Source: Spirochaetota bacterium
GTDB taxonomy: Bacteria > Spirochaetota > UBA4802 > UBA5550
Reading direction: 5' to 3'
NCBI GenBank assembly: GCA_963664815.2
Contig: CAXXHB010000003.1
Span: forward strand, 1,216,001-1,280,000
Length of the DNA stretch: 64,000 nt
Shown piece after piece: positions 1-64,000 of the stretch. The first letter of the stretch is position 1. Every line of letters starts with the position of its first letter. Position numbers and translations under genes: made by a program. The notes below the pieces were generated by a model, which made no database searches, was not told the DNA's origin, and saw nothing but the letters and a program-made list of their open reading frames with translations.

Positions 1-1303
1 TGGATATATTAAGCTGGATAAAATTTTAAAGTCTTTTACAAAAAATGGGATAACTGACACCTTTATGATAAATGGCGATGGTGAGGTAATAGCTCATCCC
101 GATACAAATCTCGTATTGAATTATGCTAATTTTATAAAACTTCCCATTGTAGATATGATGATGAAGAGCAAGCTCAGCAATGGTCAGACAAGATATAAAA
201 ATGAGTCCGGGGTATACCATTTAGGATCGTTCAAGAAAATTGGATTCAGTGGTATAGGAATCATCAGTTCGGTGCCGGAAGATCTTGCACTTCAGGAAGT
301 TTATAACATTCAGAGAAGAAATATATATATCACAATTATTGTTCTTAATATCGCAATACTTATAGTTTATTATTTCAGTAAATCCCTTACAACTCCAATT
401 ACTACTCTTGTCGGTGCGACGAAAGAAATCGAAAAAGGAAATTTTAAAGTAGATGTTAAGGCGACTACCGGTGATGAAATAGGTATTCTCACAGAATCAT
501 TCGTTGAGATGGGACGGGGACTCGATGAAAGAGAGAGAATGAAGGATGCTTTTGGTAAATTTGTTAATAAAGAGATTGCTGAACAGGTTCTGAAAGGAAC
601 GATCAAGCTTGGTGGTGAAAGAAAAAAAGCTACTGTTTTCTTTTCTGATATAAGAGGATTTACGGCCATCTCAGAAAAACTTGAACCGGAAGAAGTAGTT
701 GAATTTCTCAATCAGTATATGACCAGGATGGTTAACTGCGTTAATGATACAAATGGTGTTGTTGATAAATATATAGGTGATGCGGTTATGGCTGTATGGG
801 GAGCTCCTGTAACTCATGGAAATGATACAGAAAATGCCATAAACGGGGCTTTAATGATGAGGCGGGAGCTGATCGAGTTTAATAAGGGACGAGGCGGAGA
901 TAAAAAGCCGATTATTAAAATCGGATGCGGGCTTAATACCGGTCCTGTACTTGCCGGTCAGATAGGTTCTAATGAAAGAATGGAGTATACTGTTATAGGC
1001 GATACTGTTAACCTTGCATCAAGGATTGAATCACTGAATAAACCTTTCGGTACAGATATTCTTGTTTCAACTGATACTTATTTTGAAATAAAGGATATAT
1101 TCAGAACTGAACCTATGCAGAAAATAAAAGTAAAAGGGAAAAGTGAACCTCAACAGATTTATGCCGTTCTTGGAAGGCTTGATGACCCCACTTCTCCTAA
1201 GACTCTTGAAGAAATGAGGAAACTGGTTGGTATTGAAATGAAAGGCAAACCGACTGAAGAAGCAGGCGAAGAGGGTGAAGTAAAATATGAAATTCTTGAC
1301 TAA
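1..1303 (+). CDS. Membrane-bound class III adenylate/guanylate cyclase (Cache-like - TM - HAMP - cyclase), 5' end outside window
   Basis: Frame is open from base 2. Motifs FSDIRGFT, DKYIGDAVMA, GDTVNLASRIE; HAMP segment DEIGILTESF. Confidence 0.93.
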   Translation, partial: GYIKLDKILKSFTKNGITDTFMINGDGEVIAHPDTNLVLNYANFIKLPIVDMMMKSKLSNGQTRYKNESGVYHLGSFKKIGFSGIGIISSVPEDLALQEVYNIQRRNIYITIIVLNIAILIVYYFSKSLTTPITTLVGATKEIEKGNFKVDVKATTGDEIGILTESFVEMGRGLDERERMKDAFGKFVNKEIAEQVLKGTIKLGGERKKATVFFSDIRGFTAISEKLEPEEVVEFLNQYMTRMVNCVNDTNGVVDKYIGDAVMAVWGAPVTHGNDTENAINGALMMRRELIEFNKGRGGDKKPIIKIGCGLNTGPVLAGQIGSNERMEYTVIGDTVNLASRIESLNKPFGTDILVSTDTYFEIKDIFRTEPMQKIKVKGKSEPQQIYAVLGRLDDPTSPKTLEEMRKLVGIEMKGKPTEEAGEEGEVKYEILD

Positions 1304-4289
1304 CGACATATTATTCTCTGGTATCAGCGCTTTATTAATTACAACTTTTTCAGTACTTCTATACGCGGATTTTAATAAAAAAATAGAAGTTGGAAATGTA
1401 AAACAGATAGGAAGTATTACCTTTAAGCGGGAAGTTGCCCAGAGAAAATATCAGTCACAGGTTGTATGGGAGGCAATTGATCAGAATTTTCCTGTTTATA
1501 ATAATGATTCAATAAGAACATCCGATTTGTCTGAAGCTGTAATACATTTGTCGGATGGAACGGACATCAATATTGAAGAGAATAGTATGATAATGCTGTC
1601 AACACAGGAAAATGCTATTAACATTAATTTTGAACAAGGTTCAATTTCTGCAAACAGAACAGGTGTTCAGGGTGCTGATATTGCAGCAATCAATATTAAA
1701 TCCCAGGATGCAACAGTTTCAATTGATAAGAGCAATATTCAGCTGACACAGCTTGAGAATAAAGAGCTGGATTTAACTGTATCTAACGGTACGGCAAAGG
1801 TCAAATCCGGATCAGAAGAGACACTTGTTAAGTCAAGTGAAAAAGCTATTATATCTTCAGATCGTAAAGATACCACTATCGTTAAGCTTAAATTTGACTT
1901 AAAGGAACCAGCATCAAACCAGTATTTTATTATTGAAGTACCTAGATCAGAGGTTTCTTTTGCCTGGGATTTGTCAGGGAATTTTAAAAATATAACATGG
2001 GAAATAAGTAGAGACAGATCCTTTTCAAAAATTTTATTTTCGCGAAAAGGTTTAATGCAGAATTTTACCAAGATTAATCTTGAGGCAGGAGTTTACTATT
2101 GGAGAATTTCAGCAATAAATGAAGATAATAAAAAAACAGAATTCAGTGAAACCGGAAAGTTAAATATTATAAACCGTAAACCTGTGAAACTGATTTCGCC
2201 AGTATCAGGTGAAATAGTAAAACATTCAGTTTCACAGAATTCAATTTCATTCAGATGGAGTGAGGATTCCCTTGCCGCTGATTATACCCTTGAAATAGCT
2301 CAGGATAAGGATTTTAATACTGTAATCAGCAAATTGAATACACCTTTAAAAAATATTACCATTGATAATCTCAATCAGGGGGATTTTTACTGGAGAATAA
2401 ACAGTAATATATCAATTGGAGGAAATCAGATTGTTAAAACAACACCCGCCTCAGTTTTTAAAATTGATAAGGTAAAAGTTATTACTCCACCAGTGTTGAT
2501 AAGTCCGGTCAAGGGTGAAAAAATTGATGCTGCACTTATAAAATCGAAAGGTTTACTCCTTAGCTGGAGCAATGATAATGCATTTTCTCTTTATAATGTT
2601 CAGATATCCAGAGAAATTGATTTTAAAGATAAAATTGTTGATCAGCAGAGAAAACTAAATTTTGCTGAAATAAAAAATGATCTTAAACCTGGTAAATATT
2701 TCTGGCGGGTTGATGGTCTGGTGAGTTCGGGTGAGGATGTCCCTTACTCTGATACAGGTGAATTTGAAATTGCAATAATTGGCAATCTTTCTACAGTGAC
2801 ACCTTCAGAAAATGAAGAAGTAAAGTTTCCTGCGGGTGCAAAAAAAGTTGATGTTCAATTCGGCTGGACAAAAATTGATTTAAGCGGAAATTATAGACTC
2901 CAGTTATCAAAAAAAGCCGATTTTTCAGATTCTAAAATAATAAATTTTAAAGATCAGAGTTCAGGATCAATACCTGTAGATAAACCGGGTGAATATTACT
3001 GGAGAGTCATTCTTACTGACGAAAAGAATAAAGAACTGATTAAAAGTAATGGTTCTAAATTTATTGTCTCAATTGAAGAAACTGCCCCTGAAACTAAAAC
3101 TTTTCTGATTGTTAAATCTCCGATAAGGGGTGGTAAGATTTATATCGATTCGAAGTTTAAAGGCTATACGGAGTATACACAGGAAGTACGACCTGATATG
3201 GATGTTTCTGTTAAAGTGACAGCCGAGGGTTATAAAGATTTTCAGACACAGCTGAAAGTAAAAGCAGGAGATACCTATACATTATCTGCCGCATTGGAAA
3301 AAAATAAAAAACTGGAGAGAGTGAAGTGGGTTAGCCCGTTAAAAACAGCGGTAAGTTCTGCTCCGTTATATTATAAAGACAGGATAATTCTTTGTTCCGA
3401 AAATGGTAATATAATAATCATGAACAATACCGGGAATGTTCTGGTTACAAAAAAAATAACAAAGAGGTTTGAGTCAAAACCGGTTGTTTATGAAAATAAT
3501 GTATATGCTGTGGATGTTGACGGAGTACTGTATTCAATAGATACGTCCAATGGAAACATTAATTGGCAGATTAAAGCCGGAGGTCCTCTGCTATTTAAGT
3601 CAGAGCTTGTAATTTTCAATAATAAAATTTATCTTGCTACAGGATTTGGTATTGTTGAAGCTTATGATTTAAAGGGTAAAAAGCTCTGGAGTAAAAATCT
3701 TGATGAAGCAATTTATAACTCGTTACTGATAGTGAAGAATAACCTGATCATAGCAACAGATGCTATGAGGCTTTACTCTCTTGATTCGAGTGACGGAGAC
3801 AAGAACTGGTCTGTTAAGATTGATGAAAAGGTTATAACGTTAACTCCGGTTGTTCATAATGACATAATTTACTTTGGATGTTATTCCGGAACATTCTATG
3901 CGATTTCTCTTGGCGGAGATATTATATGGACATTTAAATCTGGAGGTCCTATCTATTCAAGCCCGGTTGTTATTGATAAGAGTATATACTTCGGATCAGA
4001 AGATGGTTTTGTGTATTCATTGAATGACGTTAAAGGTACATTAAACTGGAAATTTAAAACATCAAATCCTGTGAAAAATAGTCCTCTTTATGCTTTCGAT
4101 AGTGTTATTATTGCCAGTGATAATACAGTTTTTTCTTTGAATCCTCTTAACGGGGATGTAATATGGCAGAACTCATTTGGAAGCAGAATTAAGACATCAC
4201 CAACATTCGCCGGCGATACAATAATTCTTGGTCTTGTTAATGGCGATATAGTTTCAGTAAGAAATAATCTTATTGAGTTGGTTCAGTAA
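1287..4289 (+). CDS. FecR-domain membrane protein with Ig/Fn3-like repeats, PEGA domain and C-terminal PQQ-type (BamB-like) beta-propeller
   Basis: N-terminal TM; FecR-like DSIRT..SEAVIHLSDGTDINIEENS; four G.(Y/F)(Y/F)WR repeats; PEGA-like KIYIDSKFKG..AEGYKD; repeated YSLD..G...W.FK propeller blades. Overlaps the cyclase 3' end by 17 bp. Confidence 0.8.
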   Translation: MKFLTNDILFSGISALLITTFSVLLYADFNKKIEVGNVKQIGSITFKREVAQRKYQSQVVWEAIDQNFPVYNNDSIRTSDLSEAVIHLSDGTDINIEENSMIMLSTQENAININFEQGSISANRTGVQGADIAAINIKSQDATVSIDKSNIQLTQLENKELDLTVSNGTAKVKSGSEETLVKSSEKAIISSDRKDTTIVKLKFDLKEPASNQYFIIEVPRSEVSFAWDLSGNFKNITWEISRDRSFSKILFSRKGLMQNFTKINLEAGVYYWRISAINEDNKKTEFSETGKLNIINRKPVKLISPVSGEIVKHSVSQNSISFRWSEDSLAADYTLEIAQDKDFNTVISKLNTPLKNITIDNLNQGDFYWRINSNISIGGNQIVKTTPASVFKIDKVKVITPPVLISPVKGEKIDAALIKSKGLLLSWSNDNAFSLYNVQISREIDFKDKIVDQQRKLNFAEIKNDLKPGKYFWRVDGLVSSGEDVPYSDTGEFEIAIIGNLSTVTPSENEEVKFPAGAKKVDVQFGWTKIDLSGNYRLQLSKKADFSDSKIINFKDQSSGSIPVDKPGEYYWRVILTDEKNKELIKSNGSKFIVSIEETAPETKTFLIVKSPIRGGKIYIDSKFKGYTEYTQEVRPDMDVSVKVTAEGYKDFQTQLKVKAGDTYTLSAALEKNKKLERVKWVSPLKTAVSSAPLYYKDRIILCSENGNIIIMNNTGNVLVTKKITKRFESKPVVYENNVYAVDVDGVLYSIDTSNGNINWQIKAGGPLLFKSELVIFNNKIYLATGFGIVEAYDLKGKKLWSKNLDEAIYNSLLIVKNNLIIATDAMRLYSLDSSDGDKNWSVKIDEKVITLTPVVHNDIIYFGCYSGTFYAISLGGDIIWTFKSGGPIYSSPVVIDKSIYFGSEDGFVYSLNDVKGTLNWKFKTSNPVKNSPLYAFDSVIIASDNTVFSLNPLNGDVIWQNSFGSRIKTSPTFAGDTIILGLVNGDIVSVRNNLIELVQ

Positions 4290-4374
4290 CATGATATAAT
4301 TTTGATCTTAATTGTAATTTTTTATATAATTAATACTTGAAATTATGTCTCTTCTAAAAATAATACCTACATGA

Positions 4375-4400
4375 AAAAATCCCCATAAACGGGGATTTTT
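4375..4400. terminator. Intrinsic terminator-like hairpin
   Basis: aaaaatcccc-ataaac-ggggattttt. Confidence 0.6.
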
Positions 4401-4479
4401 GAGGGGTTATTTTATAATTCCTCAAAAATATCTTACATCTCTTTTATGGCGGGGAGCCTAATAATTTTCAGGTATTTAT

Positions 4480-7400
4480 ATGGATTTTGTACATTTACAT
4501 AATCATACAGACTATTCAATATTAGATGGAGCTATAACAGTAGATAAGCTTGTGGATAAAGCTGTCAGATTTGGTATGCCTGCTGTAGCTATTACTGATC
4601 ATGGTAATATGTTCGGAGCTATTGAATTTTATCAGAAGGCGCATAAGGCAGGAATTAAACCGATTATTGGTGAAGAATTTTATGTCGCTCCGGGATCAAG
4701 ATTTAAAAAGGAATCTGTTCGAGGTGATAAAGAGGATAATGCGCATCATCTTATTGTTCTTGCAAAAAATCTTACCGGATATATGAATTTAATGAAGCTG
4801 TCTTCGATCGGATATCTTGAGGGTTTTTATTACAAACCGAGAATAGATATGGAGGTTCTTGAAAAATATTCCGAAGGTCTTATTGTTTCTTCAGCCTGTA
4901 TTGCCGGAGAGATACCAAGGAATATTCTGCGAGGGAAGCTAAAGGAAGCCAGAGATCTTGCCGGACGATACAAGGAGTTGTTCAGTGCGGATAATTTTTA
5001 TCTTGAGCTTCAATATCATGGTATTAAAGAACAGGAGATAGTAAACAGCGAATTGATAAAGATTTCATCCGAGCTCAATATACCATTAATTGCGACAAAT
5101 GATGCACACTATGTAGACAAGGATGATGCCTATTCTCATGAAGTTTTATTATGTGTTCAGACAGGTAAAACGATGAATGATGAAAGCAGGATGAGATTTT
5201 CAACAGATCAATTCTATCTGAAGAGTTTTGATGAAATGAGGAAATTATTTTCTGATTATCCTGATGCGCTATTTAATACATGTAAAATTGCTGATATGAT
5301 AGATCTTGAATTGGATCTTGGTCATCCAATATTGCCGAATTTTAAAGTTCCGGAAGGATTCAATCTTGATTCATATTTGCGCCATCTTGTAGATGAGGGC
5401 GCATTAAAGATATATGGATCAAATATCCCTCAGGTAGTGACGGACAGGATAAATTATGAATTTTCTGTAATTACTAAAATGAAGTTTTCCGGTTATTTTT
5501 TAATAGTATGGGATTTCATAAATTATGCGCGGTCAGTAAATATTCCTGTCGGGCCGGGAAGGGGATCAGCTGCCGGTTCCATCATATCGTATTGTCTTGG
5601 TATTACGGCGCTTGACCCTCTCAGGTATAATCTTCTCTTTGAGAGGTTTTTAAATCCAGATAGAAACGAGATGCCTGATATGGATCTTGATTTTTGCGCG
5701 GATAGACGAGAAGAAGTTATAGATTATTGTAAGCGAAAATATGGAGAAGATCATGTAAGTCAGATAATCACAATTAATAAGATGAAATCAAAGGCTGTTG
5801 TAAAAGATGTAGCCAGAGCTCTTGATATCCCATTTGCAGACTCTAATGCAATAAGTAAGCTTATTGAAGGAGATTCCTTAACTAAATCAATTGAGATGTC
5901 TCCCGAGCTTAAAAAGTATACAGAAAGTGAAATCGGAAAAAAAGTATTTGATATATCACTAAGGCTTGAGGGGCTCACCCGATCTGCTGGTAAGCATGCA
6001 GCGGGAGTTGTAATTTCAAAGGGGCCTTTGACTGACTATGTTCCTCTTTATAAAGACAAAGATGGCAGTATATCATCTCAATATGAAAAGAATACTCTTG
6101 AACAGGCCGGACTGGTTAAAATGGATTTTCTTGGATTAAGAAATCTCACTATTATTGATCAATGCATAAAATTAATCAAGAAAACTACCGGTGACGATAT
6201 AACTGATATTAATAATATATCACTAGATGATAAAGAAACATATAAATTACTGCAGCGGGCTGACACGAAGGGTGTTTTTCAGCTTGAGAGTTCCGGGATG
6301 CAGAATATTCTCCGGAGGCTCGGGCCAACAGAATTTGAGGATATAATTGCTATTGTTGCATTATTCAGGCCGGGACCGTTAGGTTCGGGAATGGTTGATG
6401 ATTTTATTGAGAGAAAAAAGAAACCTGAACTTGTGAAGTATTCTCATCCGTCTCTTGAACCTGTATTAAAGGATACATTGGGAGTTGTAGTTTATCAGGA
6501 ACAGGTTATGCTTATTTCCCAGGTAATTGCCGGATTTACACTCCCTGAGGCGGATAAACTCCGTAAGGCGATGGGAAAGAAAAAAATGGATATCATTGAT
6601 GCTCTTGAGACTAAATTTCTGCAGGGAGCTGAGAAGAAAAATATAGATAAAAAAATTGCTGTAGAGCTTTATGATATGATAAAGAAGTTTGGTGAGTACG
6701 GATTTAACAAGTCGCATTCGGCTGCCTATGCCCTTGTTACTTATCAGACCGCATTTTTAAAAGCTCATTACCGGCTTCAATATATGACGGCCCTTCTTTC
6801 AGCTGCACCGGATAAACAGGATGATGTAATACAATATATCAATGATTCCAGGGAGTATGGAATAAAGGTGTTACCCCCATCTATTAATAACAGTTTTTAT
6901 GATTTTTCGATTGAAAATGAATCTCTGAGATTCGGATTTGGTGCAATAAAGGGACTTGGAGAGAAGGCAATTGAAAACATAATTGAATCCAGAAACAGGT
7001 GCGGATCATTTGAAACTCTTAAGCAATTCCTTGAGAATGTTGAATTGTCGGTTGTAAATAAAGGAGTGCTTGAATCGCTGATTAAGTCAGGTTCTTTTGA
7101 TGAGATTCATAAGAACAGGGCGCAGCTTTTCGAGTCAATTGATCTGATAATAGACCTGGCAAAAAAATATCAGCAGGATATAGCATCAGGACAGGGAGAT
7201 CTTTTTAGTCAGGATTCCTCCCGTGACAACAGCATGATATCGTCAGATCTTCCACCTGTGCAGGAATGGAATGATAATATGAAATTGAATTTTGAGAAAG
7301 AGATACTCGGTCTTTATTTGTCAGGACATCCATTGGCTAGATTTGAAAAGGAGATAAACTCATTTCCGTCATACACTCTTCCGGAACTTTGTGAAGAAAA

Positions 7401-7923
7401 CTGTTCCGGTGATGTTTCTATCGTTGGAATAATCAGTAACATATCGGTTAAGAGATCACAGAAAAACGGAAAACAATATGCGACTGGTCTATTTGAGGAT
7501 TTGAATGGATCTATAGAAATTCTGATTTTTTCAAAGGTTCTCGATAAATTTAACGAACTGATCAATTGCGGAGAGCCGGTTATGGTTACCGGGAAGATTG
7601 AAATGGAGGGTGGCAGACCGAAAAAGATACTGGCAAACAGCCTTAAATCTTTAAAAGAAGTGAGAAGGGATGCAGCAGCAGCAATTCATATAAAGCTCGA
7701 TTCACTTGGAGTTGATGATGACGTAATAGTTAAAATTAAAGAAGTAATTGAAAGACATAAAGGGAATTGCCCGTTATATTTTCATATCAGGGATCATAAT
7801 GAAACAAAAACAATCAGAGCGCATTCAACCTTTAATATTTTTCCTTCTGATGTCTTTATTGAAGACATAACCAGACTTGTTGGCCATGATTCTGTAAGAT
7901 ACTCTTTCACCAGATATAATTAA
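4480..7923 (+). CDS. dnaE: DNA polymerase III alpha subunit
   Basis: PHP domain FVHLHNHTDYSILDG; GPGRGSAAGS; MPDMDLDF; YGFNKSH; 1147 aa. Confidence 0.98.
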   Translation: MDFVHLHNHTDYSILDGAITVDKLVDKAVRFGMPAVAITDHGNMFGAIEFYQKAHKAGIKPIIGEEFYVAPGSRFKKESVRGDKEDNAHHLIVLAKNLTGYMNLMKLSSIGYLEGFYYKPRIDMEVLEKYSEGLIVSSACIAGEIPRNILRGKLKEARDLAGRYKELFSADNFYLELQYHGIKEQEIVNSELIKISSELNIPLIATNDAHYVDKDDAYSHEVLLCVQTGKTMNDESRMRFSTDQFYLKSFDEMRKLFSDYPDALFNTCKIADMIDLELDLGHPILPNFKVPEGFNLDSYLRHLVDEGALKIYGSNIPQVVTDRINYEFSVITKMKFSGYFLIVWDFINYARSVNIPVGPGRGSAAGSIISYCLGITALDPLRYNLLFERFLNPDRNEMPDMDLDFCADRREEVIDYCKRKYGEDHVSQIITINKMKSKAVVKDVARALDIPFADSNAISKLIEGDSLTKSIEMSPELKKYTESEIGKKVFDISLRLEGLTRSAGKHAAGVVISKGPLTDYVPLYKDKDGSISSQYEKNTLEQAGLVKMDFLGLRNLTIIDQCIKLIKKTTGDDITDINNISLDDKETYKLLQRADTKGVFQLESSGMQNILRRLGPTEFEDIIAIVALFRPGPLGSGMVDDFIERKKKPELVKYSHPSLEPVLKDTLGVVVYQEQVMLISQVIAGFTLPEADKLRKAMGKKKMDIIDALETKFLQGAEKKNIDKKIAVELYDMIKKFGEYGFNKSHSAAYALVTYQTAFLKAHYRLQYMTALLSAAPDKQDDVIQYINDSREYGIKVLPPSINNSFYDFSIENESLRFGFGAIKGLGEKAIENIIESRNRCGSFETLKQFLENVELSVVNKGVLESLIKSGSFDEIHKNRAQLFESIDLIIDLAKKYQQDIASGQGDLFSQDSSRDNSMISSDLPPVQEWNDNMKLNFEKEILGLYLSGHPLARFEKEINSFPSYTLPELCEENCSGDVSIVGIISNISVKRSQKNGKQYATGLFEDLNGSIEILIFSKVLDKFNELINCGEPVMVTGKIEMEGGRPKKILANSLKSLKEVRRDAAAAIHIKLDSLGVDDDVIVKIKEVIERHKGNCPLYFHIRDHNETKTIRAHSTFNIFPSDVFIEDITRLVGHDSVRYSFTRYN

Positions 7924-7932
7924 CCATCACTA

Positions 7933-8997
7933 TCAGGATTCATAAATTGTTACATTTTTCTTAATCATGCTGAAACCTTGTGATTGTTGCATCAGCTGGA
8001 AATGCTCAGGAGTTGTTTTAATTCTTATATTTCCGTATTCCATAAGATCCTTTGAAATTAACTGGGCGAGAGTGATAGGTGTCGTTGTATCAATTATGCT
8101 TTGTTCCGGAATATTCAATGTCAGGTTCCCCCCCTTTTTTATAACAAGTTCATTGCCATATCTGGTCTTTATGAGACGTAAAACATTTTCAATTACATCA
8201 AGTCTGGTATAACTGGTGAAATTTCCGGTTATGTATATCTCTCCTTCAGCTAAGTTTAATTTTTCATCATAATCAACAGGAGGCTCGCCATTCTTAAAAA
8301 TTTTATCTCCGGAGCGTAATACAACATCAGCAGATTGTGCCGCAGTAATTTTCGGTCCGATAGATTTGACGGGCTTTTCTTTTAAAAGTTTGTTTTTAAG
8401 ATTTTCTTTTGCTCTTATCATGTTCATGAAAAGAACCAGTTCTGATTTTATTAGTGACTGATCCTGTTCTGCATCAGTGAGGAGTATATTAAAATTATTT
8501 TTGAATTTTTCATTATTCACAGTGTACTCATTGATAATACTATTAAGTCGGTCGTCATTAGTTTTTAAAATACCCAATATATTTTGAGGGTGTTTGTGTT
8601 TATATTTAAATTCGCTATATTCTTTATTATTCATAAGAATGATTATATTGCATGAAATATTTTTAAATTGTTCCCCCTGCATGATGATTATATATGAAAG
8701 GAGGAGTGTCTTGATAACTTTACTCTTATCGTGCTGATCATCAATGCCGATTGTGATATTCATGTCTGTTATTGTAATAAATGGATAACCATTTTGCTGT
8801 ATGAAAGAGAGTATATCCCTTTTTAAAAAAGATAAATTCCCGTCTGTATTAAATCTTTCTTTTAACCCAACTAAAGAAGAAAGAGAGGCATTTTCTGAGT
8901 ATTGATCTATGTTAATGCCTGTAAGAATCTCATTTATAAGTGGGAAGAGGTTTAAATAATCTGTAAGTATCAATGCCTTATTAGAAATAATATTCAT
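7933..8997 (-). CDS. Hypothetical protein, possibly degenerate receiver-like N-terminus and STAS-like C-terminus
   Basis: 354-aa ORF with upstream GAGG RBS. Domain guesses come from pattern only. Confidence 0.7.
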   Translation of the reverse strand: MNIISNKALILTDYLNLFPLINEILTGINIDQYSENASLSSLVGLKERFNTDGNLSFLKRDILSFIQQNGYPFITITDMNITIGIDDQHDKSKVIKTLLLSYIIIMQGEQFKNISCNIIILMNNKEYSEFKYKHKHPQNILGILKTNDDRLNSIINEYTVNNEKFKNNFNILLTDAEQDQSLIKSELVLFMNMIRAKENLKNKLLKEKPVKSIGPKITAAQSADVVLRSGDKIFKNGEPPVDYDEKLNLAEGEIYITGNFTSYTRLDVIENVLRLIKTRYGNELVIKKGGNLTLNIPEQSIIDTTTPITLAQLISKDLMEYGNIRIKTTPEHFQLMQQSQGFSMIKKNVTIYES

Positions 8998-9462
8998 TAA
9001 TCATTCCTCTTTTATTAAAATACATATCCAATGTTTTAATATACTTTTGTTTTTCTGTAGCATATTATATCTTTTTCAGTGAATGTTTAAAATATAACTG
9101 TTATACAATATCAGTAAATCGAGCGAAATGAATTTTTGTCCGATAGACACTTAAGCTATTGTGTTTAAATTAAAAAAAAATACGTTTACTTTTTGTATCT
9201 GATTGATTTTATTCAAGGCACTTTTTAATTTTCATACAATCATTTTTTAATGATATTATAAAAATATCTTGAATAATAATAAATTCAGAAAATATAGTCA
9301 ATTAAATTAAATCACTGGAATAATGGAATCAATCAGTAACAGAAAGGAATAATTCTGGAAAATATCATTTCATAATCAATAAATGTAGTCATCGGATGTC
9401 GTCCTAATAAGGAAATTATTGGTAAAAAATTTCAAAAAGTAGTTTATAAAGAGAGTATACTT

Positions 9463-10332
9463 ATGAAAATTGTTCATAAAATAGAAGAAGTCAGATCAGA
9501 AGTTAAAGCTGCAAAGAAGGAATCGATGCTTGTTGGATTTATTCCGACGATGGGTTTTCTTCATAACGGTCACATCAGCCTTGTTGAAATTGCACGGAAG
9601 GAAACACAATTTATCGTTATGAGTATCTTTGTTAATAAGCTTCAGTTTAATGATCTTAATGATTTTGAAAATTATCCTAAGGACCTGGAAAGAGATATTA
9701 AAATGGCCGAACAGGGTGGAGTTGAACTTCTATTCATCCCTGATGATAAGGAAATATATCGTAACAATCTGACAACAGTTGATGTCGGATTGCTTACAGA
9801 TAATCTTTGTGGTGCTTCAAGACCGGGACATTTTAAAGGTGTCTTTACTATAGTAAGCAAATTGTTCAATATAATTCAGCCTGATATAGCTGTATTTGGT
9901 CAGAAAGACATTCAGCAAGTTGTAAGTATTGAGAAGATGGTTTCTGATCTGAATTTTCCATTAAAAATAATTATTGCACCAATTATCCGTGAAAATGACG
10001 GACTTGCTATGAGCTCAAGAAATAAACATCTGAGCGCCAGTCACAGAGAAGATGCTCTTGCGCTTAGTAAAGGACTTAAAGTTTGCAGAGAACTTATTGA
10101 TTCTGGTGAAAGGAACACAAAAAAAATTACTGAAAGAATACGATCGGAAATTATGAAGGGAGTACCTGATTGTATAGACTATATTTCAATTGTAAAATAC
10201 GAGGATCTGAGTTATATAGATCAGATCGAAGATAAAGCTGTTGTTGCCGTAGCCGCATTCTGGGGTGGTACAAGGCTTATAGATAATATGATTATTGATA
10301 AAACAGATAATGGATTTACATGCATTTTCTGA
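9463..10332 (+). CDS. panC: Pantoate-beta-alanine ligase
   Basis: FIPTMGFLHNGH, SRPGHFKGV, FGQKDIQQ, GLAMSSRN, RLIDN. Confidence 0.97.
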   Translation: MKIVHKIEEVRSEVKAAKKESMLVGFIPTMGFLHNGHISLVEIARKETQFIVMSIFVNKLQFNDLNDFENYPKDLERDIKMAEQGGVELLFIPDDKEIYRNNLTTVDVGLLTDNLCGASRPGHFKGVFTIVSKLFNIIQPDIAVFGQKDIQQVVSIEKMVSDLNFPLKIIIAPIIRENDGLAMSSRNKHLSASHREDALALSKGLKVCRELIDSGERNTKKITERIRSEIMKGVPDCIDYISIVKYEDLSYIDQIEDKAVVAVAAFWGGTRLIDNMIIDKTDNGFTCIF

Positions 10333-10778
10333 AACGATTTTTTTTAATTCTGTTTTTATTGCAATCAGGTTGCGGCAGCGGTGGACCACTTACTCCTGTA
10401 CAGTCATTTAATGATATAAAACATGCTGTAGAAAAAAACGATAGCGATGCTATTGCAGGTTTACTGACTGTATCAAGTCTTGAAAAAATGAATAAACTGA
10501 ATATGTTAATTAAAGAGATGCGGAAAGATCAGCTGGAATTGCTTTCAGTTAAATATGGATATTCACAGGAAAAATTAAAAAACCTGAGAGTTGCAGATTG
10601 TGTATATTTATATTTTTTTTCTGATGTTACTGGTGTAAGGTTGAACAGATTTTTTGAACATGGTATTATAACTGTTGATATCAAGGGGAACAGAGCTTCA
10701 GTAAAAACTGAAAATGGTGTTGATCTTTATTTCTTAAGGGAAGGACCATACTGGAAATTTGATCTAAGTGATCTTTAA
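10320..10778 (+). CDS. Putative lipoprotein
   Basis: Basic N-terminus, hydrophobic stretch, lipobox-like QSGC; overlaps the panC end. Confidence 0.7.
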   Translation: MHFLKRFFLILFLLQSGCGSGGPLTPVQSFNDIKHAVEKNDSDAIAGLLTVSSLEKMNKLNMLIKEMRKDQLELLSVKYGYSQEKLKNLRVADCVYLYFFSDVTGVRLNRFFEHGIITVDIKGNRASVKTENGVDLYFLREGPYWKFDLSDL

Positions 10779-10785
10779 GCTATAT

Positions 10786-11793
10786 ATGTCAAAAAAAAGG
10801 ATAACTATACCGGTTTTTATTCCACATTCAGGATGTCCTCATTTTTGCGTTTTCTGCAACCAGTGGAAAGTAACCGGTCTTACTGAAAAAGTCACATCTG
10901 AAAAAGTATATAAAATAATTGAAAAATATCTTTCAGCGCTTTCTGGTACTGTTGATAAGATTGAGATTGCTTTTTTCGGAGGAAGTTTTACGGCAATCCC
11001 GGTTGAAGAACAGATAAGATATCTGTCATCAGTAAAATCATACATACAAAATGGTATAATTGACTCTGTTAGATTATCTACCCGTCCTGATTGTATTGAT
11101 AAAGATAATTTAAATGTCCTTAAGCAATACCATGTTGAAACAGTTGAGTTGGGAGTTCAGTCTTTTTCTGATGAAGTCCTGCTTGCTTCAGGAAGGGGGC
11201 ATAATTCCGGACAGGTAATATCATCCGTTAAATTATTAAAGGAATATGGATTCAGGGTAGGGATTCAGCTTATGCCCGGACTTCCGGAAGATAATTCAGA
11301 AAGATCTATTTACTCAGCAAAAAAGACTGTCGAGTTGATGCCTCATGATGTGAGAATTTATCCCGCTGTAGTTCTGAAAAATACTGCAATGGAAATAATG
11401 TATAAAGAGGAAAAGTTTATTCCACTTACTATCGAAGAAGCAGTTGATGTATGCTCTGTTATGTATGGCATGTTTATTGAAAAAGGTATCAATGTTATAC
11501 GGATGGGACTTCATCCAATGGATCTCAGCGGAGGAAGCGTTGTTGCCGGACCATATCATGAAGCATTAGGATTTTTAATAAAATCAAGGCATAAACGGAA
11601 AATCCTTGAAGAGCTTATAAATAATGTAAATGAAGTAGATAAGAACCATTTTTCTTTAATATTGCCTGAAAAAATGAAAGAAGAATACATAGGCATGAAA
11701 AAAGAGAACATAAATTACCTGAAGCAGAAATTCTGTATTAACAGGCTTGATTATAAATTTGAAAATATAGAAAATCCTGAAATTTTATGCTGA
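10786..11793 (+). CDS. Radical SAM protein, Elp3/YhcC-like
   Basis: FIPHSGCPHFCVFCNQ (CxxxCxxC), FFGGSFT, STRPD, VELGVQS. Confidence 0.9.
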   Translation: MSKKRITIPVFIPHSGCPHFCVFCNQWKVTGLTEKVTSEKVYKIIEKYLSALSGTVDKIEIAFFGGSFTAIPVEEQIRYLSSVKSYIQNGIIDSVRLSTRPDCIDKDNLNVLKQYHVETVELGVQSFSDEVLLASGRGHNSGQVISSVKLLKEYGFRVGIQLMPGLPEDNSERSIYSAKKTVELMPHDVRIYPAVVLKNTAMEIMYKEEKFIPLTIEEAVDVCSVMYGMFIEKGINVIRMGLHPMDLSGGSVVAGPYHEALGFLIKSRHKRKILEELINNVNEVDKNHFSLILPEKMKEEYIGMKKENINYLKQKFCINRLDYKFENIENPEILC

Positions 11794-11863
11794 TTTTTTT
11801 ATTGACTTAATCCATGCTATAAAGGTTTTGTTGTCTTGAGTTAAAAATTATTGAGGTGATATT

Positions 11864-12118
11864 ATGCCCACATATGAATACGAATGTCTTGAGTGCAAAA
11901 ACAGGTTTGAAGTTTTTCAGTCAATGAATGATGCGCCTGTTAAGGACTGTGCAAAGTGCGGCAAACCTGTCCGTAAAGTATTTAATTCTGCCGGTGTAAT
12001 TTTTAAAGGAGCCGGTTTTTATGTTAATGATTATAAAGCAAAAGGTGAGAAATCAGGTTCCGATACTCAGCCTGCTTGTCAGGGATGTTCCGGGTGTAGT
12101 ATGGGGGGAGGAGAATAA
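11864..12118 (+). CDS. FmdB-family zinc-ribbon regulatory protein
   Basis: MPTYEYECLEC...CAKCG...FKGAGFYVNDY. Confidence 0.92.
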   Translation: MPTYEYECLECKNRFEVFQSMNDAPVKDCAKCGKPVRKVFNSAGVIFKGAGFYVNDYKAKGEKSGSDTQPACQGCSGCSMGGGE

Positions 12119-12120
12119 TA

Positions 12121-13980
12121 CTATTTTTTTTCAGAGGTTTTTTTTAATTTTGCCCTGTTCTGTCTGTATATTGACATAAGATATTTTTCGATACTGAACA
12201 GGGCACTTCCTGCAATTACGTCCTCTTTCAGTTTATATCCCGCTATTGAGTCAACATAATCACGGATACTTTCGGGTGTAGAAGCAATTTTTGGATCCAG
12301 CATAAGGTATTCAACATCAGATAAAAGATATTTTTTACTTCTCTGTATGTAGAGTGTCTGTCTTGCATTATAAATCGGGATAACAATTTTTAAATTATTC
12401 TCCCGTATCTCAGATATCAGTTTTTCAATTTTATTTTCATTTTCAGGTTTAATCTCAATAAAATCGGAAATAGGAATAATCGGAGAGTTCTTCAATGATA
12501 TTTCTTTATATATGTCTTTTGTTTCATTTGAAATCTCTGTTTTTACCGATTTAACTTTTACCGATTCTTTTTTTTGGGGATTAAGAGCATAACTCTTCTC
12601 TTTTTTTGTAAACAGCATCATTATTGAATTGGCTATTTTCGTCAGAAATGATGATCCGATTTTATCATCAGAATCAACTCTGACAATATTTCTCATTGTG
12701 ATTAGAGATTTTTTATAACCCTGATATCCATCTATCAGCTGCTTGAGTTTAATCACATCTTCAGGATTAGGGAAGAATCTGATAACGGTTTGTTCTTTTT
12801 CTAATAGCCTGTTGGCTGTATCGGTCAATAAATCTGCGGTAAAAATTTTACTATCATGCTGGCTTTCGCCTGTTTGACTTCCATTTTCATTTTGTATTAT
12901 TGATTGCGTATATGTTTCATATTTAATCAGAAACTGTGAAGGATCAATAAGATATTTTGTGTTATTGTACATGTGGATGATTACTTTTCCGGAGGCATCT
13001 TTTTCCAGTTCCCATCTGATAATTGTTTCAGAAGTCATGTCCGCAAAAAGAGAAAGAATATCTTTTTCTGTGCTTATAAAATTTTGCTGAAGATGCTTCA
13101 TAATCTCAGCATCAAGTATAATTACAGGATCCATGAGTTTTTCTACCTTAATGAGACAATCACGAAGGTGTTTAAAATTCTTAATTGCTACTATATTATT
13201 TTTATCTAATGATGGAGCTAAATCACCCAGCAGAATGTTTAATATGTAATCCAGCTTATTATCTCTGTAATCGCTTATGGTCGAATTTAATATCCCAAAA
13301 TTTTTAAGACGGCGGTCAATAGCAGGTTCGTCTTTTTCTATTATTTTTTTTATAACATCTATATCAATTTTCATTTTAACAGAATCATAATTACTTTTAT
13401 GAAAACAGTAATCCTCAACTATTTCCATCCCGCTCTTATCCAGTGAAAAGTTCTTGAAGGTAAAGATTGTTGTTCCCAGTTGACTTTTTACAATTTGTGT
13501 GAGGTTATTTCTGTTTTTAGATTTTTTTATTAATTTTGTAAGATTAAAAAGTCTGAAACTTTCCAGTAATCCGATAAGATTTTTTACCGATTGTTCATCC
13601 CGGTCTGAAATGAGCATATTATAATCAGTTTCTCTCATCATTAGAGTAATTTCCATTTTTTCTTCAATGGAGAGATTTTTATTTTCAGGATTTATTATAA
13701 ATTTAAATGAATAAACAGGTTTAATTTCAGCAGGATGATCTTTCATAAGAAGATCAACAAGATATTGTATATTCATTAATCTTTTTTGTGTTATCGGCAG
13801 TTTTATATTTCTTGAATCATTAAGGTTCTCTATTGTAGAAAGCTCTCCGGAATGTTTTTTTAACCAGTTTCTTTGAGATATTTCAATTTCACTCAATATT
13901 TCTTCAATATGAGCTTCTCGTGCCAGCCGTTCATTCAGAAAGGGGAATTTTTCATTTTTAGTGATCACAAACAATGACAC
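12121..13980 (-). CDS. Hypothetical protein (619 aa)
   Basis: Long ORF filling the interval; no motif recognised; start codon uncertain. Confidence 0.75.
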   Translation of the reverse strand: MSLFVITKNEKFPFLNERLAREAHIEEILSEIEISQRNWLKKHSGELSTIENLNDSRNIKLPITQKRLMNIQYLVDLLMKDHPAEIKPVYSFKFIINPENKNLSIEEKMEITLMMRETDYNMLISDRDEQSVKNLIGLLESFRLFNLTKLIKKSKNRNNLTQIVKSQLGTTIFTFKNFSLDKSGMEIVEDYCFHKSNYDSVKMKIDIDVIKKIIEKDEPAIDRRLKNFGILNSTISDYRDNKLDYILNILLGDLAPSLDKNNIVAIKNFKHLRDCLIKVEKLMDPVIILDAEIMKHLQQNFISTEKDILSLFADMTSETIIRWELEKDASGKVIIHMYNNTKYLIDPSQFLIKYETYTQSIIQNENGSQTGESQHDSKIFTADLLTDTANRLLEKEQTVIRFFPNPEDVIKLKQLIDGYQGYKKSLITMRNIVRVDSDDKIGSSFLTKIANSIMMLFTKKEKSYALNPQKKESVKVKSVKTEISNETKDIYKEISLKNSPIIPISDFIEIKPENENKIEKLISEIRENNLKIVIPIYNARQTLYIQRSKKYLLSDVEYLMLDPKIASTPESIRDYVDSIAGYKLKEDVIAGSALFSIEKYLMSIYRQNRAKLKKTSEKK

Positions 13981-14035
13981 CTGATTTTATATTAATACTT
14001 TATATATTAAGGCTGAAATTTAAATAATTTGTCAA

Positions 14036-14686
14036 TTATAAATTATAACCTTCAACCATTGGAACAAAACTTACATAGGTTATTGTTTCAGATGTAACTT
14101 CACCTTTATGTTTCCTCAATCTGATTAATTGCTGAATTGTATTGCCTACCGGGGCTACAAGCCTTCCATTTTCAGAGAGTTGTTCTATAAGTGCCTGGGG
14201 AATTTTTTCAGGAGCTGCAGTGAGAATTATTACATCAAAAGGAGCTTCACTTTCAAGCCCCTTGTAACCATCGTTATGAATGACTGTAACATTTTCACAT
14301 CCAAATTGCTTAAGAGTTTTTTCTGCATTCAAAGCCAGAGGTTTTATTCTTTCAATGCTGAATACTTTTCCTGCAAGTGTTGATAATATTGCTGCCTGAT
14401 AACCCGAACCGCATCCGATTTCAAGAACTTTTTCATCACTATTTAGTTCACAGAGTTCACTCATAAGCGCTACAATATATGGTTGAGATATTGTCTGATT
14501 ATGACCAATCGGAATAGGATGATCACCGTATGAGTCAATCAAATACTTATCGGGAACAAATTTTTCTCTGGGTAGATTGCTCATTACCTCCAGAATTCTT
14601 TTATCTGCAATGCCCCTTGCAATAAGATGTTCATTTACCATACGCTCGCGTTGATTTTTCATAATGCTTTCTTTATCTAGCTTCAT
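14036..14686 (-). CDS. pcm: Protein-L-isoaspartate O-methyltransferase
   Basis: QTISQPYIVA, VLEIGCGSGYQAA, APFDVI, FVPM. Confidence 0.96.
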   Translation of the reverse strand: MKLDKESIMKNQRERMVNEHLIARGIADKRILEVMSNLPREKFVPDKYLIDSYGDHPIPIGHNQTISQPYIVALMSELCELNSDEKVLEIGCGSGYQAAILSTLAGKVFSIERIKPLALNAEKTLKQFGCENVTVIHNDGYKGLESEAPFDVIILTAAPEKIPQALIEQLSENGRLVAPVGNTIQQLIRLRKHKGEVTSETITYVSFVPMVEGYNL

Positions 14687-15050
14687 TATTCCTCATTTTA
14701 TATCATTCATTTTTTATTGAATGTATAACAACGGCATATTGATAATATTTTAAATACATAATAGTATAATCCTTAAAAAATTTTTTTATATCGTAAATAT
14801 ATTCACTTAAACCTTGCGACTTTACAATCATTAAGAAAGTAAAGACTTTCTTTTATGACAGTATAAGTATACTTCTTATTAATAAATAATATATTTTGGA
14901 TTTAATTTCAAGTTGTAATTGTTGTGAAATTGATACACCCAATGTGATTTTATTAATTAATGAACAATCAAGTATAGAACAATCTGGATTGATCTATTCA
15001 AATCCCTGATTTAATCAACAGTTATACTCATTCTGTTATTTATTAAACTA

Positions 15051-15066
15051 TGGCATGAATATTGCG
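15051..15066 (+). promoter_or_regulatory. Sigma54 (-24/-12) promoter
   Basis: TGGCATGAATATTGCG fits TGGCAC-N5-TTGC with exact GG-N10-GC spacing. Confidence 0.7.
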
Positions 15067-15099
15067 TTTAATATAAACTAAGTATGGGGGTCAGGAGAT

Positions 15100-15192
15100 A
15101 TGTCACAAATAATAAATATGTTCTGGATAGTTGTTATTTTCTGGCTTTTTATAGAAGTAATTAATATGAAGATTAATAAAAAAAAAAGTTAA
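15100..15192 (+). CDS. Small hydrophobic peptide, 30 aa (MSQIINMFWIVVIFWLFIEVINMKINKKKS); not in ORF track
   Basis: Translated by hand. Purine-rich GGGGGTCAGGAG upstream, single TM-like segment with basic tail, just downstream of the sigma54 motif. Confidence 0.5.
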   Translation: MSQIINMFWIVVIFWLFIEVINMKINKKKS

Positions 15193-15381
15193 ACAATGAT
15201 AATGATAACTATGATAATGATAAATAAATGAACTTTCGGGAATAAAATGGAGTAAATTCACCTTATTTCAAGCCTTTGAAAGCCTGCAGTCGGTTAAAAT
15301 TATATGACCACGTCAAATATAATTGACATGATTTAGATTCAATATAATTTAATTTTAATTTCACAATAAAAGCTAAAGGTA

Positions 15382-15774
15382 ATGATGAAAAAATTTTTAG
15401 TAATTTTTATAGTCATGATTGCAGGTTCCTCTTTCCCTGGTGAAAATGAAAAAGTACTCCTTGCTGATATCATTTCCGACATTGATAATTACAAAAATAA
15501 AGTTGTTACGTTAAATTTGCGGCTGAAATATATAGACAGAGTTTTTGAAAAAATAGTGTTTTATGATTCTGAAAATAATGATATTGAATTTGATATAACC
15601 GGCATAACTAAGAAAAAGGTGCTGTCAGATAATATCATAAATATACATGAAGGAATGATGTACAGAATAAGGTTTACTGTAATAGGTGCCGGGAATCTTG
15701 GGGGACTAACTGGTGACTTACTTGAATTTACACCGGTTATCTTTGATAAAATTCCTGTTGAAGAGACAAAATAA
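15382..15774 (+). CDS. Exported hypothetical protein (possible OB-fold)
   Basis: Signal-peptide-like N-terminus MKKFLVIFIVMIAG; followed by a terminator. Confidence 0.75.
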   Translation: MMKKFLVIFIVMIAGSSFPGENEKVLLADIISDIDNYKNKVVTLNLRLKYIDRVFEKIVFYDSENNDIEFDITGITKKKVLSDNIINIHEGMMYRIRFTVIGAGNLGGLTGDLLEFTPVIFDKIPVEETK

Positions 15775-15816
15775 AGAAAGCAGAATAGCTGGGCGGCTAT
15801 CCTGCCTTCTTCTTTT
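15775..15816 (+). terminator. Intrinsic terminator
   Basis: gcagaatagc-tgggcg-gctatcctgc followed by cttcttctttt, directly after the stop codon. Confidence 0.6.
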
Positions 15817-15924
15817 GCAGTGTTAAGTTAATAATATGGTAAGAACGGGAGGGAATTACCATATCATCACTTATACAAATTTTATCGGCTGGAGAGTTTA
15901 AAAACTTTAATTTTTTTGAGGAAA

Positions 15925-16839
15925 ATGACAGGAATTATTATAAAAGTTTATGGAAGGTTTTATACGGTTTTATTTGATGGAGGAGAAATTAATTCGGTAC
16001 TCCGCGGAAAAATGAAAACCAGTCAGAGTAATTATTCCAACCCGGTAGCAGTGGGAGATGTAGTTGATTTTTCGATCAACAGAGAGGGTCTTGGGACTAT
16101 TGAACATGTAAAAGAGAGAAGTAATACATTTACTCGTAAGGATGGAGTGCGCTCGCGGGAGGATATAATTGCCTGTAATCTGGATCAGGTTGTTGCAGTT
16201 CAATCTTTCACAAATCCCCGGTTGAATCTCAGGTTTGTAGACAGAATTATCATTCGAAGTAAAAGAGGGAATATTCCTGTTCTTTTATGTGTAAATAAAT
16301 CTGATCTTATGGAAAAGGGTGAATCAGCCTATATTCGTTCATATTATAAAGGAGCTGATATTAATATTAAATTTGTAAGTGCACTGACCGGTAGAGGGAT
16401 GAGTGAATTTAAAAAAGAGATTACAGAAAAAAGATCTTTACTCATAGGCTATTCAGGAGTAGGAAAATCATCACTTTTTAACCGGATTTATCCGGGACTT
16501 GATTTGAAGATAAACGAAGTTTCAGAAAGTTCAGGCAAGGGTAAACATACTACAACAAACGTCAAAATGGTGAGAGCCGATGATGGCACTGAACTTATTG
16601 ATACACCCGGAGTCAGGGAATTCGGACTTGTTGATATAGAACCTGATGATCTTGGTAATTATTTTAATGATTTCAGGGAGGCAGCCTTAAGCTGTCGGTT
16701 CAGACCATGCACTCATGATCATGAGCCAGGATGTGAAGTTAAAAGGCTGGTTGAAGATGGCATAATACATGGGGAGAGGTATATATCTTATCTGAATATT
16801 TTGTACTCTATACAGGAAAATATTAAAAATCAATATTAG
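15925..16839 (+). CDS. rsgA: Ribosome small subunit-dependent GTPase A
   Basis: NKSD, GYSGVGKSS, GKHTT, DTPG, CRFRPCTHDHEPGC zinc finger. Confidence 0.96.
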   Translation: MTGIIIKVYGRFYTVLFDGGEINSVLRGKMKTSQSNYSNPVAVGDVVDFSINREGLGTIEHVKERSNTFTRKDGVRSREDIIACNLDQVVAVQSFTNPRLNLRFVDRIIIRSKRGNIPVLLCVNKSDLMEKGESAYIRSYYKGADINIKFVSALTGRGMSEFKKEITEKRSLLIGYSGVGKSSLFNRIYPGLDLKINEVSESSGKGKHTTTNVKMVRADDGTELIDTPGVREFGLVDIEPDDLGNYFNDFREAALSCRFRPCTHDHEPGCEVKRLVEDGIIHGERYISYLNILYSIQENIKNQY

Positions 16840-16992
16840 GTATATTTCCAGACTGCGTATGTAGCACTCAAACAGCCGTGATGTGGCTTTTTTTAAAGGA
16901 GTGATTCACTGTACACTTTAAAATTAAAAATGAGACAAGTCTGCTGAAAGCAGTCTGGCTCTGGAATTTTACTGAATTAACATGGAATTGAA

Positions 16993-17751
16993 ATGATCAG
17001 CGTGAAAAACCTTACAGTATCTTTTCTTAACAGGATTATATTAGATGATCTTTCATTTGAGGTCAATAAGGGGGAGACTCTCGTAATTCTGGGAAAGAAC
17101 GGTGCAGGCAAATCTGTAATACTCAAATCGATAGCCGGGCTTATAGATAAATACAAAGGTGATATTCAGATTGACGGGAAAGAGATCAGAGAACTCTATA
17201 AAATGGGGGTTAAAGCTAAAAATGATGGAGTTTCTTATTGTGTAATGTCATATGTTTTTCAAAAGGGGGGATTGTTTGATTCAATCAATGTATTTGACAA
17301 TACAGCTTTCGGATTGAGAAGAATGGGAATACATGAAGATGAAATCTCTGAAAGAGTAAAAGGCGCAATTAAACGTGTGGGACTTAATGGTGCAGAAAGT
17401 AAGCTTCCTTCTGAACTTTCCGGTGGCATGCAGAAAAGAGTTGGAATTGCCCGGGCTATATGCATGAGACCGGAGGTAATTCTTTATGATGACCCAACAG
17501 CTGGTCTTGATCCTATTCTTTCCGATTCAATTGCCGATTTAATGCTTGAGATAAAGATCTCTTTAAATAGCGCTTCGATCATCGTCACAAATGATTTAAA
17601 GGTTGCAAAAAAGACCGCAGACAGAATTGCATTATTATATTCAGGAAGATTTGTCTGTTACATGGAATGTGAAGAATTTTTTAAAGAGATTGATCAATAT
17701 TCCAGGCAATTCATACATGGTGATATTGAAGGTCCTATAGATATTTTATGA
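16993..17751 (+). CDS. MlaF/Ttg2A-like ABC ATP-binding protein with degenerate catalytic residues
   Basis: GKNGAGKS, FQKGGLFDS and LSGGMQKRVGIARA intact; Walker B reads YDDPT and H-loop reads VTND. Confidence 0.88.
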   Translation: MISVKNLTVSFLNRIILDDLSFEVNKGETLVILGKNGAGKSVILKSIAGLIDKYKGDIQIDGKEIRELYKMGVKAKNDGVSYCVMSYVFQKGGLFDSINVFDNTAFGLRRMGIHEDEISERVKGAIKRVGLNGAESKLPSELSGGMQKRVGIARAICMRPEVILYDDPTAGLDPILSDSIADLMLEIKISLNSASIIVTNDLKVAKKTADRIALLYSGRFVCYMECEEFFKEIDQYSRQFIHGDIEGPIDIL

Positions 17752-17760
17752 GGTATAGTA

Positions 17761-18744
17761 ATGAATTTTAAAAAATCAGTTTATGATGTCACGGGTATTG
17801 GATCGGCACTTCTTGATTTTACTGTTGATGTTGATGATATTTTCCTTAGTTCATTAGGATTAAGGAAAGGAGAAATGCATCTTATTGATGCAGAACGAAG
17901 CAGAGAGATATTCTCTCTATTAAAAAACAGGAATACTCATATTGCACCCGGGGGTAGCTGCGCCAATACCATTGCCGGGATAGCCAGGATGGGGGGAAGA
18001 GGTTCTTTTCTCGGAAGGGTAGCTAGCGATGATTATGGTAAAACATATATAGATAAAACGGTTGAAGCTGGTGTTACTTCTTTTATAAGTAAAGGTAAAG
18101 GGATGACTGGTCATGCAATAACGTTAATAACACCGGATTCAGAAAGAACATTTGCAACTCATCTTGGTGCTGCAATTGACCTTTCAGCGGATGAAATAGA
18201 TTATTCTGTTATTGAAAACAGTTCAATTCTGCATATTGAGGGTTATTTATTTGAACCGGAAAATCTGAGAGAAGTTTGTTATAACTCTATGGATACAGCC
18301 AGAAAAAAAGGTGTACAGATTTCTATAGATCTTGCTGATTCCGCTCTGATAGAGAGGATAAGGGATGTTTTTAATGATGTTGTTAAGAACTATGCCGGAA
18401 TTATTTTTGCAAACGAAGAGGAGATCTTTGCTTTTACAGGTAAAAGAGATAAAGATGCACTTGATATATTATCAGATAATTGTCCAGTCTCTATAATGAA
18501 ACTCGGTTCAAAAGGGAGTATGATTAAGTCGGATAATATAATAACAAAAATTGATGCAATAAAAACGAATGTTGTTAATACCAATGGTGCGGGAGATATG
18601 TATGCCGCAGGATTTCTCTATGGGCTTACATCCGGATGTAGTATCGAAAATTCAGGGAAGATTGCAAGTTATTCGGCATCGCTTGTTGTCGCTTCTGCAG
18701 GAGCGAGAGTTGAAAGTAAAATTGATCTGAAGGGGATTATTTAA
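17761..18744 (+). CDS. PfkB-family (adenosine-kinase-like) sugar kinase
   Basis: PGGSCANT, ERTFATHLGA, FANEEE, NTNGAGDMYAAGFL. Confidence 0.92.
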   Translation: MNFKKSVYDVTGIGSALLDFTVDVDDIFLSSLGLRKGEMHLIDAERSREIFSLLKNRNTHIAPGGSCANTIAGIARMGGRGSFLGRVASDDYGKTYIDKTVEAGVTSFISKGKGMTGHAITLITPDSERTFATHLGAAIDLSADEIDYSVIENSSILHIEGYLFEPENLREVCYNSMDTARKKGVQISIDLADSALIERIRDVFNDVVKNYAGIIFANEEEIFAFTGKRDKDALDILSDNCPVSIMKLGSKGSMIKSDNIITKIDAIKTNVVNTNGAGDMYAAGFLYGLTSGCSIENSGKIASYSASLVVASAGARVESKIDLKGII

Positions 18745-19723
18745 AGAACTCTTTCATATCTGTGACAGCTTTTTCATATGCTTCTTCAAAAGATAGTTTT
18801 GTTTTATAACCGGCTGCATTTTTATGACCGCCCCCTCCGTTTTTTATTGCCAGGGATGCAACATCAAGGTTTCCTTTAGTTCTCATGCTTATCTTTACAG
18901 GGCCGTCTATGTCCTGTTTTACCAGAAGACTTGCAATGACGCCTTTAACCGTAAATGGCGCGTTGATTGTTGATTCACCCTCTGAGAAAGAGCCATTTGT
19001 TTCAATAACCATCTGTGGTGTAAGCTTCATGGAAATCATTTTACCATTTTCCATAATTTCCATAGAAGATAAAATTCTACCCCTGAGCTGGAAGCTTGAA
19101 AGTGAATTACTTTCATAAAGGTTTTCATAAACCTTAAAGGGATCGACTCCAAGGCTGACAAGATGGGAAGCTATTTTAAATGTTTCTGATGTTGTTTTTG
19201 GAAACCTGAATGAACCTGTGTCAAATACGATACCGGTGAACAATGCCTGAGCAGTTTTAAAATTCAGTTCTTTGTTGTAATGCCTGATTATTGAGTAAAT
19301 TATCTCTGATGCTGAAGCTGAATCAACTTTGATAAAATTTATATCTATTTTACCCTGATCACTATCCTTGTGATGATCTATAATAAAATATTCTTTAACA
19401 CGCGGGCTTAAAATTTTATATGCTGAACCGATATTACTGTAATCATTTGTATCAAGAACAAACTGAGCATATTCATGGATATCAGCCGGAAGGTTTGACT
19501 CATTGTCAATAACAGTTAATTCATTGTCTATATCAAGAAATTGGCAGATTTCCGGTACAGGATCAGAGTTGAGGATTATTGCTGTTTTACCCATTTGCTT
19601 CAGGAAATCGAGAAAAGCAATTTCGCATCCAAGACCGTCTGCATCCGGGCTTTCATGTGTTGAAACAATGAATTTTTCATTTCTATTTAAAAATTCATCA
19701 AGCATTTTGACGGACTGACTCAT
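18737..19723 (-). CDS. nrnA: DHH-family bifunctional oligoribonuclease/pAp phosphatase
   Basis: HESPDADGLG, IIDHH, DTGSF, GGGGHKNAAG; TGATG-coupled to glyQ. Confidence 0.92.
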   Translation of the reverse strand: MSQSVKMLDEFLNRNEKFIVSTHESPDADGLGCEIAFLDFLKQMGKTAIILNSDPVPEICQFLDIDNELTVIDNESNLPADIHEYAQFVLDTNDYSNIGSAYKILSPRVKEYFIIDHHKDSDQGKIDINFIKVDSASASEIIYSIIRHYNKELNFKTAQALFTGIVFDTGSFRFPKTTSETFKIASHLVSLGVDPFKVYENLYESNSLSSFQLRGRILSSMEIMENGKMISMKLTPQMVIETNGSFSEGESTINAPFTVKGVIASLLVKQDIDGPVKISMRTKGNLDVASLAIKNGGGGHKNAAGYKTKLSFEEAYEKAVTDMKEFFK

Positions 19724-20619
19724 CAAACACCCCGTGTTATTTTAGTCTTTAATAATGGATAACCCATCTCTTCTCTTATTTCAACATATCTTTCAGCGCA
19801 TTTTCTAGCGATGTTCCTGACACGTGTGATGTATCCCACACGCTCTGTAACTGAGATAGCGCCTCTGGCATCTAACATATTAAAAGCATGTGAACATTTC
19901 AACACAAAATCGTATGCCGGGAGCACAATTCTACTGTCGGGGTAATCAAGTATTGACAGACATTCTTTTTCATACATATCAAACAGTTTAATATACATAT
20001 CTGTATCTGCAACATTAAAGTTGTAATGTGAAAATTCAAATTCACTTCGGTGGTGAATGTCTCTGTATGAAAATTTTTCATTCCATTCAATGTCGAAAAC
20101 ACTGTCAACTTCCTGGATATATGTACATATTCTCTCAAGTCCATATGTAAGTTCTGCCGAAACAGGATCAAGATCAATGCTTCCGCATTGCTGGAAATAG
20201 GTAAACTGGGTTACTTCCATCCCGTCCAGCCAAACTTCCCATCCCAATCCTGACGCGCCAAGGGTAGGTGATTCCCAGTCATCTTCTACAAAACGTACAT
20301 CATGATCTTTCAGGTTGATACCGAGATATTCTAGTGATTGAAGATATAAATCCTGTATATTAGAAGGTGATGGTTTCATTATAACCTGATACTGGTAATA
20401 ATGCTGAAGCCTGTTTGGATTATCGCCATATCTTCCATCTGTAGGTCTTCTGGATGGCTCAACGTAGGCAACATTCCATGGTTCAGGACCGAGAACTTTT
20501 AAAAATGTTACAGGATTAAATGTTCCAGCTCCTACTTCAAGATCATATCCCTGAAGAATTACACATCCCTGATTTGACCAGTATTCATTTAATTTCGCAA
20601 TTATATTCTGAAAAAACAT
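19723..20619 (-). CDS. glyQ: Glycine-tRNA ligase alpha subunit
   Basis: [45 protein letters not shown]. Confidence 0.98.
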
Positions 20620-20765
20620 TTTATATCCTCAATCTCTATAAGATCTAAAAGCTGCCCCATAGTTAATAAATACCTTCATAAACTGCGAAAAATCAATATT
20701 TAATAATCATATACAACTTATAAGTTTTAAATTTATTCGGACAGGTCTGTTTTAAGTCAAGTAAA

Positions 20766-22274
20766 TTAAAGGTTCTTTTTAGTGCTATAAATTTCTTTGA
20801 GAGACAAATGATATTCCTCGAATTTCTTTTTATTATTCAGCTTAAAATAATCAAGTACTTCGTCATCGGCAATCTCAAACCTGGATTTATTATTTTCAAT
20901 TTCAACCATAATATCTGCCAGATAAACTGTGTATACGGGGTTTTTATATTCACTTCCCGCTCTGTTTGGTCTATGGTGAAGCTCTATTGTCTTTGTGAGA
21001 GATTCGTTAAAATTCCATTTTTTACATATCAGCGCGCCCAGGGAACTATGACTTATCCCAAGGCTGATTTCTTCAATAAGTGTTGAATCGAGCATCCCTT
21101 TAAAGCCGTTTATTTTTTTTATTTTTTCAATAGTATCATTTTGCAGAGAGAGCATTACAATTTTACCTATATCTGCAAGAAGAGCGGAGAGATAGACCTG
21201 ATCTCCAAGTTTTGAATTTTCATTTATTCTTTTAGTAATTAATTGTGCGTAAAAAGCCCTTTTGTATGAGTCATTCCAGATTGCTTCATATCTTTTATAT
21301 CTTGTTTCAACTATTTTCTGTACTCCGGTTGCAACCAGCAGAGTATTAATTCCTTTCATCCCTATTATTTTAACAGCTTCATCGATGGTTTCAAGTTTAT
21401 TAATAGTAACATAACCTGCGGAATTTGCAAGTTTCATTATTGATGCAGTAAGCCCCGGATCACGGGAAATTGATTTTCCAATTTCTTTTATGTCGCTATC
21501 CGGATCCCTGATAAGCATCCTTATTTCTTTTATATTGTCCGGTAGAGCTGGGATATCATCTACCTCTTTAAGAATTTCTTCTGTTACTTTAATATGAATT
21601 TCCGGAGTAATTATTTTATGAGGTATGCTGAGATTTACCGATGTTAATGTGTCATTTCTGCTGATAGTAAATACATTTTGTGGAAACCCTGAATTTTTCA
21701 GCAGCATAAGGGCCATTATAAGTCCAAGTCCCGCCCCTTCGGAATCGTCAAGAACATCAATGAATGCCTCCGAGATATCCTGATACTTGTAGGCTTTTGA
21801 TACTCTTGATTTAATTTTATTCAGTTCGGATTCCAGAATTGGATTATTATTTATTACACTGATGGATAAATTATCATTGGTACTGCTGAAGCTAACCCTT
21901 ACCATATATTTTGATCCCTGAAGAGATTTTATCAGTTCACTTTCGTTGCTCTGAAAAACTTCATCTTTAAAGCTCTCCATCCCCTGCCGGTAGTTATTGA
22001 TGTCATTAATATTCAGTCCGGTTGATTCAAAATAGAGGCGTTTGAGATTTGCTTTAATTGCGTTATTTACCAGTTCTTTTATTATCGATATAATAGTGTC
22101 CTTGTGAAACAGAAGGTCATAATGCTCAAGAAATCTATGGATCATTTTAATTAACTGAGATTCAACATCCTGATTGAATCTTTGAAATTGAATAAAAAAA
22201 TCTTTTTCAGAACTCAGAGCATTCTGGTAATCTTCCGGTTTAAGAAAAAATTCTTTTGAAACAACTTGTGTCAA
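20766..22274 (-). CDS. GHKL-like ATPase domain fused to HDOD domain
   Basis: ELVNNAIKAN and GAGLGL boxes; HDOD DPGLTASIMKLANSA...LLADIGK...WNF...HH; TTG start with GGAG RBS. Confidence 0.85.
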   Translation of the reverse strand: MTQVVSKEFFLKPEDYQNALSSEKDFFIQFQRFNQDVESQLIKMIHRFLEHYDLLFHKDTIISIIKELVNNAIKANLKRLYFESTGLNINDINNYRQGMESFKDEVFQSNESELIKSLQGSKYMVRVSFSSTNDNLSISVINNNPILESELNKIKSRVSKAYKYQDISEAFIDVLDDSEGAGLGLIMALMLLKNSGFPQNVFTISRNDTLTSVNLSIPHKIITPEIHIKVTEEILKEVDDIPALPDNIKEIRMLIRDPDSDIKEIGKSISRDPGLTASIMKLANSAGYVTINKLETIDEAVKIIGMKGINTLLVATGVQKIVETRYKRYEAIWNDSYKRAFYAQLITKRINENSKLGDQVYLSALLADIGKIVMLSLQNDTIEKIKKINGFKGMLDSTLIEEISLGISHSSLGALICKKWNFNESLTKTIELHHRPNRAGSEYKNPVYTVYLADIMVEIENNKSRFEIADDEVLDYFKLNNKKKFEEYHLSLKEIYSTKKNL

Positions 22275-22575
22275 GGTTTGACTCCATTCGTTAAATAATT
22301 ATCTGGTTAGCCAGCTCTGCATAAAATGCTTATTATTAATACAATAATACTTTAATATCGGAGAAATTTGTAAAAACTCAGTCATTTTTCTTTTTACAAA
22401 AAAGGTAGAGTAAAATCCCTGAATTCATTTATTATTAAAACAATAAATGTTGCTATTTTAATAATAATATATCAATTTTTTTTTATTCAACCATTTTTTA
22501 TTATACAAAAGATTTAGTTTTATATATCATAATAATTAGCATATCTGTAACTGGAATCTTTTAAAGAATTTGCTC

Positions 22576-22605
22576 TTGACAGTACGAAAATAGTCCCGAT
22601 AAAAT
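22576..22605 (+). promoter_or_regulatory. Sigma70-type promoter for the CheY-like gene
   Basis: TTGACA-N18-TAAAAT. Confidence 0.5.
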
Positions 22606-22667
22606 GATCGGGTGATACATAGGCATTTTAAATTATATTGTCTAAGATTCAAATGGGGTATTAAAAA

Positions 22668-23114
22668 ATGACAGCGAAAGCAGATTTTCCAAATTTAAAC
22701 ACAAAAGAACCGGATGGTATAAAACCCAATGGATCATCCTATAAAATATTGGTAGTAGACAGCAGGGATTTTCATAAAAAACAGATCGCACAGATTTTTG
22801 AATCAGAGAGGTACCAGGTTGTTGATACTGCATCCAATGGAAAAGAGGCTCTTGAAAAAGTGGAAAAGCATAAGGGGAAAATTGATCTTATTACTACAGA
22901 GCTTGATATGCCTATTATTGACGGATACTCCATGCTATTTGAACTAAAAGAGAAAGGAGATATGCCTCTTGTAGTCTTTATCAGTGAAGATACAACCAAG
23001 GGTGTAATGCAGGATTTGATATCAATGGGTGCCAAGGATTTTATACTAAAACCGATCAATAGAAGGTTAATTCTTGAAAGAGTAAAAAATGTGTTGAACA
23101 AGTATTTATTATGA
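22668..23114 (+). CDS. Spirochete CheY-like single-domain response regulator with atypical phospho-site
   Basis: N-terminal extension DFPNLN...KPNG.YKILVVD as in spirochete CheY; LITTELDMP; GAKDFILKP. Confidence 0.85.
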   Translation: MTAKADFPNLNTKEPDGIKPNGSSYKILVVDSRDFHKKQIAQIFESERYQVVDTASNGKEALEKVEKHKGKIDLITTELDMPIIDGYSMLFELKEKGDMPLVVFISEDTTKGVMQDLISMGAKDFILKPINRRLILERVKNVLNKYLL

Positions 23115-23164
23115 AAATATTAATATTCAATCTTGTGAGAATTTATTAAATAGAGGATTAGTTT

Positions 23165-24232
23165 ATGCCCAGCGACCTTGAGACAGCTGCAAATACTCTT
23201 TCCGAGCAGACAAAAAAACTTCAGATTGCTCTTTATTATACCTTTGGCGATGATGATAAAGCCAAGAAAATGGTTAATGGGACATATCTTGATCTTTATG
23301 TAATAAAGGGTAAATTCTCTTCATCCAGTTTATATGGCGCATTTATTGTGTTTTTAAATACTACCTATTTAAGAGTGGCCAGTTCATACGCTATGATATC
23401 AAAATCTTTTGATGTTTCAGATATTAAATCAAACCAGGACTGGCGTAATTTTGAAAAGCAGCTTGTTGAAATGTCAAAAAAAAGCGGCTATGATGAGTCA
23501 ATGACTTCCAAGATTAAGGATTCCATGAATAAGGCATTAACAATTCAGGAAATAACCAAATTTTCAAAACTTATAGAACAGGATGATGGGATTGCGGTAA
23601 ACCATTACTTTCAGAAGTTCATCTCCGATGTAATGGGATTCCAGAATGTTGAACTTTCTGTGGATTATGAAAAAATCAGTTCAATTTCCATGGAATTAAA
23701 TTCAATAACAAGTCAGAAAATGTCTTCTGCCCCTGAACCTGTGAAGGAAACTCCTTCCGAACAAAATATAATAGTAGAGAAACTGGAGGATCCGCTTGAG
23801 GGGAAAGAGGTAAAACTTGTTTTAAATGGGGCACTTATTTTATCTCCTATCAAGGGGAAGGAGATTGCCGAACTTGCAATCGGTGACAGAATAATGATTA
23901 GTATTATCGACAAGAGCCCCAAGGCAAATGATCTGCTTAAAGCATTTAACGCATTAAAGGAAGATGGTACCGCAAAACCGATTGCCGGCAGAATCGTTTC
24001 AATAAAACATACAACAGATTATAAGATTTTTGCCATTGTAGCGAAAGGGATATATTTGAAAATTGTTGAGGAAGAGGAATTTATCAAGGTCGCGATGGAT
24101 CCTGCCTATTATAATACGCAGAGTGGTACTGAGGAAGAAGATTCCAAAAAAAACAGAATAACGATGTTTATTCTTGCGGGGATTTTTTTTATACTTGTGG
24201 CAATCATTACTTTTTTTGTTTTTACGTTATAA
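23165..24232 (+). CDS. Hypothetical protein with C-terminal membrane anchor
   Basis: 355 aa, AGAGGA RBS, hydrophobic C-terminus. Confidence 0.8.
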   Translation: MPSDLETAANTLSEQTKKLQIALYYTFGDDDKAKKMVNGTYLDLYVIKGKFSSSSLYGAFIVFLNTTYLRVASSYAMISKSFDVSDIKSNQDWRNFEKQLVEMSKKSGYDESMTSKIKDSMNKALTIQEITKFSKLIEQDDGIAVNHYFQKFISDVMGFQNVELSVDYEKISSISMELNSITSQKMSSAPEPVKETPSEQNIIVEKLEDPLEGKEVKLVLNGALILSPIKGKEIAELAIGDRIMISIIDKSPKANDLLKAFNALKEDGTAKPIAGRIVSIKHTTDYKIFAIVAKGIYLKIVEEEEFIKVAMDPAYYNTQSGTEEEDSKKNRITMFILAGIFFILVAIITFFVFTL

Positions 24233-24261
24233 TAACTTATGTAACAGTCAATTCGGAATTC

Positions 24262-25023
24262 TTAAACAGGACGAATCGGAATGCCCCGCAACTGTAGTTC
24301 TTTTTTAACTTCCTTAATACTTATTTCACGGAAGTGAAATATCGAAGCTGCAAGTACTGCATCAGCTTTTCCTTCGGTCAGACCACTGTAAAGATGTTCA
24401 ATTGTACCTGCTCCGCCAGATGCAATAACAGGAATTTTAACAGCTCCGGAAAGTGTTCTTGTAAGTTCAATGTCAAAACCATCTTTAGTCCCATCTTTGT
24501 CCATGCTTGTGAGAAGGATTTCCCCTGCACCGAGCTCCTGGGCTTTTATTGCCCATTCAACCGCGTCAAGTTCTGTTGGAGTTCTCCCGCCATGGAGAAA
24601 AACTGTCCATCCTCCACTGTTGTTTTTTTTCGCGTCTATTGCCACAAGAATACATTGAGAACCGAATTTTTCCGCAGATTCTGTAATAATGCGGGGATTT
24701 TCCACTGCTGCCGTATTGATTGATACTTTATCGGCTCCTTCGCTTAAAATCAATCTTACATCTTCCACACTGCGTATGCCGCCACCTACAGTAAACGGGA
24801 TATGAACAGTTTCAGCCACTTTTTTAACCATTTCCAGAATAATGTTTCTTCTGTCCGATGAAGCAGTAATATCCAGGAAACAGAGTTCATCAGCTCCCTC
24901 GCTGTCGTAGAACCTGCCATTTTCAACAGGATCACCGGCGTCTATCAGGTTAAGAAAGTTTACCCCTTTTACTACACGTCCGTCTTTTACATCGAGACAT
25001 GGAATTATTCTTTTAGCAAGCAT
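24262..25023 (-). CDS. hisF: Imidazole glycerol phosphate synthase subunit HisF
   Basis: [41 protein letters not shown]. Confidence 0.98.
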
Positions 25024-25258
25024 ATGTTTTACCTTTCTAAAAACCTGATTTTCATATAAAAAAATTTATCGCAATCTATGCGTGGTTGATATAAATGTTA
25101 ACAATAGAAAGTATTTATGTTATTTTATAACTGTTAATACTGATAAAAAAGATATTAATAACTGTCAAGATTTTGTTTGCAATTAAACAGGGTACTATTA
25201 ATTTATTCTTTTTAGGATTATCATTTGATATTATAAAGCAGTTTATAAGGGAAATGGG

Positions 25259-26356
25259 ATGTTCAGAAAAAACAGAGATAATTACAGGGATATATTCAGA
25301 GATTTTTCAGGAGAAGTGATTCCGGAAATTGACTTATATATTAAAAGCTTTTTTGAAAGAAAAACTGAAGAATCAGATCCAGGTTTTATGCAGGAGATTC
25401 TGGGGTATCTTTGCGATTATTGTCTTCGCGATGGCAAAAGAATACGTCCGCTGCTTCTGATTAATGCTTATTATGGCTACAGAAAGGGAATTAAAAAAAG
25501 ACAGGAGATTATAAAACTCGGCGCAGTAGTTGAACTTATGCATTCATTGCTTTTAATACAGGATGACATAATTGATAAATCTGAACTCAGAAGAGGTGAT
25601 AAATCTCTTCATATACTGCTTGGTGACAGATATTCCAGTTTAACATCAAATCCATTAATAGGGCAGGACATTGCTTCTGTTACTGCCGATATACTTTTTT
25701 CATGTTCGATTGAGGTAATAAGCAGTACTGATATCAGGCATGATGTTAAAGACAGGTTTCTCGATATCTTCGCCAGAACATATGAAAAAACTGCATGGGG
25801 TCAAATCCTCGACTCACTGAATTCTATGCCGAAAAAAATTGATCCTGAAAGTGATGCTCCGATGCGTATAAGTCTGATGAAGACCGCATATTACACAATG
25901 GTTTATCCTTTTATGATGGGATATGTTTTAAGCGGAGAAAAAAATAAAAGTGAAATGGAGAATATTGAGTCTTTTGCATTGCCGCTTGGAATTGCATTTC
26001 AGATAAGGGATGACCTCCTCGGTGTTTTTGGAATAGAAAAGGATACCGGTAAACCGAGTGATTCTGATATAACAGAGGGTAAGCTGACGCTGCTTGTGCA
26101 GAAAACTATTTTAAAACTGGGTGAGTCCGACAGAAATAAATTTACCGGAATTTTTCTTAATAATAAAAAATCACCGGATGATTTTGAATTCATAAGGAAA
26201 TGTATAAAAGAGAGCGGGGCGCTTGATGAGACAATTCAGCGGCACAGGGAATTGATCAATGATTCATATAGCCTGCTCGAAGAACTTGTGATGAAAAAAT
26301 ATAACAGGGATGTTATGCGCGGCGTTATAGAATCTGTGGAAGATATACCTTTATAA
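25259..26356 (+). CDS. Polyprenyl synthetase (IdsA/GGPP-synthase-like)
   Basis: GKRIRP, QDDIID..LRRG, KTAYY, FQIRDDLLG. Confidence 0.92.
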   Translation: MFRKNRDNYRDIFRDFSGEVIPEIDLYIKSFFERKTEESDPGFMQEILGYLCDYCLRDGKRIRPLLLINAYYGYRKGIKKRQEIIKLGAVVELMHSLLLIQDDIIDKSELRRGDKSLHILLGDRYSSLTSNPLIGQDIASVTADILFSCSIEVISSTDIRHDVKDRFLDIFARTYEKTAWGQILDSLNSMPKKIDPESDAPMRISLMKTAYYTMVYPFMMGYVLSGEKNKSEMENIESFALPLGIAFQIRDDLLGVFGIEKDTGKPSDSDITEGKLTLLVQKTILKLGESDRNKFTGIFLNNKKSPDDFEFIRKCIKESGALDETIQRHRELINDSYSLLEELVMKKYNRDVMRGVIESVEDIPL

Positions 26357-26371
26357 TTATCCCGCTTTTAT

Positions 26372-28279
26372 TCAGAGTAAATTTAATATCTGTTCAAGTC
26401 TCGTCTGTTCAATAACTGTTTTATTTTTAAGTTCAACAATAAATGGATCTTCGCCGGTTGGACTGTAATGTTCAGCGTAATCGCTGATAATTTTATTTCC
26501 TCTGATATAGTCCCTGTCTTTAGATGAATATACGGATGAGAGGAAAACATTATTCTGATTCATCAGCTTTTCCAGGTTATCCTTTAATGATAAATCCTTT
26601 AATCCTTCATCATCAAGGAGAGACATGGCGTATGGCCAATTCTTAATATCCCCGTCATATTTATAAATGGCATCATTATTAATACCGTTATTTTCCGATA
26701 GAATTTTTCCAGCCCTGTGAGCCATAAGTTTTAATGCATAAAACTGTATGTAAAAGGTATAGGCGCTTATTCCGTTAATTCTGTTATTTTCGGTAATGTA
26801 GTTTTTGCCTGTGCCGTTTATTTCCTGTTCAGTGTAGATCGGTTTTACCTGTGGAGTTTTTTTAAGTCTTTCGCGTGCAGTTACCATCATATCAATTATT
26901 TCCGGTCTGAATATGCTGAATTCAATTTCATTTCTGCGTGACCGGTTACGCTTTCTGTATTTTGATTCATTGCGTACAACAGAGTAAATATTATCGTTCA
27001 AAATCCATGCCGGGATGAGTTCATTGTACGATGGAGGTATGTCATTCATATACAAAGAACTCTGAGTAATCAGCGAGAAGGGAAATTCCACTCTCTGCGG
27101 CATAGTAACCGTTCCCGTGGAGATTACTGTGTATGGTGATTTGCTGTATTCTGCAGGAAATTTTATGCTTGAACCAAGACCGAAGAACATCCCCTCTCCG
27201 GGAATTATTTCCTGGTCGGGCAGACGCGAAGTATGGTTTGAACCGACATTTGCCCCGTATCCGATGTTTCCTCTCCCTTCGGGCCAGATGCATGCGATAA
27301 GAAGTGAGTGATGATGCGCGGCAGTGAATGGCCCGGCAAACGATGAAGTTATCTCGGCCTCGCCGATTGCTGAGTTTGGCCCGGTAATACTGTCTGTGAT
27401 ATTGCAATGTTTTCCGGCATGTGAATACTCCATCAGAAGAGAGCTTTGAATTACAGACATTGAATCGACATGGCATCCACACTGTATGGTTGAGTCTTTT
27501 ATACTCACACCTGTCCCGGCAGACGTGCCGTCGTTTTCCGAACTAAGTATTGTGCTGTCTGATATCATTGAAGCACCGGAAATTACTGTTGTATCGTAAA
27601 GGAAAGAATCACATATTGATGTTGTGTTTATAATACGGCAGTTTTTGCCGATATAACCTGAGTTTAAAGAGCACTTTGATGTATATTCATTAACGAAATC
27701 ATTGTATGCTGTTTTATTTTCCCGGATGAGTAAATTCTTCGCAATATTCATGTCCATTTCAGAAAAAATCTTTATTCCCCGCTCCCCGGTCTCCGGGCCT
27801 ATTAGTATGTTATTTCCATTGCTGAAAGTATTTTCTCCTGATGCTGTAATTGTCCCGTTGTTGAAAAGCACCGTATATGATGATATAATGTAATTAGAAA
27901 TCAAACCGCATCTGCATATAAGAGACTCATCATTAATTTCTGAATTCTTTATTATACTGTCATATATACCTGATTGCAGGACAGTGTCATTTTCAACTTC
28001 AAGTGGGAAACCAGAAAATTTCCCGAGGTAGCATTTACCATAAAAACGGCTGTTGGAAATGAAAGAGGGAATAAAACCATCTGCAACAAAAATATTATCC
28101 CAGCTTTCAGCATGGTTATTCTGCTTTTTTAACTGTTCTGTCTCTATACCTGAGAGATTACGATATGTTGATACATTGGAATTTCCACGGTTACTTATTG
28201 ATAATTTTATTTTTGCTGTTTTCTGAAGAAATTCAGAATTTTGCAGTATTGATGAAAGTGTCTCTTTGAAATCTGTCAT
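26372..28279 (-). CDS. DUF4954-like protein with beta-helix-type repeats
   Basis: GPF...HHHSLLIA.WP.GRGNIGYGANVGSNHTSR...FPFSLI pattern; I/S-rich repeats. Confidence 0.75.
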   Translation of the reverse strand: MTDFKETLSSILQNSEFLQKTAKIKLSISNRGNSNVSTYRNLSGIETEQLKKQNNHAESWDNIFVADGFIPSFISNSRFYGKCYLGKFSGFPLEVENDTVLQSGIYDSIIKNSEINDESLICRCGLISNYIISSYTVLFNNGTITASGENTFSNGNNILIGPETGERGIKIFSEMDMNIAKNLLIRENKTAYNDFVNEYTSKCSLNSGYIGKNCRIINTTSICDSFLYDTTVISGASMISDSTILSSENDGTSAGTGVSIKDSTIQCGCHVDSMSVIQSSLLMEYSHAGKHCNITDSITGPNSAIGEAEITSSFAGPFTAAHHHSLLIACIWPEGRGNIGYGANVGSNHTSRLPDQEIIPGEGMFFGLGSSIKFPAEYSKSPYTVISTGTVTMPQRVEFPFSLITQSSLYMNDIPPSYNELIPAWILNDNIYSVVRNESKYRKRNRSRRNEIEFSIFRPEIIDMMVTARERLKKTPQVKPIYTEQEINGTGKNYITENNRINGISAYTFYIQFYALKLMAHRAGKILSENNGINNDAIYKYDGDIKNWPYAMSLLDDEGLKDLSLKDNLEKLMNQNNVFLSSVYSSKDRDYIRGNKIISDYAEHYSPTGEDPFIVELKNKTVIEQTRLEQILNLL

Positions 28280-28386
28280 TTTCTCACCGGTTCCCAGTCA
28301 GAATTTAATTGTTCGTATAACAGGTATAAAAGTAATGTCTTACAGCGAATTGTAAAGAAGAAATTAATGAAGGAACAGGCTGTTTG

Positions 28387-28956
28387 TCAGATCATGGACA
28401 GAAAAAGCTGATGGATTCTTGTATCTTCTGTCAGTTCAGGGTGAAAGCTTGAAGCAAGTAGCCTGCCTTCCTTTAGCAGTACCGGTATCCCGTCAAGCTC
28501 GGCAAGCACTTCAACGTTGTTAGAGATTGAAGTTACTTTTGGAGACCTTATAAATATTCCCTGGAATACTTTGTCATTGAAACCTTTGACAGGGAATGAT
28601 GCTTCAAAGCTTTCTTTCTGCCTGCCGTAAGCGTTTCTTTTCACTGTAATATCCATAAGTCCGAGAATGGGTAGTTTATCTTCCTCAATATTTTTTGCCA
28701 TTAAAATCATCCCTGCGCAGGTACCATACAACCCCATACCGGATTTTACTTTTTCCAATATTGGATTCATAATTCCGTTATTGATGAGAAGTTTGGCAAT
28801 AACAGTACTTTCACCTCCGGGAATTATAAGACCATCTACTGTCTCGAGATCGTCAGACGCTCTTACCTGTATCCCCATGGCACCGATTGTCTCTAATACC
28901 TCCAGATGTTTCTGGAAAGCCCCCTGCATTGCAAGCACTCCAATTTTTTTAGACAT
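28387..28956 (-). CDS. pdxT: PLP synthase glutaminase subunit
   Basis: GLIIPGGEST, GTCAGMI, RNAYGRQ, FHPE. Confidence 0.97.
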   Translation of the reverse strand: MSKKIGVLAMQGAFQKHLEVLETIGAMGIQVRASDDLETVDGLIIPGGESTVIAKLLINNGIMNPILEKVKSGMGLYGTCAGMILMAKNIEEDKLPILGLMDITVKRNAYGRQKESFEASFPVKGFNDKVFQGIFIRSPKVTSISNNVEVLAELDGIPVLLKEGRLLASSFHPELTEDTRIHQLFLSMI

Positions 28957-28964
28957 TTAATTCT

Positions 28965-29870
28965 TTACCAGCCTCTGCCTGCAAGTTTATCACTTTCCTT
29001 TAATTGTGACATTCCTATACCGGTCATAGGTTCACCCAGATTTCGCGATATCTCTGCAAGCTTTACGGGATCATTGTAGTATGTAACCGCCTGAACTATT
29101 GCCTTTGCCCTTTTTGCCGGATCGCCGGATTTGAATATTCCTGAACCGACAAATACAGACTCAGCGCCAAGATGCATCATAAGGGCGGCGTCTGCCGGAG
29201 TGGCAACACCACCTGCGGAAAAATTGGGAACTGGAAGCTTACCGGTTTCAGCAACTTCAAGAATAAGTTCATAGGGTGCACCCATCTCTTTTGCTGCTGT
29301 CATAAGCTCTTCTACGGGAATCCCCTTTATTCTTCTCATATCATCCTGCAGTGTCCGCATATGCCTCACTGCTTCAATGACATCACCTGTTCCTGCTTCA
29401 CCCTTTGTCCTTATCATTGCAGCTCCTTCACCAATTCTTCTGAGCGCTTCACCCAGATCGCGGCATCCGCATACAAATGGGACCTTGAAGTTAATTTTAT
29501 TAACATGAAATCTGTCGTCGGCAGGGGTAAGAACTTCGCTTTCATCAATGAAATCAACACCGAGAGCTTCAAGAATCTGAGCCTCGACAAAATGACCTAT
29601 ACGGCACTTGGCCATGACCGGGATAGTAACTGCTTCCTGTATCCGTATAATTACATCAGGATCTGACATCCTCGCCACGCCACCAGCCACTCGTATATCC
29701 GCAGGGACACGTTCAAGAGCCATTACGGCAGCTGCCCCTGCATCTTCGGCTATCTTTGCGTGTTCAGGAGTGACTACATCCATAATAACGCCACCCTTAA
29801 GCATTTCAGCAAGTCCGACTTTTATTTTCCAGTTTTGTTCCTGTTTTTCTGACCATTTTGATTTATTCAT
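28965..29870 (-). CDS. pdxS: PLP synthase lyase subunit
   Basis: [39 protein letters not shown]. Confidence 0.98.
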
Positions 29871-30225
29871 AATATAATCTCCAGAATCATTTTCCTTATG
29901 TGTATACGCAGTAAGCTATAATTGCTTATTCGTTAAACTGCAGTAACTGCTGTTAATCTGCAGAACAGTTATTAATAACCTAATTATTAGAATAGGCATA
30001 GTAAATAAAGGACTTTATTTTTCAATTTGTTTTTTTGTTACGAATATTCCGGAGAATAATATTTATCCTGGTTTTATAGAATGAAAACTGGTTGTATGTA
30101 TCTATTTAAAAAAATGGTTTATGTTGTCCTTTGAGAACAAAGTATAAGTTTTTTATAATAGATATAACCGGGATTTGTTAAATATAATGATTTTATAACA
30201 GACTTAAACCTGTTACATCTCTGAT

Positions 30226-30587
30226 TCTGAACACGATTACAGGATTAAAAGATTGGCAGGATTTTCTGCTAATAAATGTATCGCACACGAACGTACTTAA
30301 TTTGTGCATCAATTGGATCAGAAGCAATAAAACGGCAGATCTATGATGAAAGTCCGACTCTCTTTATAGAAAAGTCAATTTTGATTCAATTCCGCCTCAA
30401 ACACCTTAACGACTGTTATAAACGCGCGTTTTCCTCTGTCAGTAACGATGTTGAAACGGTATTGAAACGGTTTTCAACAGTGTCTTCATACCGCTTAAGT
30501 CCCATTTTAACAGATTTACTCTTATCTTTTTCGTTAAATTATATTTATGTCTCTTATAACCAGTTATGAAAATCATGGTTCAGACAA
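30226..30587. mobile_element. MITE-like element or remnant bounded by imperfect inverted ends
   Basis: Left end tctgaacacgatt followed by a GATT array (acaggatt-aaaagatt-ggcaggatt). Right end aatcatggttcaga (reverse complement tctgaaccatgatt). No convincing ORF inside. Confidence 0.4.
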
Positions 30588-30644
30588 CAGCAGCGAAGAA
30601 CGTATTATTCTGGAAGAGTGCGCTATCCGTGCGAGTTGGTATTT

Positions 30645-31811
30645 CTAATCCCTGGTAAATAGATCTCTTGTGAAAACCTTATCTTTAACATCATCAAGTT
30701 CATAGTGGTGCCTGTTTGTTACAATTATATCCGATTCTCTTTTGAATTCGTCGAGCGTTGTTATTTTTTTCGAACCGAAAAAGTGATCTTCTTTCAGAGA
30801 TGGTTCAAAAACAATGCATTCAATTCCCTTAGCTTTAATCCTTTTCATGATCCCCTGTATTGACGATGCCCTGAAGTTATCAGATCCCTCTTTCATGACA
30901 AGTCTGTAAATTCCTACTTTCCGCGGTTTTCTGGCAATTATCTGATCTGCAAGGAAATCTTTCCTTGTGCTGTTTGCATCAACAATGGCTCTGATTATGT
31001 TATTCGGTACATGTTCATAATTTGCCAGAAGCTGTTTTGTGTCCTTGGGGAGACAGTAACCACCATATCCGAATGAAGGATTATTATAATGAGATCCTAT
31101 TCTCGGATCAAGTCCCACTCCTTCAATAATCTGTCGTGTATCGAGATTATATTTAAGAGCATAAGAATCAAGCTCGTTGAAGTAGGCAACCCTGAGGGCC
31201 AGGTATGTATTTGAAAAAAGTTTGATCGCTTCAGCTTCCGTTGATGAAGTGAAGAGCACAGGAGTATTGCTGTCCAGAGAACCTTCTTTAAGAATGTTTG
31301 CAATTACCTCGGCTTCTTTTGACTGTTCACCGACTATTATCCGGGAGGGGTGAAGGTTGTCAAAAAGGGCTTTACCCTCCCGCAGGAATTCAGGGGAGAA
31401 GATAAGTTTCATGCCGGGGTATTTTTTTCTTGTATTGCTGGTATATCCCACGGGAATTGTCGATTTGATACATACTATAGCGGTTTTATTATATTTTGCG
31501 ATCGCATCAAATATTTTCTCTATTACAGATGTATCGAAGAAATTTCCTTCAGAGTTATAATCAGTCGGCCCGGCGACAAATATTAAATCTGCATCTTTGT
31601 AGGCCTCTTCGGCTTTCGTAGTTGCTCTAAGATTAAGGTTTTTATTAGCCAGAAAATCGGATATTTCATGGTCTTCGATCGGTGAAATTTTTTTATTAAT
31701 CAGATCTACTTTTTCCTGAATTATGTCAACCGCTGTGACTTCATGTCTTTGAGAAACAAGTACTGCTATGGACAATCCTACATAACCTGTTCCGGCTACC
31801 GTTATTTTCAT
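30645..31811 (-). CDS. ugd: UDP-glucose 6-dehydrogenase
   Basis: [40 protein letters not shown]. Confidence 0.97.
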
Positions 31812-32077
31812 AGTAAAACCTCTCTTAACTATACTTTTTCAGAATACTGTTCCTGAACAGTTAAAATCGCCTGATTATTTTGTTGAGGAGTGATAAATGA
31901 AAATAAAACAGCATTCAGTCAATCTCTTTTTACCATTATGATTACCTGAGTCAGACGATTTTTATAGATTATGATACAATAATATGAAACATATCTGTTT
32001 TCTGTGATTGTAATTGACTAAATTTAAGATAATTGATAAATACGACGGAATGGAATCTTTCATCAACTGAATAATAT

Positions 32078-32584
32078 ATGTTATCCCGGAATATACAATC
32101 CTGCATATTAATCTTTCTTTTATTATTTTCATTTATAATTGATCTGCATGGTGAAGATCAATATAGTAATGGAAGAAAAAACTATATCATATTGAAAAAT
32201 ATGTATGACAAATGGGACTGCGGTTTATTCGGGAGCAGGAAACTTTGTGAAGACAGGCTTTATCGCTTATTGGTTGAAATGATTGATGCCGATATATTAA
32301 CCGGAAGGGACTATAATATTCCGGTAAAAAATGTTTATGAAAAAAATTACTATTCAAGTGATCTTTACAACCAGAAGTGGCTTCATATTCATGGACCAGT
32401 TGATGAATCCAGTATAAAAAAGTTTAAAGAGAGCGGCATTGATTATATGAAACAGGTCGAAAAAAATAAAAATTTGTATTTTCTATCCGGAAAAATAAAA
32501 AAGTTCAGAATAGTTAAAGATGGTTTTGAAAGAAGTATTCATTTATATCTTGAGTCGGTCATAATAACGGATTCAATAAAGTGA
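32078..32584 (+). CDS. Exported hypothetical protein
   Basis: 168 aa with signal-peptide-like N-terminus. Confidence 0.7.
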   Translation: MLSRNIQSCILIFLLLFSFIIDLHGEDQYSNGRKNYIILKNMYDKWDCGLFGSRKLCEDRLYRLLVEMIDADILTGRDYNIPVKNVYEKNYYSSDLYNQKWLHIHGPVDESSIKKFKESGIDYMKQVEKNKNLYFLSGKIKKFRIVKDGFERSIHLYLESVIITDSIK

Positions 32585-32678
32585 ATTAAATTATATCATT
32601 TTACTGAATCAATCGTAAACAGCAATAGTCAGCAATTTTTATTAAAACGGTAAATCATATTTAATACAGGAGAAAGAA

Positions 32679-34511
32679 ATGTGCGGGATTGTCGGATACA
32701 TCGGGAATAAGAGCGCTTCCGAGGTGATCATTAGTTCACTTAAAAAGCTGGAATACAGAGGGTATGATTCTGCAGGAATATCAGTCAACTGCGGAGGTGA
32801 GCTTGTTACGATAAAGAAAGCCGGTAAAATTTCAGTTCTGGATTCGGTTATTGATTATGACAATCTGAAGCATTGCACTACAGGTATCGGTCATACCAGA
32901 TGGGCGACTCATGGAGAACCATCCGATAGAAACGCACATCCTCACAGCGACTGCAATAATGAACTTGTAATCATTCACAACGGTATTATTGAAAACTACA
33001 AAGATCTGAAAGATGTTTTAATAGGGAGAGGTCATAAATTTACAAGTGATACAGATACGGAGGTTGTGGTTCACCTTATTGAGCATTATAAAAAAGAACT
33101 GCCATTGATTGATGCTGTTATAAAATCCCTCCGGAATGTTGAAGGGGCTTACGGACTGGTGGTAATGTCAAAGAAAACTCCCGACACGCTCATAGCCGCG
33201 AGAAAGGGAAGTCCGCTGATTCTGGGGGTTGGAAACGGGGAGATGCTCATAGCATCGGATGTAAGCGCTGTGATTGAACACACAAGGAATGTAATTTATC
33301 TTGAGGATGGGGAAATTGTAGAAGTTAAAAAGGACGGATACAAAATATTTGATCTTGATAAAAATGGCAAAACCAAAAGTATAGAATCTATTGACTGGGA
33401 CATTGCTTCAATAGAAAAACATGGTTATGCGCATTTTATGTTAAAAGAGATTTTTGAACAGCCGGAAACAATAACCAATGCCTTCAGGGGAAGGATTCTT
33501 ATCGATGATGCCATGGTTAAGCTTGATGGATTGGGTTTAAAAGATGAAGACTTCAGTAAGATTGAGAGAATAATATTTATAGCATGCGGAACATCCTGGC
33601 ATGCAGGCCTTGTGGCTGAATATCTGATTGAAGAGTATGCGCGTATCCCGGTTGAAGTGGAGTATGCAAGTGAATTCAGATATAGAAAGCCGGTACTGAA
33701 AAAGGGGGACATTGTAATTACCATAAGTCAGTCGGGTGAAACTGCAGATACGCTGGCGGCATTGAGGGAGGCGAAGGCTAAGGGGGTGAGGGTTCTTGGT
33801 ATCACAAATGTAGTTGGAAGTACTATAGCGCGGGAGTCTGACGGTGGGGCTTATATTCATGCAGGTCCTGAAATCGGAGTGGCCTCAACAAAAGCCTTTA
33901 CATCGCAGATTACGGTTATACTGTTGCTCACTGTTCTTCTTTCCAGAAGGAGTGAGATGTCATTTACTGAAGGAAGTTTAATACTTCGGGACCTTGTCAG
34001 GCTTCCCGAACTTGTAAAATCCATTCTTGCGACAAGCGAAAAAATAAAAGAAATAGCGAAGGTTTATTATAATAAGGAGAATTTTCTTTATCTTGGAAGA
34101 GGGATAAATTTTCCGGTTGCACTTGAGGGAGCGCTGAAATTGAAGGAGATTTCCTATATTCACGCTGAGGGATATCCTGCAGCAGAGATGAAACATGGTC
34201 CTATAGCTCTTATAGATCAGGAGATGCCGGTAGTGTTTATCGCTCCTAAAGATGAAATTTACAGCAAGATTATCAGTAATATGGAAGAAGTCAAGGCCAG
34301 GAAGGGGAAAATTATAGCCATAGCGACTGAAAATGATACAGATATAGTCAAATATGCTGATCATGTAATTTTTATTCCGGATGTACACAGGGCACTTCTG
34401 CCGGTTCTCTCTGTTATCCCGCTTCAGCTGCTTTCATATTTTATAGCTGTTTATCGCGGTTGTGATGTTGATCAGCCGAGAAATCTTGCAAAGAGTGTAA
34501 CTGTTGAATAA
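32679..34511 (+). CDS. glmS: Glutamine-fructose-6-phosphate transaminase
   Basis: MCGIVG, GHTRWATHG, SQSGETADT, PRNLAKSVTVE. Confidence 0.99.
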   Translation: MCGIVGYIGNKSASEVIISSLKKLEYRGYDSAGISVNCGGELVTIKKAGKISVLDSVIDYDNLKHCTTGIGHTRWATHGEPSDRNAHPHSDCNNELVIIHNGIIENYKDLKDVLIGRGHKFTSDTDTEVVVHLIEHYKKELPLIDAVIKSLRNVEGAYGLVVMSKKTPDTLIAARKGSPLILGVGNGEMLIASDVSAVIEHTRNVIYLEDGEIVEVKKDGYKIFDLDKNGKTKSIESIDWDIASIEKHGYAHFMLKEIFEQPETITNAFRGRILIDDAMVKLDGLGLKDEDFSKIERIIFIACGTSWHAGLVAEYLIEEYARIPVEVEYASEFRYRKPVLKKGDIVITISQSGETADTLAALREAKAKGVRVLGITNVVGSTIARESDGGAYIHAGPEIGVASTKAFTSQITVILLLTVLLSRRSEMSFTEGSLILRDLVRLPELVKSILATSEKIKEIAKVYYNKENFLYLGRGINFPVALEGALKLKEISYIHAEGYPAAEMKHGPIALIDQEMPVVFIAPKDEIYSKIISNMEEVKARKGKIIAIATENDTDIVKYADHVIFIPDVHRALLPVLSVIPLQLLSYFIAVYRGCDVDQPRNLAKSVTVE

Positions 34512-34567
34512 AAACATGCTAATAAATCAGTACAGGGGAGATTTTGATAAATAAAATATTTATATTA

Positions 34568-34596
34568 TTGACACATGTTAGGGCCTGTTTTAAATT
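34568..34596 (+). promoter_or_regulatory. Sigma70-type promoter
   Basis: TTGACA-N17-TAAATT upstream of the VOC gene. Confidence 0.55.
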
Positions 34597-34646
34597 TAAT
34601 CTATAAATTGTAATTATTTTTTTAAACAGTAAATGACGAGGTTAAA

Positions 34647-35018
34647 ATGATTGTTATAGAAAGTGTAAACCATATAGGTATCACTGTTTCTGATCTTGAT
34701 AAATCTATAAAGTTTTATAAAGAGTTATTTGATTTTGATGTTATTGAGAATATCAGTAATTCAGGACAGGCTTTCCTGAAAATGGGTGATATTCTTCTCT
34801 CTCTTGTTGAGATTAAAGGGTATAAAACCAGCAGTGAATCGAGGAATTGCATCTCTTTTTATGTTGATGAAGAGGATTTTGAAGACGCAATTGATGAAAT
34901 AGAAGAAACAGGAATTAAAGTGGTATTTGGGCCGGAAAATATACGAAAAGGGCAGAGAGTGGTTTTTGCAGATCCAGACGGAAATCATATTGAATTATCA
35001 TATCCGAAAATTGACTGA
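34647..35018 (+). CDS. VOC/glyoxalase family protein
   Basis: NHIGITVSDLDKSIKFY...FADPDGNHIEL. Confidence 0.92.
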   Translation: MIVIESVNHIGITVSDLDKSIKFYKELFDFDVIENISNSGQAFLKMGDILLSLVEIKGYKTSSESRNCISFYVDEEDFEDAIDEIEETGIKVVFGPENIRKGQRVVFADPDGNHIELSYPKID

Positions 35019-35047
35019 TTTTTTTTTAATATTGATTTGAAATCCAG

Positions 35048-35081
35048 ACAGGGTTACCATTACAGGTAACCCTGTTTTTTT
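35048..35081 (+). terminator. Intrinsic terminator
   Basis: acagggttacc-attaca-ggtaaccctgt followed by a T-run. Confidence 0.8.
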
Positions 35082-35108
35082 GAATAAAATAAATTTATTT
35101 AAAAGGAG

Positions 35109-35738
35109 ATGGCCATGCTTAAAGGTATATTGCAGAGAGTAAAATTAATTCCGGTATGTGTTTTTGATGATTCTGATAGTGCGGTGAAAACAGCCGAGTT
35201 GCTTCTCAAATATGGCGTGGATGTTATTGAGGTGACATTAAGAACTGAAAACGCCTTTAACTGTATCAGGGCGATAAAACATGAGTTTAAGGATGCAATA
35301 GTCGGGGCAGGGAGCGTCCTGAATCTTTCCGATTTTAAAAAATCTGCTGATTACGGCGCGGTTTTTGCAGTTTCGCCATGTTTTGACGAATCTCTATGTG
35401 AAGAAGCTGATAAAAATGACATACCCTATATACCCGGTATATCAACGCCCAGCGAACTTTATAAAGCATTAAAGTTCTCCAGTCTTATTAAGATTTTTCC
35501 TGCAGCAGCACTCGGTGGGGTGAATTATATTAATGCCATAGCAGCTCCTTTCAGATTGTCAGATTTTGGACTCATACCCACGGGCGGAATAGACAACAAT
35601 AATTATAAAGAATATCTTGAAGCTGAAAAAGTTGTTGCATGCGGGCTATCTTACCCTGTTCATGAAAAACTACTGAAAGAGAGAAAGTTTGACAGCATTG
35701 AAAAAAGGATAAAAGAGATATATGGAGCACCCCTCTGA
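35109..35738 (+). CDS. eda: KDPG/KHG aldolase
   Basis: IEVTLRT, VGAGSV, PGISTPSE, KIFPA, PTGGI. Confidence 0.9.
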   Translation: MAMLKGILQRVKLIPVCVFDDSDSAVKTAELLLKYGVDVIEVTLRTENAFNCIRAIKHEFKDAIVGAGSVLNLSDFKKSADYGAVFAVSPCFDESLCEEADKNDIPYIPGISTPSELYKALKFSSLIKIFPAAALGGVNYINAIAAPFRLSDFGLIPTGGIDNNNYKEYLEAEKVVACGLSYPVHEKLLKERKFDSIEKRIKEIYGAPL

Positions 35739-36693
35739 TAAATCGGGTAAGGATATTGATTACCTTGTTAAATCCGCGATAGAGTGCAGAGATCGTCTAT
35801 TTCATGATTCTGAAACAGACTGTTTCCGGATTTTTAACAATACAGGCGACGGTTTCGATGGATTAACAATAGATTTCTATGCCGGTTTTATTCTTATACA
35901 GTTTTTTAATAATAAAGCTGAAGAGGTTTTAAAGAGTATAGTCCATATTTTATTGGAAGCAATTCCAGTTCCCGTAAATGCAGTATTGTGTAAAAACAGG
36001 ATGGTTCCGGCGCGCGGTGTTATTCCTGATGATTTATGGAAAAGCCGTGTAGTTGAGGGAAGTTATCCAGCTGATGGAATAATTGTTTCACAGAACAGGA
36101 TAAAAGCCCGGGTGGATCTTATTAATGGGCAGAATACAGGTATATTCCTTGATATGAGAGAGATTCGCGATATGCTTGGTTCTTTCTATGGAGCGGAATC
36201 GATTAATAGGATGTTAAACCTTTTCAGCTATACAGCACTTTTTTCAGTACATGCGTTAAAAAATGGAATCGCCAGTGCAATAAATATTGATTTATCAAGA
36301 GCTGTTCTGAACAGAGCAAAAGTAAACTATATACTTAATGATCTTAAGGTTGATTCAAGGGACTTTATATATGGCGATGCCCTTGAGTGGACAAAACAGC
36401 TGATTAAGAAAAAAACATATTTTGATTATGTGGTTTTTGATCCGCCGACCTTCGCCAGAAATAAGAAGAAAAATTTTTCAGTAAAGAAGGATTATTCAGA
36501 TTCCCTGAACATAGTTGAGTTGCTTGTTCGGGATGGATTTGTTCTCACTTCGGTAAATTCATATACTGTAACAGAAAGGGAGTACAGGTCCTATCACCCG
36601 GACTCATGGGATTTGTTAATGTTCGGCAATGAATCTTCCGATTTTATATACAGTGGTAATCATTATCTGAAGGTAGGACTCTGGAAAATTTAA
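35722..36693 (+). CDS. RlmI/RlmK-like SAM-dependent methyltransferase
   Basis: GQNTGIFLDMR, LNLFSYT, DPPTF. Confidence 0.88.
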   Translation: MEHPSDKSGKDIDYLVKSAIECRDRLFHDSETDCFRIFNNTGDGFDGLTIDFYAGFILIQFFNNKAEEVLKSIVHILLEAIPVPVNAVLCKNRMVPARGVIPDDLWKSRVVEGSYPADGIIVSQNRIKARVDLINGQNTGIFLDMREIRDMLGSFYGAESINRMLNLFSYTALFSVHALKNGIASAINIDLSRAVLNRAKVNYILNDLKVDSRDFIYGDALEWTKQLIKKKTYFDYVVFDPPTFARNKKKNFSVKKDYSDSLNIVELLVRDGFVLTSVNSYTVTEREYRSYHPDSWDLLMFGNESSDFIYSGNHYLKVGLWKI

Positions 36694-36806
36694 TTGAACT
36701 ACATTGTGCAGTTGAAAAAACCTTGACACGATGTAACAGTAATCCGATTATTTTTTATCCGGCAGTCCTGCACGACAGAGTTTCCTAATTAAAACCGGGG
36801 TAGTTT

Positions 36807-37754
36807 ATGATCTATTTAGCGATACTATTGATTCTTTGCGGCCTGCTGATAATTATTACCGCCTTGTTCATTGAAACAGGAAGAGCCTCAATTGCTGGCG
36901 AAAAAAAATCCGGTGGAGATAGTAGAAGTTATGAACGTTATCCCGGCGTTTCAGAGCTGGAGGATGTTGATATTATTTTACCTGGAGACCGTGTTATCCC
37001 GGTAAAAGAGTATGCTGCCGGATATCGTTCTAATAATGATAATGTAGCTGATAATAGCACAAATAATAATGAAGATATCTTTATCAGCTTTGATGATGAA
37101 CCGGCTGCGTATCATGATTCTGATGTTTATGATTCCAGGGATTTGAATAAAAGAGACAAACCACCCGGAGCGAAACATATTGTACCTGCTGAAAGTGAAA
37201 ATAATAAGCAATCGATCGTTGATGAGATAAATGAGTTTGACAGAGATGAATTTGACAGAGATGAGTTTGACAGTGAATTTGACACTATTGAAGATTTTGA
37301 TCGTGTAGATAGCTTTGAAGAGATTAAAGAGATTAAAGGAACAAAAGATTTTCATGGAAATAATGATTTAAAAAATACAGGAAAGATTGACCGTATAAAT
37401 CCGGAATCAGATGAGAATAAAACTGTATCGGCAATAATGTTTGATGACAGGTCAAATATAATAGATTATGAATCGGGCGTTGGTGTAATTGATCCGACAT
37501 TTTCCAAATATAAAAGTATAAAAAGGATCGGGAAGGGTAAAATCGAGTCAGATTATGACGGATTAAGCTTTTATATTGATGAAAAGCTTTACAGATTTGA
37601 TTTCCATAAAGTATATGACATATGGAGTGGTTTGAATTATGTAGCCCTGCCACTAAAGGGTAACAGCACTGTTAAACTGTTTATTATTGAAAATTCTCCA
37701 GGCTTTCCTGATAAGGTTGAAGCTGATTTTAAAGTATATGAAAAAGGATTGTAA
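36807..37754 (+). CDS. Membrane-anchored hypothetical protein with acidic low-complexity linker
   Basis: N-terminal TM; EFDRD repeats; TAATG overlap with the next gene. Confidence 0.8.
   Translation: MIYLAILLILCGLLIIITALFIETGRASIAGEKKSGGDSRSYERYPGVSELEDVDIILPGDRVIPVKEYAAGYRSNNDNVADNSTNNNEDIFISFDDEPAAYHDSDVYDSRDLNKRDKPPGAKHIVPAESENNKQSIVDEINEFDRDEFDRDEFDSEFDTIEDFDRVDSFEEIKEIKGTKDFHGNNDLKNTGKIDRINPESDENKTVSAIMFDDRSNIIDYESGVGVIDPTFSKYKSIKRIGKGKIESDYDGLSFYIDEKLYRFDFHKVYDIWSGLNYVALPLKGNSTVKLFIIENSPGFPDKVEADFKVYEKGL
37231..37286 (+). repeat. 15-bp tandem repeat (x3 plus partial) encoding EFDRD
   Basis: atgagtttgacagag / atgaatttgacagag / atgagtttgacagtg / aatttgacact. Confidence 0.85.
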
Positions 37755-38752
37755 TGTATTATAGATATAAATCTAAAAAAAAAGACAGAAAGCTTATTAA
37801 ACTGTTTTTTTTCTCCATGATTCTGTTTTCTCTCATTTATGCCGGTTATAATTATCGTTCGAAATTGATGTTTTGGAAGGTTAGTCATAACAGGATTGTT
37901 GATCAGATAAATAAAATATCAGGTGTAACTGATTCATCCGAACGTATTGAAGGATTGAAAAAGCTTGCTGAAGAGATGGAATCATATAAAAATGAAAATC
38001 CTGCAGAGCCTGATTCGTACATTTATTCATCAAAAGTCTACTACAATCTGGCGCTTGCATTATCGGGGAAAAATTTTACTGAAATGTACCTTGACGATAT
38101 GCTGCTTCAGCTTTCATCTGAACAGACAAAATGTTTTATTAAGTCGATTAAAAATATGAGTAAGGCAATTGCTCTTTTAGATGGAAAAGAGATAGAACCA
38201 CAGGATATTTTTTTACTTGGTAAAAGCTATTTCTTTACAGGTTACAGGGATAATGCTTCAATTTATTCAATGCTTAAGAATCCTTCATTATCAATAGATT
38301 TACTCTCTACAGATGATATAAGGTTTTATTCCCTGCTATGCTTGTATGAAGGCTCGGTTGATGAAGGTCTGGATCTTTTAGAAAAGAAGGGTGGCGGTGA
38401 GGATTCAATGCTCGGGAAACTTTTCAAGGCTAAAGTACTTCAGAATTCCTCGAAATTTACTGATGCGATAATAGCATTCCAGAGGATATTGAAAGTTACA
38501 GATGACCCTTATGTTCAGAAATTGTCTTATTCCAATCTTGGGAAGATATATTATAGTCAGAATTTATATAAAGAGTCAATAGATCAGTTTACAGCAGCGT
38601 TGCTTATTGGAGAAGATCCTAACTATAAAATATGGATTGGAAAGAATTACCTGGCTTTGGGTATGAAAGATAAAGCAAAAACTGTTTTCAGCGAGGCGTT
38701 GATATCAAATCCGGAGAACGAGGAGCTGAAAAAGATAATTGGTTCACTCTGA
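37754..38752 (+). CDS. TPR-repeat membrane-anchored protein
   Basis: N-terminal TM; SNLGKIYYSQNLYKESIDQF and IGKNYLALG TPR-like helices. Confidence 0.85.
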   Translation: MYYRYKSKKKDRKLIKLFFFSMILFSLIYAGYNYRSKLMFWKVSHNRIVDQINKISGVTDSSERIEGLKKLAEEMESYKNENPAEPDSYIYSSKVYYNLALALSGKNFTEMYLDDMLLQLSSEQTKCFIKSIKNMSKAIALLDGKEIEPQDIFLLGKSYFFTGYRDNASIYSMLKNPSLSIDLLSTDDIRFYSLLCLYEGSVDEGLDLLEKKGGGEDSMLGKLFKAKVLQNSSKFTDAIIAFQRILKVTDDPYVQKLSYSNLGKIYYSQNLYKESIDQFTAALLIGEDPNYKIWIGKNYLALGMKDKAKTVFSEALISNPENEELKKIIGSL

Positions 38753-38965
38753 GCATATTATTTTTATTTCTTTATACATATGGGGCATGTTTTACATGTT
38801 TAAAGCTTGACAAAAAATATTGAATAGCAATTTTAAATTATAAATATTATGTCATATGGAAAATGTTTAACAAATAAATCGTAACGTCTTTCCCTCTGCG
38901 ATTGATCAGTTTTAAATCAGCAGGAGGAATTTATAAAATGAAATTATTTCAGGGAGATTACTAAA

Positions 38966-39988
38966 ATGTTCGATTCTTTTTATGGAATGTTCTCAAACGA
39001 TATGGGTATTGACCTTGGCACAGCAAATACTCTTGTGCATGTCAAGGGTCAGGGGATTGTATTAAGTGAACCATCTGTTGTAGCTGTACAGACAAGTACA
39101 GGAAAGGTTCTTGCTGTTGGACATGAGGCAAAAAGGATGCTCGGAAGAACTCCCGGAGATATAGTTGCAATAAGGCCGATGAAAGATGGTGTTATTGCGG
39201 ATTTTGAAACAGTTGAAAAGATGATAAGATATTTCATTACTAAAGTTCATAAACGTAAAACCCTTGTAAGACCGCGTGTTGTTATTGGTGTTCCATCCGG
39301 TATTACTGAGGTTGAAAAGAGGGCTGTACGTGAATCAGCTGAACAGGCTGGCGCAAGGGAGATATTTCTTATAGAAGAGGCTCTTGCAGCTGCAATCGGC
39401 GCTAATATCCCAATTCATGAACCGGCAGGACATATGATCGTTGATATAGGAGGGGGAACAACTGAAATTGCTGTAATCTCTCTTGGCGGAATGGTTTTGG
39501 CTGATTCTCTCCGTATTGCAGGAGACGAATTTGATGAGGCAATAATTAAGTATATGAAGACACAGTATAACCTTATAATAGGTGAAAGAATGGCCGAAGA
39601 GGTTAAATTCCGTCTTGGTAATGTTTTCCCTGAAAAGAAAGTTGAAACTATGGATCTCCGCGGTCGTGATGCTATTTCAGGACTTCCGAGAACTCTCGAG
39701 ATAGATTCTGTTGAAATAAGAAAATCACTTAAAGAACCTGTAGAGATGATACTTGAGGGCGTCAAGCATGCGCTTGAAAGGACTCCCCCGGAACTCGCAG
39801 CAGATATAGTAGAACGCGGAATTGTTATGACCGGAGGGGGCTCCCTGCTTAAAGGCCTTGACAAATATATCAGTAAAGAAACAGGAGTTCCTGTAATTCA
39901 GGCAGAAAATCCTTTGACATGTGTTGTTCTTGGTGCCGGAAAATTCCTGGAAGAAATTAAAAATCTCTACCGTGCCAATCTGAAGTAA
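38966..39988 (+). CDS. mreB: Rod shape-determining actin MreB
   Basis: [24 protein letters not shown]. Confidence 0.99.
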
Positions 39989-39992
39989 GAAA

Positions 39993-40880
39993 GTGGAATT
40001 TATTGAGAAACATAAGTCCTTAGTAGTATTAATTTCACTTTCGCTTTTTTGCATAATATCATTATCTGTTCAGGAAAGCGGGTTTACTCTTACATTTGAA
40101 GGCATCATAAGTGCTTTTACTGCACCTTTCCAGAAAGGATATAATGGGATTCATGGTGGTACAAGCAGGCTGTGGGCTGGTTTTACAGAACTGGACAGGG
40201 TAAAAAGTGAGCTTGAATTAACAAGAGCAAAGCTTCAGACATTTGAGGCAGCTGACGTCGAGCTGTCGGAAATTGAGAAAGAGAATGCAAAACTGAGATC
40301 TCTTCTGGGAATGAAGGCGATGCTCAAATATGATTCTATTGTCGCTTCTATTATTTCAAAAGACCCCGATAACTGGTACAGAACACTTATAATAAACCGC
40401 GGTGAAAATGATGGTATTACAGTAAATATGCCTGTTGTAGCTTACCAGGTTGTGACAAATGGAACAACTAATGAACTTGCAAAGGCTGTTGTGGGAAAAG
40501 TAGTAGAGGTGAGGAGTTCTATCTCCAGAATTCAGCCTTTAATTGCACCGGAGATTAAAATCGGTGTCAAAATCGGAGACAGCAGGTTCCCCGGTCTTTT
40601 GTCAGGATATACTTATAATTCAAATTTATGCGTTGCCAATTATATTACACGTGCAGCGCCTGTTAAATTTGGCGATTTAGTTATTACTTCAGGGCAGGCA
40701 GGTGTATTCCCGCCGGGAATAATTATCGGATCTGTTGTAAAGTCCGAATTGCTTGAAACAAGCCCTTATCAGAGGGCAATTATAAAACCATATATCGATT
40801 ATAATCTCCTTGATGAAGTTTTTATCATCAGGAAAGCTCCTGATAAAGACCTTTTTGATCTGTTTGAGGAGATAAAATGA
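39993..40880 (+). CDS. mreC: Rod shape-determining protein MreC
   Basis: EN..LR.LL, INRGENDGI, TSGQAGVFPPGI; operon position. Confidence 0.95.
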   Translation: MEFIEKHKSLVVLISLSLFCIISLSVQESGFTLTFEGIISAFTAPFQKGYNGIHGGTSRLWAGFTELDRVKSELELTRAKLQTFEAADVELSEIEKENAKLRSLLGMKAMLKYDSIVASIISKDPDNWYRTLIINRGENDGITVNMPVVAYQVVTNGTTNELAKAVVGKVVEVRSSISRIQPLIAPEIKIGVKIGDSRFPGLLSGYTYNSNLCVANYITRAAPVKFGDLVITSGQAGVFPPGIIIGSVVKSELLETSPYQRAIIKPYIDYNLLDEVFIIRKAPDKDLFDLFEEIK

Positions 40881-41380
40881 TAGTAACATATATTATTACT
40901 GCCGTAATTGTTCTGATTTCGCTGCTCATACAGAGTCATCCATCGTTTGATGTGATAAGAATTGCCGGTATTAAACCTGATCTTATTTTTATTATAGTCG
41001 TATATGTCGGGTACAGTTTCGGATCTATTCCCGGTCAGATAACCGGGTTTGCCGGAGGCTTATTTCACGATTCTGTCTCAAATTCACCCTTTGGATTTCT
41101 CGCTCTTCCGAAACTGGTTGTTGGTTTTATAGTAGGTATGATTGGAAGATCTGTTTTAAAAAGTAATATACCGACAATAATGCTGCTTTTATTTGTTTCA
41201 ACACTTCTCAAAGGGGTAATTACTTTATTTCTCAGCTATATTTTTACTCAGGGTCTTCTTTCAAGTATTATTCAGGTTATTATTCCTGAATCGCTTTATA
41301 ATGCGATTCTCGCCCCCCCCCTGTTTTTTCTTTTTGATAAAATATTTCGCGGAGAGCTGGAGAGGGAGGGTTATTTATAA
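40877..41380 (+). CDS. mreD: Rod shape-determining protein MreD
   Basis: Hydrophobic; KPDL, GF.GGL..D; operon position. Confidence 0.93.
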   Translation: MIVTYIITAVIVLISLLIQSHPSFDVIRIAGIKPDLIFIIVVYVGYSFGSIPGQITGFAGGLFHDSVSNSPFGFLALPKLVVGFIVGMIGRSVLKSNIPTIMLLLFVSTLLKGVITLFLSYIFTQGLLSSIIQVIIPESLYNAILAPPLFFLFDKIFRGELEREGYL

Positions 41381-43246
41381 ATGTCTCAGACTTCCCTGAA
41401 AGTCAAGATGCTTGAAGCATTCCGTAAAAGAATGCTTATATTCATCATTTGTGTTTCCTCTGCTTTTGCAATTCTGGCTCTGCAACTTGTCAACCTTCAG
41501 CTGATTCACGGTAAGGAATATAGTCTCAGAGCAACTATGAATATGGAGAATAATATACCTATTCCAGCGCCTAGGGGAGAGATATATGACAGGCATTTTG
41601 TAAAGGGAGTTTCAGGGACAGTTATTGTTTCAAACCGCCCTTCATTTAACCTGACTACAATACCTGAACATTTCAAGTCAGATCCTGAGTTAAAGGAGGT
41701 GCTGACAAGGCTTTCAAGGGTTGTGGAAATTAATCCGGAGGATGTTTTTGATGAAATTAAAAGCTCCAATCCATGGGAAAGGTTTCTGCTTAAAGATGAC
41801 GTAACATTTGATGTTGTAGAGAAAGTTGCATCACATAAAAATTCATTTCCAAACATTCACTGGGAGGATGCGCCGGTGAGGGTTTATAATTATGGTGAGA
41901 TGTTTGCTCATGCTGTCGGTTACACCGGCAGCCTGAACAAGGATGAATATAACAGTCTTAAAGCTCAGGGGTATAAATATTACCAGAGTATTGGGAAAGC
42001 GGGTATTGAAAAACAGTATGATAAGCTGCTCAGGGGGGAAGATGGATTTATACGCAGAGTTGTGGATGTAAACAACAGAACTGAAAATGAAGAGGTAGGG
42101 CAGACTCCTTTCAGTGGAAACAACATTGCTATGACTATTGACTATGAAATACAACAAGCTGCTTTTAATGCTCTTGGGGAAAATTATGGGACTGTAATTG
42201 TATTGAAGCCTTCAACCGGTGAAATTATCGCATTAATCAGCAAACCCGGTTTTGATCCGAATGCAATTATTTCAAAAGATAATTCACAAATAATAAAGGA
42301 TTTAAATGCAGATCCCAAAAAACCATTTTTAAACAGATCTATTCAATCAAGATATCCCCCGGCTTCAACATTTAAACTTGTAACTGCCATAGCAGCTCTT
42401 GAAACAGAAAAAACCTACGCGGATAAAACTTATTACTGTTCGGGGAAGTATACACTTAAGGGTTATGTAGATCATGATTTTTACTGTTTCAGGCCTCATG
42501 ATACACTTAACCTTTATTGGGCAATAGGTAAGTCGTGCAGTGTTTATTTTTATAATCTGGGTATGAGTGTCGGTCCCAGTATGATAATGAAGTATGCTGC
42601 CTATCTTGGGTTAAATGAAATTACAGGTATTGATATTCCGGGTGAAATCTCAGGATTTATACCGTCTCAGAGATGGAAGCTTAAAACATTCGGGCAGCCC
42701 TGGTTTGATGGGGATACTATAAACATGTCAATCGGGCAGGGATTTCTCGCTGTAACTCCAATAGAAATGGCAAATATGATGTGCGGCGTAGTAAATAATG
42801 GCATTGTGTATAAACCGTATATTGTTAAGCAGATTTTTTCACCTGATAACAGAACCGTAATAAGTGAAACAAAGAAGGAAAAGTTACGAGAAATCCCTCT
42901 TGCTCCGACCACTATTAATACTATAAAGCAGGGTATGAGATATGGTGCACAGGGTGGAACATCTTCCCTGCTTAATCATTTTAAAATACCTGTTGCCGGA
43001 AAAACCGGAACCGCACAGACAAGATCAAACAGGAAGGAAAATGTATCTCAGCATGCTTGGTTTCTGGGATTTGCACCATTCATTGAGGGGGAGACAACAG
43101 AAGATTCTATAGTAGTTCTTGTTTTTATTGAATATGGGCAGTGGGGAGCGGTTGCAGCAGTTCCCGTAGCAGAAAAAATATTTGGTAAACTGATTCAACA
43201 GGGATATTTTAAAAATCAGGAAAAAGAAATTACTCCAAGGAAGTAG
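41381..43246 (+). CDS. mrdA: Penicillin-binding protein 2
   Basis: PAPRGEIYDR, PPASTFK (SxxK), KTG. Confidence 0.96.
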   Translation: MSQTSLKVKMLEAFRKRMLIFIICVSSAFAILALQLVNLQLIHGKEYSLRATMNMENNIPIPAPRGEIYDRHFVKGVSGTVIVSNRPSFNLTTIPEHFKSDPELKEVLTRLSRVVEINPEDVFDEIKSSNPWERFLLKDDVTFDVVEKVASHKNSFPNIHWEDAPVRVYNYGEMFAHAVGYTGSLNKDEYNSLKAQGYKYYQSIGKAGIEKQYDKLLRGEDGFIRRVVDVNNRTENEEVGQTPFSGNNIAMTIDYEIQQAAFNALGENYGTVIVLKPSTGEIIALISKPGFDPNAIISKDNSQIIKDLNADPKKPFLNRSIQSRYPPASTFKLVTAIAALETEKTYADKTYYCSGKYTLKGYVDHDFYCFRPHDTLNLYWAIGKSCSVYFYNLGMSVGPSMIMKYAAYLGLNEITGIDIPGEISGFIPSQRWKLKTFGQPWFDGDTINMSIGQGFLAVTPIEMANMMCGVVNNGIVYKPYIVKQIFSPDNRTVISETKKEKLREIPLAPTTINTIKQGMRYGAQGGTSSLLNHFKIPVAGKTGTAQTRSNRKENVSQHAWFLGFAPFIEGETTEDSIVVLVFIEYGQWGAVAAVPVAEKIFGKLIQQGYFKNQEKEITPRK

Positions 43247-43249
43247 CTG

Positions 43250-44566
43250 ATGTTTAACAGAGATTTTTTCAATAAAATGGATGTTGTTCTGATTGGTGCG
43301 GTATTCCTGTGTATTATATTCGGCATTTTGATGATATATAGTGCGGGTTTTGATCCTGCGGCAGCTGCTAATAAAGGATTATATAAAAAACAGATAATCT
43401 GGTTTATTATAGGCATTGTTTTCATGGCAGGTATGTCTATTATTAATTACAGAATACTGGGTGATTATGCTTTATCTATTTATGCTTTTTTTATCTTTAT
43501 ATTACTGGTAACTACAATTTTTGGGCGGCCTATTCGCGGCACATCGGCATGGCTTACCTTCGGAATTTTCTCTATTCAGCCTTCAGAGTTTATGAAACTC
43601 AGTGTGGTGATTCTTCTTGCCAAATTTCTTGAACTTCGGGAAAGGGATATCAAGAATTTCAGGGAACTCCTGATTCCGTCATTAATAACATTTATTCCGG
43701 TTTTAATAATATTAAAACAGCCCGATTTCGGGACGGCCGCGATTTTTATTCCAGTATTATTTACAATGCTTTTTTTGGGTGGAGCGGATGTATCGCATCT
43801 TGTTTCAATTATTTTAATTGCAGTAATTGCGCTTGTTTTTCCTATGCTTTTAACATACTGGGAATGGGCAGGTTATAAGGGTGGGAATTTTTTAGTTCAA
43901 TTGTTTGTTCATGTTGATGTGCTTTTTACAGTAGCAGGCATTCTGCTTCTGACGGCTGTATCAGCTTTTATTACTCATTACTTTGTAAATAAAAGTTTTT
44001 TAAGAAGGATTTATATTCCGGCAACTGTTGTTTCACTGGGACTTTTTTTATCTGTAGTAATTCAGAAATGGTTTAAAGATTATCAGAAAAAAAGAATACT
44101 TGTGTTTCTAAATCCAGATCTGGATCCTCATGGTTCCGGTTATAATATAATTCAGTCTAAGGTTGCTATCGGTTCAGGCGGTTTCCTGGGAAAGGGGTTT
44201 GTTCATGGAACACAAACTCAGCTTGGTTTTCTTCCGGAAAAAACTTCTGATTTTATCTTTGCAGTTGTTGCTGAAGAACTCGGTTTTATAGGGGCTATTA
44301 TTCTTCTGATACTCCTCGGCATAATAATCTATCGGGGAATTCAAATTGCACTTGAAACAAAAGATAAATTCGGAGCATTACTTGCAATAGGTATTATTTC
44401 CATTCTGTTTTTCCATATATTGGTAAATATAGGTATGGTAATAGGTATTATGCCGGTTACAGGTCTTCCCCTTTCGTTTTTTTCATACGGAGGTTCTAAC
44501 CTTTTCATGATAATGATGGGGATTGGAATTCTTAATAATATAAATATGAATAAATCTTTATATTAG
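43250..44566 (+). CDS. rodA: SEDS peptidoglycan polymerase RodA
   Basis: QPSEFMK, QPDFGT, AIGSGG, PVTGLPL..SYGGS. Confidence 0.96.
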   Translation: MFNRDFFNKMDVVLIGAVFLCIIFGILMIYSAGFDPAAAANKGLYKKQIIWFIIGIVFMAGMSIINYRILGDYALSIYAFFIFILLVTTIFGRPIRGTSAWLTFGIFSIQPSEFMKLSVVILLAKFLELRERDIKNFRELLIPSLITFIPVLIILKQPDFGTAAIFIPVLFTMLFLGGADVSHLVSIILIAVIALVFPMLLTYWEWAGYKGGNFLVQLFVHVDVLFTVAGILLLTAVSAFITHYFVNKSFLRRIYIPATVVSLGLFLSVVIQKWFKDYQKKRILVFLNPDLDPHGSGYNIIQSKVAIGSGGFLGKGFVHGTQTQLGFLPEKTSDFIFAVVAEELGFIGAIILLILLGIIIYRGIQIALETKDKFGALLAIGIISILFFHILVNIGMVIGIMPVTGLPLSFFSYGGSNLFMIMMGIGILNNINMNKSLY

Positions 44567-44771
44567 TTTTGTGTACTACCCGTCAAATCTCCACGCTTTA
44601 GCTCTTATTTGATAAACAAAAGACTGCTTTTTTTTTAATTTCAATTCAGTAAAATCTGTTCTTTAACGATAATAGACATTAAGAAGCATATATATTTGCA
44701 CTCTATAAATGGCAGTTATATTATATATTGCCGTTTTTAATTTGTTAGTTAATTATTCAAAGGAGTAATTG

Positions 44772-46271
44772 ATGTTTGATCAGACAAAAGTAAATCATAA
44801 AAGTTTTATAAATCCTGTAAAGATTCCGGAAAGGGAGATAAGGGAAGAATCTTCACAAAAAACAAGCAATGAATTTTTTTCGATGATCATGAATACATTA
44901 GAAATTAGCGACAGGAATAGTAGGGTTGATAATAATCAAAAGTCAGGGGAACAAAAGAATGAAGTGGAAGTTGAGTTGTCAAACAATGAGCAGATCAATT
45001 CTTCACAGAAAAATTCAGGAATTTACGATACTTTAACCCGTAAAGAAAATTCATCTAATGGAAATAATGATAAAGTGAAAGAAAATTCATCGGATGGATA
45101 TAATGACAATGTAAAAGAAAGCAGGGTGTCTGAAAATAAAATCGAAATAAGCAAGGATGTATCTCCTAAAGATATAAAAGATAAGAGTCAGATCTCTTTA
45201 AAAGATATTAAAGATAAAGAAGGAAAAATTAAAAATCATGATGAAGAGAAAACTATATTAAACCAGTTTAATATTAATATTAAAAATATTATGGAAATAC
45301 TGAGATCTGCTTTTAACGGAAATAAAAAAGCGGAAGAAGAAAATTTTCAGAAATTATTCAGTAATTTTAAACATAAAACTGATAAAGATAATTCATATAA
45401 AGGCATGAAAAAGATTGATGCTGGTAACAATCATAAAACATCAAATGAATTTTCAGAATTACAGTCGAAAAACTTTAAAGAAATAATCACCAGAGAATTG
45501 TTTAAAGCAATTGAAAGCAAAAAATCAGGCGGTAAACAAATTAAACTGACGGACAGTGAGTTGAAAGAACTGGCGGTTAATATAATTAATAATTTAAAGA
45601 AAAGCAGAGTAAATGAGGTAGTTAAACACGAAATTCGAAATTCAAATGATGATAATAAAAATGAAAAAAAACCTGTTATTTCCGTTGATCAGCAGTTGCT
45701 GAAAAAAAGTGAGATCAGGGATGATGCATCTTTTGATAAAAATGGAGCCAGAGATAAAAATCAGGGGAAAGAAAACTTCAACTTTAATAACAGCAGAATA
45801 GATTTTCAAACAAAATCAGCTTTTGAACGCTTAGAACTGAACAATAAAATGCCCGATTTCAAGGAAAACCTTCAGGAAATTATAGATAAGGCAAAAGTTA
45901 CCATTCGAGACAACCGTAATGGCGCGTTTACAGTGAGATTAAATCCTCAGGAACTTGGAAATGTAAATGTTAACTTGATTATGGAAAATGGTGTAATCAC
46001 CGGGAAGTTTCTTGTCGATAATGAAGATGTTAAGAGTATGCTTGTCAGCAGTCTTAATGATCTGAAGTACCAGCTGGAGGAGGCAGGCATATCAGTTGGT
46101 GATTTCAGTGTAAATGTAAATGATCAGCGTGAAAAATATCTGAGGCAGAAAGATGAAGAGAAGTTTAACAAATTATCAATAGTTAATTCAGAAAAAGATT
46201 TAATGGCCGCTACCGACCAGTATAATTCAGGCAGTGAGACATATACCGGCCATATCAATATGATAATATAG
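44772..46271 (+). CDS. fliK: Flagellar hook-length control protein
   Basis: Low-complexity N-terminus; C-terminal RLNPQELGNVNV...L..L...LEEAGI; upstream of flgD-flgE. Confidence 0.88.
   Translation: MFDQTKVNHKSFINPVKIPEREIREESSQKTSNEFFSMIMNTLEISDRNSRVDNNQKSGEQKNEVEVELSNNEQINSSQKNSGIYDTLTRKENSSNGNNDKVKENSSDGYNDNVKESRVSENKIEISKDVSPKDIKDKSQISLKDIKDKEGKIKNHDEEKTILNQFNINIKNIMEILRSAFNGNKKAEEENFQKLFSNFKHKTDKDNSYKGMKKIDAGNNHKTSNEFSELQSKNFKEIITRELFKAIESKKSGGKQIKLTDSELKELAVNIINNLKKSRVNEVVKHEIRNSNDDNKNEKKPVISVDQQLLKKSEIRDDASFDKNGARDKNQGKENFNFNNSRIDFQTKSAFERLELNNKMPDFKENLQEIIDKAKVTIRDNRNGAFTVRLNPQELGNVNVNLIMENGVITGKFLVDNEDVKSMLVSSLNDLKYQLEEAGISVGDFSVNVNDQREKYLRQKDEEKFNKLSIVNSEKDLMAATDQYNSGSETYTGHINMII
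45042..45120 (+). repeat. 36-bp in-frame tandem duplication in fliK
   Basis: KENSSNGNNDKV / KENSSDGYNDNV / KE. Confidence 0.75.
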
Positions 46272-46281
46272 GAGTAATTGT

Positions 46282-46737
46282 ATGCAGGTTTATGAAATGA
46301 CAGCATTTGAAAAAGCCAATACTGCCATGCAGGCTAATGAGGTTAATAAAAAAAATAAAACAGGTGAGCCTGGTGAAAAGAGCGGACTTGGAAAAGATTC
46401 TTTTCTTAAGCTGCTTGTCACAGAGCTTCGTCATCAGGATCCGACAAAACCGATGGAAGACAAGGAATTTATTGCACAGATGGCTCAGTTTTCAAGTCTT
46501 GAGCAGATGTCAAATCTGAATAAAGAAATGAAGAACCTTGTAAGCAGTTCTAAATCTGCGGAGGCTTATGGTATATTGGGAAGAGACATTGATGCTTACG
46601 ATCCTGTGCAAAAAAAACAGGTGCGGGGAACTGTAAACTCAGTATTCTACAAAGGGGAAGAACTGATGATTGGAGTGGGAAAAGAGGAAGTTTCCATTAA
46701 AAATATTCATTCAGTAAATGTAAAAGAAAATAAATAA
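46282..46737 (+). CDS. flgD: Flagellar hook capping protein
   Basis: LGKDSFLKLLVTELRHQDPTKPM...QMAQFSSLEQM. Confidence 0.96.
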   Translation: MQVYEMTAFEKANTAMQANEVNKKNKTGEPGEKSGLGKDSFLKLLVTELRHQDPTKPMEDKEFIAQMAQFSSLEQMSNLNKEMKNLVSSSKSAEAYGILGRDIDAYDPVQKKQVRGTVNSVFYKGEELMIGVGKEEVSIKNIHSVNVKENK

Positions 46738-46796
46738 GCTGCTGAAATGGAAATTTTTAAAGCAGACGATAATATTAAAAAAAGGAGTTATCTGAT

Positions 46797-48170
46797 ATGA
46801 TGCGTTCACTTTTTGCCGGTGTTTCAGGTTTGAAAAATCATCAGACAAGGATGGATGTTGTAGGTCACAATATATCGAATGTCAATACATATGGATATAA
46901 AACACAGAGGGTTACTTTTCAGGATATGTTGTCACAGACTATGGCAGGAGCCGCAAAACCGGATGAAAATAAGGGGGGTATCAATCCAAAGCAGGTTGGG
47001 CTGGGTATGACCATTGCTTCAATTGACAGGATTTTCACTCAGGGGAGTCTTCAGACTACAGGTAACCAGACTGATGTTGCGATTTCAGGTGATGGATTTT
47101 TTGTGGTTGCTGATGGGGAAAAAAACTTTTACACAAGATCCGGTACATTTGGTATTGATAAAAATGGGACGCTTGTAAATCCATCGAATGGATTGAAAGT
47201 ACAGGGGTGGATGGCCACTACTGATGCAAATGGACAAAAAATTGTAAGGGCAAACGGAGCAACAGAAGATATTATTGTTCCGGTTTATGGAAAAATTGAA
47301 GCTAAAGAAACAAATAATATAAGATACAAATGCAATCTTGATTCAAGAGCCGGTATAGTTCCCCAGGGTGCAAACGCAAAAATGAGAGCTTCGGCTGCAA
47401 TAACAACAAGTATAGATACCTATGATAAGAAGGGTGGAGAACACAGGCTTACAATGACATTCTGGAAGACGGGATTTAACCAGTGGACAGCATCAGCGGC
47501 AATTACAGGTGCAAACAGCCCAGTGACTCTTGATGTTCCGGCAGGGGGCGGACAAAACAATCAGGCCAACCCTTCAAGCAGAATAAATCTGAGGTTTTCC
47601 CCTGATGGGAAATTGATCTCTGTTGGAGATGGCTCAAGTCCTGACGAACTGAATCAGGGAACTCTTACCGTAAATGCAAACTACAGGGTTGAAGGGGATC
47701 CTAATGTAAGACAAATTGCATTAAATCTCGGAGAGGCAGGGGTTCTGTCCGGTATTACACAGTTTTCTTCAGGTTCAACAACAAAAGCTGTTGAGCAGGA
47801 TGGATATGCTATGGGGTATATGGAAACGTTTAATATAGATAATTCCGGTTTGATAACCGGTGTATTTTCAAATGGGACAAAACAGAGCATAGGGCAGATG
47901 GCGATGGCTGTATTTGCCAATCCACAGGGACTTTTAGCCTCAGGTGAAAACCGTTTTGAAGTATCAAACAACTCCGGGATACCGAATGTAGGAGCAGCAT
48001 CTGAAGCAGGAAGGGGAAAAATCATTGCCGGAACACTTGAAATGTCAAATGTTGATTTGTCTGACCAGTTTACTGACATGATTGTAACACAAAGAGGTTT
48101 CCAGGCAAATTCAAGAACCATAACAACTGCAGATCAGATGTTACAGGAAATAATTTCACTTAAGAGATAA
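46797..48170 (+). CDS. flgE: Flagellar hook protein
   Basis: MMRSLFAGVSGL, NISNVNT, LEMSNVDL..QRGFQANSR. Confidence 0.97.
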   Translation: MMRSLFAGVSGLKNHQTRMDVVGHNISNVNTYGYKTQRVTFQDMLSQTMAGAAKPDENKGGINPKQVGLGMTIASIDRIFTQGSLQTTGNQTDVAISGDGFFVVADGEKNFYTRSGTFGIDKNGTLVNPSNGLKVQGWMATTDANGQKIVRANGATEDIIVPVYGKIEAKETNNIRYKCNLDSRAGIVPQGANAKMRASAAITTSIDTYDKKGGEHRLTMTFWKTGFNQWTASAAITGANSPVTLDVPAGGGQNNQANPSSRINLRFSPDGKLISVGDGSSPDELNQGTLTVNANYRVEGDPNVRQIALNLGEAGVLSGITQFSSGSTTKAVEQDGYAMGYMETFNIDNSGLITGVFSNGTKQSIGQMAMAVFANPQGLLASGENRFEVSNNSGIPNVGAASEAGRGKIIAGTLEMSNVDLSDQFTDMIVTQRGFQANSRTITTADQMLQEIISLKR

Positions 48171-48195
48171 TAATTAAATAATTCATATATAAATT

Positions 48196-48228
48196 AGAAA
48201 AAACCCCAGTTTTAAAGGGGTTTTTTCT
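48196..48228 (+). terminator. Intrinsic terminator after flgE
   Basis: agaaaaaacccc-agttttaaa-ggggttttttct. Confidence 0.8.
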
Positions 48229-48387
48229 TTCTTATGCCGGAAGTAATTTTTTTTTCTTGACTGTTTATTTATATTTTTTTTAGTTGAGTATTGTTGTTTT
48301 GTATTAAATAATTACTACAATTTCCCATGATAATGCAATATTATGTATTATGTCTTATAATTTACTGAATTTCCAAGGAGTATTTTA

Positions 48388-48669
48388 ATGTCCAAAGAGA
48401 AAATTTTCTGCTCAAATTGTATGCAGTGTATAGTAATCAGACAATATGAATCTGAGCCTGACAGGTATGTTTTAAGAGTAAAGTGTTTAAAAAAACAGTG
48501 GTCAAAAAGATCGGGTGAGGAGAAGCTTTATAAGTATTTCACTGTTGCAAGAAGAATAATGGATGAGTGTGAATACTACGAAGAATGCGGCGAACTGTTT
48601 CCATATATTAAAAATCTTAGAAAAGAACTGCCAATAAAGGATGAGATTTATTCCACTAAGGACGCATAA
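48388..48669 (+). CDS. Small Cys-containing conserved hypothetical protein
   Basis: AAGGAG RBS; CxxCxxC...C...C pattern. Confidence 0.8.
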   Translation: MSKEKIFCSNCMQCIVIRQYESEPDRYVLRVKCLKKQWSKRSGEEKLYKYFTVARRIMDECEYYEECGELFPYIKNLRKELPIKDEIYSTKDA

Positions 48670-48841
48670 TCATCATTAGTCTCTTCTGAGGTGGATTTAT
48701 CCACTTCAGAAGAAAACTCCAGATAAAACATGTAAATTGAAAACCTGTAAATTTTTCAGACACGTTATTAGAATAATAGCAGTGGTATTATTTATTGGAT
48801 AATACATGGAAAGATACTTTACAATATTATCCTGCTGAGTT

Positions 48842-48876
48842 TAGTATCATAAAGAATTGAATTCTTTATGATACTA
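48842..48876. repeat. Perfect 35-bp palindrome upstream of thyX
   Basis: tagtatcataaagaatt-g-aattctttatgatacta. Confidence 0.9.
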
Positions 48877-48932
48877 TTTAGAAAATTAAAGGATAATAAA
48901 TATAGAAAGTAATCAAGTATGAGGAGTTTGAA

Positions 48933-49568
48933 ATGGAAATTCATCAGCCTGTTGTTCATCTTTTAGCAATTACTCCCGACGCTGAAAAATTGATTGAAGA
49001 GGCAGGACGTACCTGTTACCTCTCATTAGCAAAAATGACCGATGATAGTGAAAAGAATTTCATAAGGAGTGCTATCAAACGAGGACATCATTCAATACTT
49101 GAACATGCCACTGCTTCTTTCAGAATTTTAGGTGCATCAAGAACTTTTACGCACCAGATTGTGAGACATAGAATTGCCAGCTTTTCACAGCAGTCTCAGA
49201 GATATGTCGATGAGGCTGAATTCAACTATATTGTACCTCCTGAAATAAATTTAAACAACGAAGCGCTGAATGTTTACAGGGAGTTTATTGAATATTCACG
49301 GGAAACATATAACAAGCTTCGTGAATTAGGAATAAAAAAAGAGAATGCAAGATTTATTCTTCCAAATGCGCTGGAAAGCCAGATTGTTTTTTCGGCTAAT
49401 TTCAGAGAATTCAGAACAGTTTTTAACGTAAGGCTTGAGAAAGCAGCTCAGTGGGAAATTCGCAGGGTTTGTATGCAGATGCTTATTGCTCTCAAAGAAA
49501 AAGCTCCTTCTGTTTTTGGAGATTATGTTATTAATGAAGAGGATTGTACTGCTTATCCGGAGCTATGA
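48933..49568 (+). CDS. thyX: FAD-dependent thymidylate synthase
   Basis: GHHSILEH, RHRIASFSQQSQRY, ARFILP, AQWEIR. Confidence 0.97.
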   Translation: MEIHQPVVHLLAITPDAEKLIEEAGRTCYLSLAKMTDDSEKNFIRSAIKRGHHSILEHATASFRILGASRTFTHQIVRHRIASFSQQSQRYVDEAEFNYIVPPEINLNNEALNVYREFIEYSRETYNKLRELGIKKENARFILPNALESQIVFSANFREFRTVFNVRLEKAAQWEIRRVCMQMLIALKEKAPSVFGDYVINEEDCTAYPEL

Positions 49569-49714
49569 TTAAATAACTTGACTAAAATATGCAGTTATAA
49601 TACTAAATTGTTGTAGTGGACAATTGAATTTTTTTCGTTTCCTTATTTTGAGAGTGGATAAATTATTCTTTATTCCTGGAGATTAGCTGACTATTAAAAT
49701 CTGGAGGATTATGG

Positions 49715-49984
49715 ATGAAAGAATTTATAATTTCATTGTCATGTTTGTTGTTGTTCTTTTTACTTCAATGTGCAGGTGAGCAGAAAAATGCTTCGGTACC
49801 TGCAGTAGTTGCATGCAAAGAAAGGTGCAGCACAACATTTGATGAATGTATAAAAAAAGCGTTAAAGAGTGATAATGTTGCAAAAAAAGCGGCGTGTGAA
49901 GCCGTAAAAAATAAATGTTACAATGATTGTGAGATTAATCCGGAAGGGAAACCGGCTCGTAAAGGTAAGCCTGTTAAAAAATAG
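49715..49984 (+). CDS. Small Cys-rich lipoprotein
   Basis: GGAGG RBS; lipobox LLQC; CxxxC-x6-C...C-x6-CxxxC. Confidence 0.8.
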   Translation: MKEFIISLSCLLLFFLLQCAGEQKNASVPAVVACKERCSTTFDECIKKALKSDNVAKKAACEAVKNKCYNDCEINPEGKPARKGKPVKK

Positions 49985-49999
49985 TAATATATATTGCCT

Positions 50000-50036
50000 G
50001 AATAAAAAATCCCGGGTTCCCCGGGATTTTTTATTC
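50000..50036. terminator. Bidirectional intrinsic terminator
   Basis: gaataaaaaatcccggg-ttc-cccgggattttttattc between convergent genes. Confidence 0.88.
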
Positions 50037-50056
50037 TATATAGAATTATTTACTGT

Positions 50057-50521
50057 TTATTTAAGTGCAATATTCATTTCCAGTTGCCCCATCGGGCTGT
50101 AAAGTGTAATTCCTAAGGTGGTCTGTTTTATCATTGTAATACTGAAATTTTTACCTTCAATTACTGTCGGTGTTGTAATATCAATAACTTTTCCTGTTGA
50201 GGCAAACAGGTTCATTGCATTACCAGTTATCATATTTGCAAGTTCACCGACGATGTCTTTAAATTCGTTTTTTATTTGTTCTTCGGATAGACCGGGAACC
50301 AGAACTGCTGCAATTTTTTCAACCATCGGATAGCTCATACTGTAGACAATTTCACCGGTAATTCCACCTGTAATACCAATTATAATCGCTATATCCATTG
50401 ATGGTAAAGGCGTATCTTTAATAATCAATTTACCTCTTCGAAGGTCTACGTTAAGTATTGATTTAAAAACAACACTTGCTGCTTCAAGAAAGGGATTAAT
50501 GTACTCAGCGTTTATACTCAT
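50057..50521 (-). CDS. cheX: Chemotaxis phosphatase CheX
   Basis: EYINPF, IGITG, GELANMITGNA (ExxN), DITTPT. Confidence 0.93.
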   Translation of the reverse strand: MSINAEYINPFLEAASVVFKSILNVDLRRGKLIIKDTPLPSMDIAIIIGITGGITGEIVYSMSYPMVEKIAAVLVPGLSEEQIKNEFKDIVGELANMITGNAMNLFASTGKVIDITTPTVIEGKNFSITMIKQTTLGITLYSPMGQLEMNIALK

Positions 50522-50580
50522 TCCGGTCGAGGCTCCTATTTATATTATATTGGATATATTACACTGTTGATTGAATATTA

Positions 50581-51714
50581 TCAATTAGTTTTTAAATTTT
50601 TTATTATTTTTGATTTTTCATTCATGACTTTTAATAAATTTCGTGTAATCATATTTGCACTTCCATAATTTCCTGCATCTGTTGCTTTTTTAATGATTTC
50701 TTCATCATGAGTTGCTGATGGTATTACTTTTTCTGAGGGTGAAAAAATATAAATACCTGAGCCATTCAGAATGGCAGGTGATGCCTGATTTTTTGTAAGC
50801 ATAAGACATTTGTCGGTGAAAATACCTGAATTATTCAACACAGTAATTATTTTAGGTTCTTTTTCATCCGATTTAACAGGCTCTCCAATTTTAAATTTTA
50901 AAGATTTAGAAACTTTTCCGTTGAGAATCGTGTTTGCGGCAGCAAATGAACCGCCGGAAGCGGAGATTGAATTTATTTTTTCTGCTAAATCATTTTTTAT
51001 TTTTTCAAGTTTCTTTTCTTCAAGCTGTTTCTTTATGCGTTCGCGGTCAGTAGTTGGATCTGAAATTTTTACATTATTGCTCCTTATTTCTGTATCTATT
51101 TCCGAGTCTGTCACTGCAGATTCAGAAATATATCTTTTTTTAAGCTCTTCTGTGCTAAGAAATGAATATTCTACCTGAATACTTGAATTATCGACAATGT
51201 TTTTTGTTAATGCGTCTTCTCTTGAAATTGCTCCGCCGATGCCAAGAAAGAATTTGTAATCATTTATAGTAAAATCTCTCTTGATCAGTTTTTCGAACTC
51301 TGCGAGATTCAATCTGCTGTTTTTAAGGAGTGCCTGAAAATATTCAGGGTCAAATTTTCCCGTTGATGGATTTTTAAACTCCTGTGAATTTTTAACGTAT
51401 CTTAAAATACGTTCCTCAGTAGGTTTAAAACCTGTTTTTTCTGCTTTTTGGATAAGCAGTAATTCAAGTATAAAGTTATCAAGAATGAAACTATCCATTT
51501 TCTGATTTCTGAACTGTGCAAATTTAGTGTCCCTATATCTTAGAAAATCTAAAATTGGAACTTTCTGCCCATTTACAATAGCAGCAACTGAACGATCGGT
51601 ATTACAGCCGGAAACATCAGGCATACCGAATGAGAGAATTATTATAAACAGGAAAAATCCTATTAAGAAATATCCTACATATTTTGAAAAAACATTTTTC
51701 TGGTCAAACATCAT
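50581..51714 (-). CDS. SurA N-terminal domain / PpiD-like membrane-anchored chaperone
   Basis: N-terminal TM, VAAIVNGQK, LLIQKAEK.G, F....GKFD. Confidence 0.8.
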   Translation of the reverse strand: MMFDQKNVFSKYVGYFLIGFFLFIIILSFGMPDVSGCNTDRSVAAIVNGQKVPILDFLRYRDTKFAQFRNQKMDSFILDNFILELLLIQKAEKTGFKPTEERILRYVKNSQEFKNPSTGKFDPEYFQALLKNSRLNLAEFEKLIKRDFTINDYKFFLGIGGAISREDALTKNIVDNSSIQVEYSFLSTEELKKRYISESAVTDSEIDTEIRSNNVKISDPTTDRERIKKQLEEKKLEKIKNDLAEKINSISASGGSFAAANTILNGKVSKSLKFKIGEPVKSDEKEPKIITVLNNSGIFTDKCLMLTKNQASPAILNGSGIYIFSPSEKVIPSATHDEEIIKKATDAGNYGSANMITRNLLKVMNEKSKIIKNLKTN

Positions 51715-51758
51715 AAACCTTCTTTCTCTTATATATTTTTCTTTGTAGTGAAAATGTA

Positions 51759-51929
51759 TTATTTTTTTGATTTTTCGGCTTCATCAACAAGCATAACAGG
51801 TATTCCGTCTTTCACAGGATATTTTAAACCGCAGCCTGTGCATATGAGCTTTTCATTGCGGGTATCGTACTCCAAATCTCCTCTGCACGCCGGACATGCA
51901 AGAATTTCAAGAAGTTTTGTATCAATCAT
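51759..51929 (-). CDS. Trm112/YcaR-family zinc-ribbon protein (56 aa); not in ORF track
   Basis: [19 protein letters not shown]...[31 protein letters not shown]. Confidence 0.93.
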
Positions 51930-52180
51930 TTTAAGCTCCAGTATAAATTGGTCATTTATTTTATTAAAAGAGTTGCCTGTGAGTCAATCAAAATACTATT
52001 TTGAAATAGTATAATAACTATATCAAAATTTGATATTTTTGCTGATATAATTTCATTACCGCTTCATGAATAGTTATTTATGAATGGTATTTTTTATTTT
52101 ACATAATAAATATGTCAGTAAAATTTTTTATTTTTTTATTTTAAATCGTATTAAATATTGATAATTTCCGGAGATAATTG

Positions 52181-52867
52181 ATGAATAAGAAAGGTGTTAT
52201 TCTGTTAAGTGGAGGACTTGATTCTGCGACGGTTGCAGCCATAGCAATAAAAGAGGGATTCTCTCTGTCTGCTCTGACTTTTTATTATTCCCAGAGGCAT
52301 GAAATTGAAATCGTATTTGCAGAGAGATTAGCCGGTTATTTCAAAATAGATAATCATATAAAAATATCAATACCGGCTGAGATTTTCAAATCAGCATTGA
52401 CAAAGGATTCAGAAATTGAAGTACCCAAAAACAGGGATGTCACAAGGAGTGATATACCAGAAACATATGTTCCGGCGAGGAATATCATTTTTTTATCATT
52501 TGCCCTGGCATATGCCGAATCTACCGGTGCAGAAAATATTTTTATTGGAGCAAATGCGATTGATTATAGTGGATATCCTGACTGCCGACCAGAATTTTTC
52601 AGTGCATTCAGAAAAATGGCTAATACCGGTACAAAGTCCGGCGTTGAGGGGAGGGGATTCACAATTCATACTCCATTAATGCATCTTTATAAGCATGAAA
52701 TAATAAAATTGGGAACAGAATTGGGCCTGGATTATTCTTTTACACATAGCTGCTATGATCCTTCAATTGATGGTTCATCATGCGGGGAATGTGACAGCTG
52801 TCATCTGAGAATGAAGGGTTTTGCTGAAGCAGGCGTTCCTGATCCGACTCAATACAGGAAGAAATGA
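52181..52867 (+). CDS. queC: 7-cyano-7-deazaguanine synthase
   Basis: LLSGGLDS, TYVPARN, GYPDCRP, SCY..CGECDSC. Confidence 0.97.
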   Translation: MNKKGVILLSGGLDSATVAAIAIKEGFSLSALTFYYSQRHEIEIVFAERLAGYFKIDNHIKISIPAEIFKSALTKDSEIEVPKNRDVTRSDIPETYVPARNIIFLSFALAYAESTGAENIFIGANAIDYSGYPDCRPEFFSAFRKMANTGTKSGVEGRGFTIHTPLMHLYKHEIIKLGTELGLDYSFTHSCYDPSIDGSSCGECDSCHLRMKGFAEAGVPDPTQYRKK

Positions 52868-53641
52868 TAAGGTTTTTTCTCTTTTTTCTGGATTTTGTTT
52901 TCCCGTGTAATTGTGTATCCTGCGGTACCCCTGTACCTTATTATATGAATTATTTGTGCAACGAATGTCGTGCATGTATGAATGAGATTAAAAATGGATG
53001 TTCTGTATGCTCTGGAATAGTAGAAGATAATTTCTGTTCAATTTGCGGAGAGAGGATGTTTTATCCGGAAAAGCATATCTCCCTGTTCAGTTATGAAAAA
53101 GTATTAAAAGCTGTAATTCATTCTCTTAAATTTAGGGGTTTAAAGCATATTTACAGGAATTTTGTCCAACTACGGGAGCAGTCTGAAGAGATTTAAGAAA
53201 CGTTTAAAGCATATTTACAGGAATTTTGTCCCGATTATCTGCGGGAGAATTTATGATTTCGGGGAGAAAATAGACATCGTGACTTCTGTTCCCATGAACA
53301 GAAGAAAACTGGTTAAAAGAGGTTATAATCAGTCAGAGTTGATAGCACGGGCTGTCAGCAGAAAAACTGGAATAGAATTTTATGAAATTCTGAAAGAATG
53401 TAAAAACAGGATACAGCAGAGAGATCTTAATTATGATAAGAGATTTATAAATGTTATTGACAGGTATGAAACTGTTAATAATATTAAATTCAGAGGTAAA
53501 GCGGTACTTCTTATAGATGATGTTTTTACAACCGGGGCAACAATTAATGAGTGTTCGAGAATTCTATTGTTAGCCGGTGCTGCTAAAGTATTTTCGATAA
53601 CAATAGTCCGTTCTGACTTAAAAAAGCTTGAAAATCTGTAG
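52864..53641 (+). pseudogene. comF: ComF-family competence protein (double zinc ribbon + PRTase) frameshifted by a 64-bp insertion
   Basis: N-part FP..CVSC..LC.EC..C..C..C..C; C-part RGYNQS, LLIDDVFTTGAT. Removing 53168-53231 restores one 237-aa ORF. Confidence 0.92.
53138..53231 (+). repeat. Repeat(30)-spacer(34)-repeat(30) unit inside comF with CRISPR-like geometry
   Basis: gtttaaagcatatttacaggaattttgtcc at 53138-53167 and 53202-53231, flanking aactacgggagcagtctgaagagatttaagaaac. Confidence 0.95.
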
Positions 53642-53690
53642 AAAAAGAAATAATATAATCATAAATATGACAATATAATTGGAGCAGGTG

Positions 53691-54020
53691 ATGGAGAGAA
53701 TTTCACATGATAATTATGAACTCATAATACTGGAGGGGAGGATCGATCAGGCTGAGTCTGAAGAACTTGAATCTGTTTTGAGTGATTGTGTTGAAGATGG
53801 AAAAATAAATATCTGTATTGATATGATAGATGTCAAGCACATATGCAGTTCTGCGCTTGGAGTTCTTGTCGCAATAAAAAGAAAGATCAAGGATAATGAA
53901 GGTGATATAAAACTTGTTATAAGCAGTGATAATCTCCTTAAACTTTTCGAAACAACTATGTTGAATAAAGTATTTGAAATTTATGAATCACGACGCGAAT
54001 GTCTTCCGAACTTTGATTGA
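53691..54020 (+). CDS. STAS-domain anti-sigma factor antagonist
   Basis: LEGRID, IDMIDVKHICSSALGVLV, LFETTMLNKVF. Confidence 0.92.
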   Translation: MERISHDNYELIILEGRIDQAESEELESVLSDCVEDGKINICIDMIDVKHICSSALGVLVAIKRKIKDNEGDIKLVISSDNLLKLFETTMLNKVFEIYESRRECLPNFD

Positions 54021-54029
54021 TAGTTTGTT

Positions 54030-55004
54030 ATGAGCGATATATTAAAGAAGATTCTTGAGCCTCTATCTGAAGAACTTATAAAAGTTGATGAAAAAATTAA
54101 AAATCACCTTAAAACAGGTGTTTCTATAATAGATGATAGTTCTATGCATCTTTTTTCCAGCGGTGGGAAGAAGATAAGAGCGTCACTTGCGCTTCTTTCA
54201 TCCGGACTAAGGACAGGATCCAATGATGGTGTCATCGATCTTGCTGCGGCTGTGGAGATAATTCACGCTGCATCCCTGATCCATGATGATATTATTGATA
54301 AATCCTTTATAAGGAGAGGACTTATATCAGTACCGAGCAAATTTGGTGATAAGATTGCCGTACTTGCCGGTGATTATATGTACTCTGTTGCTGTAAATAT
54401 TGCAATTAAAAGCAGCAATGAGAGAATTCTTGAAATTATTTCTGATGCAACAAAAGAAATGGTTAAGGGTGAGCTTTATCAGCTTGAGTATTCAAATATT
54501 AATAAGATAACTGAAGAGCATTACTTCAACATTATTGAGCGGAAAACCGGGAAATTAATGGCTGCAAGTGCAGCTGTTGGTGCAATAAAATCGGGGCTAA
54601 CTTCTGAAGAATGTGATTTTATATATAATATGGGTCTCAATATAGGCTTCGCATTTCAAATTGTTGATGACACATTTGATTTCAGCGACAGCAGCTCAGT
54701 AACCGGTAAAGATGTAGGAAACGATTTTAAGGATGGTAAAATTACACTCCCTTTTATTTACATACTGAAAAATGGAACTGAGAAAGAAAAGAAAAATGTC
54801 AGGGATTTATCGGCTGATCCTGAAAATGCCGACTGGAGTGAAGTAAAGAAAATGATTCATTCTTCAGGTGCATTTAAATATTCATTAAACAGGGCTGGAG
54901 AGTTTGCTGAAAATGCGAAAAAACAGCTTGAGATTTTTCCGGAGTCTGAAAATAAAAATATCATCAAAGATCTGATTAATTTTATTGTTGAAAGAAATTA
55001 TTGA
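54030..55004 (+). CDS. Long-chain polyprenyl diphosphate synthase (IspB/HepT-like)
   Basis: GGKKIR, HAASLIHDDIID..RRG, AVLAGDY, FQIVDDTFD, GKITLP. Confidence 0.92.
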   Translation: MSDILKKILEPLSEELIKVDEKIKNHLKTGVSIIDDSSMHLFSSGGKKIRASLALLSSGLRTGSNDGVIDLAAAVEIIHAASLIHDDIIDKSFIRRGLISVPSKFGDKIAVLAGDYMYSVAVNIAIKSSNERILEIISDATKEMVKGELYQLEYSNINKITEEHYFNIIERKTGKLMAASAAVGAIKSGLTSEECDFIYNMGLNIGFAFQIVDDTFDFSDSSSVTGKDVGNDFKDGKITLPFIYILKNGTEKEKKNVRDLSADPENADWSEVKKMIHSSGAFKYSLNRAGEFAENAKKQLEIFPESENKNIIKDLINFIVERNY

Positions 55005-55080
55005 TTAAGTAATGTTGAAATTACAATTATTCTCACATCTTTTAAGTTTTTACTGGTATTCATTTCTTTGAATCAGGGGG

Positions 55081-55308
55081 GTGCTTGTGTTATCCAGGGA
55101 AAAAGAGGAATTGCTTAAATATTATAATCTTGGTCTAGCTGCTTATAAACAGAGAAAATGGGATGATGCAATCCGCTCATTCGAAATGGCGCTTAAACTC
55201 TTCCCGGAGGATGGTCCTTCAGAGCTTTATCTTGAAAGAGCACAGACATTCAAGGTGACTCCTCCACCGGAAGACTGGGATGGTGTTTATGTAATGACCA
55301 CAAAATAA
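55081..55308 (+). CDS. Small stand-alone TPR protein
   Basis: GLAAYKQRKWDDAIRSF...DGPSELYLER...PPPEDWDGVY. Confidence 0.85.
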   Translation: MLVLSREKEELLKYYNLGLAAYKQRKWDDAIRSFEMALKLFPEDGPSELYLERAQTFKVTPPPEDWDGVYVMTTK

Positions 55309-55423
55309 TTCTGATAAACCGGGAGTATATTTTATTTGATTTTATTGAAATGAAGAACTTCCGTTTATAGAATGTTCGATATAGTATTTAATATGCTGTA
55401 AAAAAATAGATCAGGAAAATGTA

Positions 55424-55858
55424 ATGGCAAAGAAGATAATTCAGGTTAATAAGAATCCGGTTTATGATATCGGGATGATTTCAACTGTTTTTAATAAAAA
55501 TACGGAATTTTATGGTGATCTCACATTTAAAAAATCTCTTCAGATTAATGGAAAATTTGAGGGTGAGATAAGTTCAGGAACTTATCTTGTTGTTGGTGAA
55601 GAAGCAGTTATAAAGGCCAATATCAAAGCGGATACTGTTATCATTAAAGGGACTGTATACGGGAATGTAGAAGCTGTAACGAGGCTTGAAATTCATACAA
55701 ATGGCAAACTTTACGGGAATATAAGGACAAAAAAACTCATGATTTCCGATGGTGTGGTTTTTGAGGGGAAATGTGAAATGATTAAACCATATGAAAAAAA
55801 AGTGAAGAAAGGGGATGAAATTCCTGATTCTACAGAACCTGAAGCGGTACAGATTTAG
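55424..55858 (+). CDS. Bactofilin (polymer-forming cytoskeletal protein)
   Basis: F.GDL.F..SLQINGKFEG, VIIKGTVYGNVEA, I.DG..FEGKC. Confidence 0.93.
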   Translation: MAKKIIQVNKNPVYDIGMISTVFNKNTEFYGDLTFKKSLQINGKFEGEISSGTYLVVGEEAVIKANIKADTVIIKGTVYGNVEAVTRLEIHTNGKLYGNIRTKKLMISDGVVFEGKCEMIKPYEKKVKKGDEIPDSTEPEAVQI

Positions 55859-55861
55859 CTT

Positions 55862-56218
55862 TCAGTTAATAATCATTTTAAATGAAATGTAAAGCAGCAG
55901 AAAACCGAAAAATTTTTTCAATATCTGTGGATTGATATTAAGTGCGAGTTTACTCCCTAACCATGCACCAATTAAAAAACCGGCAGCTATAATAGCTGCT
56001 GTTTTTATATCAGCATTACCTGCCTTGTAATATTCAAGTGCTGCAAATATTCCGATAGGTGGTATCATGGCAAGGAGTGTTGTACCCTGAGCTTTAATCT
56101 GGTCAAAACCTGCAAGGAATATCAACGCCGGAATCATTACTACAGCTCCTCCGATCCCTAGAAGTCCGCTTGAAATACCTCCAATAAAACCTATTATCAG
56201 AATTATAAGTGTTTTCAT
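55862..56218 (-). CDS. Half-size TauE/SafE (TSUP) membrane protein
   Basis: GLLGIGGAVVMIPAL, AQGTTL. Confidence 0.88.
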   Translation of the reverse strand: MKTLIILIIGFIGGISSGLLGIGGAVVMIPALIFLAGFDQIKAQGTTLLAMIPPIGIFAALEYYKAGNADIKTAAIIAAGFLIGAWLGSKLALNINPQILKKFFGFLLLYISFKMIIN

Positions 56219-56348
56219 TTTTAAAACCTTCCAGTGTTTTTTAGTTTAAATATTACCCAATCCGGTATTGTTTCCCATGCAGGTTGAATTGAGTGGTATA
56301 TACATGAATTATAAAATAGGCTATTAATATTTTAAAACGGAAATGCCG

Positions 56349-57056
56349 CTAACTGTTAATAATATCATTGATTATAAGGCCTGCAGCCATCAGACCAAAT
56401 ATACCCGGCATAAAGGAGATGCTCCCCTGCATTCTTTTTCCTATGCCGGATTCAGGTTCCTGAACTTTGTTAAGGTTCTCTGTCGAGTAGATACATCTCA
56501 CACCGGTTAAAATTCCGGCAGCTTTAAGTCTTTTCCTCATCACCCTTGCAAGAGGGCAGTATTCAGTCATGCTTATGTCATCAATTCTGATTTTTGATGA
56601 GTCGAGCCTGCTCCCGGCCCCCATGGATGATACAAATGGAATGTTTCTATTCACCAGCTCCGAGATTAGGGAGGTTTTTGCATCAATTTCGTCTATAGCA
56701 TCAATAGCATAGATGGAATTATCGTAAGGTATCAGTTTGCTTATACTCTCAGAGCTAAGACGTTCACTGATTGCTGTAATATTTATTTCCGGGTTGATCT
56801 CTTTTATTCTTTTCAGTGCGACTTCAGTTTTTAACTCCCCCATTGTTGATGAAAGTGCAAATATCTGGCGGTTCATGTTTGAGGGAGTTACCTTGTCATA
56901 ATCAGCAATAATCATTCTGCCCGCGCCTGCACGGGCAATAGCTTCAGCAGCATATCCTCCGACACCTCCCAGACCGAAGATTGCAACAGTAGCCAGATTC
57001 ATTTTATCCAGATTTTCTTTGCCTATGAGTATTTCAGTCCTTGACAGATCTATCAT
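56349..57056 (-). CDS. tcdA: tRNA threonylcarbamoyladenosine dehydratase (ThiF family)
   Basis: GLGGVGG, SNMNRQ, DAID, SSMGAG, CPLA, STE. Confidence 0.92.
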   Translation of the reverse strand: MIDLSRTEILIGKENLDKMNLATVAIFGLGGVGGYAAEAIARAGAGRMIIADYDKVTPSNMNRQIFALSSTMGELKTEVALKRIKEINPEINITAISERLSSESISKLIPYDNSIYAIDAIDEIDAKTSLISELVNRNIPFVSSMGAGSRLDSSKIRIDDISMTEYCPLARVMRKRLKAAGILTGVRCIYSTENLNKVQEPESGIGKRMQGSISFMPGIFGLMAAGLIINDIINS

Positions 57057-57820
57057 CCATTCAGTCCAAAAATTTTTTTTGCATTTGCTGTGGTTGTTTC
57101 CGCAATTTTCTCCTCCGGTATTGTGAGTATACCGGAGGCAGCCCTGAGATTCAGCAGTATGTTTGATGGTATATTTGGTTTCATGGTATTTAACGGCGGG
57201 ATGTCAGGGCTATCAGTTTCAAGGAGGAAAAAGTCCGGGTAAATGCGTTTAAGCACTTCACTCCGTTTTTTACTGTTCCTGTATGTAAGCGTTCCACCCA
57301 TAGAGAAAGAAAGACCTTTTTTAATCAGAATCTCTGTAATTTCGGGACTGCCGGAGTACGCATGTACAGTTCCCCCGTTACGTGGCACACCAATGCGGTT
57401 TATTGATTCAATCAGTTCATTGAATGCGCCGCGACAGTGAATTATTACCGGCATTCCTGTTTCAACTGCATACTGAAGCTGAAGCTCAAATATCTCACGT
57501 TGAAGATCAAAAGATGGTGATACAATTTTTCTGTCAAGCCCGATTTCTCCTATTGCAACAGCACCTTTTCCGGAAGCGTTTTCAAGCTTGAGTTTAATAT
57601 CTCGGTCAGATTCTGATACATACCAGGGATGAATGCCGATACTGAATTCGACCAGTTTAAATCTTTCATGAATTTTTTCTGATTTTTCCCATTCATTTAG
57701 GGTAACGGACGATGTTATCAGTTTAACAATACCTGCCTTAACTGCTTCGTCGATCACCTTATCGAGAGAATAGTCAAATTCCTGAGCTTCGAGATGGCAG
57801 TGAGAATCTATCAGTTTCAG
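57053..57820 (-). CDS. tatD: TatD-family nuclease; probable CTG start
   Basis: In-frame extension LKLIDSHCHL upstream of the track start; GIHPW, IGEIGLD, HCR, ETDSP. Confidence 0.92.
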   Translation of the reverse strand: MKLIDSHCHLEAQEFDYSLDKVIDEAVKAGIVKLITSSVTLNEWEKSEKIHERFKLVEFSIGIHPWYVSESDRDIKLKLENASGKGAVAIGEIGLDRKIVSPSFDLQREIFELQLQYAVETGMPVIIHCRGAFNELIESINRIGVPRNGGTVHAYSGSPEITEILIKKGLSFSMGGTLTYRNSKKRSEVLKRIYPDFFLLETDSPDIPPLNTMKPNIPSNILLNLRAASGILTIPEEKIAETTTANAKKIFGLNG

Positions 57821-59028
57821 TTGATTAAATCCTCCGGCTGATTTTTTAATGGTTTGTTTTTACTTTCAATATATATTCTGGCATCACCCATTGAAATGAA
57901 AAATTTATTTTTACCATCCATATCGAAATTGGTGGCAAAAGAAGCATAGTGCTTGCCACAGACTATAATCAGCTCCCTCTCGGGGAAGAGATTGAAAAGA
58001 TATTTAAGCTGGGAAGTTTCACTCTGATCCATGTCGTTTATGAGCCTGTAGTCAAGTATAATAACTGTGTTTGAAAGAGTTTTAAGAAATGCTCCGGTAA
58101 ATATTTTTTTTCGTTCGTTTATTGCATTTTCTGACTTGAGTGTAAATCTGAATGTTATGTAGGCGATATCATCCTGACGGTCGACAATTATATTATTTAC
58201 TTCATTTTTCAACATCATCGCCCTTTTACGTCTGGAATCGGCAATAGCAGCTCTGCTTTTCCCAGAGATTATCATTTCATCGCAGTTTTTTGAGATGTAA
58301 TCTGTAACGCCGAGTTTCATTGCAAGGAGAATATCTTCTTTTCTGGTTTTTGATGAGTACATTATGACTGGAATGTTTTTTGTAAACTCGTCTTTTTTCA
58401 GCTCTTTCAATACATCATAACCATCAATATCCGGCATCACGATGTCGAGTATAATAAGGTCTGGATTTCCTGTTTTTGCCAGTTCAATCCCCTCTTTTCC
58501 TGATTGTGCTGTGATAATGTTATGTCTGTCTTTTTTAAGGATATCCGATGTCATTTTAAGAACCAGTTTTGAGTCATCTATGATCAGGATAAGACCTTCA
58601 ATTTTATCATCGAAGTTCAAATCTTTCGGAGATACAAGGTCTTTCTTTGTTTCATCGTTTTTTAATAAATCTGCAGCAAGCCTGTTTACTACGCGGATAA
58701 CATTATCGTCAGCAAAAGGTTTAACTATAAATCCTGCAGCACCGTTATCGATACCTGAGAGAATCATTCTCTCCTGGCTATTGGCACTTATGATTATTAT
58801 TTTTGCATCCGGATAATTTTTTTTAAGCAATGCGGTAGTTTCTATGCCGTCCATTCCCGGCATATTAATGTCCATTGTTACTATATCAGGTTTATATGTT
58901 CTATATCCGGACAAGGCATCGTCACCTCTTTCGCATTCGCATACTATGGTGTGCCCTATTTTAGTAAGAATGTCGGTAAGCTTTTTTCTTACCAGTTTTG
59001 AATCATCCACAAGCATTATCTTAGCCAT
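57817..59028 (-). CDS. Dual receiver-domain response regulator with unknown (STAS-like) C-terminal domain
   Basis: REC1 LVDDS..VTMDINMP..KP; REC2 IIDDS..ILDIVMP..DYISK; likely start MAKIMLVDD. Confidence 0.88.
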   Translation of the reverse strand: MAKIMLVDDSKLVRKKLTDILTKIGHTIVCECERGDDALSGYRTYKPDIVTMDINMPGMDGIETTALLKKNYPDAKIIIISANSQERMILSGIDNGAAGFIVKPFADDNVIRVVNRLAADLLKNDETKKDLVSPKDLNFDDKIEGLILIIDDSKLVLKMTSDILKKDRHNIITAQSGKEGIELAKTGNPDLIILDIVMPDIDGYDVLKELKKDEFTKNIPVIMYSSKTRKEDILLAMKLGVTDYISKNCDEMIISGKSRAAIADSRRKRAMMLKNEVNNIIVDRQDDIAYITFRFTLKSENAINERKKIFTGAFLKTLSNTVIILDYRLINDMDQSETSQLKYLFNLFPERELIIVCGKHYASFATNFDMDGKNKFFISMGDARIYIESKNKPLKNQPEDLIN

Positions 59029-59051
59029 GAAATTCCCGCCGTTCTTTTTAT

Positions 59052-59471
59052 TTATTCTCCGATTATCTTGACCAGTATTCTTTTTGGCCTTCTCCCGTCG
59101 AACTCTGCATAGTATATCTGCTCCCATGGACCGAAATCAAGACGGCCTTCTGTAACTGCCACGACAACCTCCCGTCCCATAATAGTCCTTTTTATATGTG
59201 CATCTCCATTATCCTCGCCGGTTTTATTGTGATGATACCGGCTTACTGGTTCGTGTGGAGCGAGTTCCTCCAGAAAATCGTCAAAATCTTTTAAAAGCCC
59301 GTTTTCAGCATCATTAATATAAACGCTTGCTGTTATATGCATTGCGTTTACCAGACAAAGTCCCTCTTTTATTTCACTTTTGCTCAGCTCAGCAATTATC
59401 TCCCTGGTAATATTAATATATTCTCTTCTTGATCTGGTATTAATAGTAAGGTAAGCAGTGTGAGATTTCAA
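59052..59471 (-). CDS. yjbQ: YjbQ (UPF0047) family protein
   Basis: [31 protein letters not shown]. Confidence 0.92.
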
Positions 59472-59488
59472 ATATTTACCTCCATTGT

Positions 59489-60700
59489 CTATTCTCTTTT
59501 TGTCATATCAATAGCCATTGCAATTAATGAAACTGGATGCAGAACTTTATATTTTGTATTCATCTCAATCTGCATTTTGCATGTTTCACAGTCTGTTATC
59601 ACGAATTCTGGTACTGCCTTTTCTATAAGAGTAAAAAGATTATTACCTACTGAAAGTGAAATATCGTAATTTTCTTTCTTGAAACCGTAGGTTCCGGCAA
59701 TTCCGCAGCATTCGGAATTAAGAACTACAAGTTCAAGACCTGGTATCTGTTTAAGAATGCTGAGTGTGTACATAACTCCTCCCATTCGTTCAAGATGACA
59801 GGGGGAATGGTATGCCGCCCTGATCCCCAGTGATTTCATCGGTGGTATGTTCCCGGAATGAAATTCTTTGTATATAAACTTTGTGACATATTCCACCCGG
59901 TCTGATATACCTGAATTATCCAGTTCAAGAAAACTTGAATATTCATTTCTGAGCGCGAAAGCGCAGCTTGATGACGTGGTAACTATTCTGGATTCGGTTT
60001 CATTTTTTTGCAGTGACGAGATATTATATTGTGCATTTTTTTTCGCTTTTTTTATATAGCCGTTTGCTATCAGCGGGACTCCACAGCATTTCTCTTTTTT
60101 TATTTCAACACTGTAACCGAGAGAGTTAATTACATTAACGAATTCCACACCGAGCTTATTATTGTTATAGTTTACATAACATCCGTGAAAATAAATTATC
60201 TTTCCCGGGAATCCTTTTTGTTTTGGTTTCAGTGTTTTTTTGAATACTTTTCTGAAAGTTGTTTTCTCGTAAGGAGGGAATACCGTTTTATAGGGAATTT
60301 TCAGAAATACATGCATAAATACGCGGACAATTGATAAACCTATTATAAAGTTTACAATTACACTGAAAAGAGTTGCCATTATTCCAACAAGATCAGTTCG
60401 GCTCATGAAAAAATCCCTTGGTCTGAACCAGTGGATCTTAAGATAATTCCACTTTGCATGCTGAATGATCTCGGCGATTTTTACGTCGGACGGACAGGCG
60501 ATCTCGCACCTTTTACAGTTTGTACAGTATTTCAGTGAAGAATCAACAAGTTCCGGATTTTTAATTCTGAGACGTTCTGCATCCGGGCCTGATGCTTTGG
60601 GTCCGGGGAAAAGATGAGTTGCCTGTGATACCGGGCAATACATGGTGCAAACAGTACATTTAATACAGTGGTCAAAACTTATATTTTCGATTCTAATCAT
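59489..60700 (-). CDS. glpC: Anaerobic glycerol-3-phosphate dehydrogenase subunit C
   Basis: [24 protein letters not shown], two CCG motifs, DCETCK. Confidence 0.95.
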
Positions 60701-61988
60701 TGGTTAATTCCCTGATTATTCTTTCCGCGCATTTATAGCCTGTCGATACTGCAACGCCACCTCCGCTTCCCTCGCTTACCGGGTTGTATCCTGAAAGAAC
60801 CGATCCCGCGCAGAATAAATTTTTTATTGCTCTGCCGTTTTCAGAAAATGGGTTCAACCTGCTGTTTGTTTCCACTCCGAAACCGAGGAAGGGCTGACTT
60901 TTACTGTCGAAGAAACTCTCCCTGTACCATTTGCTTCTTTTATTTTCAGCATTGATTTTAAGTCCGAATAATGGTTCGGTTATGCCGTCAAACCCAGAGA
61001 TGAGACCACCTGAAAAAAAACTTCCGGTTGAAAGAACGTAATACTTTGACTGAACAGGAGCATTCCCTGAATTTCTGGTTGTTAGAAACTCAATACGTTC
61101 TTTCTTGACGGAGCTTGCAATGACCCTGTCGCCGGCTATATACTCCCCCCCGTGACTGATAAAACTGTTTTTAAGTGCGTGGTCAATCCTCAGACCGAGG
61201 ATTGATGGTGGCAGGGTTGGTATCTCATAGATGAATTTCCCGGTCATCTCCTCGAGCTTTTTTCTTATAGTTTTATAATTATTTATCCCAATAAAAGCCG
61301 GCAGCGATACGGCAGAAGCTCCTTCAGATGACTTTTTAATTTCTTCAGCTATGCGCGGGAGGTATCTTTCAGATTCAAAAATTCTTGCAATATCAACAGA
61401 CCTGAACTCATGCAGGTTTTTTTCCGTGTTCATGTAATAGGGAAGGGAAATATTCCCCATGATAATCTCAGTATTGCTGAAAATGGAATTCTTTCTCAGA
61501 GTGGCTATGGTCTGCTCCGGGTAGTAATCCCTGAATCCCTTAAAGTTCAGTATTGCAATTTTTTCATGTGAACTTATTATTTCTTTAACCCTGTCGCTGA
61601 AGACACTCTCCTGTGAAAGGTAGGAAGGTTTTAATGTACCGAGTGCCGTTATGCGGAAATGGTTTTGTCTGTTATTATGGTTCAGGGTGATTCCTTCATC
61701 GGAGAGTTTTTCAGCTAAAAAATCAATGCCCGCACGAATTGAAGATATACCTGCCCTGGAATAGGGATGGCCGCCGTTTTCTTTAATGAGCCTTTTCAGG
61801 TATTCGAAAGGTTTTTTTATAACTTCACCTTCTGGTGAATATCCCGCAATATCAATTGATCCGGATGAAAAATGGAGAGAATTCATTCCGCCGGATATTA
61901 TGGCTGTACGGAGATTATGTGACGCGCATTTAATTCCGCATGTAAGGCCTGCAAGTCCGCCTCCTATGATCAGGCAGTCATATATCAC
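60693..61988 (-). CDS. glpB: Anaerobic glycerol-3-phosphate dehydrogenase subunit B
   Basis: IGGGLAG, LHFSSGSID, PTLPPSILGLR, GSFFSGGL. Confidence 0.95.
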   Translation of the reverse strand: MIYDCLIIGGGLAGLTCGIKCASHNLRTAIISGGMNSLHFSSGSIDIAGYSPEGEVIKKPFEYLKRLIKENGGHPYSRAGISSIRAGIDFLAEKLSDEGITLNHNNRQNHFRITALGTLKPSYLSQESVFSDRVKEIISSHEKIAILNFKGFRDYYPEQTIATLRKNSIFSNTEIIMGNISLPYYMNTEKNLHEFRSVDIARIFESERYLPRIAEEIKKSSEGASAVSLPAFIGINNYKTIRKKLEEMTGKFIYEIPTLPPSILGLRIDHALKNSFISHGGEYIAGDRVIASSVKKERIEFLTTRNSGNAPVQSKYYVLSTGSFFSGGLISGFDGITEPLFGLKINAENKRSKWYRESFFDSKSQPFLGFGVETNSRLNPFSENGRAIKNLFCAGSVLSGYNPVSEGSGGGVAVSTGYKCAERIIRELTND

Positions 61989-63645
61989 TTAATTTTCCTC
62001 TTTTATTTTTTGTTTTAATAAACATTTTATTTTCGTCTTTCACGGGGGGCATCCCAAGTAAACTCTGGTATATCCAGTATATGAATTCTGCTTCACGGAG
62101 TCCGTCACCCCATAAAACCGGTTTCATCCCTTTCCATCTCTCCTCAATGAAATCTTTCAGCAGGTAGACTGATTCCTCCGGTGCTGCACCTCCGAACTCA
62201 TGGAAAAGTCCGGCTCCCCTGTAAGCGCATAGTTCCCCCTGGCATGGCCCCATGCCGATTCGTGTTCTCCTTCTTAGATCGACAAGGTCTTTTACATCGA
62301 GATTCTTTATTGCGTATTCTATTTCACCCTCTGTCACCATTTCACATTCACAGATGACACGATAATTCTTCTTTTCTTTTGTCATTATGCTGTGAAGCCT
62401 CTGACCATGTCTGTACAGCGTAGATCCTACGACGGAATCCGGAATACCTGTAAAATCTTTTATACGGGATTTTCTGCTTATTTTTTTTTCTGATCCGGGG
62501 AGTGGGATAAGATGTGTTGAACATTCTTTTTTTAAACCGAGTTTCTCACATGCAAGGTCTGATGTTTTTTCAGCCATAAGCCTGTATGTCATGAGTTTCC
62601 CGCCTGCGATAGTAATCATCCCGTCAAGGCCGTCTCTCTCTTTATGGTCAAGAAGCGCTATACCTCTGCTGATGTTTCTTCCCTGTGTTTCACCTGAAAC
62701 TGCCAGAAGCGGGCGTACTCCGCAGTATGCCCTCATCGCACGCGTATGTCTTATATTCGGAATAAGCATTTCACCATCACGAAGGAGTATAGATATCTCT
62801 TCTTCATCTACGGTGAGTTCATTTATTTTATCATATGATATCTCTTTGGAAGTGGTTCCTATAAGAGAGACTGTATCTCCGGGTACGATAATATCTCCAT
62901 CTGCCGGCGGCCTGCACCTGTTTACAACTATGCTGTTTATTCTGTAATCAATTATCAGCATTGAGCCCTTTGACGGGAACATCTTTATTTCAATTCCGGC
63001 GAGAGCACATAGCTCCTGCCCCCATACGCCTGATGCATTGATGACAAGGTCACTGTAAATCTCGGTTTTATTTCCTTTCTTATCCACGCACTCAACACCT
63101 GTTACAGAAGTGCCGTTCTTCATGATACCGGTAACCATTGTATGTGTAAGAATTATGGTTCCCCTCTCTTTCGCGTCGAGAATATTGGCTGAAGCAAGTC
63201 TGAACGGGTCAATTGTCCCATCAGGAACAATCAGCGCTGAGAGTATGTCAGGATTAAGGTTAGGCTCAATTTCAAGAGCTTTTCTTGTACTTATCTCTTT
63301 CGCATCTATTCCTGCATATTTACATCCCTCGATGAGGCTTCTATGGTAAACGGGATCATCTTCGGGGAGCGTTACATATAAACCCCCTGTATTTTCAATG
63401 CAATGTCCGGCAATTTTTTTAAGGATTTTGTTTTCTCTGATGCATTCTCTTGCCGATTCATGATCTTTAACCGCATATCTTGCGCCTGAATGGAGCAGGC
63501 CATGATTTCTCCCGGTTGTACCCGATGCTATGTCATTTTTTTCTATCAGAACACAGAGCAATCCTCTGATGGATAGATCACGCGCGATTCCTGCGCCAGT
63601 TGCTCCTCCACCGATAATTATCGCATCTGTTTCAAATTTATTCAT
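61978..63645 (-). CDS. glpA: Anaerobic glycerol-3-phosphate dehydrogenase subunit A
   Basis: GRNHGLLHSGARY, GGKLMTYRLMAE, ICECE..RRRTRIGMGPCQG. Confidence 0.97.
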   Translation of the reverse strand: MNKFETDAIIIGGGATGAGIARDLSIRGLLCVLIEKNDIASGTTGRNHGLLHSGARYAVKDHESARECIRENKILKKIAGHCIENTGGLYVTLPEDDPVYHRSLIEGCKYAGIDAKEISTRKALEIEPNLNPDILSALIVPDGTIDPFRLASANILDAKERGTIILTHTMVTGIMKNGTSVTGVECVDKKGNKTEIYSDLVINASGVWGQELCALAGIEIKMFPSKGSMLIIDYRINSIVVNRCRPPADGDIIVPGDTVSLIGTTSKEISYDKINELTVDEEEISILLRDGEMLIPNIRHTRAMRAYCGVRPLLAVSGETQGRNISRGIALLDHKERDGLDGMITIAGGKLMTYRLMAEKTSDLACEKLGLKKECSTHLIPLPGSEKKISRKSRIKDFTGIPDSVVGSTLYRHGQRLHSIMTKEKKNYRVICECEMVTEGEIEYAIKNLDVKDLVDLRRRTRIGMGPCQGELCAYRGAGLFHEFGGAAPEESVYLLKDFIEERWKGMKPVLWGDGLREAEFIYWIYQSLLGMPPVKDENKMFIKTKNKRGKLSDI

Positions 63646-63931
63646 TTTATCAAAATCTCCGGTATTTTTAAAAGCTGAGTCAGAAAACGAAACTAATTAA
63701 AAAACAGGAAGCTGAGGAATGTCAAATATTATATATATACGTTTCAATAAAAAGCAATAGTACAACAGCATCTACATTTAATTTTGAGATGAATAGTCTC
63801 CTGTTGTGTCGTAGGTGTGACAGAAAAGTGTATCATTTTCAATTTTGATCAGGCGAAGGATGTTATGAATATTTTACTAAAAAAATTGACAATTTATTTA
63901 TAATTAACATCGTTGTTACGGCAGGTGAAAT

Positions 63932-64000
63932 ATGACTCTTTTAGATAATATAAATTCCCCTTCGGACCTGAAAAAACTCACTATTGAAGAGATGAATCAG
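63932..64000 (+). CDS. dxs: 1-deoxy-D-xylulose-5-phosphate synthase, N-terminal fragment (runs out of window)
   Basis: MTLLDNINSPSDLKKLTIEEMNQ is a typical Dxs N-terminus; AGGTG RBS. Confidence 0.8.
   Translation, partial: MTLLDNINSPSDLKKLTIEEMNQ

Follow-up and report, generated by a model that had tools for sequence, protein, structure and literature searches.

A spacer-like insert between copies of a repeat-length target interrupts comF in a Spirochaetota genome: a probable natural case of off-target CRISPR spacer integration

Over-expression experiments and in vitro work have established that Cas1-Cas2 can integrate off target; natural, inherited examples are scarcely documented. A 2018 study by Nivala, Shipman and Church reportedly described off-target ('non-canonical') integration by the type I-E system of E. 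coli, leading to neo-CRISPR loci, and is said to have relied on over-produced Cas1-Cas2 in a laboratory setting. For natural genomes, a citing preprint (10.1101/148544) speaks only of 'circumstantial evidence ... in two other species'. In the type I-B system of Haloarcula hispanica, duplication begins at a fixed position, the leader-repeat junction; it depends on a first mid-repeat motif some 10 bp further downstream, and its end is placed independently of sequence at a set distance, with altered spacing leading to aberrant duplications of 29-33 bp (Wang et al., 2016; PMC4872114). For Pyrococcus furiosus Cas1-Cas2, off-target integration in vitro is reported at sites that share features of the repeat, which the authors take to reveal context-independent elements recognised by the integrase (PMC6698737). 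In type II-A systems of Streptococcus, 'ectopic' acquisition refers to an internal repeat of a true array (PMC7999890 and others). Setting aside the 2018 E. coli study and supplementary files, the literature searched contained no natural, inherited ectopic integration that interrupts a gene.

Here we describe a repeat-spacer-repeat unit within comF of a Spirochaetota bacterium that very probably arose in nature when the host's own Cas1-Cas2 integrated a spacer off target. It is a natural case of a known type of event and entails no new mechanism. The genome comprises 5.2 Mb on three contigs (C1, C2 and C3), and the window, the whole stretch of 64,000 nucleotides that was analysed, corresponds to C3:1216001-1280000; positions given without a contig name are those of the window. 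A 30-mer of comF, GTTTAAAGCATATTTACAGGAATTTTGTCC, occurs twice in the window, as a pseudo-repeat at 53138..53167 and again at 53202..53231, the two unstranded copies being identical at 30/30 positions with 34 nt between them, and the comF reading frame picks up again downstream of the second copy. The bases bordering the copies differ on both sides (g and c before, a and c after), so the duplicated length is exactly 30 bp; the unit is possibly readable as 29+35 if one flanking base equals the target by chance. The spacer-like segment of 34 bp between the copies (53168..53201, likewise unstranded) is unique in the genome, where its best other match is 14 nt, and the 30-mer is absent from the rest of the 5.2 Mb, with a best other match of 15 nt. 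A first-pass annotation of the window had described an exact 30-bp duplication around a unique 34-bp segment, and both the coordinates of repeat and insert and their uniqueness genome-wide were confirmed.

The zinc-ribbon and phosphoribosyltransferase (PRTase) halves of comF now lie on separate ORFs, both on the plus strand. The 5' fragment, a 110-aa ORF at 52864..53196 whose stop codon falls within the insert, aligns with the N-terminal part of intact ComF in relatives and gives a weak zinc-ribbon signal (DZR_2, 23.6 bits, under the cut-off of 27). The 3' fragment, a predicted 159-aa ORF at 53162..53641 with a TTG start inside the first target copy, scores 26.8 bits with Pribosyltran and has TIGR00201 (ComF) as its best family (E 1.1e-23), at 84.1 bits against a curated cut-off of 233.55; the intact 237-aa protein of a relative likewise has TIGR00201 as its best NCBIfam family and is also under the very high cut-off of this model. 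The 159-aa ORF shares 72-76% identity with same-genus ComF, in alignments starting at query residue 11-14. In-silico removal of the 64 nt yields a 237-aa frame that aligns with the ComF of six same-genus genomes in one gap-free block, with 152-168 of 237 residues identical, which bears out the earlier claim that a 64-bp gain shifts the comF frame and that its removal restores a 237-aa ComF. The gene also has the make-up that characterises the ComF/ComFC family, namely N-terminal zinc ribbons and a C-terminal PRTase domain in a protein of about 230 aa. Searching with the 3' half gave a match in 40 of the 41 genomes covered, this genome included. Given that comF is uninterrupted in six of seven same-genus genomes (a single open frame of 237-260 aa), the empty site of the insertion is known. 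No second comF copy was found in the genome, and its only ComF-family gene is broken through the 64-bp gain. No interruption is present in ComEC (639-aa frame) or in either of the two DprA genes.

Five public runs from two studies contain the region, with no RNA runs among them, and contigs over comF were examined in four of these runs (X1, X3, X4 and X5; four samples, two studies). The first-pass annotation had looked to reads across the insert for confirmation, and contigs bridge its junctions in 4/4 runs, with no gap and no joint skipping the 64 bp. In X1, an 18,249-nt contig covered the whole 1,801-nt stretch with 0 differences, and in X3 a 1,495-nt contig covered 52400-53468, also with 0 differences; the 1,441-nt contig of X4 (52847-53748) had one other letter and no gap, and the 1,085-nt contig of X5 covered 52847-53468. 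X1 may be the source sample of the assembly, and the four runs, coming from just two studies, may represent one common lineage; the contigs show the consensus over comF, which is compatible with a rare uninterrupted allele. Short exact repeats can mislead assemblers, but because independently built contigs of all four runs carry the unit unchanged, an assembly artefact is excluded. The insert also seemed, by eye, to echo its flanks at the protein level, as an old tandem duplication with a diverged middle would, its 3' end together with the repeat apparently encoding a peptide similar to comF residues further upstream. However, the flank similarity was met by 1,015 and 1,198 of 2,000 shuffles, and 1,100 of 3,000 random genomic 34-mers equalled both flank scores. 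Together, assembly artefact and diverged tandem duplication make an extremely improbable account of the unit. Recombination with another comF allele was likewise rejected, both on these flank shuffles and on the insert-encoded residues, which were found in 0/10 of the relatives' ComF sequences inspected. Separately, the contigs of X4 and X5 break off at 52847 and 53748, where they run into unrelated sequence at a depth above that of the flanks. A mobile comF was considered for these contigs and rejected, since the breaks coincide exactly with GANTC and GATC sites, show junctions of the form GATC/ACTC, and thus point to chimeras from proximity ligation (Hi-C type).

The genome carries a single type I-B locus at C3:1033759-1043306, about 221 kb from the comF unit, with the operon order Cas6, RAYT-like ORF, Cas8b1, Cas7, Cas5b, Cas3, Cas4, Cas1b and Cas2. 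Only one Cas1 (292.7 bits; as Cas1b, 447 bits with TIGR03641) and one Cas2 were found in the genome, and the presence of Cas1, Cas2 and Cas4 in this locus agrees with the type I-B system guessed at in the first-pass annotation. After the operon come a leader and then the array (C3:1043386-1048317), in which 76 identical repeats of 29 nt enclose 75 spacers (57 distinct sequences). The far end of the array is marked by a degenerate last repeat, indicating that the leader adjoins cas2. Native spacers of 35, 36, 37, 38 and 39 nt number 10, 34, 25, 5 and 1, respectively, giving periods of 64-68 nt. Related arrays elsewhere in the order use 29-nt repeats of this family, and their 59 spacers likewise measure 35-39 nt. 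The period of the comF unit is 64, as in 10 of the 75 native units. Its duplication is one base longer than the native 29 and its insert one base shorter than the shortest native spacer (35); spacers below 35 nt number 0/75 in the native array and 0/59 in those of relatives. Repeats of 30 nt and spacers of about 34 nt had been expected for the host; the native periods include 64, the repeat is 29 nt and the spacers are 35-39 nt. The 1-nt excess of the comF duplication would fall within the range given for altered sites in the type I-B literature (PMC4872114).

The target within comF resembles the host repeat. In reverse complement, the comF repeat matches it at 19/29 positions once a single 1-nt insertion is allowed for, with the ends of the two coinciding, a gapped score reached by 1,204 of 10,403,048 start positions (both strands, outside the array; 1.2e-4). 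Ungapped, the site agrees with the host repeat at 15/29 positions on the minus strand and 12/29 on the plus strand, with 15/29 reached by 0.33% of positions, and the pseudo-repeat is unlike the native repeat at no fewer than 10 of 29 positions, that is, at least 10/29. With a slash for the boundary, the comF junction reads TAATCG/GG and the native leader-repeat junction TAATGG/G. The proposal that the duplicated site resembles a type I-B repeat is therefore upheld as to likeness, which exceeds that of more than about 99.99% of positions, but not as to the plus strand on which it had been read, the minus strand fitting better. In the opposite orientation, a GGAATTT block stands at the exact position of the native repeat's GGGATTT. 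We lean tentatively towards the window minus strand as the sense strand for the comF unit.

The comF unit has two counterparts in the genome. When the genome was scanned for exact pairs of 24-40 nt lying 25-50 nt apart, the scan returned, besides the main array and some tandem arrays on C1, two units in addition to that of comF: a 29+34+29 unit at C3:1367701-1367792, with its insert starting at C3:1367730, and a 29+36+29 unit at C3:3686890-3686983, with its insert at C3:3686919-3686954. A second scan of the genome, aimed at isolated pairs that were nearly exact (25/27 or better) with periods of 45-100 nt, gave 13 pairs outside the array, of which only three were perfect 29-30-nt pairs, with periods of 63, 64 and 65; these three are the comF unit and the two additional units. 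Scans at 23/29 or 21/29 for older, diverged units revealed no excess at periods of 63-67 nt other than these three. Both additional units fall within an element of about 300 nt that is present in 11 copies: each sits in a different copy, at one and the same 29-mer, which the other 9/11 copies hold once, as an empty site. Given these empty paralogous copies, each element unit represents an insertion with a 29-bp target duplication; the alignment of the element took in the two filled and three of the nine empty copies. A 1-nt deletion close to an end of the 29-mer distinguishes the two filled copies, and the duplication is 29 bp in both, which fits duplication ends that would be set by distance without dependence on local sequence, 1-nt ambiguities of the boundaries applying. 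The element ends in a terminator-like hairpin and might conceivably belong to an integron-like array of cassettes with attC-like hairpins.

The comF and element targets also resemble one another. When the comF and element sites are compared ungapped, in the register that the ends of the duplications dictate, they agree at 17 and 18/29 positions, scores reached by 6.4e-4 and 1.7e-4 of genome positions, with four register/orientation combinations examined. For the element site, the match to the host repeat is slightly better when the relative orientation is reversed (13 vs 10/29). All three targets share with the native leader-repeat junction a feature that can be written GG/…TTCC: the first boundary is preceded by GG or CG at all four sites (native and three ectopic), the distance from TTCC to this boundary is 8 nt at the native site and at comF, if read as 30 bp, and 7 nt at the element sites, and the distance from TTCC to the other boundary is 17 nt at the native site and 18 nt at all three ectopic sites.

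The element units raise the question of whether the three units are true mini-arrays of a second, unrecognised repeat-guided system instead of mistakes of the type I-B integrase. Two of them do share one repeat family within a conserved element that has a terminator-like hairpin. Yet such a system would have a single 'repeat' in 9/11 element copies, it would place a unit within a gene whose reading frame is intact in relatives, and it would have to work in a genome with only one Cas1; moreover, Rfam returned no known RNA family over the element, the only hit being a group II intron domain V nearby. We consider a second system highly improbable.

The islands that hold the two additional units contain transposases (IS110 and Y2), a toxin-antitoxin pair, a reverse transcriptase and a tyrosine recombinase, along with matches to group II intron domain V. 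Such mobile-gene-rich surroundings would suit a reading of the units as footprints, or target duplications of about 29 bp, of an undescribed mobile element or site-specific recombinase. Against this, comF itself lies outside such islands, the three inserts are unrelated to one another and lack common ends, and one of them is internal to a conserved host gene, as described below. No inverted repeats were found at 52500-54000, and a unique 34-nt insert without inverted repeats does not have the form of an IS or transposon target-site duplication. Known target duplications of IS and casposons are far shorter than 29-30 bp. A mobile-element footprint is thus a very unlikely origin of these units, and off-target integration by the type I-B complex remains our preferred reading.

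One of the three inserts could be traced to its source. The 36-nt insert at C3:3686919-3686954 is identical at 36/36 positions to C2:374400-374435, the flanks being unrelated; this third unit is possibly also readable as 37+28, with one further base matching the donor. The donor segment lies inside a 1060-aa open frame, and the gene is present in six of seven same-genus genomes (67-81% identity over the 300 residues queried, frames of 1031-1060 aa). Given this conservation within the genus, the donor is evidently a native, conserved host gene and the insert reads as a captured, spacer-length self copy. In a working array, a spacer taken from the host itself would do harm, and its survival beside non-native repeats is easily understood; the captured self sequence may survive only because it lies outside a functional array.

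The other two inserts gave no such match. The comF insert and the second insert, both of 34 nt, have no further copy in their own genome. The comF 34-mer or its 24-nt core had 0 matches in viral_contigs, metagenome_contigs and genome_contigs; the insert gave only chance-level matches against phages and plasmids (E about 1) and, among 122 genomes of the order at up to 3 mismatches, was found only in its own genome. The second insert (24-mer) had 0 matches in viral_contigs, genome_contigs and metagenome contigs, and the third had 0 in viral_contigs. The first-pass annotation had called the comF insert foreign, a description that we do not retain: the collections searched yielded no source for it, and the only sourced ectopic insert is self-derived. 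Searched as a whole, the native array gave one weak match to phages (a Microviridae record, 90% over some 40 nt) and 0 matches to plasmids, with no match of its spacers to their own genome beyond 17-18 nt and 0 matches of the four leader-proximal spacers in viral_contigs. Among the 122 genomes of the order, one native spacer had imperfect targets in three genomes, which are homologous to one another and lie in a short-ORF, repeat-like region. The 5' flanks of these targets are TCA, CCA and ACA, and that of the donor is GCA (minus-strand-type orientation); one native spacer with three homologous, imperfect targets and the donor flank would thus weakly suggest a tentative PAM. Spacers from the arrays of relatives had no match in this genome, and extra matches from the array of one relative, considered as protospacers, were rejected when they proved to be repeats.

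The traced insert has a bearing on break repair with templated 'filler', in which a polymerase acting at a staggered or resected break would copy a short stretch from elsewhere and re-copy about 30 nt of comF. That a segment from another place in the genome recurs exactly as one of the three inserts, and that no PAM is firmly tied to this donor-derived insert, would both be in keeping with such repair. It leaves unexplained, however, why three independent events all have the dimensions of CRISPR units (29-30-bp duplications, 34-36-bp inserts), why two of them struck the same 29-mer in different element copies and why the targets are repeat-like, and we regard templated filler as a very improbable source of the units.

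We infer Cas1-Cas2 as the catalyst from what was observed, namely the anatomy of the unit, the empty sites, the presence in reads, the native system and the sister units. In the scenario that we favour, the type I-B Cas1-Cas2, with Cas4, would have attacked comF instead of the array. The two attacks, staggered by about 29-30 bp, would have taken place where comF bears a partial likeness to the leader-repeat junction. The pattern recognised would be GG or CG, the cut, 7-8 nt and then TTCC, the first mid-repeat motif. A prespacer of about 34-35 nt would have been joined in, and gap repair would have duplicated the target, leaving repeat-spacer-repeat in the coding sequence together with the frameshift. 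The comF insert would have come from DNA since lost or unsampled. The original suggestion that ectopic spacer acquisition knocked out comF is consistent with the native I-B module, the period of 64, the repeat-like target, the two sister units and the one donor.

If this scenario is true, the broken competence gene would be a concrete fitness cost of adaptation, and the three natural units would directly support the origin of new arrays from stray integrations and serve as a read-out of the minimal recognition by a type I-B integrase. A more general claim, that the I-B integrase repeatedly seeds one-spacer loci in nature and needs little beyond a GG-type junction and a spaced TTCC, seems doubtful to us at present; if true, it would make the genome a living example of the birth of a CRISPR array de novo, and of 'collateral damage' by the adaptation machinery that could inactivate genes, here the sole comF. 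Judging from its sequence, the comF unit, whose 3' end is near the handle region of the native repeat, might be processed into a working mini-array.

Compared with the described systems, the comF unit is like type II-A acquisition in Streptococcus in that a spacer was placed away from the leader-proximal repeat; unlike in those cases, the comF site is outside any array and within a protein-coding gene. The off-target sites of P. furiosus come from an in vitro plasmid assay with the proteins of an archaeon, whereas the sites found here are chromosomal and inherited. H. hispanica has a system of the same subtype, and by analogy the TTCC at set distances and the ectopic duplications of 29, 29 and 30 bp would parallel its mode of integration, in contrast to the motif sequences, which differ, and the host repeat, which is 29 nt and not 30. 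Similar to the neo-CRISPR loci of the E. coli type I-E system, the comF unit combines an insert of roughly spacer size with a repeat-length duplication of a repeat-like, non-array site, and both cases represent one-spacer seed arrays, made by Cas1-Cas2 there and probably so here. Unlike the E. coli case, the comF unit is natural, belongs to a type I-B host and is present in the consensus of four read sets, and it is one of three units in a single genome, of which one disrupts a gene, with empty sites for comparison and one donor identified.

Two further repeat-insert-repeat units were found in the same genome, both on contig C3 outside the window: one of 29+34+29 nt at C3:1367701-1367792 (L027:3701-3792 in local locus numbering) and one of 29+36+29 nt at C3:3686890-3686983 (L028:3890-3983). 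Both occupy one and the same site of a conserved intergenic element of ~300 nt, which is present in about 11 copies in C3, also outside the window, and of which 9 copies are empty at this site. One of the two inserts perfectly copies C2:374400-374435, a segment inside a conserved gene of ~1060 aa.

The entire spacer blocks that recur in the native type I-B array (C3:1043386-1048317, outside the window; 75 spacers, 57 distinct) point to internal array duplications. Within the cas operon, the cas6-cas8b interval holds a 174-aa ORF (L005:4514-5035, C3:1034513-1035034, outside the window), which scored 60.9 bits against the REP-associated tyrosine transposase, under the cut-off of 80. The CRISPR-cas locus is also flanked, at C3:1031.9 kb, by a copy of a dispersed ~220-nt repeat, and we detected dozens of genome-wide matches to this repeat using the copy near C3:3212.8 kb (query positions 5771-5998, outside the window). 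Several dozen copies are spread over C1-C3 at ~77-96% identity, with one outlier at 69%. In two relatives, G029 (C3:178929-178961) and G096 (C129:250-297), the I-B repeat occurs singly, in full or in part, at a distance from the arrays; these lone copies may be array remnants or additional stray products.

Around comF, contigs from the public sequencing runs X4 and X5 turn to unrelated sequence at window positions 52847 and 53741-53748. These switch points coincide exactly with a GANTC site and a GATCGATC site, and the depth is 3-4 times that of the flanks; the switches look like proximity-ligation chimeras of those libraries.

In contig C1 (93.5 kb, GC 0.41), a 56-nt unit is tandemly arrayed close to each end (C1:6470-6786 and C1:92568-93029, outside the window). 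These arrays may be the terminal repeats of a replicon of plasmid or phage-like kind, or may stem from an assembly overlap.

The ~300-nt element itself has a terminator-like hairpin between inverted GTCTTAAC/GTTAAGAC ends, with copies near 1367.7, 1965.1, 1967.8, 2557.5, 2566.5, 3199.2, 3204.1, 3210.0, 3686.9, 3690.4, and 3692.4 kb of C3. The copies cluster in islands together with ParE/Phd, IS110 and Y2 transposases, and a tyrosine recombinase, and the islands also hold a reverse transcriptase adjoining a PolA-like ORF as well as matches to group II intron domain V. The element resembles a candidate cassette array, perhaps an integron-like one.
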